A program made the position numbers and the translations under genes. The notes beneath the pieces are model-generated. The model was not told where the DNA came from and did not search any database. It worked only from the letters and a program-made list of their open reading frames with translations. Positions 1 through 64,000 of a DNA stretch of 64,000 nt are shown here, piece after piece. Source of the DNA: Escherichia coli. GTDB lineage: Bacteria > Pseudomonadota > Gammaproteobacteria > Enterobacterales > Enterobacteriaceae. The DNA lies in NCBI RefSeq assembly GCF_003018255.1, contig NZ_CP027440.1. One strand, given 5' to 3'. Numbering within the stretch: position 1 is the stretch's first letter; the number at the start of each line of letters is the position of its first letter.

Positions 1-2068
1 GGTTGGTTTTACGTACTGGATCTTCTTTGCCCAGCGCCGCAGGGACGATGGAGAAGGTGTACGAGATCCCATCTTTGGCGTAGGTGAACGGCAGTTTCGC
101 CACCGACGTCAATGAGGCCACGGCGCCTTTGCGATCACGACCGTGCATCGGGTTAGCGCCCGGCGCGAACGGTGTTCCGGCGCGGCGACCGTCCGGCGTG
201 TTCCCGGTTTTCTGACCGTACACCACGTTAGAGGTGATAGTCAGAATCGATTGGGTCGGCACAGCATTGCGATAGGTTGGCAAAGCTTTAATTTTCTTCA
301 TAAAGCGTTCAACCAGATCGCAGGCAATGCTGTCTACGCGCTCGTCGTTGTTGCCATACTGCGGATATTCGCCGTCAATCTCGAAATCCACCGCCAGGCC
401 GTTTTCATCACGGATTGGTTTCACACGAGCATATTTGATGGCAGACAGGGAGTCCGTTGCCACCGACAGGCCCGCGATGCCGCACGCCATGGTGCGATAG
501 ACATCACGATCATGTAGCGCCATCAGCGAAGCTTCGTAGCTGTACTTGTCGTGCATGTAGTGAATGATATTCAGCGCGCTGATGTACTGTACCGCCAGCC
601 AGTCCATGAAGTGGTCGAGGCTATCCATCACTTTGTCGTAGTCCAGCACGTCATCCATCAACGGAGCCGTTTTCGGGCCAACCTGAATCTTCAGCTTCTC
701 GTCCATTCCGCCGTTGATTGCGTATAGTAGCGTTTTCGCCAGGTTAGCGCGCGCACCGAAGAACTGCATCTGCTTACCAATCACCATTGGGCTGACGCAA
801 CAGGCAATCGCGTAATCGTCGCTATTGAAGTCAGTACGCATCAGATCGTCGTTTTCATACTGCAAAGAGGATGTGACGATAGACACCTGCGCGGCATATT
901 TTTTGAAGGCAATCGGCAAGGCTTCCGACCACAGAATAGTCAGGTTAGGTTCCGGTGCAGGCCCCATAGTGTGCAGGGTGTGTAAATAGCGGAAGGAGTT
1001 TTTGGTCACCAGGGTTCGACCGTCCAGCCCCATCCCGCCGATCACTTCCGTCGCCCAGATCGGGTCGCCGGAGAACAGCGAATCAAATTCCGGCGTACGC
1101 AAGAAGCGCACCATACGGATCTTCATGATGAAGTGGTCGATCAGTTCCTGTGCCTGCTGCTCATTGAGTACGCCTGCTTTAAAGTCGCGCTCAATGTAGA
1201 TATCGAGGAACGATGCCGTGCGCCCCAGCGACATCGCGCCGCCGTTCTGTGATTTCACTGCCGCCAGGTAAGCGAAGTAGAGCCACTGCACCGCTTCCTG
1301 TGCATTCTGCGCCGGGCGAGAGATGTCAAAACCGTATTTCGCCGCCATTTCTTGAATCTGCAACAGCGCACGACGATGTTCCGCCAGCTCCTCACGCAGA
1401 CGGATCGTAGCTTCGAGATCTTCGCCTTTTTCCAGACGGGACTGGAGATCGGCAAACTGCAGTTCGCGTTCACGTACCAGATAACTGATGCCGTAAAGCG
1501 CCACGCGGCGATAGTCACCGATGATACGCCCACGACCATAACCATCTGGTAAACCGGTCAGTACACCAGATTTACGGCAGCGCAGCATATCCGGTGAGTA
1601 AACATCAAATACGCCCTGATTATGGGTTTTACGCAGATCGGTAAAGATGTATTCAAATTCGCTGTCCATTTCACGACCATACGCGTGGAATGAACTTCTA
1701 ATCATATTAATGCCGCCGAACGGATGCAGCGCACGCTTTAATGGCGCATCCGTTTGCAGACCCACTATTTTTTCCAGCGGCTGGTCAATATATCCTGCAT
1801 CATGAGCGGTAATTGTGGTGGCAATATTGGTATCGAAATCCAATGGCGCGTGAGTCGCATTTTCGATACGGATGCCTTCCATCACTTTTTCCCACAATTC
1901 CGTGGTGGCAGGCGTCGCTTCGGCGAGAAAAGATTCATCACCTTCATACGGTGTATAGTTATGTTGAATAAAATCGCGGACATTAATTTCGTTTTTCCAG
2001 TCCGTACCTTTAAAGCCAAGCCATGCGTCGGCGTACAGCTTATCGCTGGTATCAATATCTACCTTCAT
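1..2068 (-). CDS. tdcE: 2-ketobutyrate/pyruvate formate-lyase (glycyl radical enzyme); N-terminal part only, 3' end lies beyond window start
   Basis: Reverse complement from 2068 reads ATG AAG GTA GAT ATT GAT ACC AGC GAT AAG ([10 protein letters not shown]...), open to the window edge; sits upstream of tdcD in the tdc operon order. Confidence 0.88.
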
Positions 2069-2101
2069 GAAAAATAATCTCTCTACAATACTTCAACTAA
2101 A

Positions 2102-3310
2102 TTATGCAAATTCTGCGGGCGCGTTCACTTTGCCTAAATGAATGGCATCCAAAGCAATCATTTTTTCTTCGTTAGTCGGAATTACGGCGCAAATGACACG
2201 CGCATTTTCACTGGAAACAATTCGCTCTCCAAAAGAGTTAGAGCGATTATTCATTTCTGTATCAATCTCTACGCCTAATACAGCTAAATGTTCCATGACC
2301 AGACGACGAATTAAACTTGAATTCTCTCCTATTCCGCCGGTGAATATAATTCCATCCAGGCGATGTAATGAAGCAGCGTGTCCGGCAATATGACGGGCAA
2401 TTCGGTGAACAAAGGTTTTAATTGCCAGTTGCGCGCGTTCGTGACCTTCATGCCAGGCTTTTTCCAGAACACGTAAATCCGAAGAAAGGCCGGAAATACC
2501 TAATAATCCCGACTCTTTATTCACTACGCGCTCCAGGTCCCCCAGGCTCTGGTTGGTTTGGCTGGCGACCCAGGACATCGCACCAAAGTCGACATCGCCA
2601 CTGCGGGTACCCATCATCAAGCCTTCCAGCGGCGTCATTCCCATGGAAGTGTCAACACTCTGACCGTTGCGAACCGCGCAGATTGACGCGCCATTGCCAA
2701 GATGCGCCACAACCAGGCCGGAGTCATCTTCCGCCAAATTCAGCAAAGAATGCGCGCGCTGGGAAACATAGCGGTGCGACGTGCCGTGGAAACCATAACG
2801 GCGTACACCTAACTCTTCATAATATTTCCACGGCAGGCCGTATAAATAAGCTTCCGGAGCCATCGTCTGGTGGAAACTGGTATCAAATACCGCTACCTGA
2901 GTTACGCCCGGAAATAATTGCTGCGCCGATTCAATACCACTTAAATTGGCGTAATTATGCAGGGGTGCCAGTGGAGAAACGCGACGGATATTATCAATGA
3001 CTTCATCGGTAATAATGGCGGACTCGGTAAAAATACTGCCGCCGTGAGCGATGCGGTGGCCAATTAAGGCCACACTGTCATTTAAATTCCGTTTTTCCAG
3101 TTCAAATGCAATTGCCTTCAATGCACCTTCGTAGCTGTGGTGAGCCAGCGGTGCTGGCTCTCCCCCATTTACGGATAAGAATGCATTTTCCGAGTTAATA
3201 CCGTCGGCAATACCTGACATTAATACTTCACAGTCGCTGGCATTGAGTACGGAAAACTTAATCGAAGACGAACCACAGTTAATAACCAAAACAACCGGAA
3301 ATTCATTCAT
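2102..3310 (-). CDS. tdcD: propionate/acetate kinase
   Basis: ORF track 2102..3322; N-terminus [19 protein letters not shown] matches acetate-kinase family TdcD; start trimmed to the ATG at 3310. Confidence 0.92.
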
Positions 3311-3335
3311 CTCTTTTCTCATCCTGAGTTACGGA

Positions 3336-4670
<1,335 letters not shown>

Positions 4671-4688
4671 CTATCCTCAACGAATTAA

Positions 4689-5678
4689 TTAAGCGTCAAC
4701 GAAACCGGTGATTTGAGAGACGCGAGAAAGATCGATATTGCCGCCGGAAATAATACTGACGGTTTTTCTGTTTTGAATATATTGGTCTAATTTACCGCTT
4801 AATAATGCAGCACATGCCAGAGCGCCTGCGCCTTCGGTGACGACTTTATTGCGCTGAATTAAGGCAATCATACTGTTTCTGATTTCATCTTCGCTGACCA
4901 GCACGATGTCATCGACTAATTCACGAACGATTTCGTAAGTTAAATTACCCGGGCGGGAGACATCACAACCATCCGCCAGGGTGCCGGTAGTTCGGTGCGT
5001 GGTTATTTCTCCGGAGTGGAAAGAAGCCGCCATGCCGTGAACGTTTTCAGACTGTACGCCAATAACACGAATGGTCGGGTTAATTGATTTAATCGCTACC
5101 GCAATACCAGCAATTAAACCGCCACCGCCAATTGGCACAATCACATTATCGACATCATAGAGATCTTCCATAATTTCCAGACCAATCGTTCCCTGGCCAG
5201 CAATCACTTTCGGATCATCGTAAGGTGGGATAAAAATACGGCCTTCCATTTCGACAATTTCGCTCACTTTAGCAATAGTGTCGTTGAAGTTATCACCATG
5301 CAAAACGACTTCTGCGGAGTAGTCGCACGTTGCCGCGACTTTGGATTTCGGCGCACCTTTTGGCATCACCACTTTACCGTCAATACCCAGCATCGCACAG
5401 GAGAGCGAAACCCCTTGCGCATGGTTGCCCGCAGAGCAGGCCACTACACCTTTACGTTTTTCCGCATCAGTCAGTGAACTTAATTTATTAAATGCGCCAC
5501 GAATTTTAAATGAACCGGTACGCTGCATGTTTTCGAATTTGAGGAATATTTCACCTTTGCAACGTTCACTAAAATAGTTGGAGCGAGGCATACCTGTTTT
5601 ATAAATTCGCCCAGCCAGTCGTTGTTTTGCTTCAATGATGTCATCAATAGCAACCGGGAGATCGTATGTAATATGCAT
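4689..5678 (-). CDS. tdcB: catabolic threonine dehydratase (PLP-dependent)
   Basis: 329-aa ORF with the PLP lysine motif SFKIRGA; operon position. Confidence 0.93.
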
Positions 5679-5776
5679 TATAAAACCTCTTAGCCTGAAT
5701 TAAATATGTAGGTAACCGTAACCGACACCTGCAAAACAGACAGGTGGATTATTTATGTTTAAATTAAAACAAATAA

Positions 5777-6715
5777 CTAATCAACTTCAATTAATTGCCT
5801 TCGTCTACACCCATTATAAGATGAATACTCTTTGGCTAATTCCACCAAAACCGATGCTGCTTTTTTAATACGATAATTTTTCGACCATACCGCGGCATAT
5901 TGTGCCACAGGTAATGTTTCTTCAACCGGAATAGTAATAAATTGATTAGAACCAAAAGGTGATGTCATATCACAAGGAATTACAGTTAAGAAATCAGCAT
6001 TGAGAACAAGATTATAAATTGTCACGACTGAGTCGGTTTTAACGATGTTTTCAATACTGATGCCATTTCTTTGTAACGTAGTAAGCAGCTCGCTGTAGTA
6101 CCCCATATTGGTTTGTGGCAACACCCACTGTTCGTTCTTCAACGACTCCAGCGTGGTGGTGCCGGTGCATGTTCGGGACTTACTGGCTACCAGCACAAAC
6201 TCGGACTCGAACAGCGGCTCAACATGTAAATCCTGAAGCTTCATTTCTGCGCTTAACGTACCAATCGCAAAATCCAGTCGACCGTCGCGGATTGCCGGTA
6301 AGAACGAAGACAGTTGCGCTTCATACATAGAAACCTGCGCTTTCGGGAACACCTCTTTGAACTTGTTGATCATCCCGGACATAAAAGTAAAACCAATCAA
6401 TGAAGGAAAACCAAATGAGACTTCCACCACCGCCTCAGAAGACATACCGCTTATCTCATTAACCATATTTTTCATTTCACGGGTAATGGATTCGGAACGG
6501 GAGAGTAACAATTGACCGGCAGGTGTTAATGTTACACCGGTATTTTTCCGCACCACTAACTCCACACCAAAATAATCTTCAATATCGTTAATGATTTTAC
6601 TGACGGCCGGTTGAGTTAACCCTAACTCTTTTGCAGCCGAGCCGATAGAACCACTTCTAATAACTTCCTGAAAGACTACCAGGTGCTGCGTTTTCGGAAG
6701 AAGAATAGTGCTCAT
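5777..6715 (-). CDS. tdcA: LysR-family transcriptional activator of the tdc operon
   Basis: 312-aa ORF with an N-terminal HTH (LTQPAVSKIINDIEDYFGVELV) typical of LysR regulators; first gene of the tdc operon. Confidence 0.92.
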   Translation of the reverse strand: MSTILLPKTQHLVVFQEVIRSGSIGSAAKELGLTQPAVSKIINDIEDYFGVELVVRKNTGVTLTPAGQLLLSRSESITREMKNMVNEISGMSSEAVVEVSFGFPSLIGFTFMSGMINKFKEVFPKAQVSMYEAQLSSFLPAIRDGRLDFAIGTLSAEMKLQDLHVEPLFESEFVLVASKSRTCTGTTTLESLKNEQWVLPQTNMGYYSELLTTLQRNGISIENIVKTDSVVTIYNLVLNADFLTVIPCDMTSPFGSNQFITIPVEETLPVAQYAAVWSKNYRIKKAASVLVELAKEYSSYNGCRRRQLIEVD

Positions 6716-6891
6716 AACGACCTACGTTAATTACCTCATTGACGGCATGAAGTGTATCAAAATGAAATGAACAGGATATGTGCGACCACTCACAAATTAA
6801 CTTTCAATACTTTCCAGGGTATCGTTATTACAATTAAATATCTTTATATATCAATGAGTTAAAGTATAAAAATCAGCATAAACCCTGATTT
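6716..6891. promoter_or_regulatory. tdcA-tdcR divergent control region (tdc operon promoter; CRP/IHF-dependent in K-12)
   Basis: AT-rich intergenic DNA between the divergent tdcA and tdcR frames; individual sites not resolved by eye. Confidence 0.5.
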
Positions 6892-7029
6892 TTGTCAAAA
6901 AAAATGACGGGGATAACCATATTTTATGGCGATAACATCATTCGTTATGTGGTTAATACAAAAAAGGGGCTGAGACCATATTTCAAGCAATTACCGGATA
7001 ATTACCAGGCAAAATTTGAGTTAAATTTA

Positions 7030-7248
7030 ATGAGCAAGTTCTCAAATTTTATTATAAATAAATCATTTTCAGTGATAAATAATGCGGCACGTCACATTTT
7101 TTCACGCTATTTGTTGGAGAACAAACATTTATTTTATCAATATTTTAAAATTTCGAATACAGGTATCGATCATCTCGAACAATTGATTAACGTCAACTTT
7201 TTCTCTTCTGACAGGACGTCATTTTGTGAATGCAATCGTTTTCCATAA
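7030..7248 (+). CDS. tdcR: small tdc operon regulatory protein, 72 aa
   Basis: ORF 6892..7248 contains an internal ATG at 7030 giving the 72-aa product MSKFSNFIINKSFSV...; divergent from tdcA. Confidence 0.7.
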   Translation: MSKFSNFIINKSFSVINNAARHIFSRYLLENKHLFYQYFKISNTGIDHLEQLINVNFFSSDRTSFCECNRFP

Positions 7249-7769
7249 ATTCCTCTCCCCTCATAGGCGACGAATAGCATTTTGTGTTGAGGATCACAAA
7301 ACGAATAATTGCTGGTCGCCGCGATAAGGTCAGACGAAGACAACAAGGGGGATTCTCACTGTGCTTTACATCAGCGTAGGCCATAGAATGTTGCTTCGTT
7401 GACTGTAATGCCGGGTAAATGAGCATTTTTTGATAGTGCGAAAGAACCCTGCGAGGAAAATAAGCATCTATTATTGTTTGTCATGATGACAAGGCAGGCA
7501 TCAATGAAAGGCTTCCCAATTGCACATATTTTTCACCCTTCAATCCCGCCAATGCACGCAGTGGTTAACAATCACAACAGAAATATTGATTATTGGACGG
7601 TAAAAATTTAGGTTATAACGCCCAAATGATTCAACGATCGGACAATACCTGCGAACTTACAATTAATGAGAGAAATATATGTATAATTACGACCTTTTAA
7701 ATGCAATATAGACTTAATAACTTCTTACAAAGTCTATTATTAATACCGTAGATATTCATCTTACCCTGG

Positions 7770-7805
7770 GCACCAAAAGCAAAAACCCGCCGAAGCGGGT
7801 TTTTA
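7770..7805 (-). terminator. rho-independent terminator downstream of rnpB
   Basis: Plus strand aaaaacccgccgaagcgggttttt: GC stem with TTCG-type loop, T-run on the minus strand directly 3' of the rnpB end. Confidence 0.8.
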
Positions 7806-7813
7806 CGTAAATC

Positions 7814-8190
<377 letters not shown>

Positions 8191-8197
8191 GGCGCGC

Positions 8198-8226
8198 AGT
8201 ATAGAGGGTTTGCGCGCCCTTGTCAC
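8198..8226 (-). promoter_or_regulatory. rnpB sigma70 promoter
   Basis: Minus strand reads GTGACA - 17 nt - TATACT - 7 nt - G(+1); the -35 hexamer (8221..8226) overlaps the garK stop codon (8223..8225). Confidence 0.75.
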
Positions 8227-9368
8227 CCCGCGTTGCGCATTCCAATCGCCAGTGTCGCGGCGATATTACGTGAAGCACGGCAGATATTGTCATAAGCTCC
8301 GCGGAATGCTTCGTCTAACGTACCAATGCTGGTCAATACGCTGAAGACCGCATCAATGCCATGCTGATGTACAACGCCAACATCATTGGTCAGGCTACCC
8401 GCAATGCCAATCACCGGTTTATGGTACTTTTTCGCCACGTTTGCGACGCCAATCGGAACCTTGCCGTGAATACTCTGGCTGTCAATACGCCCTTCACCGG
8501 TGATCACCAGCGTACAATCGTGAATATGTTCCTCCAGATTCAGCGCCGTAGTGACGATTTCAATACCACTTTTCAGTTCTGCACCAAGAAACGCCATCAG
8601 CGCCGCGCCCATACCACCCGCAGCTCCTGCGCCGGGGACATCTTTCACATCAACATGCAGCGCTTTTTTAATGACATCGGCATAGTGAGAGAGGTTATTG
8701 TCCAGCTCGACAATCATCGCTTCACTGGCTCCCTTTTGTGGGCCAAAGATGCGCGATGCGCCGTTATCGCCCACCAGCGGATTGGTGACATCACAAGCGA
8801 CGCGAATGACGCAATCTTTTAAGCGCGGATCGAGGCCGGAAATATCAATATCATTCAGAGTATTAAGACTACCGCCGCCAAAACCAATTTCATTGCCGTT
8901 GGCGTCGCATAATTTCGCCCCCAGCGCCTGTACCATGCCTGCGCCGCCATCATTTGTAGCGCTGCCGCCAATGCCGATAATAATGTTTGTTGCACCGCTC
9001 TCCAGCGCCTGCAGGATTAACTCGCCTGTGCCGCGTGAAGTGGTCACGAGTGGATCGCGTTTTTCCGCAGGTACCAGCTCCAGCCCACTGGCCGCCGCCA
9101 TTTCAATAAATGCGGTTTTGCCATCGCCGGAGATCCCCCAACTGGCATCCACTTTCTCGCCCAGCGGCCCTGTAACCCAGGCGTGACGTTCAGAACCCTG
9201 GGTAGCTGCAATCATCGCTTCCACCGTTCCTTCGCCACCATCGGCAACCGGAACAGAAACGTACTGTGCATCAGGAAAAATTTCCCGAAATCCTTTTTCT
9301 ATCGCCTGCGCAACCTCGCTGGCAGATAAACTTTCTTTATAAGAGTCTGGGGCGATTACGATTTTCAT
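8223..9368 (-). CDS. garK: glycerate 2-kinase
   Basis: ORF track 8223..9449; N-terminus MKIVIAPDSYKESLSASEVAQAIE (glycerate kinase family); start trimmed to the ATG at 9368. Confidence 0.9.
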   Translation of the reverse strand: MKIVIAPDSYKESLSASEVAQAIEKGFREIFPDAQYVSVPVADGGEGTVEAMIAATQGSERHAWVTGPLGEKVDASWGISGDGKTAFIEMAAASGLELVPAEKRDPLVTTSRGTGELILQALESGATNIIIGIGGSATNDGGAGMVQALGAKLCDANGNEIGFGGGSLNTLNDIDISGLDPRLKDCVIRVACDVTNPLVGDNGASRIFGPQKGASEAMIVELDNNLSHYADVIKKALHVDVKDVPGAGAAGGMGAALMAFLGAELKSGIEIVTTALNLEEHIHDCTLVITGEGRIDSQSIHGKVPIGVANVAKKYHKPVIGIAGSLTNDVGVVHQHGIDAVFSVLTSIGTLDEAFRGAYDNICRASRNIAATLAIGMRNAG

Positions 9369-9464
9369 ACCTATGCCTGTTACCACATGACGCCGGAGGG
9401 CGTTTCTCTTATTCGGCCTGGATTCCAGGCCCGGATTGCAATACGCCATCCGGGCACGACGTCA

Positions 9465-10349
9465 TTAACGAGTAACTTCGACTTTCGCCAGTTTTTCGTA
9501 GTAGCACGCCAGGGCGCTATGATCTGCCGTTCCTAAACCATCTGCTCGCAGTGCCTGCATCATCTCCATAACCGCAGCTGTGAGCGGCAGTTGCGCACCG
9601 ACGCCGTGGGAAGTATCCAGCGCATTTGCCAGATCCTTAATATGCAGATCAATACGGAAGCCCGGCTTGAAGTTGCGGTCCATCACCATCGGCGCTTTGG
9701 CATCCAGCACGGTACTGCCCGCCAGTCCACCGCGAATTGCCTGATACACCAAATCCGGGTTAACGCCCGCTTTGGTTGCCAGCGTTAACGCTTCTGACAT
9801 CGCGGCAATATTCAGCGCCACAATGACCTGATTCGCCAGTTTGGTAACGTTACCTGCACCAATTTCCCCGGTATGCACCACGGAACCCGCCATCGCTTTC
9901 ATCAAATCATAGTATTTGTCGAAAATAGCCTTGTCGCCGCCCACCATCACTGACAGCGTACCGTCGATGGCTTTCGGTTCACCGCCGCTCACCGGAGCAT
10001 CCAGCATATCAATGCCTTTCGCTTTCAGAGCTTCGCTGATTTCACGGCTTGCCAGCGGTGCAATAGAACTCATATCGATCAATACCGTACCTGGCTTCGC
10101 GCCTTCAATAATGCCATTCTCACCCAGCGCCACCTCTTTCACATGAGGGGAGTTTGGCAGCATGGTTATGATGACGTCACACTGTTCAGCGATCGCTTTA
10201 GCCGTAGAAGCTGTTTCTGCACCTGCAGCAATCACTTCAGCAATAGCTTCTGGGTTACGGTCAGCAACCACCAGCGAGTAACCTGCTTTCAGAAGGTTTT
10301 TACTCATTGGTTTACCCATAATCCCCAGGCCAATAAAACCAACTTTCAT
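9465..10349 (-). CDS. garR: tartronate semialdehyde reductase (2-hydroxy-3-oxopropionate reductase)
   Basis: N-terminus MKVGFIGLGIMGKPMSKNL with a Rossmann GxGxxG motif; gar operon position. Confidence 0.9.
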   Translation of the reverse strand: MKVGFIGLGIMGKPMSKNLLKAGYSLVVADRNPEAIAEVIAAGAETASTAKAIAEQCDVIITMLPNSPHVKEVALGENGIIEGAKPGTVLIDMSSIAPLASREISEALKAKGIDMLDAPVSGGEPKAIDGTLSVMVGGDKAIFDKYYDLMKAMAGSVVHTGEIGAGNVTKLANQVIVALNIAAMSEALTLATKAGVNPDLVYQAIRGGLAGSTVLDAKAPMVMDRNFKPGFRIDLHIKDLANALDTSHGVGAQLPLTAAVMEMMQALRADGLGTADHSALACYYEKLAKVEVTR

Positions 10350-10384
10350 AGTCATATCAATCATCTCTCTTGTTGCGGTGGTGG

Positions 10385-11155
10385 TTATTTTTTAAAGGTA
10401 TCAGCCAGTTTCTGAGTGGCAGAGCGGAAGACGCCGAGATCGCTGCCGACAGCCACAAACGTCGCGCCCCATTCCAGATAACGACGCGCATCGGCTTCGA
10501 CCGGCGCGAGGATACCGCTGGGTTTGCCGTGCGCGCTGGCACGGTTAAAAATGTGCTGAATTGCTTTTTGTACATCCGGGTGTGAGGCATTGCCGAGATG
10601 GCCTAATGCCGCAGCCAGATCGCTGGGGCCGACGAAGATACCGTCTACACCTTCGGTAGCGGCAATGGCATCGACGTTATCTACGCCCTGCTGACTTTCT
10701 ATCTGGACCAGAATAGTGATGTTCTTGTTCGACTGAGCGAAATAATCCGCCACGGTGCCAAACATATTGGCGCGGTGAGAAACGGAGACGCCGCGAATGC
10801 CTTCCGGCGGGTAACGAGTTGATGCCACCGCCTGCTCTGCTTCCTCTTTTGTTTCTACAAAAGGAATCAGGAAGTTATAGAAACCGATATCCAGAAGACG
10901 CTTAATAATTACCGGCTCGTTGGTCGGCACTCGCACTACTGGCGCGCTGGCGCTGCCTTTCAGGGCCATTAACTGCGGAATAAACGTGGAGATATCGTTT
11001 GGCGCATGTTCGCCATCCAGCACCAGCCAGTCAAACCCAGCCAAACCAAGAACTTCAGTGCTAATCGGGTTAGAGAGTGCTGACCAGCAACCAATTTGTA
11101 CCTGTTTCGCAGCCAGTGCGGCTTTGAATTTATTCGGGAAAACATCGTTATTCAT
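10385..11155 (-). CDS. garL: 5-keto-4-deoxy-D-glucarate aldolase
   Basis: 256-aa HpcH/HpaI-family aldolase ORF between garR and garP. Confidence 0.9.
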
Positions 11156-11170
11156 CGCTTATACCTTTGC

Positions 11171-12505
11171 TTATTTCTGCAATTCCATACGTTTAATGTC
11201 GCCAACTACGAAGAGGTAGCAGACCATCGCCATCAGCGCTGAACATCCCACGAAAACCAGTGCTGCATTGAAGGAGTGCAATTCACTTACCAGGTAGCCA
11301 ATCACCAGTGGAGTGACAATGGAGGCAACATTGCCAAAGACGTTAAAGACGCCGCCGCAGAGACCAACAATCTCTTTCGGCGCGGTGTCAGAAATCACTG
11401 GCCAGCCCAGCGCACCAAATCCTTTGCCAAAGAAAGCCAGCGCCATCAGCATGACCACCAGCGTGGTGTTGTTGGTGTAGTTACATAAGATGATGGTGGA
11501 AGCCAGCAACATTCCCAGCACAATCGGTAGCTTACGTGCCAGGGTCAGGGACAAACCGCGTTTGATCAGATAATCCGAGAAGACACCTCCCAGCACGCCG
11601 CCCGCAAAGCCACACAGTGCCGGAATCGAGGCGACCAGACCCACTTTCAGAATCGACATGCCTTTTTCCTGCACCAGATAAATTGGGAACCAAGTGAGGA
11701 AGAACCAGGTAATGGTGTTGATAAAATATTGTCCGAAAAATACGCCCAGCATCATGCGGTTAGAGAGCAATTGCTTGATGTAATGCAGTTTGGGACCACT
11801 TGCTGCCACACTGCCCGGCTTTTTGTGGTCCATATCGACCACCGCGCCATTTTCTGAGATAAACTTCAGCTCTTCCGCAGACATACGTGGGTGATCTGTC
11901 GGGTTATGAATCAACTTGATCCACAGCGCCGTCAGCACAAAACCAATTACCCCCATAACGGTAAAGACGTGCTCCCAGCCCCAGGCGAAAGTCAGCCAGC
12001 CAAGCAGCGGCGAAAAGAGCGCCAACGAGAAATATTGCGCCGAGTTAAAGATGGCGGAGGCAGTACCACGTTCTTTCGTCGGGAACCAGGCGGCGACAAT
12101 ACGGGCGTTCGCCGGGAATGATGGCGCTTCCGAGAACCCCAGCATAAAGCGCATAAAGAACATGGAGATCCCAGCCCAGGCCAGCGGAAACATATCGACA
12201 AAGCCTTGCAGGAAGGTGAACAGCGACCAGAAAAAGAGGCTGTAAGTGTAAACTTTCTTCGAGCCAAACTTATCAAGCAGCCAGCCGCCGGGAATTTGCA
12301 TCAGCAAGTAGGCCCAGCCAAAAGCAGAGAAGATGTAACCCATCGAAACCGCACTTAACTGCAACTCTTTTGCCACTTCGGTACCAGCAATAGACAGCGT
12401 TGCACGATCGGCGTAGTTAACGGCGGTAACAATAAAAATAATCAGTAATATTAAATAGCGGGTATGCACGCCTTTCTTTTTTTCGTCAACGGTGTCCAGC
12501 ATCAT
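11171..12505 (-). CDS. garP: galactarate/glucarate MFS transporter
   Basis: 444-aa 12-TM-like ORF with MFS character; first gene of garPLRK. Confidence 0.9.
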   Translation of the reverse strand: MMLDTVDEKKKGVHTRYLILLIIFIVTAVNYADRATLSIAGTEVAKELQLSAVSMGYIFSAFGWAYLLMQIPGGWLLDKFGSKKVYTYSLFFWSLFTFLQGFVDMFPLAWAGISMFFMRFMLGFSEAPSFPANARIVAAWFPTKERGTASAIFNSAQYFSLALFSPLLGWLTFAWGWEHVFTVMGVIGFVLTALWIKLIHNPTDHPRMSAEELKFISENGAVVDMDHKKPGSVAASGPKLHYIKQLLSNRMMLGVFFGQYFINTITWFFLTWFPIYLVQEKGMSILKVGLVASIPALCGFAGGVLGGVFSDYLIKRGLSLTLARKLPIVLGMLLASTIILCNYTNNTTLVVMLMALAFFGKGFGALGWPVISDTAPKEIVGLCGGVFNVFGNVASIVTPLVIGYLVSELHSFNAALVFVGCSALMAMVCYLFVVGDIKRMELQK

Positions 12506-12879
12506 TTTATTTACCTCGGGTACTTATGCTGATTTTTATTATTATGGGGAAGGTGTTATTTATGAGTTTCATTTATGCCGTTACGACAATGAACTCGGGA
12601 ATTAGTATAAGCAGCGCGAGAATAATAATCATTGTGCAAATGCTAATTTAATTAATACTATTTAAATATTATTTTGAGCATATGCACATAAGGTTGCGCG
12701 CTAAAGCACAGATTTGCGCTTTACCTTGCCGGGAGGTACTGCAATCCCTGAAATGATTGACATTGATCACATTTCTGCATTTAAACTCCTGACATTCTTA
12801 TTTCACCCAATGAAGTTATTTATTTTTAAATGAGACCAGGTCCTCATTTTAATAGTCCCTGGCTGGAGAATATTGCACA
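12506..12879. promoter_or_regulatory. garP/garD divergent promoter region (CdaR-activated in K-12)
   Basis: 374-bp AT-rich spacer between divergent garP and garD; sites not individually resolved. Confidence 0.5.
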
Positions 12880-14451
12880 ATGGCCAACATCAAAATCAGA
12901 CAAGAAACGCCAACTGCGTTTTATATAAAAGTTCACGACACAGATAATGTGGCAATTATTGTTAATGATAATGGCCTGAAAGCAGGAACGCGTTTTCCGG
13001 ATGGGCTGGAATTAATTGAACATATTCCCCAGGGGCATAAAGTCGCATTGCTGGACATTCCGGCTAATGGTGAAATTATTCGTTATGGCGAGGTGATTGG
13101 TTACGCCGTGCGCGCAATCCCACGCGGAAGCTGGATCGACGAATCAATGGTTGTACTACCGGAAGCGCCGCCGTTACATACGCTGCCACTGGCAACCAAA
13201 GTCCCGGAACCCTTACCGCCGCTGGAAGGATACACCTTTGAGGGCTATCGCAATGCCGATGGCAGCGTGGGCACCAAAAACCTGCTCGGCATCACCACCA
13301 GCGTCCACTGTGTGGCAGGCGTGGTGGACTACGTAGTAAAAATCATTGAACGCGATCTGCTACCGAAATACCCGAACGTCGATGGCGTGGTGGGGCTGAA
13401 TCATTTGTACGGTTGTGGCGTGGCGATTAACGCACCCGCGGCAGTTGTACCTATTCGTACCATTCACAATATTTCGCTGAACCCTAACTTTGGCGGCGAA
13501 GTAATGGTGATTGGTCTGGGTTGTGAAAAGTTGCAGCCTGAACGCCTACTGACTGGAACGGATGATGTGCAAGCTATTCCAGTAGAAAGCGCCAGCATTG
13601 TCAGTTTGCAGGATGAAAAGCATGTCGGTTTTCAGTCCATGGTCGAGGATATTTTGCAGGTCGCCGAATGCCATCTACAAAAACTGAATCAACGTCAGCG
13701 AGAAACCTGTCCGGCTTCAGAACTGGTTGTCGGCATGCAGTGCGGTGGCAGCGATGCGTTTTCTGGCGTAACGGCAAACCCGGCGGTTGGGTATGCGTCT
13801 GATCTATTGGTGCGCTGCGGCGCAACGGTGATGTTTTCAGAAGTCACAGAAGTGCGTGACGCGATACATCTGCTGACACCACGCGCAGTGAACGAAGAGG
13901 TCGGCAAACGGCTGCTGGAGGAGATGGAGTGGTACGATAATTATCTCAATATGGGAAAAACCGATCGCAGCGCCAACCCTTCGCCGGGGAACAAGAAAGG
14001 CGGTCTGGCAAATGTGGTGGAGAAGGCACTCGGCTCCATTGCTAAATCGGGTAAAAGTGCAATTGTTGAAGTGCTGTCGCCCGGCCAACGCCCGACTAAA
14101 CGCGGATTAATTTACGCCGCGACGCCAGCCAGCGATTTTGTCTGTGGCACGCAACAGGTGGCTTCGGGTATCACCGTGCAAGTGTTTACGACCGGTCGTG
14201 GTACGCCGTACGGCCTGATGGCGGTACCCGTCATTAAAATGGCGACCCGCACCGAGCTGGCGAACCGCTGGTTTGATTTAATGGATATTAACGCGGGCAC
14301 TATCGCTACCGGCGAAGAAACCATTGAAGAAGTGGGCTGGAAGTTGTTTCACTTTATTCTCGACGTCGCCAGCGGGAAGAAGAAAACTTTCTCGGATCAA
14401 TGGGGACTGCATAACCAGCTGGCGGTGTTTAACCCGGCACCGGTGACCTGA
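12880..14451 (+). CDS. garD: galactarate dehydratase
   Basis: 523-aa [30 protein letters not shown]; altronate-dehydratase-like family. Confidence 0.92.
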
Positions 14452-14473
14452 TTTCTTTTGGAACGTCCCTCGC

Positions 14474-14505
14474 AAAACATGGCCTTAGTGCCATGTTTTT
14501 ATTGT
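14474..14505 (+). terminator. rho-independent terminator after garD
   Basis: aacatggc-cttagt-gccatgtt hairpin followed by TTTTTATTGTTT. Confidence 0.7.
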
Positions 14506-14599
14506 TTAAAGTCCACACATCCATTAATAATGCATTTGCATTACCTTAGTTCAAGCTTATAATTTGAGCAGAAAACAGGCTGTAAAAGGACAGTAAATA

Positions 14600-14935
14600 A
14601 TGCCCGCTAATGCTCGCTCTAACGCTGTACTGACCACTGAATCAAAGGTCACTATACGCGGACAAACAACTATCCCCGCGCCAGTGCGTGAGGCCTTAAA
14701 ACTGAAGCCTGGCCTGGACAGCATTCATTACGAAATTCTGCCTGGTGGGCAAGTATTTATGTGCCGACTGGGAGATGAACAGGAGGATCATACTATGAAT
14801 GCATTTTTGCGTTTTCTGGATGCAGATATCCAGAACAACCCGCAAAAAACTCGTCCATTCGACATTCAACAAGGAAAGAAACTTGTCGCTGGCATGGACG
14901 TCAACATTGACGATGAGATTGGCGACGACGAATAA
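14600..14935 (+). CDS. prlF: type II antitoxin (AbrB/SpoVT-type swapped-hairpin DNA binding)
   Basis: 111-aa ORF with an acidic C-terminus (DDEIGDDE); stop overlaps the yhaV start (TAATG). Confidence 0.88.
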   Translation: MPANARSNAVLTTESKVTIRGQTTIPAPVREALKLKPGLDSIHYEILPGGQVFMCRLGDEQEDHTMNAFLRFLDADIQNNPQKTRPFDIQQGKKLVAGMDVNIDDEIGDDE

Positions 14936-15399
14936 TGGATTTTCCACAAAGGGTTAATGGTTGGGCGCTATATGCTCATCCCTGTTTTCAGGAAACCTAC
15001 GATGCTTTAGTTGCCGAAGTCGAGGCATTAAAGGGAAAAGATCCTGAAAATTATCAGAGAAAAGCTGCCACAAAGTTATTGGCGGTGGTCCATAAAGTGA
15101 TTGAGGAGCATATCACGGTCAATCCATCATCACCGGCATTCCGTCATGGCAAGTCGTTAGGCTCTGGGAAAAATAAAGACTGGTCACTGGTAAAATTTGG
15201 CGCTGGTCGCTATCGTCTCTTCTTTCGTTACAGTGAAAAAGAGAAAGTCATCATTCTGGGATGGATGAACGATGAAAACACGCTGCGCACCTACGGTAAA
15301 AAAACAGATGCCTATACCGTATTCAGTAAAATGTTAAAAAGAGGACATCCTCCTGCCGACTGGGAAAGCCTCACCCAAGAGACAGAAGAAAACCATTGA
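14935..15399 (+). CDS. yhaV: type II toxin, RelE/ParE-superfamily ribonuclease
   Basis: 154-aa ORF translationally coupled to prlF; K-12 synteny between garD and agaR. Confidence 0.88.
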   Translation: MDFPQRVNGWALYAHPCFQETYDALVAEVEALKGKDPENYQRKAATKLLAVVHKVIEEHITVNPSSPAFRHGKSLGSGKNKDWSLVKFGAGRYRLFFRYSEKEKVIILGWMNDENTLRTYGKKTDAYTVFSKMLKRGHPPADWESLTQETEENH

Positions 15400-15453
15400 T
15401 GGTGTTCACAATGCCCGCCGAACGCATTGGTGTTGACCAGCGGGCATCCTTTC

Positions 15454-16263
15454 TCATTCCCCGACCAGAATCACTTCAACCCCAGCCTTTCTCAGTCCTT
15501 CCAGACTATCCGCAGGAATGCCTTCATCAACAATGATCATGTCGATACGTTGAGTATCAATGATCTTATGTAAACTAGAACGATTGAACTTACTGGAATC
15601 GGTGACCACGATGATCCGTTCCGCAACTTCGCACATCCGACGGTTTAAACGGGCTTCATCTTCATTATGCGTGCTGACGCCACGCTCCAGATCAATAGCA
15701 TCTACACCAAGAAACAGCATATCGAAGTGGTAATTTTGCAGCGATTGCTCAGCCTGATCGCCATAAAAAGATTGTGACTGACGGCGCAAATGCCCGCCGG
15801 TCATCAGCAGCTCAACACCTTCCGCTTCCAGCAACGCATTAGCCACGTTCATACCGTTGGTCATCGCAATTACGTCGGTGTGCTTGCGCATCAGACGAGC
15901 AATCTCAAAAGTGGTAGTCCCGGAATCGAGGATTACCCGATGACCTGGCTGAATCAACTCAACGGCAGCTTTCGCAACGCTGCGTTTCATTGCGGTGTTC
16001 AGCGCGCTTTTATCTTCCACTGATGGCTCGACTGACGGCGTCGTGCTATCGCAGATCAACGCGCCGCCATAGGCACGCACAGCGATCCCCTGCTTTTCCA
16101 GAAACGCCAGATCGTTGCGGATCGTCACAGTAGATACACCATACAACGCCGATAGATCATTAACTTGCACACTTCCTTGCTGGCGCAGGCGTTGAATGAT
16201 CTGCTCTCGTCGCTCACTGGTGCCTGTCACTCGCTTCTCGCCTGAAGCGTCGGTATTACTCAT
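15454..16263 (-). CDS. agaR: DeoR-family repressor of the aga regulon
   Basis: 269-aa ORF with an N-terminal HTH ([35 protein letters not shown]) and a DeoR C-terminal sugar-phosphate domain. Confidence 0.92.
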
Positions 16264-16511
16264 AGTAAGTCCTTTCGTAAAACTTTCGTTTCATTTCGTT
16301 TTGCCTATTAACGCCTTTCTATTAAGCAAATGCAAGCCCACCTTACCCATTGGCGCAAGCTACTCTCGTTTCAGTGGCTTTCATTATGTTTCTTTTGTGA
16401 ATCAGATCAGAAAACTATTATCTTTCGTTTTATTTTTATCTCACCATGACGCAGTATCAACTGAAACAAAACGAAAGATTAATATCGCAGTAATCTGAAC
16501 TGGAGAGGAAA
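16264..16511. promoter_or_regulatory. agaR/kbaZ divergent promoters with AgaR operator repeats
   Basis: Repeated CTTTCGTTT / AAACGAAAG motifs at about 16271..16310, 16422..16436 and 16465..16478. Confidence 0.7.
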
Positions 16512-17792
16512 GTGAAACATCTGACAGAAATGGTGAGACAGCACAAAGCGGGCAAAACAAATGGGATTTATGCCGTTTGTTCCGCACATCCGCTGGTGCT
16601 GGAAGCTGCAATCCGCTACGCCAGTGCAAACCAAACGCCGTTACTGATTGAAGCAACCTCCAATCAGGTGGACCAGTTCGGCGGTTATACCGGAATGACA
16701 CCCGCCGATTTTCGCGGCTTTGTTTGTCAGCTAGCCGACTCGTTGAATTTCCCGCAGGATGCGCTGATTCTGGGTGGCGACCATCTGGGGCCAAACCGCT
16801 GGCAAAACCTGCCTGCCGCTCAGGCAATGGCCAATGCCGATGATTTGATTAAAAGCTACGTGGCGGCAGGATTCAAAAAAATTCACCTTGATTGCAGCAT
16901 GTCCTGTCAGGACGATCCGATTCCCTTAACTGATGATATCGTGGCTGAACGCGCCGCCCGTCTGGCGAAAGTGGCGGAAGAAACCTGCCGTGAACATTTT
17001 GGCGAGGCCGATCTGGTGTATGTCATTGGCACCGAAGTTCCGGTGCCTGGCGGCGCGCATGAAACCTTAAGCGAGCTGGCGGTCACCACACCGGATGCCG
17101 CCCGCGCCACACTGGAAGCCCATCGCCACGCCTTTGAAAAGCAGGGCCTGAATGCCATCTGGCCACGCATTATTGCCCTGGTGGTTCAACCCGGCGTCGA
17201 ATTCGATCACACCAACGTTATTGATTATCAGCCCGCCAAAGCGACCGCCTTAAGCCAGATGGTCGAAAACTACGAAACGCTGATTTTCGAAGCGCACTCT
17301 ACCGATTACCAAACACCGCAATCGCTGCGCCAGCTGGTGATTGACCACTTTGCCATTCTGAAAGTTGGCCCGGCGCTGACCTTTGCCCTGCGTGAAGCTC
17401 TGTTCTCTCTGGCGGCGATTGAAGAAGAACTGGTACCAGCAAAAGCCTGTTCTGGTCTGCGTCAGGTGCTGGAAAACGTGATGCTCGACCGCCCGGAATA
17501 CTGGCAAAGCCACTACCACGGTGACGGCAACGCGCGTCGTCTGGCGCGTGGTTACAGCTACTCGGACCGCGTGCGCTATTACTGGCCAGACAGCCAGATT
17601 GATGACGCTTTCGCTCATCTGGTTCGTAATCTGGCGGATTCACCAATTCCGCTGCCGCTGATCAGCCAGTATCTGCCGCTGCAGTACGTGAAAGTTCGCT
17701 CCGGCGAGCTGCAGCCAACGCTACGGGAACTCATTATCAACCATATTCAGGACATCCTGGCGCAGTACCACACAGCCTGTGAAGGCCAATAA
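16512..17792 (+). CDS. kbaZ: tagatose-bisphosphate aldolase non-catalytic subunit
   Basis: 426-aa [26 protein letters not shown]; GTG start at 16512 preceded by GGAGAGG. Confidence 0.92.
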
Positions 17793-17814
17793 GCAAAACA
17801 AAGAGGAACACGCT

Positions 17815-18288
17815 ATGCCAAATATTGTTTTAAGCCGGATTGATGAACGCTTGATTCACGGTCAGGTTGGCGTTCAGTGGGTCGGATTTGCGGGGGCAAA
17901 TCTGGTGCTGGTAGCCAACGATGAGGTTGCCGAAGATCCGGTACAACAAAACCTGATGGAAATGGTACTGGCAGAAGGGATCGCCGTACGTTTCTGGACG
18001 CTGCAAAAAGTTATCGACAACATTCATCGCGCCGCCGATCGACAGAAAATCCTGCTGGTTTGTAAAACACCTGCCGATTTCCTGACGCTGGTGAAAGGTG
18101 GCGTTCCGGTGAATCGCATTAACGTTGGCAATATGCACTACGCCAATGGCAAGCAACAAATCGCCAAAACGGTTTCTGTAGATGCGGGCGATATCGCAGC
18201 ATTTAACGACCTGAAAGCCGCTGGAGTGGAATGCTTCGTTCAGGGCGTCCCGACAGAGCCTGCTGTGGACCTCTTTAAATTACTTTGA
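17815..18288 (+). CDS. agaV: PTS N-acetylgalactosamine-specific EIIB
   Basis: N-terminus MPNIVLSRIDERLIHGQVG (mannose-family IIB); ATG at 17815. Confidence 0.9.
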   Translation: MPNIVLSRIDERLIHGQVGVQWVGFAGANLVLVANDEVAEDPVQQNLMEMVLAEGIAVRFWTLQKVIDNIHRAADRQKILLVCKTPADFLTLVKGGVPVNRINVGNMHYANGKQQIAKTVSVDAGDIAAFNDLKAAGVECFVQGVPTEPAVDLFKLL

Positions 18289-18298
18289 GGGATTCATC

Positions 18299-19078
18299 AT
18301 GGAAATCAGTCTGTTGCAGGCATTCGCGTTGGGCATTATCGCCTTTATCGCTGGCCTGGATATGTTTAACGGCCTAACCCATATGCACCGCCCGGTGGTC
18401 CTCGGCCCGTTGGTCGGGCTGGTACTTGGCGATCTGCATACCGGTATTTTAACCGGCGGTACGCTGGAACTGGTGTGGATGGGGCTGGCCCCGCTGGCGG
18501 GCGCACAGCCGCCTAACGTGATTATCGGTACTATCGTCGGCACGGCGTTTGCCATTACTACTGGCGTGAAACCCGATGTTGCAGTCGGTGTCGCCGTACC
18601 TTTCGCTGTCGCAGTACAGATGGGGATTACCTTCCTGTTCTCGGTGATGTCTGGCGTAATGTCCCGCTGTGACCGGATGGCAGAGAACGCCGATACACGC
18701 GGCATTGAACGCGTGAACTATCTGGCACTGCTGGCACTCGGCACTTTCTATTTTCTCTGCGCTTTCCTGCCTATCTACTTCGGCGCGGAACATGCAAAAA
18801 CCATCATTGATGTCCTACCGCAACGATTAATCGACGGCCTCGGCGTCGCGGGCGGCATCATGCCAGCAATCGGTTTTGCCGTGCTGCTGAAAATCATGAT
18901 GAAAAACGTCTACATCCCCTACTTCATCCTGGGCTTTGTTGCCGCAGCCTGGCTCAAGTTACCGGTGCTGGCTATTGCTGCCGCCGCGCTGGCGATGGCG
19001 CTGATCGACCTGCTGCGTAAATCTCCTGAACCGACTCAACCTGCGGCACAGAAAGAGGAATTTGAAGATGGCATCTAA
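18299..19078 (+). CDS. agaW: PTS N-acetylgalactosamine-specific EIIC (full length)
   Basis: 259-aa membrane ORF, uninterrupted; mannose-family IIC; overlaps agaE by 17 nt. Confidence 0.85.
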   Translation: MEISLLQAFALGIIAFIAGLDMFNGLTHMHRPVVLGPLVGLVLGDLHTGILTGGTLELVWMGLAPLAGAQPPNVIIGTIVGTAFAITTGVKPDVAVGVAVPFAVAVQMGITFLFSVMSGVMSRCDRMAENADTRGIERVNYLALLALGTFYFLCAFLPIYFGAEHAKTIIDVLPQRLIDGLGVAGGIMPAIGFAVLLKIMMKNVYIPYFILGFVAAAWLKLPVLAIAAAALAMALIDLLRKSPEPTQPAAQKEEFEDGI

Positions 19079-19946
19079 TCAAACCACCCTGCCGAACGTC
19101 AGTGAAAACGAAGAAACACTGCTGACAGGCGTCAATGAAAACGTGTATGAAGATCAGAGCATTGGCGCAGAGCTGACGAAAAAAGATATCAACCGCGTCG
19201 CCTGGCGTTCCATGCTGTTACAAGCGTCTTTTAACTACGAACGTATGCAGGCTTCTGGCTGGTTGTACGGTCTGCTGCCTGCTCTGAAAAAGATCCACAC
19301 TAATAAACGCGACCTGGCGCGCGCCATGAAGGGGCATATGGGTTTCTTCAATACCCATCCGTTTCTGGTGACGTTTGTTATCGGCATTATCCTTGCGATG
19401 GAGCGTTCTAAGCAGGACGTTAACAGTATTCAGAGCACCAAAATTGCCGTCGGTGCGCCGCTCGGCGGGATTGGCGATGCGATGTTCTGGCTAACGCTAC
19501 TGCCGATTTGTGGCGGGATAGGCGCAAGCCTCGCGCTACAAGGCTCTATTCTTGGCGCAGTCGTCTTTATTGTGCTGTTCAACGTGGTACACCTGGGGCT
19601 GCGTTTTGGTCTGGCGCATTATGCTTACCGCATGGGCGTGGCGGCGATTCCACTCATTAAAGCGAATACCAAAAAAGTCGGCCATGCTGCGTCAATCGTT
19701 GGGATGACGGTAATCGGCGCGCTGGTGGCAACCTATGTTCGTTTAAGCACCACGCTGGAAATCACCGCTGGCGACGCAGTGGTTAAGTTACAGGCTGATG
19801 TTATCGACAAACTGATGCCAGCCTTCTTACCGCTGGTCTACACCCTGACCATGTTCTGGCTGGTACGCCGCGGCTGGAGTCCGCTGCGCCTGATTGCAGT
19901 GACCGTGGTTCTCGGCATCGTCGGTAAATTCTGCCATTTCCTTTAA
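19062..19946 (+). CDS. agaE: PTS N-acetylgalactosamine-specific EIID
   Basis: 294-aa membrane ORF following agaW; mannose-family IID. Confidence 0.85.
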   Translation: MKMASNQTTLPNVSENEETLLTGVNENVYEDQSIGAELTKKDINRVAWRSMLLQASFNYERMQASGWLYGLLPALKKIHTNKRDLARAMKGHMGFFNTHPFLVTFVIGIILAMERSKQDVNSIQSTKIAVGAPLGGIGDAMFWLTLLPICGGIGASLALQGSILGAVVFIVLFNVVHLGLRFGLAHYAYRMGVAAIPLIKANTKKVGHAASIVGMTVIGALVATYVRLSTTLEITAGDAVVKLQADVIDKLMPAFLPLVYTLTMFWLVRRGWSPLRLIAVTVVLGIVGKFCHFL

Positions 19947-19963
19947 ATACAATGAGGTATTAG

Positions 19964-20398
19964 ATGTTAAGTATTATTTTGACAGGGCATGGCGGGTTTG
20001 CCAGTGGCATGGAAAAAGCAATGAAGCAAATCCTCGGCGAGCAATCGCAGTTTATTGCCATCGATTTTCCGGAAACCTCAAGCACCGCGCTGCTTACATC
20101 GCAGCTTGAAGAGGCCATCGCCCAACTGGATTGTGAAGACGGCATTGTTTTTCTGACGGATTTGCTGGGCGGCACGCCGTTTCGCGTAGCTTCAACGCTG
20201 GCGATGCAAAAACTGGGCTGTGAAGTGATTACCGGCACCAATTTGCAACTGCTACTGGAGATGGTGCTGGAGCGCGAAGGGTTAAGCGGTGAAGAGTTTC
20301 GTGTGCAGGCGCTGGAGTGTGGACATCGTGGGCTGACCAGTCTGGTGGACGAGTTAGGCCGCTGCCATGAGGAATGTCCGGTCGAGGAAGGAATATGA
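19964..20398 (+). CDS. agaF: PTS EIIA (mannose family), shared by the Aga and Gam systems
   Basis: 144-aa ORF MLSIILTGHGGFASGMEKA; stop overlaps the agaA start (ATGA). Confidence 0.85.
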   Translation: MLSIILTGHGGFASGMEKAMKQILGEQSQFIAIDFPETSSTALLTSQLEEAIAQLDCEDGIVFLTDLLGGTPFRVASTLAMQKLGCEVITGTNLQLLLEMVLEREGLSGEEFRVQALECGHRGLTSLVDELGRCHEECPVEEGI

Positions 20399-21528
20399 CA
20401 CCCGTTTTGCGCGCCAGAAGGCTGCTGACTGAAGAGGGATGGCTCGATGACCATCAGTTGCGTATTGCTGACGGTGTAATCGCAGAAATCGAACCGATTC
20501 CAGTGGGCGTGACTGAACGCGATGCGGAACTGCTCTGCCCCGCTTACATCGACACCCATGTACACGGTGGTGCGGGCGTTGATGTAATGGATGACGCGCT
20601 GGATGTGCTCGACAAGCTGGCAATGCACAAAGCACGCGAAGGTGTCGGCAGTTGGTTACCGACCACCGTAACCGCGCCGCTTAATACCATTCATGCGGCG
20701 CTGGAACGTATTGCTCAACGTTGCCAACGCGGCGGACCTGGTGCACAAATACTGGGGAGTTATCTCGAAGGACCGTACTTCACGCCGCAGAATAAAGGCG
20801 CGCATCCGCCGGAGCTGTTTCGCGAGCTGGAAATTGCCGAGCTGGATCAATTGATTGCCGTTTCTCAGCACACCTTGCGCGTGGTGGCGCTGGCACCGGA
20901 AAAAGAAGGGGCATTGCAGGCCATCCGCCATCTTAAACAGCAAAACGTAAGGGTGATGCTGGGGCATAGCGCGGCGACCTGGCAACAAACCCGCGCCGCG
21001 TTTGATGCTGGTGCCGACGGCCTGGTGCATTGCTATAACGGGATGACAGGTTTACATCACCGCGAACCGGGAATGGTTGGCGCGGGATTAACGGACAAGC
21101 GCGCCTGGCTGGAACTGATAGCCGATGGTCATCATGTGCATCCGGCGGCGATGTCGCTGTGTTGTTGCTGTGCGAAAGAGAGAATCGTGCTGATCACCGA
21201 CGCGATGCAGGCAGCCGGGATGCCGGATGGTCGCTATACGTTATGTGGCGAAGAAGTGCAGATGCACGGTGGCGTTGTCCGTACCGCGTCCGGTGGGCTG
21301 GCGGGCAGTACGCTGTCTGTTGATGCGGCAGTGCGCAACATGGTTGAGTTGGCGGGTGTAACGCCTGCGGAAGCCATCCATATGGCATCGCTGCATCCGG
21401 CGCGTATGCTGGGTGTTGATGATGTTCTGGGATCGCTTAAACCGGGCAAACGCGCCAGCGTCGTTGCGCTGGATAGCGGGCTGCATGTGCAACAAATCTG
21501 GATTCAGGGTCAATTAGCTTCGTTTTGA
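20395..21528 (+). CDS. agaA: N-acetylgalactosamine-6-phosphate deacetylase (full length)
   Basis: ORF track 20374..21528; ATG at 20395 gives about 377 aa (MTPVLRARRLLTEEGW...); NagA-like amidohydrolase. Confidence 0.85.
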   Translation: MTPVLRARRLLTEEGWLDDHQLRIADGVIAEIEPIPVGVTERDAELLCPAYIDTHVHGGAGVDVMDDALDVLDKLAMHKAREGVGSWLPTTVTAPLNTIHAALERIAQRCQRGGPGAQILGSYLEGPYFTPQNKGAHPPELFRELEIAELDQLIAVSQHTLRVVALAPEKEGALQAIRHLKQQNVRVMLGHSAATWQQTRAAFDAGADGLVHCYNGMTGLHHREPGMVGAGLTDKRAWLELIADGHHVHPAAMSLCCCCAKERIVLITDAMQAAGMPDGRYTLCGEEVQMHGGVVRTASGGLAGSTLSVDAAVRNMVELAGVTPAEAIHMASLHPARMLGVDDVLGSLKPGKRASVVALDSGLHVQQIWIQGQLASF

Positions 21529-21539
21529 TGGTTTGCTCC

Positions 21540-21700
21540 TTTATTGGGCCTTCACTTCCCCCGTAAGGCCTTTCTTTTTCTTTCGTTTTGATCTGTGCAG
21601 CGGTGTCGGATGCGACGCTAATGCGCCTTATCCGACCTACGGTTGGTGACCGTAAGGCCGGATAAAGTATTTACGCCGCATCCAGCAATCCCTTTTACTT
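21540..21700. repeat. REP/BIME-type palindromic repeats
   Basis: Imperfect palindromes gcgccttatccgacctacg and ggccggataaag...gccgcatcc typical of E. coli REP units. Confidence 0.75.
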
Positions 21701-21877
21701 CCCTTGTCTTTTCTTTCAACGATCACAGATTTCGTTTTATTTCCTTTTTCTCCATTGAACTTTCAGTTTCTTTTCTATAGATTTTAACCAACGAAAGAAA
21801 TCACCAAGTGAAATGAAACGAAAGGCAAACGAAAGCGACAACGCCGACGTCAAGTTCATCAGACTAAGGATTGAGTT
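21700..21877 (+). promoter_or_regulatory. agaS promoter with AgaR operator repeats
   Basis: Four clusters of TTTCGTTT / AACGAAAG motifs (about 21729..21745, 21758..21775, 21790..21805, 21810..21836). Confidence 0.7.
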
Positions 21878-23032
21878 ATGCCAGAAAATTACACCCCTGC
21901 TGCTGCCGCAACCGATACATGGACTGAAGAAGAGATCCGCCATCAGCCTCGCGCATGGATCCGTTCACTCACCAACATCGACGCGCTACGTTCCGCGCTC
22001 AATAACTTCCTTGAACCGTTACTGCGCAAAGAGAATCTGCAAATCATCCTGACCGGAGCCGGAACCTCGGCATTTATCGGTGACATCATCGCGCCGTGGC
22101 TCGCCAGTCATACCGGTAAAAACTTCAGCGCCGTACCGACCACCGATCTGGTCACTAATCCGATGGACTACCTGAATCCAGCTCATCCGCTGCTGTTGAT
22201 CTCCTTCGGTCGATCCGGCAACAGCCCGGAAAGCGTCGCTGCCGTGGAACTGGCAAATCAATTTGTACCCGAGTGCTATCACCTGCCGATCACCTGCAAC
22301 GAAGCGGGCGCTCTTTACCAAAACGCGATCAACAGCGACAACGCGTTTGCCCTACTGATGCCCGCAGAAACGCACGACCGCGGCTTTGCGATGACCAGCA
22401 GCATTACCACCATGATGGCCAGTTGCCTCGCGGTTTTCGCACCTGAGACGATCAACAGCCAGAGCTTCCGCGACGTGGCGGATCGTTGCCAGGCGATCCT
22501 GACCTCACTGGGCGATTTCAGCGAAGGTGTGTTTGGTTACGCACCGTGGAAACGGATCGTTTATCTCGGCAGCGGTGGCTTACAGGGCGCAGCACGCGAG
22601 TCGGCGCTGAAAGTGCTGGAACTGACAGCGGGTAAACTGGCGGCCTTCTATGATTCCCCGACCGGATTCCGTCATGGCCCGAAATCGCTGGTCGATAACG
22701 AAACGCTGGTGGTGGTATTTGTCTCCAGCCACCCTTACACCCGTCAGTATGATCTTGATCTGCTGGCAGAACTCCGCCGCGATAACCAGGCAATGCGCGT
22801 AATCGCCATCGCCGCGGAAAGCAATGACGTTATTACTGCCGGTCCACATATCATCCTGCCGCCGTCCCGTCACTTTATCGACGTTGAGCAGGCATTTTGC
22901 TTCCTGATGTACGCCCAGACATTTGCACTGATGCAGTCGCTGCACATGGGTAATACACCGGATACCCCATCAGCCAGTGGCACCGTTAACCGCGTGGTGC
23001 AAGGCGTAATCATTCATCCGTGGCAGGCATAA
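21878..23032 (+). CDS. agaS: galactosamine-6-phosphate deaminase/isomerase (SIS domains)
   Basis: 384-aa ORF MPENYTPAAAATDTWTEEEIRHQPRAW. Confidence 0.92.
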   Translation: MPENYTPAAAATDTWTEEEIRHQPRAWIRSLTNIDALRSALNNFLEPLLRKENLQIILTGAGTSAFIGDIIAPWLASHTGKNFSAVPTTDLVTNPMDYLNPAHPLLLISFGRSGNSPESVAAVELANQFVPECYHLPITCNEAGALYQNAINSDNAFALLMPAETHDRGFAMTSSITTMMASCLAVFAPETINSQSFRDVADRCQAILTSLGDFSEGVFGYAPWKRIVYLGSGGLQGAARESALKVLELTAGKLAAFYDSPTGFRHGPKSLVDNETLVVVFVSSHPYTRQYDLDLLAELRRDNQAMRVIAIAAESNDVITAGPHIILPPSRHFIDVEQAFCFLMYAQTFALMQSLHMGNTPDTPSASGTVNRVVQGVIIHPWQA

Positions 23033-23905
<873 letters not shown>

Positions 23906-24071
23906 TCATTAGTTTTTTATGATTTATCCCAATGTACTTCCCGATTAATATCGGGGAGTGCCTTAATGGTAAAGGAGATAACTAAACCTTAATAAATACA
24001 TCAGTACAATATCGCAACAATAATATATTTAAAAAGATTATATTATTCAACTTTATGGTGAGGATCACACA

Positions 24072-24548
24072 ATGAGCAGTCCAAATATTCTCTTAACCCG
24101 TATTGATAACCGTCTGGTTCACGGTCAGGTTGGCGTGACCTGGACATCCACCATCGGTGCGAATCTGTTGGTAGTCGTGGATGATGTTGTCGCTAACGAT
24201 GATATTCAACAGAAATTAATGGGTATTACCGCAGAAACCTACGGCTTTGGCATTCGTTTCTTTACTATCGAAAAAACCATTAACGTCATCGGCAAAGCTG
24301 CACCACATCAGAAGATCTTCCTGATTTGCCGTACGCCACAAACGGTACGTAAATTGGTAGAAGGTGGTATTGACCTGAAAGATGTCAACGTCGGCAATAT
24401 GCATTTCTCGGAAGGGAAAAAGCAAATCAGCAGTAAAGTTTATGTCGATGACCAGGATCTCACGGACTTACGTTTTATTAAACAACGTGGCGTGAATGTT
24501 TTCATTCAGGACGTCCCTGGCGATCAAAAAGAACAAATCCCTGACTAA
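24072..24548 (+). CDS. agaB: PTS galactosamine-specific EIIB
   Basis: 158-aa ORF MSSPNILLTRIDNRLVHGQVG. Confidence 0.92.
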   Translation: MSSPNILLTRIDNRLVHGQVGVTWTSTIGANLLVVVDDVVANDDIQQKLMGITAETYGFGIRFFTIEKTINVIGKAAPHQKIFLICRTPQTVRKLVEGGIDLKDVNVGNMHFSEGKKQISSKVYVDDQDLTDLRFIKQRGVNVFIQDVPGDQKEQIPD

Positions 24549-24586
24549 ATCTAAAATCGCCTTAATATTGGTTTGAGGTAATAAAA

Positions 24587-25390
24587 ATGCATGAAATAAC
24601 CCTACTCCAGGGATTATCCCTGGCGGCGTTAGTTTTCTTTCTGGGGATTGATTTTTGGCTGGAAGCCTTATTTTTATTCCGCCCGATAATCGTTTGTACC
24701 CTTACAGGTGCTATTCTCGGTGATATTCAGACTGGCTTAATTACCGGTGGCCTGACAGAGTTGGCTTTCGCCGGATTAACCCCTGCAGGTGGTGTTCAGC
24801 CGCCCAACCCTATTATGGCGGGTCTGATGACCACTGTCATTGCATGGTCTACGGGCGTTGATGCCAAAACGGCAATTGGTCTTGGCCTGCCGTTTAGTTT
24901 GTTAATGCAGTACGTCATTCTGTTCTTCTATTCCGCTTTCTCATTATTTATGACCAAAGCCGATAAATGCGCAAAAGAGGCGGATACGGCAGCGTTTTCC
25001 CGACTTAACTGGACAACGATGCTCATCGTCGCTTCAGCGTATGCGGTGATTGCTTTCCTCTGTACTTACCTGGCACAGGGGGCGATGCAGGCGCTGGTGA
25101 AAGCGATGCCCGCCTGGCTGACCCACGGCTTTGAAGTGGCTGGCGGTATTCTGCCTGCCGTTGGTTTTGGCTTGCTGCTGCGCGTGATGTTCAAAGCGCA
25201 ATATATCCCTTACCTGATCGCCGGTTTCCTGTTTGTTTGCTACATCCAGGTCAGCAACCTGTTGCCGGTTGCCGTGCTGGGCGCAGGCTTTGCGGTGTAT
25301 GAGTTTTTCAATGCGAAATCCCGGCAGCAAGCGCAACCGCAGCCCGTTGCCAGTAAAAATGAAGAAGAGGACTACAGCAATGGGATCTGA
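24587..25390 (+). CDS. agaC: PTS galactosamine-specific EIIC
   Basis: 267-aa membrane ORF; overlaps agaD by 11 nt. Confidence 0.92.
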   Translation: MHEITLLQGLSLAALVFFLGIDFWLEALFLFRPIIVCTLTGAILGDIQTGLITGGLTELAFAGLTPAGGVQPPNPIMAGLMTTVIAWSTGVDAKTAIGLGLPFSLLMQYVILFFYSAFSLFMTKADKCAKEADTAAFSRLNWTTMLIVASAYAVIAFLCTYLAQGAMQALVKAMPAWLTHGFEVAGGILPAVGFGLLLRVMFKAQYIPYLIAGFLFVCYIQVSNLLPVAVLGAGFAVYEFFNAKSRQQAQPQPVASKNEEEDYSNGI

Positions 25391-26171
25391 AATCAGTAAA
25401 AAAGATATCACCCGTCTGGGCTTTCGTTCGTCACTGCTACAAGCAAGCTTTAACTACGAAAGGATGCAGGCGGGCGGTTTTACCTGGGCGATGTTGCCGA
25501 TCCTGAAAAAGATTTATAAGGACGACAAACCGGGCCTAAGCGCGGCGATGAAAGATAACCTCGAATTTATTAATACCCACCCTAATCTGGTCGGATTCCT
25601 GATGGGGTTATTAATTTCGATGGAAGAAAAAGGAGAAAACCGCGACACCATTAAAGGCCTCAAAGTAGCACTGTTTGGCCCAATCGCCGGGATTGGCGAT
25701 GCGATTTTCTGGTTCACTTTGTTGCCGATTATGGCGGGGATTTGCTCATCGTTTGCCAGTCAGGGAAACCTGCTGGGGCCGATTCTATTTTTCGCCGTTT
25801 ACCTGCTTATCTTTTTCCTGCGCGTCGGCTGGACCCACGTCGGTTATTCAGTCGGCGTGAAGGCGATCGATAAAGTGCGAGAGAACTCGCAGATGATTGC
25901 CCGTTCGGCAACCATCCTCGGGATCACAGTAATCGGCGGGCTGATCGCTTCGTATGTGCATATTAACGTGGTGACATCGTTTGCCATCGACAGTACCCAC
26001 AGCGTCGCGCTGCAGCAGGATTTCTTCGATAAAGTCTTCCCGAATATTTTACCGATGGCCTACACCCTGCTGATGTATTACTTCCTGCGGGTAAAAAAAG
26101 CGCATCCGGTGCTGTTAATCGGCGTGACGTTTGTTCTTTCTATTGTTTGTTCTGCATTCGGCATTTTGTAA
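25380..26171 (+). CDS. agaD: PTS galactosamine-specific EIID
   Basis: ORF track 25233..26171; internal ATG at 25380 gives the 263-aa product MGSEISKKDITRLGF. Confidence 0.9.
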   Translation: MGSEISKKDITRLGFRSSLLQASFNYERMQAGGFTWAMLPILKKIYKDDKPGLSAAMKDNLEFINTHPNLVGFLMGLLISMEEKGENRDTIKGLKVALFGPIAGIGDAIFWFTLLPIMAGICSSFASQGNLLGPILFFAVYLLIFFLRVGWTHVGYSVGVKAIDKVRENSQMIARSATILGITVIGGLIASYVHINVVTSFAIDSTHSVALQQDFFDKVFPNILPMAYTLLMYYFLRVKKAHPVLLIGVTFVLSIVCSAFGIL

Positions 26172-26939
26172 ATGGAACGAGGCACCGCGTCTGGCGGTGC
26201 CTCTTTACTTAAGGAATTTCATCCTGTGCAAACCCTTCAACAAGTTGAAAACTATACGGCGTTAAGTGAACGTGCCAGCGAATATTTATTGGCCGTGATC
26301 CGTAGCAAACCGGATGCCGTGATTTGCCTGGCGACCGGAGCCACGCCATTACTGACGTATCATTATCTGGTAGAAAAAATCCACCAGCAGCAGGTTGATG
26401 TCAGCCAGCTCACCTTCGTGAAGCTCGACGAATGGGTGGATCTGCCATTAACGATGCCTGGTACCTGCGAAACTTTCCTGCAACAGCATATCGTGCAGCC
26501 GCTGGGGCTACGTGAAGACCAGCTCATCAGCTTTCGCTCCGAAGAGATAAATGAGACAGAGTGCGAACGGGTAACGAACCTGATTGCGCGCAAAGGCGGT
26601 CTGGATTTATGCGTTCTCGGATTGGGGAAAAACGGTCATCTTGGGCTGAACGAACCGGGAGAAAGCCTGCAACCGGCCTGCCATATCAGTCAACTTGATG
26701 CCAGAACACAGCAACATGAGATGTTAAAAACCGCGGGTCACCCCGTGACTCGTGGGATCACCTTAGGCCTGAAGGATATTCTCAATGCCCGCGAAGTTTT
26801 GTTACTGGTGACTGGCGAAGGAAAGCAGGATGCGACAGAACGTTTTCTCACAGCTAAAGTCTCTACCGCTATCCCGGCTTCATTTTTATGGCTGCATAAC
26901 TATTTCACATGCATGATTGATGAGATGTGTCGTCGTTAA
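26172..26939 (+). CDS. agaI: putative galactosamine-6-phosphate deaminase/isomerase (NagB family)
   Basis: 255-aa ORF starting at the ATG directly after the agaD stop; the annotated K-12 start may lie a few codons away. Confidence 0.85.
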   Translation: MERGTASGGASLLKEFHPVQTLQQVENYTALSERASEYLLAVIRSKPDAVICLATGATPLLTYHYLVEKIHQQQVDVSQLTFVKLDEWVDLPLTMPGTCETFLQQHIVQPLGLREDQLISFRSEEINETECERVTNLIARKGGLDLCVLGLGKNGHLGLNEPGESLQPACHISQLDARTQQHEMLKTAGHPVTRGITLGLKDILNAREVLLLVTGEGKQDATERFLTAKVSTAIPASFLWLHNYFTCMIDEMCRR

Positions 26940-26948
26940 CTCGCCTGC

Positions 26949-26987
26949 TACAGGCGTTGCAACGCTATTCCTGCTGCGACGCCTGTA
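26949..26987. terminator. inverted repeat between convergent agaI and rsmI (probable bidirectional terminator)
   Basis: tacaggcgt ... acgcctgta arms with an internal gcgttgcaacgc palindrome inside a 49-bp spacer. Confidence 0.55.
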
Positions 26988-26988
26988 A

Positions 26989-27852
26989 TCACTCTCCCTG
27001 CTGCTCCAGCGCATACTTATACAGCGCATTTTTCTTCACGCCGTGAATTTCTGCGGCCAGCGCCGCCGCTTTTTTCAGCGGCAGTTCTGCCTGCAACAGC
27101 GCCAGCGTGCGCAGAGCATCGGCGGGTAAGTCTTCTTCCTGTGCTTTATGGCCTTCGACAATCAGCACCATTTCGCCTTTGCGACGGTTTTCATCTTCTT
27201 TGACCCACGCCAGCAGCTCGCCAACGGGCGCGCCGTGAATGGTTTCCCAGGTTTTGGTCAGCTCACGCGCCAGAACCACGTAGCGGGATTCGCCTAATAC
27301 CGCAACGATATCTTCCAGGCTATCTAACAGACGGTGGGTAGATTCATAAAAAATCAGCGTGCGCGGCTCCGCTTCAATAGCTTTTAGCGCATCACGGCGG
27401 CCTTTTGATTTGGCAGGTAAAAAGCCTTCATAACAAAAACGATCGGATGGTAAACCCGCGGCGCTTAACGCAGTGATAGCAGCACACGGCCCTGGTAGCG
27501 GCACCACGCGAATCCCCGCTTCACGACAGGTACGCACCAGATGGTAGCCAGGATCGTTAATTAGCGGCGTTCCGGCATCGGAAACCAGCGCAATGTTTTG
27601 CCCCTCTTGCAGTTTCGCCAGCAGCGTTTCGGCTTTTTGTTGTTCGTTATGGTCGTGCAGCGCAAACAACCGGGCATTAATCCCAAAATGTTGCAGCAAT
27701 AAACCGGTGTGACGCGTATCCTCGGCGGCAATCAGATCAACGGCCTGTAATACCTCTAATGCACGCTGGGTGATATCAGCCAGATTGCCGATTGGCGTCG
27801 GTACAATGTAAAGCTGGCCCTGAGAATTATCCGCCGATTGGTGTTGTTTCAT
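26989..27852 (-). CDS. rsmI: 16S rRNA (cytidine1402-2'-O)-methyltransferase
   Basis: 287-aa [31 protein letters not shown] (tetrapyrrole-methylase fold); divergent from lpoA. Confidence 0.9.
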
Positions 27853-27916
27853 TGTGTCGTCCGTATTGCCGATTTAATATTGAGCATTGCGTAAAAAAAA
27901 TATCACTGGATACATT

Positions 27917-29953
27917 ATGGTACCCTCAACATTTTCTCGTTTGAAAGCCGCGCGTTGTCTGCCTGTTGTTCTGGCAGCCCTGATTTTCGCCGGTTGTGGC
28001 ACCCATACTCCCGATCAGTCCACTGCTTATATGCAGGGCACGGCGCAGGCTGATTCTGCCTTTTACCTGCAACAGATGCAGCAAAGTTCTGATGATACCA
28101 GGATCAACTGGCAATTACTCGCCATTCGTGCACTGGTGAAAGAAGGTAAAACCGGACAGGCGGTGGAGTTGTTTAACCAACTACCGCAAGAACTGAACGA
28201 TTCTCAGCGTCGCGAGAAAACACTGCTGGCGGCAGAGATTAAACTGGCGCAGAAAGATTTTGCTGGCGCGCAAAACTTGCTGGCGAAAATCACACCTGCC
28301 GATTTAGAACAAAACCAGCAAGCCCGTTACTGGCAGGCAAAAATCGATGCCAGCCAGGGGCGTCCTTCCATTGATTTACTGCGCGCGTTAATTGCTCAGG
28401 AACCGCTGCTCGGTGCGAAAGAAAAGCAGCAGAATATTGACGCCACATGGCAGGCGCTCTCCTCCATGACTCAGGAGCAGGCGAATACGCTGGTGATCAA
28501 CGCCGACGAAAATATTCTGCAAGGCTGGCTGGATTTGCAGCGCGTCTGGTTTGATAACCGTAACGATCCTGACATGATGAAAGCTGGGATCGCCGACTGG
28601 CAGAAACGTTATCCGAACAACCCGGGCGCGAAAATGCTACCAACGCAGTTGGTTAACGTAAAAGCGTTTAAACCCGCATCGACCAACAAAATCGCCCTGC
28701 TGTTGCCGCTGAATGGCCAGGCAGCGGTATTTGGTCGCACTATTCAGCAAGGCTTTGAAGCGGCGAAAAATATCGGCACTCAGCCAGTGGCGGCCCAGGT
28801 AGCAGCCGCACCTGCCGCAGACGTAGCAGAACAACCTCAGCCGCAAACCGTGGATGGCGTTGCCAGCCCGGCACAAGCTTCGGTTAGCGAGCTGACCGGT
28901 GAACAGCCTGCGGCCCAGCCGGTACCTGTAAGCGCCCCGGCGACAAGCACCGCAGCGGTAAGCGCACCCGCAAATCCATCCGCAGAGCTGAAAATCTACG
29001 ATACCTCATCACAACCACTTAGCCAGATCTTAAGCCAGGTTCAGCAGGATGGTGCGAGTATTGTGGTCGGTCCGTTGCTGAAAAATAACGTTGAAGAGTT
29101 GCTGAAGAGCAACACCCCGCTGAACGTGCTGGCACTGAACCAGCCGGAGAACATCGAAAACCGCGTCAATATTTGTTACTTCGCGCTTTCACCGGAAGAC
29201 GAAGCGCGCGATGCAGCGCGTCATATTCGTGACCAGGGTAAACAAGCGCCGCTGGTGCTGATCCCACGCAGTTCATTGGGCGACCGCGTAGCCAATGCGT
29301 TTGCGCAAGAGTGGCAGAAACTGGGCGGCGGCACCGTTCTGCAACAAAAATTTGGTTCCACCAGCGAATTACGCGCGGGTGTTAACGGCGGTTCTGGTAT
29401 TGCTTTAACGGGTAGCCCGATTACTCCCAGAGCGACAACCGACTCCGGCATGACGACCAACAATCCAACGCTGCAAACCACGCCAACCGATGACCAGTTC
29501 ACCAATAATGGCGGTCGTGTCGATGCGGTGTACATTGTGGCAACGCCGGGTGAAATCGCTTTTATCAAACCGATGATCGCCATGCGTAACGGTAGCCAGA
29601 GCGGTGCAACGCTGTACGCCAGTTCCCGCAGCGCACAAGGCACCGCAGGCCCGGATTTCCGTCTGGAGATGGAAGGCTTGCAGTATAGCGAAATCCCGAT
29701 GCTGGCAGGCGGTAATCTGCCGTTAATGCAGCAGGCGCTCAGCGCGGTGAACAACGATTATTCGCTGGCTCGCATGTATGCGATGGGCGTCGATGCCTGG
29801 TCGTTGGCAAATCATTTCTCACAAATGCGCCAGGTTCAGGGTTTTGAAATCAACGGTAATACCGGAAGCCTGACGGCAAACCCGGATTGCGTGATTAACA
29901 GGAAGTTATCATGGCTACAGTACCAACAAGGTCAGGTAGTCCCCGCCAGTTAA
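27917..29953 (+). CDS. lpoA: outer-membrane lipoprotein activator of PBP1A
   Basis: ORF track 27887..29953; ATG at 27917 gives [28 protein letters not shown] with lipobox LAGC; TPR N-domain plus Ala/Pro/Gln-rich linker. Confidence 0.9.
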
Positions 29954-30306
29954 CCACCAAACAGACCGGCGATGCGTGGGAAGCACAAGCGCGTCGCTGG
30001 CTGGAAGGCAAAGGACTACGGTTTATCGCCGCTAACGTGAACGAGCGTGGCGGCGAGATCGATCTGATAATGCGTGAAGGCCGGACCACCATTTTTATCG
30101 AGGTGCGTTACCGCCGCTCTGCGCTTTATGGCGGCGCGGCAGCCAGTGTGACCCGCAGCAAACAACACAAATTATTACAGACTGCCCGCTTGTGGCTCGC
30201 GCGTCATAATGGGAGTTTTGATACTGTGGATTGCCGGTTCGATGTGGTAGCCTTCACCGGGAATGAGGTTGAGTGGATTAAGGATGCCTTTAATGACCAC
30301 TCATAA
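29911..30306 (+). CDS. yraN: UPF0102 family protein
   Basis: 131-aa ORF overlapping the lpoA 3' end by 43 nt. Confidence 0.85.
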
Positions 30307-30325
30307 TTAAGGTTTAAGGATTAGC

Positions 30326-30916
30326 GTGCAAGAAAGAATTAAAGCTTGCTTCACTGAAAGCATTCAAACTCAAATTGCGGCGGCAGAGGCGCTTCCGGAT
30401 GCCATCTCGCGTGCAGCTATGACGCTGGTTCAGTCTCTGCTCAATGGCAACAAAATCCTCTGTTGTGGTAATGGAACTTCCGCTGCCAATGCACAGCATT
30501 TTGCTGCCAGCATGATCAACCGTTTCGAAACGGAGCGGCCCAGCTTACCTGCCATTGCACTAAATACTGATAATGTTGTCTTAACGGCGATTGCCAACGA
30601 TCGCTTACATGATGAAGTGTATGCAAAACAGGTGCGGGCGCTGGGTCATGCGGGAGATGTATTGTTAGCCATTTCCACCCGTGGCAACAGCCGCGATATT
30701 GTAAAAGCGGTAGAAGCTGCCGTTACGCGTGATATGACCATTGTGGCATTAACCGGCTATGACGGCGGTGAACTTGCAGGTTTGTTAGGGCCACAGGATG
30801 TGGAGATCCGCATTCCTTCGCATCGTAGTGCTCGCATTCAGGAAATGCATATGCTGACGGTAAATTGCCTGTGCGATCTGATCGATAACACGCTTTTCCC
30901 TCACCAGGATGTTTAA
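30326..30916 (+). CDS. diaA: DnaA initiator-associating protein (SIS domain)
   Basis: 196-aa [30 protein letters not shown]. Confidence 0.9.
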
Positions 30917-30925
30917 GGAGAATAC

Positions 30926-31501
30926 ATGAAGGCATTATCGCCAATCGCAGTCCTTCTTTCCGCGCTGCTGTTGCAAGGTTGTGTTGCCGCTGCCGTAGTG
31001 GGTACCGCTGCTGTAGGTACCAAAGCCGCAACTGACCCACGCAGTGTCGGCACCCAGGTGGACGATGGTACCCTGGAAGTGCGCGTGAACAGCGCATTGT
31101 CGAAAGACGAACAAATTAAGAAAGAAGCGCGCATTAATGTCACGGCCTATCAGGGCAAAGTGCTGCTGGTTGGGCAGTCACCAAACGCTGAACTTTCGGC
31201 TCGCGCCAAACAGATTGCTATGGGCGTAGACGGTGCCAACGAAGTGTATAACGAGATTCGTCAGGGCCAGCCGATTGGTCTGGGCGAAGCGTCTAACGAT
31301 ACGTGGATCACCACCAAAGTACGTTCGCAGCTGTTAACCAGCGACCTGGTGAAATCGTCCAACGTGAAAGTGACCACCGAAAACGGTGAAGTGTTCCTGA
31401 TGGGGCTGGTGACTGAACGTGAAGCGAAAGCGGCGGCAGATATTGCCAGCCGGGTAAGCGGCGTGAAGCGGGTAACTACGGCGTTTACGTTTATTAAATA
31501 G
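30926..31501 (+). CDS. dolP: BON-domain outer-membrane lipoprotein
   Basis: 191-aa ORF with signal peptide and lipobox LLQGC. Confidence 0.9.
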   Translation: MKALSPIAVLLSALLLQGCVAAAVVGTAAVGTKAATDPRSVGTQVDDGTLEVRVNSALSKDEQIKKEARINVTAYQGKVLLVGQSPNAELSARAKQIAMGVDGANEVYNEIRQGQPIGLGEASNDTWITTKVRSQLLTSDLVKSSNVKVTTENGEVFLMGLVTEREAKAAADIASRVSGVKRVTTAFTFIK

Positions 31502-31510
31502 CAGCCCTTG

Positions 31511-31601
31511 TAATGCCTGATGCGACGCTTGCAGCGTCTTATCAGGCCTACAACGATGCAAACCGTAGGTCGGATAAGGCGTTTACGCCGCATCCGACAT
31601 G
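31511..31601. repeat. REP/BIME element
   Basis: gcctgatgcgacgcttgcagcgtcttatcaggcctac ... ggtcggataaggcgtttacgccgcatccgaca. Confidence 0.8.
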
Positions 31602-31613
31602 TTTTCCCTCAAA

Positions 31614-32654
31614 TCAAACCAACAGCGCCAGCCCGCCGACAATCACACCAGACACTGCCACCATCGCCCCCGTCAGCCATAAGGCTTTCGCCGGGAACGC
31701 TTTGCGCAGCATAATCAGTGACGGCAAACTCACCGCCGGGAGCGTCATCAACAATGCCAGCGCCGGAGCAGTTCCCATACCTGCCAGCATCATCGTTTGT
31801 ACAATCGGAATTTCTGCTGCCGTGGGAATGACAAACAAGCATCCCGCTACCGCCATCGCCACCACCCACATCAGGCTGTTATCGACAGCACCATCGGCAT
31901 GGGGGAATAACCAGACGCGAGCGGCACCCAACACCAGTACTGCAAGGATGTAAACCGGGATCGTACTCCAGAAAAGCGTCCATAGCGCCCTGCCCCAGCG
32001 GCTAAAAAATCCTCCCTGTGCTTCCGGTATGTCAATTTCGACCGGTGCCTGCGTTTGCGGTGTTTCACGCACCCATTTTTGCACCAGCGTCGCAATCAGC
32101 AACACCATCACCAGCCCCGCCACCAGACGAATCGCCGCAAAATCCCAGCCGAGGACGAACCCCATAAACACCAGCGTCGCCGGGTTTAACAACGGATTCC
32201 CCATCCAGAATGCCAGCGCACCGCCCATCGACACCTGTTGGCGACGCATTCCCGCCGCGACCGGAGCCGCACAGCAGGTACACATCATGCCCGGCAGCGA
32301 AAACAGCGTTCCCAGCAGCGTGCCGCGAAAGCGCGATTGCCCAAGCGTACGCAATAACCAGTCACGCGGGATCAGCACCTGAATCAACGACCCGAGCAGT
32401 ACGCCCAGCACCGCCGCTTTCCATACCGCGAGGAAATAGATCATCGCGTAATCCAACGCCGCCTGCCACGGATTAGCATCCGCCTGCGCAAGGATAGATT
32501 TACCGATACTGTGGGTTTCGGCAGCAGTAAACGCTTTGCCGTAGTAAGGTTGCCATTTCACATACCAGAGACCAGCAATGACAACGAGAAAGAAAAGCGC
32601 GGGTTTCCACCACTGAATGGGCGTTGCCGCCTGAGATGAAGACTGACCAGTCAT
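31614..32654 (-). CDS. yraQ: putative permease
   Basis: 346-aa polytopic membrane ORF. Confidence 0.85.
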   Translation of the reverse strand: MTGQSSSQAATPIQWWKPALFFLVVIAGLWYVKWQPYYGKAFTAAETHSIGKSILAQADANPWQAALDYAMIYFLAVWKAAVLGVLLGSLIQVLIPRDWLLRTLGQSRFRGTLLGTLFSLPGMMCTCCAAPVAAGMRRQQVSMGGALAFWMGNPLLNPATLVFMGFVLGWDFAAIRLVAGLVMVLLIATLVQKWVRETPQTQAPVEIDIPEAQGGFFSRWGRALWTLFWSTIPVYILAVLVLGAARVWLFPHADGAVDNSLMWVVAMAVAGCLFVIPTAAEIPIVQTMMLAGMGTAPALALLMTLPAVSLPSLIMLRKAFPAKALWLTGAMVAVSGVIVGGLALLV

Positions 32655-32726
32655 AGCATTCCCCAGGAATAAGTTATGATAATTGAGCGCGTGAATATTA
32701 CGCTCACTATCAATTCTTGGGAATAA

Positions 32727-33476
<750 letters not shown>

Positions 33477-33477
33477 T

Positions 33478-33987
<510 letters not shown>

Positions 33988-34008
<21 letters not shown>

Positions 34009-34431
34009 GTTACGTAGCCAGATCATTTTTTTACCAAAGCCCAGCGTGTTGTCGGTGAATTTGATTTCATCAAGCCGGATTTCCCACACCGGGGCCGACA
34101 GCATTCTGGCAACCGGAAAGCGACGATTGTACGCCTGGCGCGCAAGGTCGCTTTCCTCACCTTCAAGCCTGCGGATCTCGCCTTTAAATTGCACGCCGCG
34201 AATTAACGCTACCGTTTTCGGCTGACCGTTTACCGTTCCGGCAACTGCCGCCTGCGGCCCACTCATCTGCGCGTGGCGCGTTTTTTCTTCCGTCAAAATG
34301 TAGAAGGCAACTTTCTGCGCATCAAAAAGATAAAAGGCATTAGCGCACCAGAGTTCCCCTTCCTGCTGCACACACCAGGTGACAACATGTTGTTTTGCCA
34401 GCCAACGGCTGATGGCGGTGAGTGTTTCCAT
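33988..34431 (-). CDS. yhbP: UPF0306 protein
   Basis: 147-aa ORF; 3' end overlaps yhbO convergently. Confidence 0.85.
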
Positions 34432-34481
34432 TGCTGTTCTCTTTTATACTGTGGGCCTGACCTTAACATGCGACGCAGACG

Positions 34482-34784
34482 ATGACACCCTGGTTTCTTT
34501 ACTTGATCCGTACCGCCGACGATAAGCTTTATACCGGGATCACCACAGATGTCGAACGCCGCTATCAGCAGCACCAAAGCGGCAAAGGGGCGAAAGCACT
34601 GCGCGGGAAAGGAGAACTAACGCTGGCGTTTTCCGCGCCAGTGGGCGATCGTTCGCTGGCACTACGGGCGGAATATCGCGTTAAGCAACTGACCAAACGG
34701 CAAAAAGAGCGTCTGGTAGCGGAAGGCGCAGGGTTTGCAGAACTGTTGAGCAGCCTGCAAACCCCAAAGATTAAAAGCGATTGA
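34482..34784 (+). CDS. yhbQ: GIY-YIG domain nuclease
   Basis: 100-aa ORF with [16 protein letters not shown] (GIY-YIG-like). Confidence 0.85.
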
Positions 34785-35274
34785 AGTGCTCGTGATACTC
34801 AACCAGACCAGTTACACCGTTCAGCGCGTCATCCGCTAAACGATGTACCTGGAAGGCACTTTCAGTGCCCGGCCAGCGGCAACGCAGATCGTGATGTGCC
34901 GCCAGTTCAAAGCCGAAACGGCTGTACAGCGCCGGATCGCCCAGCGTCACCACTGCGGCATAGCCGAACTCATTAAGCGAATCGAGTCCTTCATAGACCA
35001 GTTGGCGTGCCAGCCCCTGTCCACGGTATTTTTCATCTACCGCCAGCGGTGCCATGCCGACCCATTGCAGGTCTTCGCCCTGCACATCAACCGGACTAAA
35101 TGCCACATAGCCAATGACCTGACCTTCGTCATCTGTCGCCACCAGCCCCAGCGTCAGAAAGCCATCTTCACGCAGATCGTGAACCAGCTTCGCTTCCGCA
35201 TCACTTTCGAATGAACGACGCAGCAGGGCATCAATACCCGGCGCATCAATGGGAATTTCTACTCGAATTAGCAT
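34771..35274 (-). CDS. yhbS: GNAT-family N-acetyltransferase
   Basis: 167-aa ORF; 3' end overlaps yhbQ convergently. Confidence 0.85.
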
Positions 35275-35792
35275 GGTTCACCTACCGATGTCTGTTTGGT
35301 TTCAGGCGCGGTTTTCATTCCCGCCTCAACAAAATCCGCCAGTTGCAGCAGCATCATGCGTAAGGCTTTCGGCATTTGCTCCAGTTCAATGGCGTCCATC
35401 AGGTTTTTCACATACAGCCCCAGCTCCGTATCGCCTTCAATTACCAGCCGACGCTGGAAGAAGAGCGTATCCGGATCTTGTTTACGCGCCGCAATCATCA
35501 GCAGATCGCTGGCGTCGGCACTAAAACTCACATCAGCTTGCGCGTTCTGGCTAACGACCAGTTTGCCATTCACCACCGAGGTAAACCATTGCAGGTCAAT
35601 ATCACGCACATGAATACTTAACCAGCGGCCTTCAAGAAACTCCAGCTCGCCATCATCCAACGCCTGGCGGAATTGCCAGCTTAAGACCTGCTCAAGAACC
35701 TGGCGTTTTAGCGCAAATGGCGTCAGTTTTACCGGTACACTCAACAGAGATGGCCCCAAATGCACAATACGGGAACGCAGTTTATCCAACAC
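35268..35792 (-). CDS. ubiT: SCP2-domain lipid-binding protein for O2-independent ubiquinone synthesis
   Basis: ORF track 35268..35816; GTG at 35792 gives the 174-aa product M-LDKLRSRIVHLGPSLL (yhbT). Confidence 0.8.
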   Translation of the reverse strand: MLDKLRSRIVHLGPSLLSVPVKLTPFALKRQVLEQVLSWQFRQALDDGELEFLEGRWLSIHVRDIDLQWFTSVVNGKLVVSQNAQADVSFSADASDLLMIAARKQDPDTLFFQRRLVIEGDTELGLYVKNLMDAIELEQMPKALRMMLLQLADFVEAGMKTAPETKQTSVGEPC

Positions 35793-36000
35793 GAGTTTTA
35801 CTCCCTGTTTCAACAATCATCCTATTTTGCCATATCAGAAAAATAACATAGCGGTATAAATCAACAATTCCATATGAAATTGCTGCTACCACCAATACAA
35901 CTTTAACTGCCTTAAATCAAAAATTGTCGCAGCAAGGTTAACTAAAATCCCAGTTCGTTAACATTTTTGCGCTTTGATAGCGCAACCTTCAGGAAAAATT

Positions 36001-36996
36001 ATGGAGCTGCTCTGCCCTGCCGGAAATCTCCCGGCGCTTAAGGCGGCCATCGAAAACGGCGCAGATGCTGTTTATATCGGGCTAAAAGATGATACCAATG
36101 CCCGTCACTTCGCCGGCCTTAACTTTACCGAGAAAAAATTGCAGGAAGCGGTGAGTTTTGTCCATCAACATCGCCGCAAACTTCACATCGCGATTAACAC
36201 TTTTGCGCATCCGGACGGTTACGCCCGCTGGCAGCGCGCCGTGGATATGGCGGCGCAGTTGGGTGCCGACGCGCTGATCCTCGCCGACCTCGCCATGCTG
36301 GAGTACGCCGCCGAGCGTTACCCGCATATTGAGCGTCATGTGTCAGTGCAGGCTTCGGCGACCAATGAAGAGGCGATTAACTTTTATCATCGCCATTTTG
36401 ACGTTGCCCGCGTGGTGCTGCCGCGCGTGTTGTCGATTCATCAGGTGAAACAACTGGCACGGGTCACACCTGTCCCGCTGGAAGTGTTTGCTTTCGGCAG
36501 CCTGTGCATTATGTCGGAAGGCCGTTGCTATCTGTCGTCGTATCTGACGGGTGAGTCGCCCAACACCGTGGGCGCGTGTTCTCCGGCCCGTTTCGTGCGC
36601 TGGCAGCAAACGCCGCAGGGACTGGAATCTCGCCTGAACGAAGTGCTGATCGACCGTTATCAGGATGGCGAAAACGCAGGTTATCCGACGCTGTGTAAAG
36701 GGCGTTATCTGGTGGACGGCGAGCGCTATCACGCGCTGGAAGAACCCACCAGTCTCAATACCCTGGAACTGCTGCCGGAGTTAATGGCGGCGAATATTGC
36801 TTCGGTGAAAATTGAAGGCCGCCAGCGTAGCCCGGCGTATGTCAGCCAGGTGGCGAAAGTCTGGCGTCAGGCTATCGACCGTTGTAAGGCCGATCCGCAA
36901 AACTTCGTACCGCAAAGCGCGTGGATGGAGACGCTCGGGTCGATGTCCGAAGGCACGCAAACTACCCTTGGCGCGTATCACCGTAAATGGCAGTGA
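36001..36996 (+). CDS. ubiU: U32-peptidase-family protein, O2-independent ubiquinone hydroxylation
   Basis: ATG at 36001 gives MELLCPAGNLPALKAAIENGADAVYIG (yhbU). Confidence 0.88.
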   Translation: MELLCPAGNLPALKAAIENGADAVYIGLKDDTNARHFAGLNFTEKKLQEAVSFVHQHRRKLHIAINTFAHPDGYARWQRAVDMAAQLGADALILADLAMLEYAAERYPHIERHVSVQASATNEEAINFYHRHFDVARVVLPRVLSIHQVKQLARVTPVPLEVFAFGSLCIMSEGRCYLSSYLTGESPNTVGACSPARFVRWQQTPQGLESRLNEVLIDRYQDGENAGYPTLCKGRYLVDGERYHALEEPTSLNTLELLPELMAANIASVKIEGRQRSPAYVSQVAKVWRQAIDRCKADPQNFVPQSAWMETLGSMSEGTQTTLGAYHRKWQ

Positions 36997-37004
36997 GAAA
37001 AGCA

Positions 37005-37883
37005 ATGAAATATTCCTTAGGGCCGGTGCTATGGTACTGGCCAAAAGAGACGCTGGAAGACTTTTATCAGCAGGCCGCCGCCAGCAGCGCAGACGTGATT
37101 TATCTTGGTGAAGCGGTCTGTAGCAAACGCCGGGCAACCAAAGTTGGCGACTGGCTGGAGATGGCAAAATCGCTCGCCGGAAGTGGCAAGCAGATTGTGC
37201 TCTCCACGCTGGCGCTGGTGCAGGCGTCCTCCGAACTTGGCGAACTGAAACGTTATGTTGAGAACGGTGAGTTTCTGATTGAAGCCAGCGATCTCGGCGT
37301 GGTGAATATGTGCGCTGAACGCAAACTGCCGTTCGTCGCCGGGCACGCGCTGAACTGCTACAACGCGGTGACACTGAAAATATTGCTCAAACAGGGCATG
37401 ATGCGCTGGTGTATGCCGGTGGAGCTTTCCCGCGACTGGCTGGTGAATCTGCTTAATCAGTGCGATGAGCTGGGCATTCGCAACCAGTTTGAAGTGGAAG
37501 TCCTGAGCTACGGTCATCTGCCGCTGGCCTACTCCGCCCGCTGCTTTACCGCGCGTTCGGAAGACCGCCCGAAAGATGAGTGTGAAACCTGCTGCATTAA
37601 GTATCCGAACGGGCGCAACGTGCTATCGCAGGAAAACCAACAAGTGTTTGTACTCAATGGCATTCAGACCATGAGCGGCTACGTTTACAACCTCGGTAAC
37701 GAGCTGGCATCCATGCAGGGGCTGGTCGATGTGGTCCGCCTGTCACCGCAGGGTACTGACACTTTCGCGATACTCGACGCCTTCCGCGCCAATGAAAATG
37801 GCGCTGCACCACTGCCGTTGACGGCAAACAGCGATTGTAACGGCTACTGGCGGCGGCTGGCCGGGCTGGAGCTGCAAGCCTAA
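37005..37883 (+). CDS. ubiV: U32-peptidase-family protein, partner of UbiU
   Basis: ATG at 37005 gives MKYSLGPVLWYWPKETLEDFYQ (yhbV); overlaps the ubiU frame end. Confidence 0.88.
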   Translation: MKYSLGPVLWYWPKETLEDFYQQAAASSADVIYLGEAVCSKRRATKVGDWLEMAKSLAGSGKQIVLSTLALVQASSELGELKRYVENGEFLIEASDLGVVNMCAERKLPFVAGHALNCYNAVTLKILLKQGMMRWCMPVELSRDWLVNLLNQCDELGIRNQFEVEVLSYGHLPLAYSARCFTARSEDRPKDECETCCIKYPNGRNVLSQENQQVFVLNGIQTMSGYVYNLGNELASMQGLVDVVRLSPQGTDTFAILDAFRANENGAAPLPLTANSDCNGYWRRLAGLELQA

Positions 37884-37963
37884 GTAAATAGCTCACTTTG
37901 TTAACAACTTTAACTACTCTTTAATGCAGTATTAAAGATTAATCAGTAACAAAGTGAGCTGTT

Positions 37964-38971
37964 ATGACTGATAAAACCATTGCGTTTTCGCTACTCGATC
38001 TGGCCCCCATTCCCGAAGGCTCTTCAGCGCGGGAAGCGTTCTCCCACTCTCTCGACCTCGCCCGTCTGGCTGAAAAGCGCGGCTATCATCGCTACTGGCT
38101 GGCGGAACACCACAATATGACCGGCATTGCCAGTGCTGCAACATCAGTTTTGATTGGCTATCTGGCGGCGAATACCACTACGCTGCATCTGGGGTCTGGC
38201 GGCGTGATGTTGCCTAACCACTCACCATTGGTGATCGCCGAACAGTTCGGCACGCTTAATACGCTCTATCCGGGGCGAATCGATTTGGGGCTGGGTCGTG
38301 CGCCGGGTAGTGACCAGCGAACCATGATGGCACTACGTCGTCATATGAGCGGTGATATTGATAATTTCCCCCGCGATGTCGCGGAGCTGGTGGACTGGTT
38401 TGACGCCCGCGATCCCAATCCGCATGTGCGCCCGGTACCAGGCTATGGCGAGAAAATCCCCGTGTGGTTGTTAGGCTCCAGCCTTTACAGCGCGCAACTG
38501 GCGGCGCAGCTTGGTCTGCCGTTTGCGTTTGCCTCACACTTCGCGCCGGATATGTTGTTCCAGGCGCTGCATCTTTATCGCAGCAACTTCAAACCGTCGG
38601 CACGACTGGAAAAACCATACGCGATGGTGTGCATCAATATTATCGCTGCCGACAGCAACCGCGACGCTGAATTTCTGTTTACCTCAATGCAGCAAGCCTT
38701 TGTGAAACTACGCCGTGGCGAAACCGGACAACTACCGCCACCGATTCAAAATATGGATCAGTTCTGGTCACCGTCTGAGCAGTATGGCGTGCAGCAGGCG
38801 CTGAGTATGTCGTTGGTAGGTGATAAAGCGAAAGTGCGTCATGGCTTGCAGTCGATCCTGCGCGAAACCGACGCCGATGAGATTATGGTTAACGGGCAGA
38901 TTTTCGATCACCAGGCACGCCTGCATTCGTTTGAACTGGCGATGGATGTGAAGGAAGAGTTGTTGGGATAG
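37964..38971 (+). CDS. yhbW: luciferase-like flavin-dependent monooxygenase
   Basis: 335-aa [29 protein letters not shown]. Confidence 0.88.
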
Positions 38972-38982
38972 TATGTCTTAAC

Positions 38983-39085
38983 GCGGGAAGCCTTATCCGA
39001 GCTGGCAACGCTGTCCTACGTAGACCTGATAAGCGAAGCGCATCAGGCATTGTGGAGGCAGCAGAAATGTCGGATAAGGCACCGC
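38983..39085. repeat. REP/BIME element
   Basis: gccttatccgagctggc ... tgtcggataaggcaccgc palindromic units between yhbW and mtr. Confidence 0.75.
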
Positions 39086-39088
39086 TGA

Positions 39089-40333
39089 TTACTGATACAC
39101 CGGCAGCAAATTAAAGCTCGATAAAATATGCACCAGTGCGTTGCCGACGCCAAATACCAGAATCAGCGCAATCATCGGCTTGCCGCCCCAGACGCGGAAT
39201 TTCGGGCTGCCAAAGCGTTTACGCGATGCGCGGGCCAACAGCGCCGGTACAATTGCCGCCCAGATAGTAGCTGCTAAGCCAGCATAACCAATGGCATACA
39301 GGAATCCGTTCGGAAATAGCAGACCACCCACAACAGGCGGGGCAAAGGTCAGCAACGCCGTTTTAAAGCGGCCCAGGGCAGAGTCGTCAAAACCAAACAG
39401 ATCTGCCAGATAGTCAAACAAACCCAGCGTTACGCCGAGGAACGAACTTGCTACCGCAAAGTTTGAGAACACGACCAGCAGAAGGTCCAGGCTACGGCTG
39501 TTCAGCACGCCGCTTAATGCCTGTACCAGCACATCAATATTACCGCCCTTCTCGGCGATGCCGATAAACTCCGGACGAGGGATGTTGCCCATCGTCGCCA
39601 GCAACCAGATGGTATACAGCGCCAGCGCCATCAGCGTACCGTACACCAGGCATTTCACGATGGTTTTCGGATCTTTGCCGTAATACTTCATCAGGCTCGG
39701 CACGTTACCGTGATAACCAAACGATGCCAGACAGAATGGCAGCGTCATCAGCAGATACGGTGCATAAGACGCATTGCTTTCGGCGACGTTGAACAATGTC
39801 GCAGGCTGCACATGCCCCAGTAGGCTACCGAAGGTGAGGAAGAAGGTAATGACTTTCGCCCCCAGCACAATCGCCGTCATGCGGCTGACGGCTTTAGTGC
39901 TCAACCACACCACAAACGCCACCAGCAGTGCAAAACCAAAACCCGCTGCCCGTGCCGGGACGTTCAATGACATCTCTGCGAAGGTATGATGCAGAATCGA
40001 ACCGCTGGCAGAAATATAGGCATAGGTCAGGATATAGAGCACAAAGGCAATGGAAATGCCGTTGACCACGTTCCAGCCTTTGCCCAGCAAATCTTTGGTG
40101 ATGGTGTCAAAGCTCGAACCGATTCGGTAATTCAGGTTAGCTTCCAGAATCATCAAGCCGGAATGCAGCATACAGAACCAGGTAAAGATCAGCGCCGCCA
40201 TTGACCAGAAGAACCACGCCCCGGACATGACCACAGGCAGAGAAAACATCCCTGCGCCAATAATGGTGCCGCCGATAATCACCACGCCGCCAAGCAGCGA
40301 CGGTGACGTTTGGGTGGTGGTTAGTGTTGCCAT
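39089..40333 (-). CDS. mtr: tryptophan-specific permease
   Basis: 414-aa membrane [36 protein letters not shown]. Confidence 0.92.
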
Positions 40334-40486
40334 GAGGGCTTCTCTCCAGTGAAAAATAGTGCGACTGCGTTGTTATGCATTGCACTGTACCAGTACACGA
40401 GTACAAAAGACAGAAAAAAAGCCCCGATGGTAAAAATCGGGGCTGTATATATTATTTTACAGATTGTGTTCGCTGTTCAGCGATGA

Positions 40487-42376
40487 TTACGCATCACCAC
40501 CGAAACGACGACGACCGGTAGAGTCATCACGACGCGGAGCGCGGCCTTCACGACGTTCGCCGCTAAAACGACGACCATCACCACGACCACCTTCACGGCG
40601 TTCACCGCTGAAGTTACGACCGCCTTCACGACGTTCGCCACTGAAACCACGACCACCGCCACGACGCTCACCGCCAGTATGCGGCTGTGCATCGCCCAGT
40701 AACTGCATGTTCATCGGCTTGTTGAGAATGCGAGTGCGTGTAAAGTGTTGCAGCACTTCACCCGGCATACCTTTCGGCAGTTCGATGGTGGAGTGAGAAG
40801 CAAACAGCTTGATGTTACCAATGTAACGGCTGCTGATGTCGCCTTCGTTAGCAATCGCACCAACGATATGACGAACTTCAACACCATCATCGCGGCCCAC
40901 TTCAATGCGGTACAGCTGCATATCGCCAACATCACGACGTTCACGACGCGGACGATCTTCACGGTCACCACGCGGGCCACGGTCGTTACGATCGCGCGGA
41001 CCACGGTCATCACGGTCACGGAATTCACGTTTCGGACGCATCGGCGCATCTGGCGGAACAATCAGAGTACGTTCACCCTGTGCCATTTTCAGCAGTGCGG
41101 CGGCCAGAGTTTCGAGATCCAGCTCTTCACCTTCTGCCGTCGGCTGAATTTTGCTCAGCAGTGCACGGTATTGATCCAGATCGCTGCTTTCCAGCTGCTG
41201 CTGTACTTTAGCGGCGAATTTTTCCAGACGACGTTTGCCCAGCAGTTCTGCGTTCGGCAGTTCAACTTCCGGAATGGTCAGCTTCATGGTGCGTTCAATG
41301 TTACGCAGCAGACGACGCTCACGGTTCTCAACGAACAGCAGCGCACGGCCAGCACGGCCCGCACGACCAGTACGACCGATACGGTGAACGTAAGACTCAG
41401 AATCCATCGGGATATCGTAGTTAACTACCAGGCTGATACGCTCAACGTCCAGGCCACGGGCCGCAACGTCGGTCGCAATCAGGATGTCCAGACGACCATC
41501 TTTCAGTCGTTCCAGTGTCTGCTCACGCAGCGCCTGGTTCATGTCACCGTTCAGCGCGGCGCTGTTGTAGCCGTTACGCTCAAGGGCTTCTGCCACTTCC
41601 AGAGTCGCGTTTTTGGTACGAACGAAGATAATCGCCGCATCAAAATCTTCCGCTTCCAGGAAACGTACCAGTGCTTCGTTTTTACGCATACCCCAGACAG
41701 TCCAGTAGCTCTGGCTGATGTCAGGACGGGTAGTCACGCTGGACTGAATGCGCACTTCCTGCGGCTCTTTCATAAAGCGGCGGGTAATGCGACGAATCGC
41801 TTCCGGCATGGTTGCAGAGAACAGAGCGGTCTGATGACCTTCCGGGATCTGCGCCATAATAGTTTCAACGTCTTCGATGAAGCCCATGCGCAGCATTTCG
41901 TCAGCTTCATCCAGAACCAGACCGCTCAGTTTAGAAAGGTCCAGAGTGCCACGTTTCAGGTGATCCAGCAGACGGCCCGGAGTACCGACAACGATCTGCG
42001 GCCCCTGACGCAGGGCGCGTAATTGCACGTCATAACGCTGGCCGCCGTACAGGGCAACCACGTTTACGCCGCGCATGTGTTTAGAGAAATCCGTCATTGC
42101 CTCAGCAACCTGTACCGCCAGTTCGCGGGTCGGTGCCAACACCAGAATCTGTGGTGCTTTCAGCTCAGGATCAAGATTCTGCAGCAGAGGTAAAGAGAAT
42201 GCTGCAGTTTTTCCGCTCCCCGTCTGGGCCATACCCAGAACGTCGCGGCCATTCAGCAGATGTGGAATACACTCTGCCTGAATTGGAGATGGTTTTTCGT
42301 AACCCAGATCGTTAAGGGCTTCAAGGATAGGAGCCTTCAGGCCCAGATCTGCAAAAGTGGTTTCGAATTCAGCCAT
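40487..42376 (-). CDS. deaD: cold-shock DEAD-box RNA helicase
   Basis: ORF track 40487..42442; ATG at 42376 gives [33 protein letters not shown]; DEAD motif; RGG/GERREG-rich C-terminus. Confidence 0.93.
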
Positions 42377-42449
42377 GTAGTACGTGTGCCTCAAAATTAA
42401 TGGCGGCCAGTCTACATAACTCATCATGAAATTGATCAGCAATTTTCAT
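42369..42449 (-). CDS. yrbN: 26-codon small ORF overlapping the deaD start
   Basis: Read directly: ATG AAA ATT GCT GAT CAA TTT CAT GAT GAG TTA TGT AGA CTG GCC GCC ATT AAT TTT GAG GCA CAC GTA CTA CAT GGC TGA; stop overlaps the deaD ATG; name recalled from K-12 annotation. Confidence 0.55.
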
Positions 42450-42555
42450 TGAAAAGTGTGAACCGGCTCAAAGTAGGTGTATTAACGAACAACAACGCCC
42501 TCACCCGTTAAGGTGATGGCAATCAAAAAAGATTACGGGCTGATGTGTACGTCAG

Positions 42556-43440
42556 CTATTGCTGGTCCGATTCTGCCAGGTCATCTTGGTCCTGGCCCAG
42601 GAGCGATAATTCCAACAATGCGTATCGGTGCTCAACAAAGTTATGAACGTTGTTGGCAACCGCCAGTTTGAACAGTGCCGTGGCGCTGTCCAAATCCCCC
42701 AGACTTAGGTAGTACTTACCTAAATAGAAGTTGGTTTCACTGAGATGCTCAGCGAGCGAGGTGTTATCCGTTGCGTCCGCCTTGAGCCTTTCCATTAACG
42801 TTTGTTCGCTAATGTTGCCCAGGTAGAACTCGACAATGTTCCATCCCCACTGTTCCTTATCCGATTTTTCGAAGTGCTGTTTCAACACTTCTTTAGCCTG
42901 CTTCTCATCGAGCTTCTGCTCGGCGAGATAAAGCCACAGACTACGGAAAGGATCATTGGGATCGTCTTGATAAAACGCCAGCAGATCATCTTGCGCTAAC
43001 TTGTCACGACCGCCGTAATATAATGCGATCCCGCGATTCAAGTGCGCGTAGTTGTAAGTTGGATCAAGCTCAAGTACAGAATCAAACGCTTCATAGGCAG
43101 CATCAAAATTGCCTGCCTGCGTTAAATATATGCCTAAGTAATTGAATACTTCAGGCATATCCGGTCGGATTGCCAGCGCTTGCGAAAAATCGTTACGCGC
43201 TAATGCCCTCAGACCGAGACTATCATACAACACTCCGCGCTCATATAAAAGCTGTGCGCGTTCGTCATCGGTTAAAGCCCGACTGGCAAGGATTTGTTCC
43301 ATACGTGCCAGAATCACTTCCTGCTGTAAAGTCGGTTGCAATGGTACCGCGAGGACTTCACTTTTACGCCAGGAAGTATTACTGCATCCTGCAAGCGTAA
43401 GTGCTGTCGCAACGAAACACCAGCGCAAAAAAGGCTTCAT
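42556..43440 (-). CDS. nlpI: TPR-repeat lipoprotein
   Basis: 294-aa [22 protein letters not shown] with lipobox. Confidence 0.92.
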
Positions 43441-43548
43441 TTCCCACTCCCGAAGACCACGGTTGAATGAACGTCCTGTTCCCGGTTGCTAACAAGGCGT
43501 CCTGCCCGGTTAAAAGCCCCCCGCCGCAGCGGAGGGCAAATGGCAACC

Positions 43549-45684
43549 TTACTCGCCCTGTTCAGCAGCCGGAGCTTCCGGTGCTGCAGCAGGTTGAGAC
43601 TGCTCAGTCGCTTCTTTAATGCTCAGACGGATACGGCCCTGGCGATCAACTTCCAGAACTTTCACCGGTACTTCCTGACCCATCTGCAGGTAATCGGTCA
43701 CTTTCTCAACGCGTTTGTCAGCGATCTGAGAGATGTGTACCAGACCTTCTTTACCGCCGCCGATGGCAACAAATGCGCCAAAGTCAACGATACGGGTCAC
43801 TTTACCATTGTAGACGCGGCCCACTTCGATTTCTGCAGTGATCTCTTCGATACGACGAATAGCATGTTTCGCTTTCTCGCCGTCGGTCGCTGCGATTTTC
43901 ACAGTACCGTCATCTTCGATTTCGATGGTGGTGCCAGTTTCTTCGGTCAGAGCACGGATAACAGAACCGCCTTTACCGATAACGTCTTTGATCTTGTCCG
44001 GGTTGATCTTGATGGTATGGATACGCGGAGCGAACTCAGAGATATCGCCGCGCGGCGCGTTGATCGCCTGTTCCATTACGCCCAGGATATGCAGACGCGC
44101 ACCTTTAGCCTGGTTCAGCGCAACCTGCATGATCTCTTTGGTGATACCTTCAATTTTGATATCCATCTGCAATGCAGAGATACCGTCACGGGAACCCGCA
44201 ACTTTGAAGTCCATATCGCCCAGGTGATCTTCGTCGCCCAAAATGTCAGACAGTACAACGTAGTTGTCGCCTTCTTTCACCAGACCCATTGCGATACCCG
44301 CAACGGCAGCTTTGATCGGCACACCTGCGTCCATCAGCGCCAGAGACGCGCCGCACACGGAAGCCATAGAAGAGGAACCGTTGGATTCGGTGATTTCAGA
44401 CACAACACGTACGGTATACGGGAATTTGTCCATATCCGGCATGACTGCCAGCACGCCGCGCTTCGCCAGACGACCGTGACCAATTTCACGACGCTTCGGA
44501 GAACCGACCATGCCGGTTTCGCCTACAGAGTACGGAGGGAAGTTGTAGTGGAACAGGAAGGTGTCAGTACGTTCGCCCATCAGTTCATCAAGAACCTGCG
44601 CGTCACGTGCAGTACCTAGCGTTGCGGTAACCAGCGCCTGAGTTTCACCACGGGTGAACAGCGCAGAACCGTGAGTACGCGGCAGCACACCAGTACGCAC
44701 ATCCAGACCACGGATCATATCTTTTTCACGACCGTCGATACGCGGTTCGCCTGCCAGTACGCGGCTACGAACAACATTTTTCTCGATAGCGTGCAGAATT
44801 TCACCCAGTTCGTTTTCGTCCAGGGTTTCGTCTTCAGCAAGCAGTGTCGCGATGGTTTCAGATTTGATGACATCAACCTGCGCATAACGCTCTTGTTTGT
44901 CGGTGATGCGGTAAGCATCGCTCAGACGAGCTTCAGCCAGTGCAGCAACGCGCGCGTTCAGCGCTTCGTTTACCGGCTCCGGCTGCCAGTCCCAACGCGG
45001 TTTACCGGCTTCTTTCACCAGTTCATTGATGTTCTGAATAACAACCTGCTGTTGTTCATGACCGAAGACTACTGCGCCCAGCATCTGGTCTTCGCTCAGC
45101 AGTTCAGCTTCAGATTCAACCATCAGTACAGCGGCTTCAGTACCCGCAACAACCAGATCCAGTTTGCTCTCTTTCAACTCGTCCTGAGTCGGGTTCAGTA
45201 CGTACTGGTCATTGATGTAACCTACACGGGCAGCACCAATCGGGCCATTGAACGGAATACCAGACAGAGACAGGGCTGCGGAAGCACCAATCATCGCGAC
45301 GATATCCGGGTTAACCTGCGGGTTAACAGAAACCACGGTGGCGATAACCTGAACTTCGTTGACGAAGCCTTCCGGGAACAGCGGGCGAATCGGGCGGTCA
45401 ATCAGACGCGCGATCAGGGTTTCGCCTTCGCTTGGGCGGCCTTCACGACGGAAGAAGCTACCCGGGATACGACCAGCAGCGTAGGTACGCTCCTGATAGT
45501 TAACGGTCAGCGGGAAGAAGTCCTGACCTGGTTTGGCTTTTTTCTGACCAACAACGGTAACGAATACCGCAGTGTCATCCATGCTAACCATAACAGCGGC
45601 AGTAGCCTGACGAGCCATCATGCCGGTTTCCAGAGTCACGGTGTGTTGGCCGTACTGGAATTTACGAACGATCGGATTAAGCAA
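43549..45684 (-). CDS. pnp: polynucleotide phosphorylase
   Basis: ORF track 43549..45771; PNPase N-terminus (M)[20 protein letters not shown] begins at a TTG codon at 45684; KH and S1 domains at the C-terminus. Confidence 0.93.
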
Positions 45685-45930
45685 TGTAATATCCTTTCTC
45701 TTTCTTAGACAGTACCTTACGGCACTGGTGTTAATACCCGATCTTCTGCGCATCCTCGCGACTAATGACAACCCTAACCCAGCTCTATGTGGGTAAAGCC
45801 TCTCATTAGCCGCGCGAACCTCTGCAGCGGAAGATCATTCATAGCAACAATACATTAGTTTCCAGTGAATTGCTGCCGTCAGCTTGAAAAAAGGGGCCAC
45901 TCAGGCCCCCTTTTCTGAAACTCGCAAGAA
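45685..45930 (-). promoter_or_regulatory. pnp leader and rpsO terminator region
   Basis: GC-rich hairpin aaaaaaggggccactcaggccccctttt at 45887..45914 just 3' of rpsO, followed by a long structured pnp 5' UTR. Confidence 0.7.
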
Positions 45931-46296
<366 letters not shown>

Positions 46297-46348
46297 TTAA
46301 GCGGCAGTATTCTACTCGTAGCGACCTGTTATCGCAAGACGGTTAACA

Positions 46349-47293
46349 TTACGCCGGGTATTCAACCACCAGGCGACGAGGCGCAACGCGGCCTTCATCG
46401 TCAATTTCGCCCATACCGATAAACTTGCCGTTCTCACCTTCTGTAACGCGAACCAGTCCTTCCAGCGGCGCACCGGATGTACGAACCGGGTTACCATTTT
46501 TGAAGTAAACAGAAGACGTTAACGGAAGATTCACCACTGGATAGTCCGAAGCTGGACTGTCCATTGGCATCAGTAATGGATCAAGTAACTCCGCAGCCGG
46601 AATATCCTGCTGTTCGGCTTGCTCAACCAGTTCACGCAGATGTTCCAGGGTCACCATCCGTTCAACCGGATATTTACTTACCGCCAGACGACGCAAGTAA
46701 ATAACATGCGCGCCACAACCGAGTTTTTCGCCGAGATCGTCAATGATAGTGCGGATATAAGTGCCTTTTGAGCAGTGAATTTCCAGCTCCAGCTCATTGC
46801 CTTCATGGCGAATAAACAGCAATTCATAAACGGTAATCGGGCGCGCTTCACGCGGAACTTCAATGCCCTGACGCGCGTATTCGTACAGTTTTTTGCCCTG
46901 ATATTTCAGTGCTGAATACATCGAAGGGATCTGTTCGATATCGCCACGGAAGGTATCCAGCGCCGCCGCCAGTTGCTCTGCACTAAAGGTTACCGGACGT
47001 TCTTCAACGATTTGTCCGTCGGCATCAGAAGTATCGGTACGCTGTCCAAGACGCGCAATGACCCGATAACGTTTGTCGGAGTCCAGCAGATACTGGGAAA
47101 ACTTCGTCGCTTCCCCGAGGCAAATTGGCAACATGCCGGTCGCCAGCGGGTCCAGCGCACCGGTATGCCCGGCACGGTTGGCGTTATAAATCCGTTTCAC
47201 TTTTTGCAGCGCATCGTTGCTGGACATCCCCTGCGGTTTATCCAGCAACAAAACGCCGTTAATGTCGCGACCGCGACGACGAGGACGACTCAT
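46349..47293 (-). CDS. truB: tRNA pseudouridine(55) synthase
   Basis: 314-aa ORF with the catalytic motif [11 protein letters not shown]. Confidence 0.95.
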
Positions 47294-47694
47294 TAGTCCT
47301 CCTTGCTGTCGTCCGGGTTAACACGACGTTCTTCGTCATGTTTGACCACGCTGGTCACCAGGTTTGACATGCGCATCCCTTCAACCAGAGAGTTGTCGTA
47401 GAAGAAGGTCAGTTCCGGCACGATACGCAGGCGCATCGCTTTCCCCAGCAGGCTGCGGATGAAACCAGAAGCTTCCTGCAGCGCTTTGATGCCCGCTTTA
47501 ACCGCGTCTTCATCTTTGTCGTTGAGGAACGTTACATATACTTTGGCATACGCCAGGTCGCGAGACATTTCGACACCGGAAACGGTGGTCATCATGCCCA
47601 GACGAGGATCTTTAATTTCACGCTGCAGGATGAGAGCGATCTCTTTTTGCATTTCCTGCGCTACGCGCTGCGGGCGACCAAATTCTTTCGCCAT
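47293..47694 (-). CDS. rbfA: 30S ribosome-binding factor A
   Basis: ATG at 47694 gives [23 protein letters not shown]; 3' end abuts truB. Confidence 0.93.
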
Positions 47695-47772
47695 AATAAA
47701 TTCTCCTGACAAAAAAGGGGCTGTTAGCCCCTTTTTAAAATTAATTTCAGGTGGAAGGGCTGTTCACGTTGG

Positions 47773-47846
47773 CCTGATAAGACGCGCCAGCGTCGCATCA
47801 GGCAATCCATGCCGGATGCGGCGTAAACGCCTTATCCCGCATGGAA
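47773..47846. repeat. REP/BIME element
   Basis: ggcctgataagacgcgccagcgtcgcatcaggc ... gccggatgcggcgtaaacgccttatcc. Confidence 0.8.
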
Positions 47847-47857
47847 CCCTAAAAACC

Positions 47858-50530
47858 TTAAGCGATGGTACGTTGGATTTCGATGATTTCGAATACTTCG
47901 ATCACATCGCCAGTGCGGACGTCGTTGTAGTTCTTAACGCCGATACCACATTCCATACCGTTACGGACTTCGTTAACGTCATCTTTGAAGCGGCGCAGGG
48001 ACTCCAGCTCGCCTTCGTAGATAACCACGTTGTCGCGCAGAACGCGGATCGGGTTGTGACGTTTAACCACACCTTCGGTAACCATACAACCTGCGATGGC
48101 ACCAAATTTCGGTGATTTGAATACGTCACGAACTTCCGCCAGACCGATAATCTGTTGTTTCAGTTCCGGAGACAGCATACCGCTCATTGCCGCTTTCACT
48201 TCGTCGATCAGGTTATAGATGACGGAGTAGTAACGCAGATCCAGGCTTTCCGCTTCAATCACTTTACGTGCAGAGGCATCAGCACGTACGTTGAAGCCAA
48301 CCAGGATGGCATTGGACGCCGCAGCCAGGGTAGCGTCGGTTTCGGTGATACCACCTACGCCAGAACCGATGATCTTCACTTTAACTTCGTCAGTAGACAG
48401 TTTCAGCAAGGAGTCGGAGATAGCTTCCACAGAACCCTGTACGTCTGCCTTCAGGACGATATTCACTTCGTGAACTTCGCCTTCGGTCATGTTGGCGAAC
48501 ATGTTCTCGAGTTTAGATTTCTGCTGACGCGCCAGTTTAACTTCGCGGAATTTACCCTGACGATAGAGTGCAACTTCACGCGCTTTCTTCTCGTCACGTA
48601 CAACGGTAACTTCATCACCCGCAGCCGGAACGCCGGACAGGCCGAGGATTTCCACCGGAATGGACGGACCCGCTTCCAGCACTTCCTGACCCAGTTCGTT
48701 GCGCATCGCACGAACACGACCGTATTCGAAGCCACACAGAACGATATCGCCCTTGTGCAGAGTACCTTCACGTACCAGAACGGTAGCAACCGGACCACGA
48801 CCTTTATCGAGGAAGGATTCGATAACCGCACCGCTCGCCATACCTTTACGTACCGCTTTCAGTTCCAGAACTTCCGCCTGCAGCAGGATAGCGTCCAGCA
48901 GCTCATCGATACCAGTACCCGCTTTCGCAGACACATGTACGAACTGGCTTTCACCGCCCCACTCTTCCGGCAGGATGCCGTACTGGGAGAGTTCGTTCTT
49001 AACGCGATCCGGATCGGCTTCTGGTTTATCGATCTTGTTCACTGCAACCACCACCGGAACCTGCGCCGCTTTCGCGTGCTGGATTGCTTCGATGGTCTGC
49101 GGCATTACGCCGTCGTCGGCAGCAACAACCAGGACTACGATGTCCGTTGCCTGCGCACCACGAGCACGCATTGAAGTAAACGCGGCGTGCCCCGGGGTGT
49201 CCAGGAAGGTGATCATGCCGTTTTCAGTTTCAACGTGGTATGCACCAATGTGCTGGGTAATGCCGCCCGCTTCGCCAGAGGCCACTTTCGTTGAACGAAT
49301 GTAGTCCAGCAGAGAGGTTTTACCGTGGTCAACGTGACCCATGATGGTCACAACCGGCGCGCGCGGTTCAGCCGCTGCACCCGTGTCACGGTCGCTCATT
49401 ACCGCTTCTTCCAACTCGTTTTCACGACGCAGGATAACTTTGTGGCCCATCTCTTCAGCAACCAGCTGTGCGGTTTCCTGATCGATAACCTGGTTGATGG
49501 TTGCCATTGCGCCCAGTTTCATCATCGCTTTGATGACCTGAGAGCCTTTAACCGCCATCTTGTTCGCCAGTTCGCCAACGGTGATGGTTTCGCCGATCAC
49601 AACGTCACGGTTAACGGCCTGAGCAGGCTTCTGGAAGCCTTGCTGCAGCGAAGAACCTTTACGTTTTCCGCCCTTACCGCCACGTACTGCTGCGCGTGCT
49701 TCTTCACGATCAGCTTTTGATTCAGCGTGTTTGTTGCCTTTCTTCGGACGCGCAGCTTTCGCGTTACGACCACGGCCACGGCCGCCTTCGACTTCACGAT
49801 CGCTTTCGTCTTCTGCCTGGCGAGCATGTTGAGAAGTAGTAACGTGATAATCGCTGGAATCTTCAGTCGGTTCCGCGTTATCAGTCCATTTGTTTTCTTC
49901 CGCCATACGACGTGCTTCTTCAGCAACGCGACGTGCTTCTTCTTCGAGTTTACGACGCGCTTCTTCTTCGGCTTTACGCTTGAGCTCTGCAGCTTCCTGC
50001 TCACGGCGGGCTTTTTCAGCCTGGGCGTTTTTAGTCATATCGTCTTGTTGATTGCTCACTTTGTCTTTTTCCGCAGCTTCACGTTTCGCTTGTTCAGCAG
50101 CTTCACGCTTAGCTTGTTCTGCGGCCTCACGTTCAGCTTTTTGTTGCGCCTCACGTTTGGCCGATTCTTCTGCCTCACGACGGGCTTGCTCTTCCGCTTC
50201 ACGCTGCGCTTGCTCTTCCGCAGCAAGGCGTTCAGCCTCTTGCGGATCGCGTTTCACAAAGGTGCGTTTCTTGCGGACTTCGATTTGTACCGATTTGCTT
50301 TTTCCACCGGTACCAGGAATGTTAAGGGTGCTGCGTGTTTTACGTTGCAGCGTCAATTTGTCCGGGCCTGAATTTTTCTGATTCAGGTGGTCAATCAAAG
50401 TCTGTTTCTCTTGTGCAGACACAGAGTCGTCAGCAGACTTCCGGATACCTGCATCAGCAAATTGCTGTACCAGGCGTTCCACGGAGGTCTGTCGCTCTGC
50501 GGCCAGCGTTTTAATCGTTACATCTGTCAT
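47858..50530 (-). CDS. infB: translation initiation factor IF-2
   Basis: 890-aa [32 protein letters not shown]; GTPase motifs; charged repeat-rich N-terminal region. Confidence 0.97.
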
Positions 50531-50554
50531 GCTGTTCCTTCCTGCTACAGTTTA

Positions 50555-52042
<1,488 letters not shown>

Positions 52043-52069
52043 CGCGGGCTTTTCACCTCATCCAGACTA

Positions 52070-52522
52070 TTAAAAGTGGGGAACCAGGTTCGCCTTCTGG
52101 ATATTACTCAGCGCGAACACTTCATCTTTACCTTCGACGGTAACTGTGATCATTTCACCGTCTACCGCTTTGATAACGCCCTGCCATTTACGACGGTTTT
52201 GTACCGCCATGCGGAGAACCAGAGTCACCTCTTCTCCGACGAAACGGGCGTAGTGTTCAGCCGTGAACAGTGGGCGATCGAGACCCGGTGAGGAGACTTC
52301 CAGGTTATAAGCAACGGTGATGGGATCTTCAACATCCAGCACAGCACTTACCTGGTGGCTCACATCAGCACAATCATCAACATTGATGCCATCTTCACTA
52401 TCAATATAGATGCGCAGTGTGGATGTGCGACCGCGAATAAATTCGATGCCAACCAGTTCAAAACCCAGGGCCTCAACTGGCGCAGTAATCATCTCTGTTA
52501 ATTTTTGCTCTAATGTGGACAA
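52070..52522 (-). CDS. rimP: ribosome maturation factor RimP
   Basis: ORF track 52070..52534; the 150-aa product (M)[27 protein letters not shown] begins at the TTG at 52522. Confidence 0.88.
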
Positions 52523-52582
52523 GCCCACCCCCAAGACATAAAAAAAGGGCCTAAAGCCCAGTTATTCTGTAGTCAGATAACA

Positions 52583-52608
52583 AAAAACCCCGATAAATCG
52601 GGGCTTTA
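52583..52608 (-). terminator. hairpin with U-run between metY and rimP (probable partial terminator/attenuator)
   Basis: Plus strand aaaaaaccccgataaatcggggcttt; on the minus strand a 6-bp GC stem followed by Ts. Confidence 0.55.
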
Positions 52609-52728
52609 TATAACTGAACCCTATAACCGCAACTGCGGTCTGGAGCACTTTCCAGAAGGATTTTTTCAAATCCCACTACGAAGGCCGAAGTCTTCACAGT
52701 ATATTTGAAAAAGGACTCTAAGGGAAAG

Positions 52729-52805
<77 letters not shown>

Positions 52806-53062
52806 CCTGAAACGTGGCAAATTCTACTCGTTTTGGGTAAAAAATGCAAATACTGCTGGGATTTGGTGTACCGAGACGGGACGTAAAATCTGCAGGCATT
52901 ATAGTGATCCACGCCACATTTTGTCAACGTTTATTGCTAATCACGTGAATGAATATCCAGTTCACTTTCATTTGTTGAATACTTTTGCCTTCTCCTGCTC
53001 TCCCTTAAGCGCATTATTTTACAAAAAACACACTAAACTCTTCCTGTCTCCGATAAAAGATG

Positions 53063-53101
53063 ATTAAATGAAAACTCATTTATTTTGCATAAAAATTCAG
53101 T
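53063..53101 (+). promoter_or_regulatory. argG control region with putative tandem ARG boxes (ArgR operators)
   Basis: aatgaaaactcattta and tttgcataaaaattcagt resemble the TNTGAAT-AT-rich-ATTCA ARG box consensus; assigned by eye. Confidence 0.5.
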
Positions 53102-53137
53102 GAGAGCGGAAATCCAGGCTCCTCATCAGTTAATTAA

Positions 53138-54496
<1,359 letters not shown>

Positions 54497-54503
54497 TTCG
54501 ACA

Positions 54504-56129
54504 TCAACCCTGCCCTTCAGGGGTGGGGTTACCTTGCTTATCCTCTGTAAACTCCTTTCTGAGCATCACATAATCGAAAACATCATGGTTTGCATCCACA
54601 ACCCGTGAGTCTCCTTTATAGTGTGCAATCACTTCCTCCAGCGTTTTCGGTTGTTCCGGCTTTGTTACCCCCATCCACGCATTAATCAGGTAATTATTGT
54701 AAGCTGTGGAAAAGATGTTGTTTTCCGTTGTGCGATCCACGCCATCCCCAAGAACGGGGCTATACCAGATAAACATCGGGACATGATATGCCTGCTGGCT
54801 GGCCTCCCTGCCTCCATGAAAATAGACGTTCTTCTTCGTAGGGTCACGTTCCAGGCCGTGGTCGGCAAAATACATGACCGAGGCGCGGCGATCTTTTAAT
54901 AATTCAAAAACCTGACCTAGCAAACTATCTGTGTAATGAATGGAGTTGTCATAGCAGGCATCCTGATCGTCCTGCGGTTGAAACACGGCGCTGGATTGCG
55001 GATAGGCGCTACAAGCCGGTTCATGGCTTCCATTTAAATGAAGAACAATCAGTTTCTTTTGCTGCGTATTTTGCTGTAATGCTTGCGATAAATGCGGCAA
55101 CAACAATTCATCAAATCCTCTGACATAAACTGTTTCCATGGCGCGCATGGCGATACTGGTAACTGCTGTACCATTCTGCCGAAAAGCGGATTGCGAGCTT
55201 AGCCAGAAAGTCTGAAATCCTGCTTGATTAGCCATATTAATAATGTTGTCCGGGTAATTATGAATGTCATGACTCAAAACGGAATCAGCAGTTAAAGAAA
55301 GGGGAACCGACAGCGCAGTGTAAGGTGCACCGCTTATTGCTTGATTAAACAGTTTGATCTGTTTTCTTTGTGCTTCGACTTGCGGTGTCGTAGAGCGTGT
55401 ATATCCATACAAAGACATATTGTCGACGCGTACAGACTCCCCCACAATCAACACGTAGGTATCAATACCTGTATCCCTGACTGATAATTGAAAATACGGC
55501 ACCGTGTTTGCAATTGAGAGTAATCTTTGATGCTCTTTCGCTGCTAAAGCAAAATAATTGAGATTGAAAAACGGTGTATAGGTAGCAAATCGCGACGCTA
55601 GTATATATGGACTGAACGCTTTTTTATTTTTTGCATCTTTATAAGCAAATTGACAAGCGGAAAATAAACTGCCCGAAATGACAATCAGCAATAATATTCC
55701 TGTCACTTTTTTCGTCGGCAAGGAAACATCATATTTTATTATTACTGCCAAAAAAAGAAGGGATAAAAAGGCAAAAGCACATAGATAAGGGATATACATC
55801 CCCAGCATTTTGACAACTTCATCCGGATCACTCTGCAGCACACTAATCGCAAATCCATCATTGAAAGTTGTACCAAAGGTACACCATGAATAGAGGCTAA
55901 TACTCATGTCTGCCGCTGTCAGTAACACAAATGGTGCGGCAACAAGCAGGCGAAGCGGAAGGGATGATATACGTTTAACAACCAGGATGGTCAGAACGAA
56001 GAACAGCAATCGCTGAACCATATGCGCTCCGGAAGAGGCGACTAAGTTCGTAATACCAAAAACAATAACACAAAGATACAACAACCAATGAGATTTAAAA
56101 CTTCTAACAAATTTGTTGAATACTGTCAT
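54504..56129 (-). CDS. yhbX: putative phosphoethanolamine transferase (sulfatase superfamily, EptA/OpgE-like)
   Basis: ORF track 54504..56162; ATG at 56129 gives MTVFNKFVRSFKSHWLL; N-terminal TM helices then a sulfatase-like domain; convergent with argG across a 7-nt gap. Confidence 0.85.
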   Translation of the reverse strand: MTVFNKFVRSFKSHWLLYLCVIVFGITNLVASSGAHMVQRLLFFVLTILVVKRISSLPLRLLVAAPFVLLTAADMSISLYSWCTFGTTFNDGFAISVLQSDPDEVVKMLGMYIPYLCAFAFLSLLFLAVIIKYDVSLPTKKVTGILLLIVISGSLFSACQFAYKDAKNKKAFSPYILASRFATYTPFFNLNYFALAAKEHQRLLSIANTVPYFQLSVRDTGIDTYVLIVGESVRVDNMSLYGYTRSTTPQVEAQRKQIKLFNQAISGAPYTALSVPLSLTADSVLSHDIHNYPDNIINMANQAGFQTFWLSSQSAFRQNGTAVTSIAMRAMETVYVRGFDELLLPHLSQALQQNTQQKKLIVLHLNGSHEPACSAYPQSSAVFQPQDDQDACYDNSIHYTDSLLGQVFELLKDRRASVMYFADHGLERDPTKKNVYFHGGREASQQAYHVPMFIWYSPVLGDGVDRTTENNIFSTAYNNYLINAWMGVTKPEQPKTLEEVIAHYKGDSRVVDANHDVFDYVMLRKEFTEDKQGNPTPEGQG

Positions 56130-56544
56130 CCAGAAATCCAAGTTCACAACCAATATAAACAATTATCAACAATGTTCAATTTTATATCAGACATGTTTTT
56201 CAACTCTGATCCATATCAGACCGAAACACTGTTAGTTTTTTCTTTTTAAATGATGCGGCCATTGTTCTCAGTAATTAAATAACATTATCAATGCGTCTCT
56301 AAACATTACGCAGAACGTAGCCATCAGTAGTTATACTGACAGGAGCAGGATGGTTTATCGAGAAGTAAACATATCCGTATTCGTACCGGAACTGGAGTTG
56401 ACACAATAAAGTGCCAATTATGTCAGCAGAAGGGAAAAGTTTATAACTAAGGCGTACCGATACCATCGTTTCAAAGTACCAGCTACGAGTAAAGCAACTG
56501 GACGAGATACAGATACCTGACAACCATTCCTCAGACCAGGACCA

Positions 56545-56577
56545 AAACGAAAAAAGACGCTTTTCAGCGTCTCTTTT
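56545..56577 (-). terminator. rho-independent terminator of the secG-leuU transcript
   Basis: Plus strand aaaacgaaaaaagacgcttttcagcgtct; on the minus strand agacgct/agcgtct stem followed by a T-run. Confidence 0.8.
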
Positions 56578-56585
56578 CTGGAATT

Positions 56586-56672
56586 TGGTACCGAGGACGG
56601 GACTTGAACCCGTAAGCCCTATTGGGCACTACCACCTCAAGGTAGCGTGTCTACCAATTCCACCACCTCGGC
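56586..56672 (-). tRNA. leuU: tRNA-Leu (GAG anticodon), 87 nt
   Basis: Reverse complement reads GCCGAGGTGGTGGAATTGGTAGACACGCTACCTTGAGGTGGTAGTGCCCAATAGGGCTTACGGGTTCAAGTCCCGTCCTCGGTACCA. Confidence 0.95.
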
Positions 56673-56686
56673 ACGGATACTACTTT

Positions 56687-57019
56687 TTAGTTCGGGATAT
56701 CGCTGGTCGGCTTAGCCGGAGCTGCTGGCTGAATTTGTTCGGTTTTCGTCGGCGCACTCAGGTTTTCCCATTCGCTACCTTTATTGGTTTTGTTGCTATT
56801 GATGTTACCCAGCACCAGACTGATGATGAAGAATAACGTTGCCAGCAGCGCTGTCATGCGGGTCATGAAGTTACCAGAACCACTTGAACCAAACAGCGTA
56901 GCGGAAGCGCCTGCTCCGAAGGAGGCTCCCATATCAGCGCCTTTACCTTGCTGCAGCATGATCAGACCAACAAGGCCAATTGCCACAATAAGGAAAACTA
57001 CTAAAAGAGCTTCGTACAT
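56687..57019 (-). CDS. secG: protein-export membrane protein SecG
   Basis: ORF track 56687..57067; ATG at 57019 gives MYEALLVVFLIVAIGLVGLIMLQQGKGADMGASFG. Confidence 0.95.
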   Translation of the reverse strand: MYEALLVVFLIVAIGLVGLIMLQQGKGADMGASFGAGASATLFGSSGSGNFMTRMTALLATLFFIISLVLGNINSNKTNKGSEWENLSAPTKTEQIQPAAPAKPTSDIPN

Positions 57020-57202
57020 AATCAACCTGTTCCTTGCGGAGTTGCCGCGTACCAATGCTTCAACCAATAAAGCGGGAGTTTTTAATCTTTCCCACTGAAG
57101 CGGGTGTGAATACTAACCAAAGCGAATGACCTTCGCAAGGGCAATTTTATTGCATTGTATCAACTGCGGAAAAAAACAGCAAAACCGATGTGTTCGCTGA
57201 GA

Positions 57203-57232
57203 AAAAAGGCGACAATCGCCGCCTTTTTAGCC
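57203..57232 (-). terminator. hairpin plus U-run 3' of glmM
   Basis: Plus strand aaaaaaggcgacaatcgccgcctttt located just downstream (minus sense) of the glmM stop. Confidence 0.55.
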
Positions 57233-57246
57233 AGTTATTTATCGTT

Positions 57247-58584
57247 TTAAACGGCTTTTACTGCATCGGCGATGCGGTGTGCAAATTCAGTCACCTGCGC
57301 TTCGTCTTCGCCTTCCACCATCACGCGAATTAACGGTTCGGTGCCGGATTTACGCAACAGCACACGTCCACGGCTACCCAGCGCAGCTTCAACTTCTGCG
57401 GTCACAGCTTTGACTGACTCATGCTCCAGCGGATCGCCGCTGCCTGCTGTGTAACGCACGTTAACCAGAATCTGCGGGAACATTTTCATGCCGCTGCAAA
57501 GGTCGTGCAGGCTCATATGGTTACGCGCCATCGCCGCCAGCACCTGCAAGCCAGCAACAATGCCGTCACCGGTAGTGGTTTTATCCAGCAGGATCACATG
57601 ACCGGAGTTCTCTGCACCGATACGCCAGCCTTTCTCCTGCATTTTTTCCAGTACGTAGCGGTCACCCACTTTCGCGCGCGCAAATGGAATACCTAACTGT
57701 TTCAGCGCCAGTTCAAGCCCCATGTTGCTCATCAATGTACCCACAGCACCACCACGCAGCTGGCCCTGACGAAGACCTTCACGCGCGATGATATACATGA
57801 TCTGATCGCCATCGACTTTATTGCCTTCATGGTCAACCATAATCACGCGATCGCCGTCGCCGTCGAAGGCAATACCGAGATCCGCTTTTTCAGCCAGCAC
57901 ACGAGCCTGGAGCGCGCGAACGTCGGTAGCCCCCACTTCGGCATTGATGTTTACACCGTTCGGCTCACAACCGATAGCGATAACGTTCGCCCCCAGTTCG
58001 CGCAGCACGTTCGGCGCGATGTGATAAGTCGCACCGTTTGCACAATCCACCACAATCTTCAGTTCACTGAGGCTAAGTTCGTTCGGGAACGTGGCTTTGC
58101 AAAACTCGATATAGCGACCCGCAGCATCAACGATACGGCTGGCTTTACCCAGTTCTGCCGAATCAACGCAGCTGATCTCTTTTTCCATTTCCGCTTCGAT
58201 GGCCTCTTCTACCGCATCCGGTAGTTTGGTGCCGTCGATAGAGAAGAATTTAATGCCGTTATCGTAGAATGGGTTATGCGATGCAGAAATTACAATTCCA
58301 GCCTCTGCGCGGAAGGTACGCGTCAGATAAGCCACGGCCGGTGTTGGCATCGGGCCAGTGAAGAGCGCGGAAAGACCGGCTGCCGCAAGCCCCGCTTCCA
58401 GTGCTGACTCCAGCATATAGCCAGAAATACGCGTGTCTTTACCAATAATAATCTTACGGGAGCCGTGGCGCGCCAGCACTTTACCCGCGGCCCAACCCAG
58501 CTTAAGCACAAAATCAGGGGTGATCGGCGCATCCCCTACACGACCACGAATCCCATCGGTACCGAAATATTTACGATTACTCAT
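57247..58584 (-). CDS. glmM: phosphoglucosamine mutase
   Basis: 445-aa [20 protein letters not shown] with the active-site Ser in the SASHNP motif. Confidence 0.96.
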
Positions 58585-59425
58585 AGCGTTTGTTTTCCTT
58601 TGCAGACAGAGTGGCTTCCACCACCCGCATCGCTTCTACGGTTTCTTTGACGTCATGAACACGAATGATGTGCGCGCCTTGCATTGCGGCAATGACCGCA
58701 CAGGCCAGACTACCGCTCAAACGCTCGGACGGCCCCACGTTCAGCAGCTGTCCAATCATCGATTTTCGTGACATACCCACCAACAGCGGCAGGTTGAAAT
58801 GGTGAAATTCAGCCAGGCGCGCCAGTAATGAATAGTTATGGGAGAGATTTTTACCGAAACCGAATCCGGGGTCGAGCAACAATTTCTCTTTTGCGATACC
58901 CGCCTGCTCGCAACGTGCTATTTGCTCAATAAAGTAGCGATTCACTTCTGCAAAGACATCGTGATACTTCGGGGCTTCCTGCATGGTTTTTGGATTTCCC
59001 TGCATATGCATCAGACAAACCGGTAAACCGGTTTCTGCAGCCGCCTCCAGAGCGCCAGGTTCGGAAAGGGAGCGGATATCGTTAATAATGTGAGCGCCAA
59101 CTTTCGCTGACTCACGGATGACTTCTGGTTTGGATGTATCTACCGAGATCCAGACTTCGAAGCGTTGAGCAATTGCCTCAACCACAGGAATAACACGTTG
59201 TAACTCTTCTTCAACGCTAACTTCCGCCGCCCCTGGACGTGTGGACTCGCCACCAACGTCAATGATCGTCGCGCCAGCGTTGATCATCAGATTCGCATGT
59301 TTCACCGCATCTATCAGCGAGTTATGCGTGCCACCATCCGAAAAGGAATCAGGCGTGACGTTGAGGATCCCCATTACGTGAGGATGGCTAAGGTCCAGTG
59401 AAGTACCCTGGGCAAAGAGTTTCAT
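58577..59425 (-). CDS. folP: dihydropteroate synthase
   Basis: ATG at 59425 gives [32 protein letters not shown]; 3' end overlaps the glmM start. Confidence 0.95.
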
Positions 59426-59514
59426 AATGTTATCCCTGGTATGAATTGATAAGAAAAAACCCCGGAGCACGCCCCGGGGTTTTTGGTACAAATACAGTCA
59501 TCTGATGCGGGAAC

Positions 59515-61449
59515 TTACTTGTCGCCTAACTGCTCTGACATGGTGTTACCCGGGTTCGGCGTACGCGGTTCATCAACCGGACGAGGAGCCTTTGGACTAC
59601 CATTGTCGCCAGAATTGTTAGAAGCGCCTGGTTCTTCCCAGCCCGCTGGCGGACGTACATCGCGACGTGCCATCAGGTCATCAATCTGCGGTGCGTCGAT
59701 AGTCTCATATTTCATGAGAGCATCTTTCATCGCATGCAGTATATCCATATTGTCGGTCAGAAGCTGACGCGCACGATTATAGTTGCGCTCAATCAGTGCT
59801 TTCACTTCCTGGTCGATGATACGTGCAGTTTCATCGGACATATGTTTCGCCTTCGCTACGCTACGGCCGAGGAACACTTCACCTTCTTCTTCCGCGTACA
59901 GCAGTGGACCCAATTTCTCAGAGAAGCCCCACTGAGTCACCATGTTACGTGCCAGGTTGGTCGCAACTTTAATATCGTTGGACGCACCGGTAGAAACATG
60001 TTCCGGCCCGTAGATGATCTCTTCTGCCAGACGACCACCGTACAGCGTAGAAATCTGGCTTTCCAGTTTCTGACGGCTAGCGCTGATTGCGTCGCCCTCA
60101 GGCAAGAAGAAAGTCACACCCAGCGCACGACCGCGTGGGATAATCGTCACTTTGTGCACCGGATCATGTTCCGGCACCAGGCGACCGATAATCGCATGAC
60201 CCGCTTCGTGGTAAGCCGTCGATTCTTTCTGCGCTTCCGTCATCACCATGGAGCGACGTTCCGCACCCATCATGATTTTGTCTTTCGCTTTCTCGAACTC
60301 AACCATCGACACAACGCGTTTGTTGCCACGAGCAGCGAACAGTGCCGCTTCGTTCACCAGGTTCGCCAGGTCAGCACCGGAGAAACCAGGAGTACCACGG
60401 GCAATGATTGCCGCGTCGATATCGGGTGCCAATGGTACGCGACGCATGTGAACTTTCAGGATCTGTTCACGACCGCGAACATCTGGCAAGCCAACCACAA
60501 CCTGACGGTCGAAACGGCCAGGACGCAGCAGCGCCGGGTCGAGAACGTCCGGACGGTTAGTCGCGGCGATAACGATGATACCTTCGTTACCTTCGAAGCC
60601 ATCCATCTCAACCAGCATCTGGTTCAGAGTCTGTTCACGTTCATCGTGACCACCGCCCAGACCTGCGCCACGCTGGCGGCCTACGGCGTCGATTTCATCG
60701 ATAAAGATGATGCAGGGTGCCGCTTTCTTCGCCTGTTCGAACATGTCACGAACACGGGATGCACCCACACCGACGAACATTTCTACGAAGTCAGAACCGG
60801 AGATAGTAAAGAACGGAACTTTCGCTTCGCCTGCAATCGCTTTCGCCAGCAACGTTTTACCGGTACCCGGAGGACCGACCATCAGGACGCCTTTCGGGAT
60901 CTTACCGCCGAGTTTCTGGAAGCGGCTCGGCTCGCGCAGATACTCAACCAGTTCAGCAACTTCTTCTTTTGCTTCGTCGCAGCCCGCAACGTCAGCAAAG
61001 GTCGTTTTGATCTGATCTTCAGTCAGCATGCGCGCTTTGCTCTTACCAAACGACATGGCACCTTTGCCACCGCCGCCCTGCATTTGACGCATGAAGAAGA
61101 TCCAGACACCAATCAGCAACAGCATCGGGAACCAGGAGATGAAGATAGAAGCCAGCAGGCTTGGTTCTTCAGGCGGTTCACCGACAACCTTGACGTTCTT
61201 GGTCAACAAGTTATCCAGTAATTTCGGATCCTGAACCGGAATGTAAGTGGTATAACGGTTACTATCTTTCTTGGTAACGTTGATTTCACGTCCGTTGATA
61301 CGCGCTTCACGAACCTGGTCGTTATTGACCTCTTGTAGGAAGGTAGAGTAATCCACCTTACGGCCATTAGACTCGCTGGGCCCAAAGCTCTGGAATACTG
61401 ACATCAGCACAACGGCAATGACCAGCCAGAGTATTAGGTTTTTCGCCAT
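59515..61449 (-). CDS. ftsH: ATP-dependent zinc metalloprotease FtsH (AAA+)
   Basis: ORF track to 61458; [19 protein letters not shown] from the ATG at 61449; Walker A GPPGTGKT and zinc-binding HEAGH motif. Confidence 0.96.
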
Positions 61450-61548
61450 GTCACTCAAGGGATTAACCTCTTATTACAACTGTGTTAAAAACAGCGTCAG
61501 GATACTCTATATCCAGCATCTTTCAAACTTTCGTCTGAAATCTCCCGG

Positions 61549-62178
61549 TTAGGGTTTACGCCCGGTCGCTACAATATACACTTCCCGCGAACGTGCGCGA
61601 GAAGAGTCCGGCTTACGAACTTTGACCTTCGTAAACAGGGAGCGAATTTCCCTTAGATACTCATCGAAACCTTCGCCCTGGAACACCTTCACTACAAAAC
61701 TGCCACCTGGCGCTAATACATCACGACACATTTCTAGCGCCAGTTCCACCAGATACATGGCACGGGGGATATCCACCGCCGGTGTTCCGCTCATGTTTGG
61801 TGCCATATCGGACATGACAACCTGGACTTTGCTGTCGCCAACGCGCTCCAGCAGTGCTTTCATCACCAGTTCATCACGAAAATCGCCCTGAAGAAAGTCC
61901 ACACCAACGATAGGATCCATAGGTAAAAGATCGCAAGCGATGATACGGCCTTTACCGCCAATTTGGGTGACCACATATTGTGACCAACCACCCGGCGCAG
62001 CACCAAGGTCGACAACCGTCATTCCCGGTTTAAAGAGTTTGTCACTTTGCTGTATTTCATCAAGTTTAAACCAGGCACGGGAACGTAACCCCTTTTTCTG
62101 TGCCTGTTGAACATATTTATCGCTAAAGTGTTCCTGAAGCCAGCGGCTGGAGCTGGCAGAACGCTTCTTACCTGTCAT
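61549..62178 (-). CDS. rlmE: 23S rRNA (uridine2552-2'-O)-methyltransferase
   Basis: 209-aa [45 protein letters not shown]. Confidence 0.95.
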
Positions 62179-62303
62179 TTAACTTTCCCATTGGGATAAC
62201 TCATCGTAACCAATTGCGTAAATTTTTACGCGCCTATTTGGCGATATATGGGAGATGGCGGTAGAATGACCCGTTTTCAATCCCAACGTAAGCAAAAAAT
62301 ACG

Positions 62304-62597
62304 ATGAATCTGAGTACTAAACAAAAACAGCACCTGAAAGGTCTGGCACATCCGCTCAAGCCAGTTGTTCTGCTTGGCAGTAATGGTTTGACCGAAGGGG
62401 TGCTGGCCGAGATTGAACAAGCGTTAGAGCACCATGAACTCATCAAGGTGAAAATCGCCACCGAAGATCGCGAAACTAAAACCTTGATCGTGGAAGCTAT
62501 CGTGCGCGAAACCGGCGCCTGTAATGTACAGGTCATCGGTAAAACGCTGGTGCTTTATCGCCCAACTAAAGAACGTAAAATCTCGCTGCCACGCTAA
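62304..62597 (+). CDS. yhbY: CRS1/YhbY-domain RNA-binding protein
   Basis: 97-aa ORF MNLSTKQKQHLKGLAHPLKPVVLLGSNGLTEG; divergent from rlmE. Confidence 0.93.
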   Translation: MNLSTKQKQHLKGLAHPLKPVVLLGSNGLTEGVLAEIEQALEHHELIKVKIATEDRETKTLIVEAIVRETGACNVQVIGKTLVLYRPTKERKISLPR

Positions 62598-62752
62598 GAT
62601 TATCCTAAAGTTACACACATTTGCTGTGTAAAACGAGGGGTTTTCCGCAGGCAGGAGAGCAAAATGCCACGCTCTGTTCGTTGATAAAAGGCCGCATAGC
62701 GGCCTTTTTCCTTTCTTTACAATACATCAACATCTTGAGTATTGGGTAATTC

Positions 62753-63229
<477 letters not shown>

Positions 63230-63475
63230 TTGTTATACCTCTTGAATATTCCTGATGGGGCAAGTCTTCACCCACCCCGGCTGTTCGGCCTGCCCGGCAT
63301 AACTCCTCACCGGGACCAGAAGCAAAAAAATACCGACCCGGGTACAAGTCCCAGGTCAGCTACAATTCACATTTTGATAGTCATTTTACCCTGAAGTTCC
63401 CGAAGGGTCATCGTTTACTTTATAGGGCGTTGCGCCGTAGTATGACGGCTCGATTCCAGGTTGTTAGCGCGAGAT

Positions 63476-64000
63476 TATGCGATTTTCCAGATTTATCATC
63501 GGATTGACCAGCTGTATAGCGTTCAGTGTTCAGGCCGCAAATGTTGATGAGTACATTACTCAACTCCCCGCTGGTGCCAACCTTGCCCTGATGGTGCAAA
63601 AAGTCGGCGCGTCGGCCCCCGCTATTGATTACCACAGTCAGCAGATGGCGCTGCCCGCCAGTACGCAGAAAGTGATTACTGCACTGGCGGCGTTGATTCA
63701 ACTCGGCCCCGATTTTCGTTTTACCACGACGCTTGAAACCAAAGGCAATGTGGAAAACGGCGTACTTAAGGGTGACTTAGTGGCGCGATTTGGTGCCGAT
63801 CCGACGTTAAGACGTCAGGATATTCGCAATATGGTCGCGACTTTGAAAAAATCTGGCGTCAACCAAATCGATGGCAATGTGTTGATAGATACCTCCATTT
63901 TCGCCAGCCACGATAAAGCCCCCGGCTGGCCATGGAATGACATGACACAATGCTTTAGCGCTCCGCCTGCCGCCGCCATAGTTGACCGCAACTGTTTCTC
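63476..64000 (+). CDS. dacB: D-alanyl-D-alanine carboxypeptidase/endopeptidase (PBP4); 5' part only, continues past window end
   Basis: ATG at 63476 opens MRFSRFIIGLTSCIAFSVQA (signal peptide), frame open to the window edge. Confidence 0.85.

Follow-up and report, generated by a model that had tools for sequence, protein, structure and literature searches.

The metY-rimP intergenic region and its operon

The window, by which we mean the whole 64,000-nt stretch of Escherichia coli DNA that was analysed (contig NZ_CP027440.1), contains the argG / metY-rimP-nusA-infB locus, whose operon is encoded on the minus strand. The order metY, rimP, nusA is also that of the MG1655 annotation. The metY tRNA ends with its CCA at 52729 and rimP starts with TTG at 52522..52520, leaving a spacer of 206 nt and bearing out the limits (52523-52728) given for it in an earlier note that was made from the letters alone. 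The genes and the signals that flank the spacer are:

52729..52805, minus strand: metY, initiator tRNA-Met (CAU) (ARAGORN; Rfam tRNA, 61 bits; MG1655 alignment)
52070..52522, minus strand: rimP, TTG start, 150 aa (ORF list; MG1655 annotation b3170)
52042..50555, minus strand: nusA (ORF list)
50530..47858, minus strand: infB (ORF list)
52898..52927, minus strand: promoter-like site TTGACA-18-TATAAT, a 12/12 match to the sigma-70 consensus (promoter scan)
52821..52850, minus strand: promoter-like site TTTGCA-18-TAGAAT, just upstream of the metY tRNA (promoter scan)
52524..52532, minus strand: G-rich Shine-Dalgarno region of rimP, GGGGGUGGG (sequence; nearly invariant in the Enterobacteriaceae spacer alignment)

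The spacer aligns with that of E. coli K-12 MG1655 at 100% identity, with zero differences (MG1655 coordinate = window coordinate + 3,265,484). A 551-nt query found exact (100%) matches in many E. coli chromosomes and, at an identity of at least 99%, matches in 5,422 records of this species. The sole difference from K-12 MG1655 across the tRNA and the spacer is at tRNA position 46 (window 52760), which is G in the window and A in MG1655. With this base, metY of the window strain encodes a tRNAfMet1-type (G46) initiator tRNA, a type of metY reported for E. coli B strains (PMC6511841). Compared with the published metY-nusA-infB locus, the window strain is thus not K-12 and its metY is G46-type, but the spacer is identical.

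Promoters P-1 and P0 sit upstream of metY (PMC6511841). The TTGACA-18 nt-TATAAT site lies ~90 nt upstream of metY and, from its position, is probably P-1; the site next to the tRNA fits the position of P0 and may correspond to it. Beyond these promoters, argG (53153..54496, plus strand) and a 552-aa ORF (54504..56162, minus strand) lie between tRNA-Leu (56586..56672) and metY. The upstream neighbourhood has another gene in Yersinia, Serratia, Dickeya, Edwardsiella, Xenorhabdus, Photorhabdus, and Tatumella, where secG is found ~500 nt upstream of rimP.

Two further observations concern the start of rimP. RNAalifold predicted that the tRNA trailer CUUUCCC (52722..52728) pairs with the Shine-Dalgarno sequence GGGGGUGGG (52523..52531). 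Both strands are almost invariant in 66 distinct spacers and offer no covariation for either outcome; if real, the pairing could hide the ribosome-binding site of rimP as long as the transcript is unprocessed. In addition, many database 'RimP' entries are 187-210 aa long, not 150 aa, with the reading frame extended upstream through the leader by gene callers, which looks like an annotation artefact.

Tandem terminators and conservation of the leader

Two hairpins at about 52540..52560 and 52583..52608 had been flagged in the earlier note. Terminator scan, fold, and Rfam family RF01770 confirm both on the minus strand and identify them as t2 and t1, respectively. They are the long-known tandem Rho-independent terminators of metY-rimP-nusA-infB, already described and ordinary.

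52582..52607, minus strand: terminator t1, stem AAAGCCCCGA/UCGGGGUUUU, loop UUUA, U6 run at 52587..52582 (terminator scan, fold, Rfam)
52560..52581, minus strand: t1-t2 linker GUUAUCUGACUACAGAAUAACU, with a weak local hairpin of -5.0 kcal/mol (94.5% identity)
52540..52559, minus strand: terminator t2, GGGCU-UUA-GGCCC and a U7 run (terminator scan, Rfam, PMC2965389)

In DNA letters, t1 reads AAAGCCCCGA-TTTA-TCGGGGTTTT followed by TTGTT, and its stem (52607..52584) comprises ten pairs, five of which are G-C. The t2 stem (52559..52547) has five pairs, four of them G-C, and leads into a T7 run (52546..52540) that ends 17 nt before the rimP TTG, with rimP, nusA, and infB downstream on the same strand. 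Locally, t1 folds at -14.1 kcal/mol and t2 at -7.4 kcal/mol. Both have the form of an intrinsic terminator, i.e., a G+C-rich stem-loop directly followed by a U-run. The A-runs that were said to flank the hairpins reduce to an AAA before the t1 stem; the others are the U-runs read on the plus strand.

The terminator scan found four terminator-like sites in 1.2 kb, compared with 1.3 +/- 1.2 in shuffled sequences. Folding of the minus strand, which the earlier note had suggested as a check, gave -71 kcal/mol for the whole spacer versus -53.5 +/- 4.3 for dinucleotide shuffles (n = 200; z = -4.05; 0/200 as good). Terminator-like sites on the plus strand (52588..52603 and 52639..52656) were set aside as mirrors of minus-strand hairpins that have poor T-runs and no plus-strand gene entering them.

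The match to RF01770 covers 52640..52540 on the minus strand and model positions 1-102 of 102, and its score of 102 bits (E = 8.3e-18) compares with a gathering score of 47 bits. Membership of this family is indicated by the score, by the site directly upstream of rimP, and by the tandem hairpins, CCCg...cGGG and then GGGc...gCCC, with their U-runs. A permissive Rfam scan of 51500..53500 returned only rimP and tRNA above threshold and revealed no aptamer family upstream of the terminator of the kind expected for a riboswitch, a T-box, or a ribosomal-protein leader. Weak matches to STnc430, RsmY, CopA, Thr leader, and others were far under their gathering scores and were caused by the terminator hairpins.

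Published 3'-end data touch the spacer at t1. The DirectRNA-seq table of Adams et al. has a position 3318065 that corresponds to window 52581, one base past the t1 U-run; it is a 'Rho score' position based on 800-nt windows that include the tRNA end, and not a termination efficiency. In the curated Term-seq list, which covers three conditions, no 3' end is called at t1 or t2; the one end present is that of the mature tRNA at 3318213 (window 52729), and it is very strong (Adams et al., PMC7815308). Public data on 3' ends in the spacer are thus mixed, with a DirectRNA-seq position at t1 but no curated Term-seq end at either terminator. The proposal of partial termination is supported by the canonical form of both terminators, which match the published t1 and t2, by position 52581, and by an attenuator-derived rimP leader RNA among the ProQ-associated sRNAs (PMC5391140). 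Position 52581, at the end of an intrinsic terminator, was called a bicyclomycin-sensitive 'Rho termination region' with a Rho score of 2.97 (Adams et al.). A fusion of the rimP 5'UTR and ORF nevertheless went down, not up, in a rho mutant (Adams et al.), at odds with the apparent Rho effect at t1.

For comparison across species, we used 80 species genomes and eight further Enterobacterales families or genera, 120 metagenome contigs found by the pattern AGGGTCCAG...CCCCG...CGGGG, and a published list of distant leaders; pair statistics refer to 66 distinct Enterobacteriaceae spacers. The spacer is 192-213 nt long throughout the Enterobacteriaceae sampled. Pairing in the t1 stem amounts to 99.4% of cells, and none of the four G-C pairs of t2 varies; with so little variation in t1 and t2, covariation is unable to confirm either terminator. 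Identity to the window is 78.6% in the 5' half of the leader, which comprises the RNase III hairpin and two small hairpins (H2 and H3) and where indels and covariation occur. It is 95.7%, in the spacers of 65 other species, over the last 100 nt at the 3' end, which run from AGGGUUCAG up to the start codon and take in the t1 loop, the linker, and the flanks. As a yardstick, identity is 68.5% at third and 95.6% at first codon positions of rimP. Judged by these sequence comparisons, the constraint on the 3' leader exceeds the needs of two simple terminators.

The tandem architecture extends to Yersinia, Serratia, Dickeya, Edwardsiella, Xenorhabdus, Photorhabdus, Tatumella, and Sodalis, and, from the published list, to Vibrio, Photobacterium, Idiomarina, and Pseudoalteromonas (PMC2965389); many metagenome contigs carry leaders like those of the latter four genera. 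In Trabulsiella guamensis (L014:900-1200), only the last ~14 nt of the initiator tRNA (GGCCCCCGCAACCA) are left, with unrelated sequence before them, but the full leader is present with intact t1 and t2, so that this species has kept it in the absence of the tRNA gene. Vibrio-like metagenome contigs (L090, L094, L101, L107, L180, and similar ones) have an extra hairpin inserted between t1 and t2. The leader was scored as required in Salmonella transposon screens.

Processing, attenuation, and a candidate helix linking t1 and t2

The spacer holds at least five structures, where the earlier note gave two. Upstream of the terminators are:

52662..52712, minus strand: long hairpin with an RNase III cut (fold; published RNase III site)
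52690..52703, minus strand: internal promoter P2, -10-like TATACT at 52703..52698, start placed at ~52690-52691
52639..52655, minus strand: small hairpin H2, CUGGA-AAGUGC-UCCAG (fold; 79.9% of cells paired)
52624..52638, minus strand: small hairpin H3, ACCGC-AGUU-GCGGU (covariation; 98.8% of cells paired)

The long hairpin is ~50 nt in length and has about 20 pairs; over the 66 spacers, 96% of cells pair in its base helix. A genome-wide RNase III site, 3318176, listed as "intergenic rimP-metY" (PMC5371410), maps to window 52692, inside this hairpin and 37 nt past the tRNA 3' end. It is this hairpin, and not t1 or t2, that has the character of an RNase III processing site, so the tRNA 3' processing that had been assigned to the two flagged hairpins takes place in a separate, upstream one (52712..52662). 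P2 is located on the 3' side of metY (PMC6511841), and the RNase III product is similar to the P2 transcript (PMC5371410). A rimP 5'UTR clone begins at ACTTCGGCC / ACUUCGGCC, which is window 52690 (PMC7815308) and 7 nt downstream of the conserved TATACT; TTTTCAAATATACT is nearly invariant in the Enterobacteriaceae spacer alignment. From these positions we infer that P2 starts at ~52690-52691. Among the smaller hairpins, H2 has one pair with compensatory changes, and H3 has both-side changes in four of its five pairs (e.g., AU in 35 and GC in 27 sequences).

We consider it very probable that the 206-nt spacer is the leader (attenuator) of metY-rimP-nusA-infB, with t1 and t2 as its tandem terminators. 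The anatomy, the Rfam assignment, the conservation, and the covariation come from our analysis, and termination, RNase III cleavage, P2, and NusA feedback from the literature. Transcripts from the upstream promoters would carry the tRNA, and RNase III would cut them in the long hairpin at ~52692, freeing the tRNA precursor from the mRNA; P2 transcripts would start near this cut and so lack the tRNA. Both kinds of transcript would have to pass t1, a strong 10-bp hairpin with a U6 run, and t2, in which a weak G-C hairpin of 4-5 bp is followed by a perfect U7 run, and only a fraction of RNA polymerases would reach rimP, nusA, and infB. Because NusA stimulates hairpin-dependent termination, the terminators would subject the operon to negative feedback by its own product, and the weak, universally conserved t2 may be the main NusA-sensitive step. 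Tuning of the tRNA to mRNA ratio, the role offered in the earlier note, is too narrow. P2 transcripts have no tRNA but also have to get past the two terminators, and the element is therefore better described as an attenuator of rimP-nusA-infB, for which NusA feedback has been reported, than as a tRNA:mRNA tuner. The operon it controls encodes three central factors, RimP (ribosome maturation), NusA (transcription), and IF2 (initiation).

Published work describes t1 and t2 upstream of rimP together with P-1, P0, P2, and the RNase III sites (PMC6511841). Operon transcripts were increased in RNA polymerase mutants with reduced NusA-dependent termination (Bylund 2011, as cited in PMC6511841). In the survey of Naville and Gautheret (PMC2965389), rimP ranked first among genes with predicted attenuators and was the most widespread; a near-universal GGGc...gCCC terminator (t2 here) precedes it in many phyla, an extra upstream CCCg...cGGG terminator (t1) is present in some Gammaproteobacteria, and NusA was proposed as the effector of the rimP leader (PMC2965389).

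The same terminators could serve instead as the regulated step of cold-shock antitermination, with CspA-family proteins melting them and thereby inducing nusA, infB, rbfA, and pnp in the cold. As summarised in two papers (PMC9765468; PMC11648934), CspA, CspC, and CspE are reported to lower termination in the metY-rpsO operon, both in vivo and in vitro. However, the transcript pattern was the same before and after cold shock, with no new read-through RNA species, and antitermination by Csp proteins was disputed (Brandi et al., PMC6511841), cold induction being credited to promoter activation, mRNA stabilisation, and translational bias (PMC6511841). The presence of the same GGGc...gCCC terminator before rimP in many phyla is also a better fit to a general NusA-linked role, and we regard cold-shock regulation at this step as unlikely.

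Alternatively, t1 and t2 might act after transcription, either as parts of a stable, ProQ-bound sRNA with a role in trans or by protecting the tRNA precursor. The attenuator-derived rimP leader RNA is among the ProQ-associated sRNAs (PMC5391140), and the 95.7% identity of the 3' half of the leader, loops and linker included, goes beyond what plain terminators need. Yet attenuation is itself expected to yield a terminated fragment, and the literature examined reports no target or trans effect of the leader RNA. RNase III moreover separates the tRNA 37 nt past its 3' end, which leaves t1 and t2 outside the tRNA precursor, and the leader always directly precedes rimP, at 4-130 nt from its start (PMC2965389), which points to a role in cis. 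A post-transcriptional function is very unlikely on these grounds.

An open reading frame overlaps both terminators:

52551..52697, minus strand: 48-aa GTG ORF, 'CDS115' of PIRT-Seq, spanning t1 and with its UAG in the t2 loop (ORF list; PMC12350097)

If CDS115 were translated, a ribosome that crosses t1 and reaches the UAG in the t2 loop would melt the terminators, and read-through into rimP would report translation capacity. PIRT-Seq recovered an in-frame translation-reporter insertion in CDS115, and that 2025 study proposed CDS115 as a leader for rimP-nusA (PMC12350097). The ORF covers t1 and has its stop codon in the t2 loop, and such a sensor would make biological sense for an operon that encodes translation factors. 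The western blot of the same authors, however, left the protein unconfirmed (PMC12350097), and the insertion (~52683) may itself break the hairpin that hides the GTG. No Shine-Dalgarno sequence precedes this start codon, which is part of the RNase III stem and located before the point where P2 transcripts begin. Comparison of the 66 spacers also speaks against translation. The start is GTG in the E. coli/Klebsiella type, a TTG elsewhere in the Citrobacter/Salmonella type, and absent from 24 spacers; the stop in the t2 loop is kept in only 20, and in 37 the frame runs on to rimP with no stop. Of the variable columns, 7, 10, and 12 are at codon positions 1, 2, and 3, i.e., there is no third-position bias, and indels in the 5' half of the leader break the frame (spacers are 192-213 nt long). 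The conserved ORF, start, and stop of a leader-peptide attenuator are thus not found across the 66 spacers, which makes control by this peptide highly improbable. With neither start nor stop conserved and no codon-position bias, we also rejected CDS115 as a conserved coding gene; the pattern argues that its amino-acid conservation is a by-product of conservation at the nucleotide (RNA) level.

Attenuation by t1 and t2 may involve a further pairing, a candidate helix that would make the two terminators interdependent:

52610..52622, minus strand: 5' strand of the candidate enclosing helix, AGGGUUCAGUUAU, 98.6% identity (minimum-energy folds, pair counts)
52554..52566, minus strand: 3' strand of the candidate enclosing helix, AUAACUGGGCUUU, overlapping the t2 5' arm (minimum-energy folds, pair counts)

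In the minimum-energy fold, AGGGUUCAGUUAU pairs with AUAACUGGGCUUU, which encloses t1 and occupies the 5' arm of t2. The conserved form is AGGGUYCAGU (52622..52613, reaching 52610 in E. coli) paired with ACUGGGCU (52563..52556), a strand that is extended to 52566 and 52554 in E. coli. Forcing t2 to form over this helix costs 0-3 kcal/mol in Enterobacterales and 2.7-5.4 kcal/mol in contigs with Photobacterium-, Idiomarina-, and Pseudoalteromonas-like leaders and a further marine contig group. The helix core, GGUYCAG:CUGGGCU, is nearly invariant; the adjoining pair is U-A in 50 distinct sequences and A-U in eight. Roughly half of the sequences form three more pairs, of several types (UUAU:AUAA in Enterobacteriaceae, UGUUC:GAACA in Idiomarina, and UUAC:GUAA or AAA:UUU in others). 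Over a 31-column alignment, 81.3% of cells pair, compared with 77.9 +/- 0.8% after shuffling and 25-50% with the partner slid, for an alignment that we built ourselves with fixed anchors from phylogenetically related sequences and in which the search pattern of the metagenome set fixes AGGGTCCAG. Duplex energies separate cognate from non-cognate strands only weakly (-13.3 vs -12.0 kcal/mol) because the invariant core dominates, and anchored pair counts were used instead.

That t1 and t2 are not independent and that this conserved long-range helix is a real anti-t2 switch is conceivable, though we hold it to be doubtful. A transcript that has read through a folded t1 could close the enclosing helix and escape t2, and t2 would become able to terminate if the upstream strand were held by NusA, by another protein, or in an alternative pairing. 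The leader would then be a two-state switch in which the site of NusA feedback is identified, and the switch would account for a level of conservation in loops, linker, and flanks that resembles that of first codon positions in protein-coding sequence. In Vibrio, t2 remains free of the helix, as the covarying partner GCUUGG is located ~11 nt ahead of this terminator. Vibrio-type leaders duplicate the YUGG partner (GCUUGG, then AUUGGGCU), which makes the t1-enclosing helix separate from t2. A possible anti-t1 pairing, GGGUU:AGCCC, was discarded: it has only 4-5 pairs, and with both strands invariant covariation is uninformative. The near-invariance of the 3' 100 nt across Enterobacterales and the possible t1-t2 helix are leads on the mechanism of NusA feedback at the nucleotide level.

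Relation to known systems

The terminators t1 and t2 date from the textbook era, are curated in Rfam, and belong to one of the best studied E. coli operons; they are already known. The RF01770 family (Naville and Gautheret 2010) has the same hairpins, CCCCGA...UCGGGG and then GGGC...GCCC, the same U-runs, and the same position, and the E. coli sequence in the supplementary list of Naville and Gautheret is identical to the window. The model spans only 52640..52540, a range that excludes the RNase III hairpin, P2, H2, and the tRNA trailer, and its consensus lacks the long-range helix. The E. coli literature on t1 and t2 (Ishii 1984; Regnier and Grunberg-Manago 1989; Granston 1990; reviewed in Brandi 2019, PMC6511841) concerns the same locus.

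The leader-peptide attenuators of trp, his, and pheM likewise have a terminator in the leader, with an overlapping ORF and the possibility of alternative pairings. Unlike them, the rimP leader has no conserved ORF, start, or stop and no run of regulatory codons.

A closer parallel is the ylxS/rimP-nusA leader of Bacillus subtilis, which is autoregulated through NusA-stimulated intrinsic termination (Mondal 2016, as cited in PMC12288461). It differs from the E. coli leader in that it has one terminator only and lacks both a tRNA gene and an RNase III hairpin, and dependence on NusA was directly shown in B. subtilis, whereas for E. coli it is deduced from genetics, as summarised in PMC6511841. 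The two leaders share a weak G-C hairpin with a U-run before rimP-nusA and, on this reading of E. coli, negative feedback by an operon product that stimulates termination.

Follow-up and report, generated by a model that had tools for sequence, protein, structure and literature searches.

What does YhbX modify, and why does its gene lie so tightly against argG? Phosphoethanolamine (PEtN) transferases affect how the envelope is charged, how well a cell resists polymyxins and antimicrobial peptides, and how the host recognizes it. The acceptors of the other chromosomal EptA-type paralogues of Escherichia coli K-12 appear to be known, which leaves YhbX as the sole exception of the five. We addressed these questions in E. 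coli NZ_CP027440.1 (GCF_003018255.1), using a stretch of 64,000 nt that is referred to below as the window. The gene is a known, annotated E. coli gene of a known family, and it represents no new kind of system. What is added here is the variable cassette that carries it together with an alternative allele, the separate clade of the protein, relatives linked to waa genes, a second, island-borne copy, and an asymmetry in terminators between the two alleles.

The searchable open-access literature mentioning yhbX assigns it no function, and K-12 RefSeq keeps the name ‘putative hydrolase YhbX’ (b3173), in line with the first-pass annotation of the window, which had described the substrate as not established. 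A 2023 review that distinguishes eleven classes of PEtN transferase is not among the literature mentioning the gene, and a published tree of these enzymes has no YhbX entry from either Salmonella LT2 or Citrobacter rodentium. On balance we lean, with somewhat better than even confidence, towards YhbX being an active PEtN transferase that modifies a conserved glycan of the envelope, most likely the lipopolysaccharide (LPS) core, and whose transcript overlaps that of argG in antisense. The payoff is modest, as yhbX is dispensable and no phenotype has been reported for it. Cassette polymorphism (yhbX versus a helix-turn-helix gene) and a further copy that about 12% of strains carry on an island nevertheless indicate a family that is mobile within E. 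coli, which bears on how mcr-like functions arise.

Organization of the yhbX locus

The gene for argininosuccinate synthase, argG (53153-54496, + strand), is an open reading frame of 447 aa that carries this name in K-12 and other genomes. It converges on yhbX (54504-56129, - strand), whose 541 codons plus stop are supported by the reading frame, by Pfam and NCBIfam matches and by the K-12 RefSeq product. The gap between the two stop codons is 7 nt (54497-54503), exactly as previously described; of the interval 54497-56129 given earlier for yhbX, the end stands, but the start takes in the 7-nt gap and has to be moved to 54504, where the reading frame ends. The protein of the window has the same length as the K-12 product and differs from it at three residues. 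The region is 100% identical to E. coli JNE23-011 and is matched by 5425 of 5426 complete E. coli genomes.

On its other side, yhbX is flanked by leuU, a tRNA-Leu(GAG) gene (56586-56672, - strand) identified by ARAGORN and by the Rfam tRNA family. The spacer between the yhbX ATG and leuU measures 456 nt (56130-56585), and not 420 bp as first proposed. The frame is open upstream of the ATG as far as a TTG at 56162; a start there would lengthen the protein to 552 aa and shorten the spacer to 423 nt. The ATG is the likelier start, since the Leminorella homologue aligns from M1-T2 and the K-12 RefSeq product has 541 aa. Within the spacer, the secG-leuU intrinsic terminator (56549-56578, - strand) forms a bidirectional hairpin that the terminator scan found on both strands. 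The segment 56130-56543 is presumed to hold the yhbX promoter region; promoter-like hexamers upstream of the gene (56179-56152 and 56190-56162) are no commoner than in shuffled sequence. Rfam searches of the spacer and the argG junction gave no family besides tRNA.

Fold and catalytic residues of YhbX

Domain searches uphold the earlier description of YhbX as a 541-aa membrane enzyme of the sulfatase superfamily resembling EptA, EptB and OpgE, a placement that the first-pass annotation had staked on the outcome of such a search. Residues 224-467 match Pfam Sulfatase (PF00884, E=2.2e-56) and form the periplasmic sulfatase-fold catalytic domain (54729-55460, - strand). They are preceded by an N-terminal membrane domain of about residues 1-210 (55500-56129, - strand), made of five hydrophobic transmembrane segments and bridging helices. 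The five segments lie inside residues 13-163 on a Kyte-Doolittle plot, and an AlphaFold2 model computed from 26 sequences of the clade described below (pLDDT 90.2, pTM 0.87) has helices at 15-29, 34-52, 57-85, 113-132 and 140-167.

Both sequence and structure place YhbX beside characterized PEtN transferases. In a PDB sequence search the best matches were E. coli EptC and full-length Neisseria meningitidis EptA (NmEptA), both with E of about 1e-23, the latter spanning residues 41-460. The best Foldseek matches of the model were full-length NmEptA (5fgn), MCR-1 (9nww) and the periplasmic domain of EcEptC. For the catalytic domain alone, TM scores against EptC, EptA and MCR-1 were 0.72-0.78, the top value belonging to EcEptC, and LtaS/LtaP and YejM/PbgA were more distant structural neighbours.

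Catalytic residues are retained throughout. E231 (codon 55437-55439), T271 (55317-55319), H364, H369, D423-H424 (54858-54863) and H438 (54816-54818), with these codon positions confirmed by translation, align with the corresponding motifs of NmEptA and are invariant in the five K-12 paralogues and the 26 clade members. The equivalent residues in EptA and MCR-1 bind zinc and carry the phospho-intermediate. With a sulfatase fold, five transmembrane helices, the threonine and the zinc ligands all present, YhbX has the features of an EptA/MCR-type PEtN transferase and, judging from its sequence, looks like an active rather than a degenerate enzyme. By analogy with EptA and MCR-1, this inner-membrane protein would use a zinc site formed by E231, D423 and H424, with H369 and H438, to activate Thr271, which would receive PEtN from phosphatidylethanolamine, hold it covalently as an intermediate and pass it to an acceptor.

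Membership of any named subfamily is a different matter. Every NCBIfam model for EptA, EptB, CptA and MCR matches YhbX over almost its full length, and every one scores far under its curated cut-off. The best is ‘phosphoethanolamine--lipid A transferase’, with 156 bits where the cut-off is 500. The EptA equivalogs reach 94.5 of 660 bits (NF008619) and 122 of 561 (NF007160), that for the Kdo PEtN transferase EptB 105.7 of 493 (NF008593), and the EptC/CptA models 142.3 of 404 (NF007933) and 124.4 of 900 (NF012179).

A variable low-GC cassette and purifying selection on yhbX

Comparison with the alternative allele of strain S40 explains the layout of the locus. Homology between the alleles ends at 54497, one base past the argG TAA, and picks up again at 56544, immediately ahead of the hairpin of the secG-leuU terminator, which marks the right border of the variable segment. 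The intervening 2,046 bp (54498-56543), namely yhbX and 414 bp upstream of it, constitute a variable cassette that is further marked by its GC content and by counts of its presence and replacement. The close packing of yhbX against argG is therefore the boundary of a cassette, and most of the 456-nt spacer is cassette DNA (56130-56543), with only 56544-56585 belonging to the conserved flank.

The GC content of the cassette is about 0.42, compared with 0.51 for the window, and it falls to 0.36-0.44 over the 5′ half of yhbX and the spacer, compared with 0.51-0.55 in the flanks. At third codon positions the GC fraction is 0.43 for yhbX, 0.59 for argG and 0.56 for glmM. Among 5426 complete E. coli genomes, yhbX is present in 5178 (95%) and full length in 5159. 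In 237 genomes (4.4%) a 1168-bp segment with a GC content of 0.37, which encodes a 317-aa helix-turn-helix (HTH_19) protein, replaces the cassette between argG and leuU. Atypical GC, presence/absence polymorphism and adjacency to a tRNA gene are thus all found here as in tRNA-associated islands, but there is no integrase among the open reading frames of the cassette and a search for boundary or flanking direct repeats found none.

These properties raise the alternative that yhbX came in by horizontal transfer and persists in E. coli only as a silenced, cryptic remnant that has no role there at present. The low GC and GC3 and the presence/absence polymorphism fit that description, as do the IS1 or IS3 insertions that interrupt the gene in some strains, and the low GC may mean that yhbX is poorly expressed in the laboratory. 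The searchable open-access literature reports no phenotype, and two groups have treated the intergenic regions on either side of the gene as neutral places for insertions. We nonetheless consider a remnant unlikely: all 541 codons are intact in six diverse strains, with no stops or frameshifts, pairwise dN/dS among these strains is 0.04-0.22, indicating purifying selection, full-length copies are nearly as numerous as the gene itself, and no catalytic residue has been lost. The intact codons and low dN/dS on one side, and the 4.4% of genomes without yhbX and the IS insertions on the other, point to a gene that is kept by selection and yet dispensable.

Two published observations touch on the gene. 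A yhbX knockout was recovered in a sigma54-bypass screen; we rejected it as functional evidence, as the authors of the screen themselves discounted it. With rpoN about 23 kb away, the phenotype is most likely an artefact of P1 linkage, through co-transduction of wild-type rpoN. A GalR site inside yhbX is a computational prediction, and its authors saw no regulation.

Paralogues and relatives of YhbX

Among the K-12 paralogues, OpgE scores highest against YhbX (122 bits), followed by EptC (111), EptB (102) and EptA (85). A search of 1.84 billion cluster representatives returned 7361 relatives at E<=1e-3 and 120 at E<=1e-30. In a neighbour-joining tree of full-length hits and K-12 paralogues, a crude distance tree, YhbX falls in a clade of about 55 clusters that stands apart from the clades of OpgE, EptC and EptA/EptB. 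On these sequence comparisons, YhbX is not orthologous to EptA, EptB, EptC/CptA or OpgE and belongs to a separate, sparsely populated clade.

Each of the characterized enzymes shares something different with YhbX. OpgE (YbiP), the PEtN transferase of osmoregulated periplasmic glucans (OPG), has the same sulfatase-fold domain with the invariant Glu, Thr, Asp-His and His, but its similarity (30% over 268 aa, residues 198-454) is confined to that domain and the membrane domains barely align. With a partial alignment and a position in a different clade, OpgE does not qualify as an orthologue. EptC/CptA, which adds PEtN to phosphorylated heptose I of the LPS core, aligns over residues 18-457, nearly the full length, and is the best match of YhbX in the PDB by sequence and by catalytic-domain fold; its identity is only 24%, however, with 142 bits against a cut-off of 404, and it too falls in a separate clade. 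The lipid A PEtN transferases EptA/LptA and MCR-1 share the five transmembrane helices and periplasmic domain, a full-length structural match, and the threonine nucleophile and zinc ligands, whereas their identities are 18-27%, their family scores lie far under the cut-offs and, of the E. coli paralogues, EptA is the furthest removed.

Closer relatives are scattered. Among the matches listed, the nearest are a Leminorella grimontii protein (67% identity), the island-borne E. coli copy (65%) and a protein of Hafnia paralvei (47%), followed by Buttiauxella (42-46%), Mixta gaviniae (45%), Microvirgula (42%), Kluyvera (41%), Enterobacter and Lelliottia (37-38%), Citrobacter gillenii and C. werkmanii (36-37%) and Proteus proteins of the PMI3040 type (31-35%); Snodgrassella, Cobetia and Chryseobacterium supply relatives of lower identity. 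The distribution is patchy and identity does not track species phylogeny. Proteus mirabilis PMI3040, whose type is similar over the full length, and the island-borne paralogue share the clade with YhbX, but both are encoded at other chromosomal locations. The second, island-borne copy occurs in 634 of 5426 E. coli genomes (about 12%).

One genome scan behind this set used an alignment of seven sequences; E. coli itself is not among the matches listed, and other taxa may likewise be missing from them. Other searches extended the set little: a word-indexed search with yhbX returned near-identical E. coli sequences only, a plasmid search with YhbX gave mostly chromosomes filed as plasmids together with distant mcr/ept genes, and N. 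gonorrhoeae records scored at most 99 bits. One fragment with 74% identity (P0157) had the appearance of a sister-species orthologue and was dropped, because its contig follows the window colinearly for 9.35 kb, with 82.7% identity and a single gap, a pattern in keeping with reads that had been chemically converted or were full of errors.

Genomic context of relatives and proposed acceptor

None of the 80 related loci listed has argG, secG, glmM or rimP near the yhbX relative. The position of yhbX thus appears to be specific to Escherichia, with no syntenic orthologues outside the genus. What recurs instead is proximity to LPS genes. In Enterobacter soli, E. wuhouensis, E. asburiae and Lelliottia, tdh is followed by the yhbX-like gene, a gene of the O-antigen ligase family, a GT2 gene, a Caps_synth glycosyltransferase gene and yibQ. 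Hafnia has yibQ, the yhbX-like gene and tdh-kbl-rfaD-waaF-waaC, and Morganella has waaC-waaF-rfaD, the yhbX-like gene and yibQ. In K-12, the slot between yibQ and tdh is occupied by waaH, which encodes an LPS-core glucuronosyltransferase. In Citrobacter gillenii the yhbX-like gene adjoins htrL. Linkage to waa is seen at about nine of the best 35 relative loci, and E. coli yhbX is neither in nor near the waa cluster. Other relatives sit at loci unrelated to waa (trp-ompW, elaA-kdp, fimbrial genes, yicC-ligB).

A second pattern is mobility. The island-borne E. coli paralogue adjoins a P4-type integrase gene and tRNA-Phe, and the Leminorella homologue adjoins DndB in a defence island. That the closest relatives, among the matches listed, stand alone on mobile or defence islands suggests that their acceptor should be present in any host. 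Taken together, waa-linked and stand-alone mobile relatives suggest, with moderate weight, that the likeliest target is the conserved core region of LPS. The acceptor of YhbX would then be a conserved envelope glycan, most probably in the core region of LPS, an association that is direct for EptC and comes for YhbX through the genomic context of its relatives. YhbX might also alter the charge of the envelope, as the first-pass annotation suggested.

EptA, EptB and EptC have already been credited with the PEtN positions known on the lipid A and core of E. coli, which counts against the LPS-core assignment. A more specific and tentative proposal is that the YhbX clade could be a further, unrecognised class of PEtN transferase whose acceptor is unlike those of EptA, EptB, EptC and OpgE, either another position of the inner core or a universal envelope glycan, and that yhbX might be a swap-in cassette tied inversely to argG and arginine status by antisense read-through.

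The glucan substrate of OpgE offers a different acceptor, with YhbX serving these osmoregulated periplasmic glucans as a back-up or condition-specific PEtN transferase. No K-12 paralogue scores higher than OpgE, and some database records name YhbX relatives ‘glucan phosphoethanolaminetransferase’. These labels, however, are automatic annotation, the similarity to OpgE covers the catalytic domain only and the two proteins fall in separate clades, the relatives are found next to LPS genes and not opg genes, and opgE has already been reported as the OPG PEtN transferase gene, all of which makes a glucan acceptor rather improbable.

We likewise give little credence to a protein acceptor, or to transfer or hydrolysis of another phospho-head group such as phosphoglycerol, as carried out by LtaS and OpgB. 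The family does contain enzymes that target proteins (C. jejuni EptC on FlgG, Neisseria PptA on pilin), LtaS/LtaP and YejM/PbgA are among the more distant structural neighbours, and a different head group would fit the K-12 label ‘putative hydrolase’; yet the closest neighbours in sequence and structure are all PEtN transferases acting on glycolipids, and the context of the relatives consists of glycan and LPS genes. Least credible is a lipid A transferase of the EptA/MCR kind that could add to polymyxin resistance, for although the top NCBIfam model carries that name and the model of YhbX matches NmEptA and MCR-1 over its full length, the scores (156 bits against 500, and 94 against 660 for the EptA equivalog) are far too low, EptA, at 85 bits, is the paralogue furthest from YhbX among the four, the tree sets YhbX apart from EptA/EptB, and yhbX is nearly universal in E. 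coli, a polymyxin-susceptible species.

The argG-yhbX junction

The second element of our preferred reading, an antisense overlap of the argG and yhbX transcripts, depends on the end of the cassette next to argG. Here YhbX carries a C-terminal tail, FTEDKQGNPTPEGQG (54507-54551, - strand), that is specific to the chromosomal E. coli protein. The Leminorella and island-borne homologues end about ten residues earlier, and at the nucleotide level homology with the Leminorella gene ends about 68 nt short of the cassette end. The tail is disordered in the model, in which the last 20 or so residues are poorly resolved (pLDDT block means of 48 and 34, and below 50 at residues 538-541).

When both strands were folded, the argG-sense RNA gave a hairpin of 11 bp, three of them G.U pairs, within the last yhbX codons (54506-54530, + strand). 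It is possibly a weak terminator or stabiliser of the argG transcript. The yhbX-sense RNA lacks this hairpin, because the G.U wobbles turn into C.A mismatches on that strand. The terminator scan found no canonical or terminator-like site at the junction in the yhbX allele. In the alternative allele, by comparison, argG has a canonical terminator made up of GGCCGCAAATGCGGCC and a T7 after it.

With a gap of 7 nt and no canonical argG terminator, the convergent transcripts of argG and yhbX should overlap in antisense. Both features are sequence prerequisites of a convergent excludon. Engineered insertions in the 7-nt gap are routine, and the accessible part of the source mentions no adverse effect of them; tolerance of such insulated operons, as far as that part goes, is a point of difference from convergent excludons and agrees with yhbX being dispensable. 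The antisense overlap raised in the first-pass annotation is already on record: in MG1655 the pair argG-yhbX is listed in the core convergent ‘excludome’, being among 165 convergent pairs for which ExcludonFinder detected overlap in at least half of 58 transcriptomes (PMC12288877). Through such an overlap, induction of argG could lower the expression of yhbX.

Allelic variation and loss at the argG-leuU interval

The argG-leuU interval does not carry yhbX in every strain. A different cassette with a low GC content (0.37) occupies it in 237 of the 5426 complete E. coli genomes, and in E. coli S40 this alternative (L088, positions 1799-2966) takes the place of window positions 54498-56543. Its product is a protein of 317 amino acids with an HTH_19 domain at the N-terminus, and the cassette also provides a canonical terminator for argG. 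Divergence extends into the neighboring gene: over its final 500 bp, argG is just 94% identical between the yhbX allele and the alternative allele, which suggests recombination within this 3′ segment.

Where native yhbX is present, it can be interrupted. In three E. coli genomes (H54, H88 and H108), annotated IS1 or IS3 (IS1203) transposase genes lie inside the matched argG-yhbX-leuU region, and in two of these strains they break yhbX into a pair of annotated pieces, in keeping with a dispensable gene. A megablast search with the argG-yhbX-leuU-secG query left a sole complete genome without a native-locus match, NZ_OZ369161.1 (E. coli CNR20180903, 4.28 Mb). Since the only match in this genome is an island-borne yhbX-type pseudogene, the entire argG-yhbX-leuU-secG region may have been deleted or rearranged.

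Related genes on islands and beside tRNA genes

This pseudogene belongs to a second YhbX-type gene (65% amino acid identity) that is carried on a chromosomal island (L006, positions 7908-9581; L087, positions 9137-9778). The island gene is found in 634 of the 5426 genomes, being full-length in 455 and a pseudogene in some. It adjoins a P4-type integrase and tRNA-Phe, and in one strain lies next to papG-II and IS66. Proximity to tRNA genes is also seen for K-12 eptB (L003, positions 2617-4476), which directly adjoins proK much as yhbX stands beside leuU. The adjacency of these two phosphoethanolamine-transferase genes to tRNA genes may be a coincidence, or genes of this type may have arrived beside tRNA genes. 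A separate branch comprises proteins of about 550 amino acids with 34% identity to YhbX. Among the genera examined, it occupies a fixed yicC-ligB slot in three, namely Franconibacter (L026), Lelliottia (L028) and Phytobacter (L033), and it includes P0137, a protein of E. fergusonii and some E. coli.

Probable annotation and assembly artefacts

Several NCBI records of YhbX-type proteins (P0004, P0085, P0116, P0311) are titled ‘phosphate starvation-inducible protein PsiE’ or ‘arylsulfatase’, names that look like propagated mis-annotations. One Logan contig (L093, from SRR3359616) is colinear with window positions 52776-62127 at 82.7% identity. With a single gap in 9.35 kb and fragmented genes, it was more likely assembled from reads that were chemically converted or rich in errors than derived from a truly divergent species.

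Spacer upstream of yhbX

The spacer contains a putative ORF of 74 codons with a TTG start (window positions 56299-56523, minus strand, as yhbX), which is not annotated in K-12. Genomic SELEX with RpoH is reported to give a weak peak (intensity 3.2) within the yhbX-leuU spacer (PMC5493296). By coordinate conversion, it falls at about window position 56446, approximately 317 nt ahead of the ATG start codon of yhbX, and a sigma32 -35-like sequence, CTTTGAAA, lies near the peak at 56469-56476 on the minus strand.

Follow-up and report, generated by a model that had tools for sequence, protein, structure and literature searches.

Evidence for how transcription ends downstream of the Escherichia coli leuU gene came from a study of the secG-leuU operon in strain K-12, which showed that secG-leuU transcripts end after a Rho-independent terminator (Mohanty & Kushner, Nucleic Acids Res 2008, PMC2241853). 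3′ ends past the terminator were recovered in 9 of 15 wild-type clones and in 13 of 14 rne-1 clones, and RNase E and RNase G were found to remove the terminator by cleavage in the AAUU just after the CCA (PMC2241853). Rho termination in untranslated and horizontally acquired DNA was described in a later, genome-scale study (Adams et al., eLife 2021, PMC7815308). The Rho scores in that study were derived from DirectRNA-seq with and without bicyclomycin (BCM) using 800-nt windows, and the positions of the reported regions are therefore approximate. A third study described FNR sites that are masked by H-NS; yhbX is among the genes with an FNR peak only in Δhns ΔstpA cells, and among those whose expression responds to O2 only in such cells (Myers et al., PLoS Genet 2013, PMC3688515). 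These studies bear on a single stretch of DNA, the spacer between yhbX and leuU, each component of which has largely been reported already in genome-scale or targeted studies of K-12. What is added here is the assignment of the published signals to specific sequence elements, together with a three-cassette population structure for the locus.

The window analyzed here is a 64,000-nt stretch of E. coli chromosomal DNA (contig NZ_CP027440.1), in which the local gene order is argG (plus strand, 53153-54496), yhbX (minus strand, 54504-56129), leuU (minus strand, 56586-56672), secG and glmM (both minus strand). leuU encodes tRNA-Leu(GAG), as called by ARAGORN and by a 52.8-bit match to the Rfam tRNA family; it is the last gene of the secG-leuU operon and is invariant in the eight strains compared. 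yhbX encodes a 541-aa membrane protein of the phosphoethanolamine-transferase family. Counted from the annotated yhbX ATG at 56129, the spacer occupies 56130-56585 and is 456 nt long. The first-pass annotation had described a gene-free spacer of 420 bp with its left edge at 56163; the spacer is indeed gene-free, but the edge has to be moved. The longest yhbX open reading frame starts at a TTG at 56162, the source of the earlier edge, whereas both RefSeq and the curated K-12 record place the start at ATG 56129, and the E. fergusonii YhbX orthologue aligns from this methionine. The description of the spacer as unusually long for the region is upheld, since it exceeds every other intergenic gap in the surrounding 40 kb (about 39 in all), the runner-up measuring 347 nt. 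No features are annotated between yhbX and leuU in NC_000913.3 or in the PGAP records, and a scan of the spacer against Rfam 15 in a permissive E-value mode matched only the neighboring tRNA. Strain 104, isolated from a chicken, matches the spacer at 100% identity.

The reading that best accounts for these and the following observations, with a probability of roughly 0.7, is that the spacer is ordinary non-coding DNA in three parts: the leuU terminator, an untranslated filler segment and the yhbX promoter. All of this three-part composite except the terminator belongs to a strain-variable yhbX cassette.

The part adjoining leuU (56544-56585, minus strand) consists of the leuU 3′ trailer and the Rho-independent terminator, as delimited by a terminator scan, RNA folding and a 42-nt match across cassette types. 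The CCA is followed by AAUU (56582-56585), a hairpin (56549-56578) and a U-tract that extends to 56544, in agreement with the first-pass placement of a terminator at the leuU end of the spacer. The scan identified a 13-pair stem, a 4-nt GAAA loop and the tail UUUUUUCGUUUU, and the predicted fold has a free energy of −23.9 kcal/mol (z = −5.9). Hence, the transcription unit ends in a GC-containing stem-loop followed by a U-tract, as for an intrinsic terminator. This is the same element as the K-12 secG-leuU terminator (PMC2241853): the AAUU, the 13-bp stem, the GAAA loop and the U-tract are all present, and nothing differs. The sequence is nearly identical to K-12 over the aligned columns, with one variable position (56581) across eight strains, and segment 56544-56585 is thus already characterized experimentally in K-12. 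The hairpin also scores as a terminator on the plus strand. By this account, the first 42 nt after leuU would end the highly expressed secG-leuU operon, and RNase E and RNase G would trim them during tRNA maturation.

The remaining 414 nt of the spacer behave differently in the population. A set of 5426 complete E. coli genomes was searched, with the cassette counted as present where at least 80% of the spacer was matched. Some part of the spacer was matched in 5425 of the 5426 genomes, and at least 80% of it in 5168; these 5168 copies are 95-100% identical, and they are 450-458 nt long in a sample. In the remaining genomes, the match is limited to the last 42 nt (56544-56585). Two other cassettes were found in its place. 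One, in 237 genomes, is an unrelated cassette of 1.2 kb that encodes a 317-aa protein of HTH/XRE type; the other, in nine genomes, carries a yhbX homologue of 69% identity with an unrelated 230-nt upstream region. The cassette of the nine genomes was identified as the E. fergusonii allele: an E. fergusonii genome with the same secG-leuU-yhbX-argG synteny has a spacer 100% identical to theirs, and the protein cluster is named E. fergusonii. The 42-nt terminator segment is the only similarity of the spacer to the HTH-type and E. fergusonii-type loci. When the window is compared with E. fergusonii, similarity holds at 96% from ftsH to exactly 56544, is lost over 56075-56543, and resumes inside yhbX. 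An identical spacer throughout E. coli, the outcome that the first-pass annotation had set against its own suggestions, was not observed in the literal sense, since 95% of genomes carry the spacer at 95-100% identity and the others lack it.

On the left, the cassette boundary falls within the final two codons of argG. The replaceable unit thus spans 54495-56543 and carries the last argG codons and terminator, yhbX and 414 nt of spacer; in other words, yhbX and the 414 nt can be replaced as a cassette, with the argG stop and the end of the terminator U-tract as its limits. The GC content of the cassette is 30-41%, as compared with about 50% in the flanks, such that variable presence among strains coincides with atypical base composition, as expected of an island. 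Parallels with tRNA-adjacent genomic islands extend to the position of the argG-leuU slot beside a tRNA gene, its low GC and variable content, and cargo from a family, that of yhbX, with members in integrase-bearing islands elsewhere. The slot differs from such islands in having no integrase or att repeats, in having its boundary past the terminator and not in the tRNA, and in the small size of its cassettes (1.2-2.1 kb). The first-pass suggestion that the locus is a tRNA-adjacent integration target is therefore only partly sustained: the slot is strain-variable and holds three cassettes, but there is no integrase or att repeat, and the junction falls after the terminator. Its accompanying remark that no integrase or direct repeats were visible is borne out. 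A search of the 64 kb for a second copy of the leuU 3′ end, allowing up to three mismatches, found none, and neither did a search for an integrase reading frame or remnant at leuU using the list of open reading frames, Pfam and tblastn. No integrase, att repeat or remnant is present at leuU, and both cassette junctions match the limits of core functional elements. The most economical interpretation is that cassettes are swapped by homologous recombination through argG and leuU-secG, as an allelic replacement, and not by site-specific integration.

Alternatively, the distal spacer could derive from a mobile element, or from a former cargo gene, that integrated beside leuU and then decayed, leaving for example a degraded integrase or att region. 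The low GC and the three cassettes of the variable slot are consistent with such an origin, as are the island contexts in which yhbX relatives are found elsewhere: a YhbX relative in an Enterobacteriaceae metagenome-assembled genome (MAG) lies beside a P4-type integrase and a tRNA-Phe, and one in Leminorella lies beside dndB and a YfjJ-type gene. The contig scan that found these two contexts found no others, and it missed E. coli and the gene-bearing E. fergusonii, such that absences from it are uninformative; the list of YhbX homologues was saturated by E. coli entries of 99-100% identity and is uninformative on other species, and a context look-up with the exact SecG sequence returned one E. 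coli-type context only. We consider a decayed element improbable, since no protein remnant was detected by tblastn or Pfam, the tRNA 3′ end is not repeated, the junction lies past the terminator and outside the tRNA, and there is no similarity to phages or true plasmids. In addition, the E. fergusonii yhbX occupies the same position, consistent with homologous recombination via the flanking core genes.

Evidence that the opposite end of the spacer contains the yhbX promoter came from comparison with E. fergusonii. The proximal 100 nt align between E. coli and E. fergusonii with a score of 9, compared with −10.9 ± 4.8 for shuffled sequences, and none of 1000 shuffles reached this score; the scores of the −230 to −100 segment and of the distal segment against E. 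fergusonii are random. Three blocks are conserved: a palindrome, the sequence TATAAAAT, and GTYGATAWTT. The palindrome, CTGATatggATCAG (56206-56219, minus strand), is a candidate FNR site that matches 8 of 10 positions of TTGAT-N4-ATCAA, with the full TGAT/ATCA core but without the outer T/A of the FNR consensus. Its E. fergusonii counterpart is TGATatagATCA, and in both species the palindrome lies about 75 nt upstream of the ATG. It is intact in seven of eight E. coli strains and mutated in the eighth, and the chance expectation for TGAT-N4-ATCA in 414 nt is about 0.007-0.02. The second block, TATAAAAT (56179-56186, minus strand), contains a candidate −10 element, TAAAAT (56184-56179), whose spacing is kept in E. 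fergusonii: the distance from the palindrome center to the first base of TAAAAT is 28.5 nt in both species, and the 20 nt between palindrome and TAAAAT are unrelated. If TAAAAT is the −10 element and transcription starts near 56171, as predicted, the palindrome would be centered near −41.5. A site near −41.5 corresponds to the class II geometry of promoters of the FNR/CRP family.

Other promoter candidates are present in the same region. Two overlapping matches to the sigma70 consensus (56152-56190, minus strand), CTGATA-17-GATAAT and TTGAAC-16-TATATT, are alternative candidates for the yhbX promoter, but the number of such matches is not above the expectation from shuffled sequences, and the −35 of TTGAAC-16-TATATT is polymorphic in K-12 and ETEC6335. 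Depending on which candidate is used, the predicted yhbX 5′ UTR (56130-56171, minus strand) would be about 25-42 nt long. SMRT-Cappable-seq data contain no start entry for yhbX, and inspection by eye for PhoP and PmrA boxes revealed no convincing match.

Published ChIP and expression data are consistent with control of this promoter by FNR under H-NS silencing. An FNR ChIP-chip peak at yhbX is found only in Δhns ΔstpA cells, where the signal rises significantly from 0.42 to 0.70 (Table S7, PMC3688515), and wild-type cells have no FNR peak at yhbX (PMC3688515). Similarly, yhbX has a +O2/−O2 ratio of 0.46, corresponding to about 2.2-fold anaerobic induction, only in Δhns ΔstpA cells (Table S11, PMC3688515). 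An anaerobic sigma70 ChIP-seq peak at U00096.2 position 3319596, about window position 56090 (PMC3688515), is centered about 80 nt downstream of the predicted yhbX start. A prefix search of Table S3 (PMC3688515) for an H-NS ChIP-chip peak coordinate in the range 3319000-3320199 returned none. We infer that the FNR effect in Δhns ΔstpA cells acts through the palindrome at 56206-56219, and the yhbX promoter is probably FNR-responsive. Like the H-NS-silenced anaerobic promoters of Myers et al. (PMC3688515), the yhbX region is AT-rich and strain-variable and has a TGAT-N4-ATCA sequence whose distance from a −10-like element is that of class II sites. It differs from those H-NS-masked promoters in that its FNR site and start are predictions, the outer T/A of the consensus is missing, the prefix search returned no H-NS peak coordinate, and the published expression effect is a response to O2. 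In the proposed mechanism, the last ~95 nt of the spacer (56130-56225) would be the yhbX promoter, with the FNR-type palindrome acting from about 41.5 bp upstream of a predicted start past TAAAAT, and H-NS/StpA-dependent silencing would keep the promoter off in wild-type cells. The first-pass proposal that the spacer holds the yhbX promoter and 5′ UTR can be retained for these ~95 nt only, which contain the palindrome and the −10-like element and to which the published FNR and sigma70 ChIP signals are assigned.

Between promoter and terminator lies a distal segment of about 320 nt (56226-56543) that is untranslated, 55-68% A+T, and specific to the E. coli-type cassette, with no homologue detected elsewhere; its alignment to the E. 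fergusonii spacer is no better than chance. A distant blastn comparison of the spacer with phage and plasmid DNA matched only chromosomes mislabelled as plasmids, six-frame fragments of the spacer gave nothing below E = 0.05 against Pfam, and tblastn of the HTH protein, the P4-type integrase, YhbX and the island neighbors onto the spacer gave no match. The distal segment has no similarity to the rest of the 64-kb window, and no direct or inverted repeats of note were found in the spacer. In a comparison of eight diverse strains, 5.8% of distal-segment sites are variable. This is half the value at third codon positions of yhbX (10.9%; p = 0.013) and threefold the 2.0% at first and second positions, and it is indistinguishable from the 5.3% of the secG-glmM spacer. 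Such diversity is that of intergenic DNA under the usual constraint; within the spacer, strains also differ by indels of 1, 2 and 6 bp. Two larger insertions are also on record: a database protein (P0124) turns out to be the spacer read into the end of an IS1 at about 56360, and in a published MG1655 strain, a cat cassette serving as a linked marker is inserted at about 56440. Since the IS1 insertion and the cat cassette both sit within the spacer, the distal segment tolerates disruption.

Evidence for Rho termination within the spacer came from the data of Adams et al., after transfer of the published positions to the window through the K-12 alignment. A minus-strand Rho region at about 56228 (K-12 3321712) has a Rho score of 5.0 (p = 6e-73), with 63870 reads upstream, 114 downstream, and 552 downstream in the presence of BCM (PMC7815308). 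A plus-strand region at about 56259 (K-12 3321743) has a Rho score of 2.9 (p = 2e-5), with 199 reads upstream, 22 downstream, and 76 downstream with BCM (PMC7815308); the transcript that stops there is a low-level one, antisense to the 5′ end of yhbX. Both regions are classed as “orphan” in Supplementary file 2 of that study (PMC7815308). The base composition is consistent with Rho loading upstream of each. On the minus strand, a stretch with more C than G (56300-56460; C/G 1.3-1.5 in 78-nt sliding composition) lies 5′ of the published region and is a candidate rut-like loading zone for leuU read-through; on the plus strand, RNA from 56040-56240 has a C/G of 2.0-3.2 ahead of the Rho region. 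Thus, C-rich, G-poor untranslated RNA is found upstream of the stop region on both strands.

These features resemble Rho termination in untranslated or horizontally acquired DNA (PMC7815308) in the orphan BCM-sensitive regions on both strands, the upstream C>G tracts and the untranslated RNA. They differ from the Rho-dependent terminators of that study (PMC7815308) in that the spacer regions do not have precisely mapped 3′ ends, Term-seq in three growth conditions listing none between K-12 positions 3321500 and 3322071 (PMC7815308 Supplementary file 1), and in that the rut zone is a candidate only. From its C>G composition, the distal DNA would serve as a Rho-loading zone, and Rho can load there because no ribosomes cover its RNA. 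In the proposed mechanism, ribosome-free RNA in the ~320-nt filler would let Rho load and stop both leftover leuU read-through and the low-level antisense RNA leaving the yhbX 5′ region. While the minus-strand signal is in keeping with this mechanism, it may partly reflect BCM-induced de-repression of yhbX itself, and termination of read-through is inseparable from yhbX de-repression in these data because the windows are 800 nt long and most reads in the upstream window come from the tRNA.

The same Rho signal could be read as evidence that the whole spacer is a long regulated yhbX leader, transcribed from a far-upstream start (a stress promoter or leuU read-through) and containing a Rho-dependent attenuator that would gate yhbX. 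In favor of this reading, the minus-strand Rho region is found a short distance upstream of the core promoter, BCM has a 5-fold effect on yhbX reads (PMC7815308), and the minus-strand RNA has its C>G tract at 56300-56460. A far-upstream stress promoter might correspond to an RpoH-holoenzyme SELEX peak at about 56444, but this signal (3.2) is close to the cut-off, and the TTGAAA-like motif at that position varies among strains. A long leader is unlikely given that the E. fergusonii allele does without the distal segment, no conserved structure was found, and the conserved promoter elements are all proximal.

We return to the three-part composite, with its filler segment. The distal 320 nt may serve some purpose, as opposed to being inert DNA carried in with yhbX, and we infer that they are passive buffer DNA in which Rho acts. 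Less probable than the long leader or the decayed element is a more specialized role, in which the distal 320 nt would have come with the cassette as a dedicated conditional attenuator or insulator, or would give rise to condition-specific RNA unseen in standard cultures.

More doubtful still is the possibility that the spacer encodes, on one strand or the other, a small regulatory RNA that has escaped annotation; examples would be a plus-strand transcript from about 56430 to the bidirectional terminator, or an RNA derived from the leuU 3′ trailer. The terminator hairpin does score on the plus strand, and a weak RpoH-holoenzyme SELEX signal lies within the spacer. A plus-strand TTGACA hexamer is present at 56398-56403, but it is not accompanied by an acceptable −10. 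For the minus strand, the fold z-score is −3.6 with the terminator and −1.8 without it; the plus-strand value without the terminator is −1.0. Rfam matches other than the tRNA are below threshold, with the best E-value at least 0.3, and all of them (STnc50, isrK and MIR8008) overlap the terminator. Moreover, the diversity is typical of intergenic DNA with indels present, and both the cat cassette and the IS1 insertion interrupt the middle of the spacer. Mapping of transcript ends, the check proposed in the first-pass annotation, is available from the three-condition Term-seq data (PMC7815308), in which no 3′ end is listed in the spacer on either strand beyond the tRNA end. With no Rfam family match, no discrete 3′ end and no fold signal beyond the terminator, the small RNA that the annotation had suggested finds no support.

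The weakest alternative, that the 74-codon frame or another short spacer frame encodes a small protein, can be set aside with little hesitation. In its favor, the frame is open for 99 codons, pieces of it have been annotated as hypothetical proteins by a few gene callers, and a 6-bp deletion found in one strain preserves the reading frame. However, it is open from inside the tRNA and terminator and starts at a TTG that lacks a Shine-Dalgarno sequence; in a search of 5.8 billion proteins, the matches were limited to sporadic E. coli self-calls; the distribution of variable sites over codon positions (9/1/6) shows no excess at third positions; there is no Pfam match; and the curated K-12 record does not annotate it. 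The frame itself (56299-56523, minus strand, TTG start) is present as the first-pass annotation had reported it; judged by the self-calls, the codon-position pattern and Pfam, it is not a gene, and it was rejected as coding for want of homologues, third-position excess and a Shine-Dalgarno sequence. A “70% identical” match to the 74-aa frame, P0124, was likewise rejected as the read into the IS1 end.

The length of the gap is accounted for by a terminator together with acquired filler DNA and a promoter that is kept silent; this explanation matters little beyond tidy annotation. If the distal segment were a dedicated attenuator, Rho loading would decide whether secG-leuU read-through or stress-promoter transcripts reach yhbX, and expression of an envelope-modifying enzyme would be coupled to translation or stress status. 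The analysis also gives a concrete candidate FNR site for the published ChIP signal at yhbX. A three-allele slot that ends exactly at the leuU terminator should be useful to those who use this site as a “neutral” insertion locus, and the map of the slot should be useful for studying the control of yhbX, an uncharacterized gene of the phosphoethanolamine-transferase family.

Purifying selection on yhbX (window 54504-56129) is visibly weaker than on its neighbours; across the same eight E. coli strains, 2.0% of codon positions 1 and 2 are variable in yhbX versus 0.5% in glmM. None of the named phosphoethanolamine-transferase families in NCBIfam has a cut-off that the yhbX product reaches. Relatives with 65-67% identity to yhbX are found in island contexts at two loci outside the window (L004, 3908-7213, and L005, 703-6517). 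One relative, from an Enterobacteriaceae metagenome-assembled genome, adjoins a P4-type integrase and tRNA-Phe, and the other, from Leminorella grimontii, adjoins dndB, a PAPS-reductase-domain gene and a YagK/YfjJ-type gene. Absences in the peptide-pattern scans of genome contigs for YhbX should be taken with care: these scans recovered no E. coli or E. fergusonii representatives, though E. fergusonii genomes encode YhbX. The explanation is either that yhbX is missing from the representative genomes or that they are overlooked by the scan.

At its 3' end, yhbX converges with argG, with stop codons just 7 nt apart (window 54497-54545 region), and the hairpin of the argG terminator (ccctgcccttcaggggtgggg) sits within the 3' coding end of yhbX. 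Published Term-seq data place the argG 3' end at K-12 position 3320017, antisense to yhbX, and a published Rho region lies beside it at 3320019. The argG/yhbX pair has been listed as an "excludon" candidate (PMC12288877).

A SAM_alpha riboswitch match on the minus strand of the glmM-secG spacer (window 57206-57262) is most likely spurious. Its Rfam score of 24.5 bits (E = 0.005) is below the gathering score of 36, and it overlaps a terminator-like hairpin of glmM at 57208-57220. Myers et al. (PMC3688515) reported wild-type FNR ChIP peaks inside leuU/secG (K-12 U00096.2 positions 3320105 and 3320479; window ~56597), with poor motif scores and expression that did not depend on FNR. These peaks are probably a ChIP artefact of high transcription rather than a genuine site.

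The interval between argG and leuU is variable among E. coli genomes. In 237 of 5426, yhbX and its spacer are swapped for a 1.2-kb cassette, exemplified by strain Ec40743 (L002, 5015-5968, at the position equivalent to window 54497-56543). Its 317-aa product carries an HTH_19/XRE motif at the N-terminus, and its C-terminal part is uncharacterised; an NCBIfam search gave no match, and PADLOC matches were weak (candidate defence family PDC-M64C, E = 1.8e-4). One strain carries an IS1 insertion within this cassette. For the yhbX-leuU spacer itself, one database "protein" (P0124) consists of the spacer frame joined to an IS1 terminal inverted repeat (window ~56360), and at least one sequenced sample therefore carries IS1 in mid-spacer.

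Nine E. coli genomes instead contain an E. fergusonii-type yhbX cassette (L003, 4131-6000; L016, 3620-5596), whose YhbX shares 69% amino acid identity with E. coli YhbX. Because the upstream spacer of this cassette in the nine genomes is 100% identical to that of one E. fergusonii genome, the sequence comparison implies that the whole cassette was exchanged between the species recently.

Follow-up and report, generated by a model that had tools for sequence, protein, structure and literature searches.

The spacer between the divergently oriented genes greA and dacB of Escherichia coli raises the question of whether its minus strand carries the control region known from K-12, in which premature termination in the greA leader yields the small RNA GraL, and, if so, which part of the spacer is the terminator. 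In E. coli, GreA is the principal factor that counters backtracking and safeguards transcription fidelity, and control of its level matters given that role. We addressed the question at the end of a 64,000-nucleotide stretch of E. coli DNA (the window), whose last 2.5 kb contains, in order, rlmE (minus strand), yhbY (plus), greA (minus) and the start of dacB (plus). The genes flanking the spacer, which carry the names greA and dacB in RefSeq on identical E. coli DNA, are as follows:

62753..63229, minus strand: greA coding sequence (158 amino acids, transcription elongation factor GreA), from the open reading frame and the RefSeq annotation on identical DNA
63477..64000, plus strand: 5' part of dacB (PBP4), continuing past the end of the window, from its translation and the RefSeq annotation on identical DNA

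The dacB start codon is the ATG at 63477 on the plus strand (translation MRFSRFIIGLTSCIAFSVQA...), and the spacer occupies 63230..63476, a length of 247 bp shared with the MG1655 and FDAARGOS_536 genomes. An earlier note on this DNA correctly described a spacer between greA on the minus strand and dacB on the plus strand, as the reading frames, translations and RefSeq names all confirm; its end coordinate (63475) and length (246 bp) were each one base short. The RefSeq records of MG1655 and FDAARGOS_536 contain no feature within the spacer. The region is nearly universal in the species: a 501-base query across the spacer found a match in 5425 of 5426 complete E. coli genomes, with at least 99% identity in 5414.

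We are highly confident that the minus strand of the spacer is the known E. coli greA leader and control region, whose early terminator makes GraL. GraL has already been described by experiment (Potrykus et al., 2010, PMC2836576; Dylewski et al., 2019, PMC6829880) and forms a curated Rfam family. Directly upstream of greA and on the same strand, the window matches the full length of this Rfam model at about twice its gathering score (127.5 bits against 60, E = 2e-24). The features of the match and of the terminator within it are the following:

63325..63446, minus strand: match to Rfam RF01769, 'Enterobacteria greA leader' (127.5 bits, model positions 1-124 of 124)
63332..63360, minus strand: GraL intrinsic terminator hairpin, with an 11-bp stem (GCUGACCUGGG / CCCGGGUCGGU) and a 7-nt loop, from the terminator scan, folding, covariation and the Rfam structure line
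63320..63331, minus strand: U-rich tract A-U7-G-C-U2 of the GraL terminator, the zone of multiple published 3' ends, from the sequence and PMC2836576

The terminator scan reported the hairpin on the minus strand at 63360..63332 as a stem of 11 pairs, seven of them GC, with a 7-nt loop and the tail ATTTTTTTGC. Potrykus et al. (2010) described the terminator of the greA leader as 'an 11 bp stem' followed by AU7GCU2 (PMC2836576); the 11-bp stem in the window and the A-U7-GCUU that follows it agree with this description exactly. A 61-nt minus-strand segment containing the hairpin (63382..63322) folds to -20.2 kcal/mol, compared with -11.0 +/- 2.5 kcal/mol for shuffled sequences (z = -3.69, with none of 200 shuffles as good). 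The expectation of a terminator-like structure upstream of greA is therefore correct for 63360..63332, and so is the suggestion that premature termination in the greA leader gives rise to GraL, given the Rfam match and a terminator and promoters identical to those of K-12. The place where the earlier note proposed to look was wrong. The range to be folded, 63230..63330 on the minus strand, misses the hairpin at 63332..63360 and could for this reason have led to a false refutation of the GraL idea: its fold energy (-33.7 kcal/mol) is no signal beyond that of shuffles (-29.6 +/- 3.5 kcal/mol, z = -1.15), 25 of 200 dinucleotide shuffles being as good.

Upstream of the terminator are overlapping sigma70 and sigmaE promoter motifs directed towards greA (63411..63373), each at the expected spacing and predicted from these motifs to be active:

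63383..63411, minus strand: greA P1, sigma70 promoter with -35 ATGACC (63411..63406), a 17-nt spacer and -10 TAAAAT (63388..63383), from the promoter scan
63373..63400, minus strand: greA P2, sigmaE-type promoter with GGAACTT (63400..63394), a 16-nt spacer and TCAAA (63377..63373), from the consensus match
63320..63378, minus strand: GraL small RNA, from the P1 or P2 start to 3' ends spread over 63330..63320, from inferred starts and published ends

P1, which scored 9 of 12 matches in the promoter scan, is sigma70-dependent in K-12 (PMC2836576). For P2, the sigmaE consensus GGAACTT-N16-TCNAA, as quoted in PMC2836576, has a single exact match in the window, at 63400..63373. The published transcripts from P1 and P2 are initiated with ApU and ApA, respectively, at starts 11 bp apart (PMC2836576). 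Combining the promoter hexamers, these dinucleotides and the published offset, we infer that P1 starts at the A at 63378 and P2 at the A at 63367 or 63366 (+/- 1 nt); the window has AU at 63378/63377 and AA at 63367/63366. GraL would then be 49-59 nt long from P1 and 37-47 nt long from P2, the same ranges as reported by Dylewski et al. (2019, PMC6829880).

The closest known system is thus the K-12 GraL/greA leader itself (PMC2836576, PMC6829880; RF01769), at the same locus, on the same strand and upstream of the same gene. The spacer differs from that of K-12 MG1655 at two bases only, 63257 and 63308; since the promoters and terminator are identical base for base, the K-12 experiments apply directly, and it is from those experiments on identical sequence that GraL RNAs are predicted here.

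We examined the terminator comparatively at related loci, collected from species-representative genomes by a DNA-pattern scan with a block of the promoter region. This gave at least 120 loci, a sample conditioned on conservation of the promoter block because the search pattern was placed there. The listed loci come from Enterobacteriaceae, Erwiniaceae, Yersiniaceae, Pectobacteriaceae and Hafnia, and at every one with a readable gene start the element lies upstream of greA. For 114 distinct Enterobacterales sequences among the matches listed, aligned with MAFFT from the P1 start onward (alignment A1), the 11 terminator pairs form in 91.6% of cells, and nine of the 11 show double changes, on both sides of the pair. 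As a control, sliding the partners by 1-3 columns on the same alignment left only 19-56% of cells paired. Of 112 leaders among the matches listed, 101 have a U-rich tract after the hairpin. Potrykus et al. had stated that the terminator stem is conserved as a structure (PMC2836576), and the covariation reproduces that statement in a much larger sample.

Three of the sampled loci depart from the usual layout. The greA leader of Tenebrionibacter intestinalis is 387 nt long, compared with the usual length of about 223 nt. Its first terminator-like hairpin lacks a U-tract, and about 140 nt of inserted sequence separates it from a second hairpin that is complete and has a U-tract, which suggests an insertion or duplication event within the GraL terminator. 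The leader of Dickeya undicola, at 192 nt, has a deletion relative to that of Dickeya oryzae. In Enterobacter sp. EA-1, the greA frame leaves the conserved N-terminus after 11 residues, through a frameshift or an assembly error.

The published papers are the source for the transcripts, the two-thirds termination, the sigma dependence, the autoregulation and the trans effects, and the present analysis supplies the sequence anatomy on which they can be placed. In K-12, northern blots, in vitro transcription and transcript-release assays demonstrated GraL. Both promoters are strong there, and about two thirds of the RNAs stop within the leader and are set free as GraL; termination is spread over about 10 positions and, in vitro, is not affected by Gre factors (PMC2836576). 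In vivo, fusions containing the terminator are about 3-fold de-repressed in the absence of GreA, and the GraL sequence (the part before the hairpin together with the hairpin) is both necessary and sufficient for autoregulation by GreA, which must be catalytically active (PMC6829880). This autoregulation is seen in vivo only and is absent in a purified system, from which an accessory factor has been inferred; Hfq, the Nus factors and sigmaE have been excluded as that factor (PMC6829880). A role of GraL in trans is based on overexpression and on one proposed target, nudE (PMC2836576, PMC6829880).

Projected onto the window, these data would have the overlapping strong promoters P1 (start near 63378) and P2 (start near 63367) driving transcription towards greA. 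The RNA would fold into the 11-bp GC-rich hairpin (63360..63332) 18-19 nt after the P1 start, followed by A-U7-GCUU, where RNA polymerase would stop imprecisely, at some ten neighbouring positions. About two thirds of the transcripts would end there as GraL of 37-59 nt, and one third would continue through a structured leader of 90 nt (63319..63230) into greA, so that the terminator would set greA output. The same terminator would be the element by which GreA represses greA in vivo, a process requiring catalytically active GreA and a further factor, and the released GraL may also act in trans.

The best surviving alternative is that the terminator does no more than damp two very strong promoters constitutively, with GraL as a functionless by-product. 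Three reports are in keeping with it: termination efficiency is constant through growth, the 2010 study found no direct base-pairing target of GraL, and GraL overproduction altered neither greA-lacZ activity nor the level of GreA (all PMC2836576). A constitutive damper, however, is hard to reconcile with the de-repression of terminator-containing fusions in a greA deletion or with the finding that GraL sequences are necessary and sufficient for the autoregulation, and a functionless GraL is at odds with its reported fitness effects and candidate target nudE. The unpaired 5' segment of GraL, AUCAAAAUG.AAAA, is also strongly conserved, an argument tempered by its overlap with the P2 -10 and start region. 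Altogether we regard this alternative as improbable and retain the reading of a terminator through which GreA acts on its own gene.

As far as SreA is described in Dylewski et al. (PMC6829880), this arrangement resembles 5'-UTR-derived small RNAs that are formed by premature intrinsic termination and have a second role in trans, such as the Listeria riboswitch RNA SreA, where likewise a leader terminator gives a stable short RNA and read-through gives the mRNA. Unlike the SreA-type RNAs as presented there, GraL has no evident ligand-binding aptamer or antiterminator, and it is the product of its own gene that enhances termination.

What the window adds to the published system is the exact coordinates of the elements and a corrected position for the terminator. 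We also obtained three minor leads, none of which alters the picture of the greA/GraL system: a hairpin in the read-through leader (H3, below), a reading of the 5' half of RF01769 as promoter DNA, and a likely dacB promoter back-to-back with P1.

The second and third of these leads bear on the idea that the leader is a switchable attenuator or riboswitch, in which an upstream antiterminator competes with the terminator. 'A clear antiterminator structure' was reported computationally for greA leaders (Naville and Gautheret, 2010), and the RF01769 model contains three helices 5' of the terminator. Over half of the model, however, positions 1 to about 68 (63446..63379), lies upstream of the inferred P1 start and so would be absent from the transcripts of both promoters. 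In the P1 transcript, only 18-19 nt precede the terminator stem; both the minimum-free-energy fold and the centroid of this RNA are the terminator hairpin, which dominates the ensemble, and we found no competing alternative structure in the fold or ensemble of this transcript. The conserved blocks in the 5' half of the model coincide with promoter hexamers on both strands, and in its 'GUCAU...AUGAC' helix the free arm varies (on the dacB strand, ATGAC becomes ATGGC, ATTGC or ATTGT) with no compensating change. In addition, GreA enhances termination and does not relieve it (Dylewski et al., PMC6829880), which fits neither an attenuator nor a riboswitch. A switch of this kind is very improbable, and the computationally proposed antiterminator is unlikely to exist in real greA transcripts. 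Because of the uncompensated changes in the GUCAU arm and the overlap with promoter hexamers, the 5' half of RF01769 appears to be conserved bidirectional promoter DNA and not an RNA structure.

The promoter directed away from greA in this conserved DNA would be that of dacB:

63414..63443, plus strand: putative dacB sigma70 promoter, with -35 TTTACT (63414..63419), an 18-nt spacer and -10 TAGTAT (63438..63443), from conservation

Of 118 distinct Enterobacterales sequences among the matches listed, 116 retain TAGTAT, and 116 likewise retain the 18-nt distance between TTTACT and TAGTAT, although the sequence between them varies; the -35 block was fixed by the search pattern, whereas the -10 element and the spacing were free. 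TTTACT-N18-TAGTAT is on this evidence a probable sigma70 promoter of dacB, from which transcripts would start near 63450. The putative -35 element of this promoter (63414..63419) and that of greA P1 (63406..63411) lie on opposite strands only 2 bp apart, within the invariant block GGGTCATCGTTTACTTT. The arrangement is that of back-to-back divergent sigma70 promoters with a short shared control region, with the difference that the dacB promoter is here deduced from conservation. To call the spacer a divergent control region, as had been proposed, is reasonable with regard to this probable promoter; against it, dacB transcripts were not seen in the conditions of Potrykus et al. (PMC2836576).

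Downstream of the terminator, transcripts that read through enter the remaining leader. Here lies the GC-rich string that the earlier note had singled out as potential stems close to the greA start (cccaccccggctgttcggcctgcccgg, plus strand, 63270..63296), and the minus-strand RNA of this string can indeed form stems. The minus-strand fold of 63230..63330 consists of three hairpins, H1 (63316..63292), H2 (63290..63279) and H3 (63278..63257); the 5' arm of H3 covers part of the string and H1 and H2 cover the rest. The leader thus contains the following elements:

63279..63316, minus strand: predicted hairpins H2 (63290..63279) and H1 (63316..63292), right after the terminator, from the minimum-free-energy fold
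63257..63278, minus strand: hairpin H3 of the read-through leader, with 5' arm 63278..63270, loop GAAG 63269..63266 and 3' arm 63265..63257, from folds and alignment A4
63227..63256, minus strand: conserved translation-initiation block AUCAGGAAUAUUCAAGAGGUAUAACAAAUG, with a CAGGA box at about -23, the Shine-Dalgarno sequence AGAGG and the AUG, from leader comparison

The two differences from MG1655, at 63257 and 63308, fall in the predicted H3 and H1, respectively, of this read-through leader, and both times a standard pair is kept (G-C versus G-U at 63278/63257, and G-U versus A-U at 63308/63299).

Between genera the sequence of the read-through leader diverges fast, yet a hairpin stays at a fixed place in it. 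An alignment-free RNAfold survey of 47 distinct Enterobacteriaceae leaders with the anchor motif, among the matches listed, found a hairpin just before the CAGGA box: the stem at the H3 position is 6-11 bp long in 40 of the 47, and it lies 3-5 nt from the CAGGA box in 40 of the 47. The survey contained 22 different 5'-arm hexamers, with arm pairs such as GGGGUGGGU/ACUUGCCCC, GGAGCAG/CUGCUCC, GGAACGGG/UCCGUUCC and UCAGCAC/GUGCUGA. Conservation was not visible in a MAFFT alignment of 48 Enterobacteriaceae read-through leaders among the matches listed (alignment A2), for which RNAalifold gave no consensus structure and in which the E. coli H1, H2 and H3 pairs were 59.7% paired, as against 61.8% when slid by -1. 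For H3, the lack of signal is attributable to one-base register slips in the MAFFT alignment. We therefore built a covariance model of H3 from 10 equal-length sequences and aligned its 53 matches, 49 of them distinct (alignment A4). On A4 the H3 pairs form in 95.4% of cells, against 11-62% in slid controls; seven of seven pairs are changed on both sides, and there are 46 compensatory cells. Since A4 is fitted to the structure, the variety of arm sequences seen in the alignment-free survey is the more independent line of evidence. Conservation of H1 and H2 was not established: on A2 their pairs form in 56-70% of cells, which does not exceed the slid control. H1 is missing in three shortened leaders of the Enterobacter cloacae group (203-204 nt), where it must be dispensable.

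Judged from this comparison, H3 is a hairpin conserved immediately before the greA ribosome-binding site and not a terminator; neither of the two GraL papers (PMC2836576, PMC6829880) was found to mention it. It would not be needed for the published autoregulation of transcriptional fusions, since P1P2+T fusions without the downstream leader behave as the full region does (PMC2836576). One tentative reading, possible but doubtful, is that the read-through leader carries a second control element that sets greA mRNA stability or translation. In Enterobacteriaceae this element would be H3, which stands 3-5 nt before the nearly invariant CAGGA-AAGAGGUAUAAC block; in Yersiniaceae, Erwiniaceae and Pectobacteriaceae a conserved GUCAGGAUGAC hairpin is found instead. 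H3 might act on the stability or processing of the mRNA, or govern how accessible the ribosome-binding site is. The 'P3/P4' 5' ends of Potrykus et al., primer-extension bands that the authors considered post-transcriptional (PMC2836576), may also arise from processing or protection of the RNA at H3. Such a second layer would have been invisible in the published work because transcriptional fusions were used.

The families with the alternative hairpin show a distinctive layout. In Yersinia, Serratia, Pectobacterium, Dickeya, Erwinia and Pantoea, the place of H3 is taken by a hairpin of conserved sequence, (C/G)GUCAGGAUGAC(G), which precedes the greA ATG by about 40-50 nt and a second CAGGA by about 20 nt. 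The resulting pair of GGA motifs has the look of CsrA/RsmA sites, and the GUCAGGAUGAC hairpin could be a protein-binding site in the non-Enterobacteriaceae families.

For E. coli, the corresponding proposal is that H3 and the CAGGA box of the post-terminator leader form a CsrA-type binding site for control of greA translation. A GGA at -21..-26 (about -23) is present in most of 112 leaders among the matches listed, and in 48 Enterobacteriaceae leaders among them AAGAGGTATAAC is invariant and CAGGA nearly so. The second GGA, in the loop of the GUCAGGAUGAC hairpin, is found in 43 of 61 non-Enterobacteriaceae leaders but in none of 50 Enterobacteriaceae leaders (among the matches listed). The leader in the window has a single GGA near the ribosome-binding site, at -23, and none in the Shine-Dalgarno sequence, the H3 loop or any other hairpin loop. 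Experimentally, greA is marked 'No' in the E. coli CsrA CLIP-seq and in three other lists of CsrA targets (PMC5694010, Supplementary Data 2), and in a csrA mutant its translation, RNA level, translation efficiency and stability show no significant change (Potts et al., 2017, PMC5694010). Among the papers searched, none connects CsrA with greA. The CLIP-seq and csrA-mutant data contradict CsrA control of greA in E. coli, and the CsrA reading of H3 and the CAGGA box is extremely improbable.

The GC-rich stems of the earlier note are real and foldable, and one of them (H3) is evolutionarily conserved, but that they are the premature terminator yielding GraL is almost certainly wrong: they lie 24-60 nt downstream of the GraL terminator, no U-tract follows H1, H2 or H3 (AUCAGGAAUAUUCAAGAGG follows H3), the terminator scan did not report the stems at 63257..63316, the fold of 63230..63330 is within the shuffle range, 3' ends there would mean RNAs of about 100-120 nt from P1 as opposed to the published 37-59 nt, and the published terminator sequence AU7GCU2 sits at 63331..63320.

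Coding interpretations of the spacer were rejected. A potential leader peptide, the AUG-UGA at 63372..63367, would have no Shine-Dalgarno sequence and a 5' leader of 6 nt in the P1 transcript; the P2 start is downstream of it, and the frame is not kept in other genera. Small open reading frames at 63195..63347 (minus), 63233..63325 (minus) and 63224..63394 (plus) overlap hairpin arms with compensatory changes, which places the constraint at the level of RNA and not of protein.

At the other end of greA, Rfam matches to STnc420, STnc540 and STnc320 at 62678..62730 scored below gathering and correspond to the yhbY/greA terminator hairpin. This is a perfect 10-bp hairpin, AAAAGGCCGC-ATA-GCGGCCTTTT, at 62686..62708, flanked on both sides by A/T runs, which lies between the convergent genes yhbY and greA and looks like an intrinsic terminator shared by the two in both directions.
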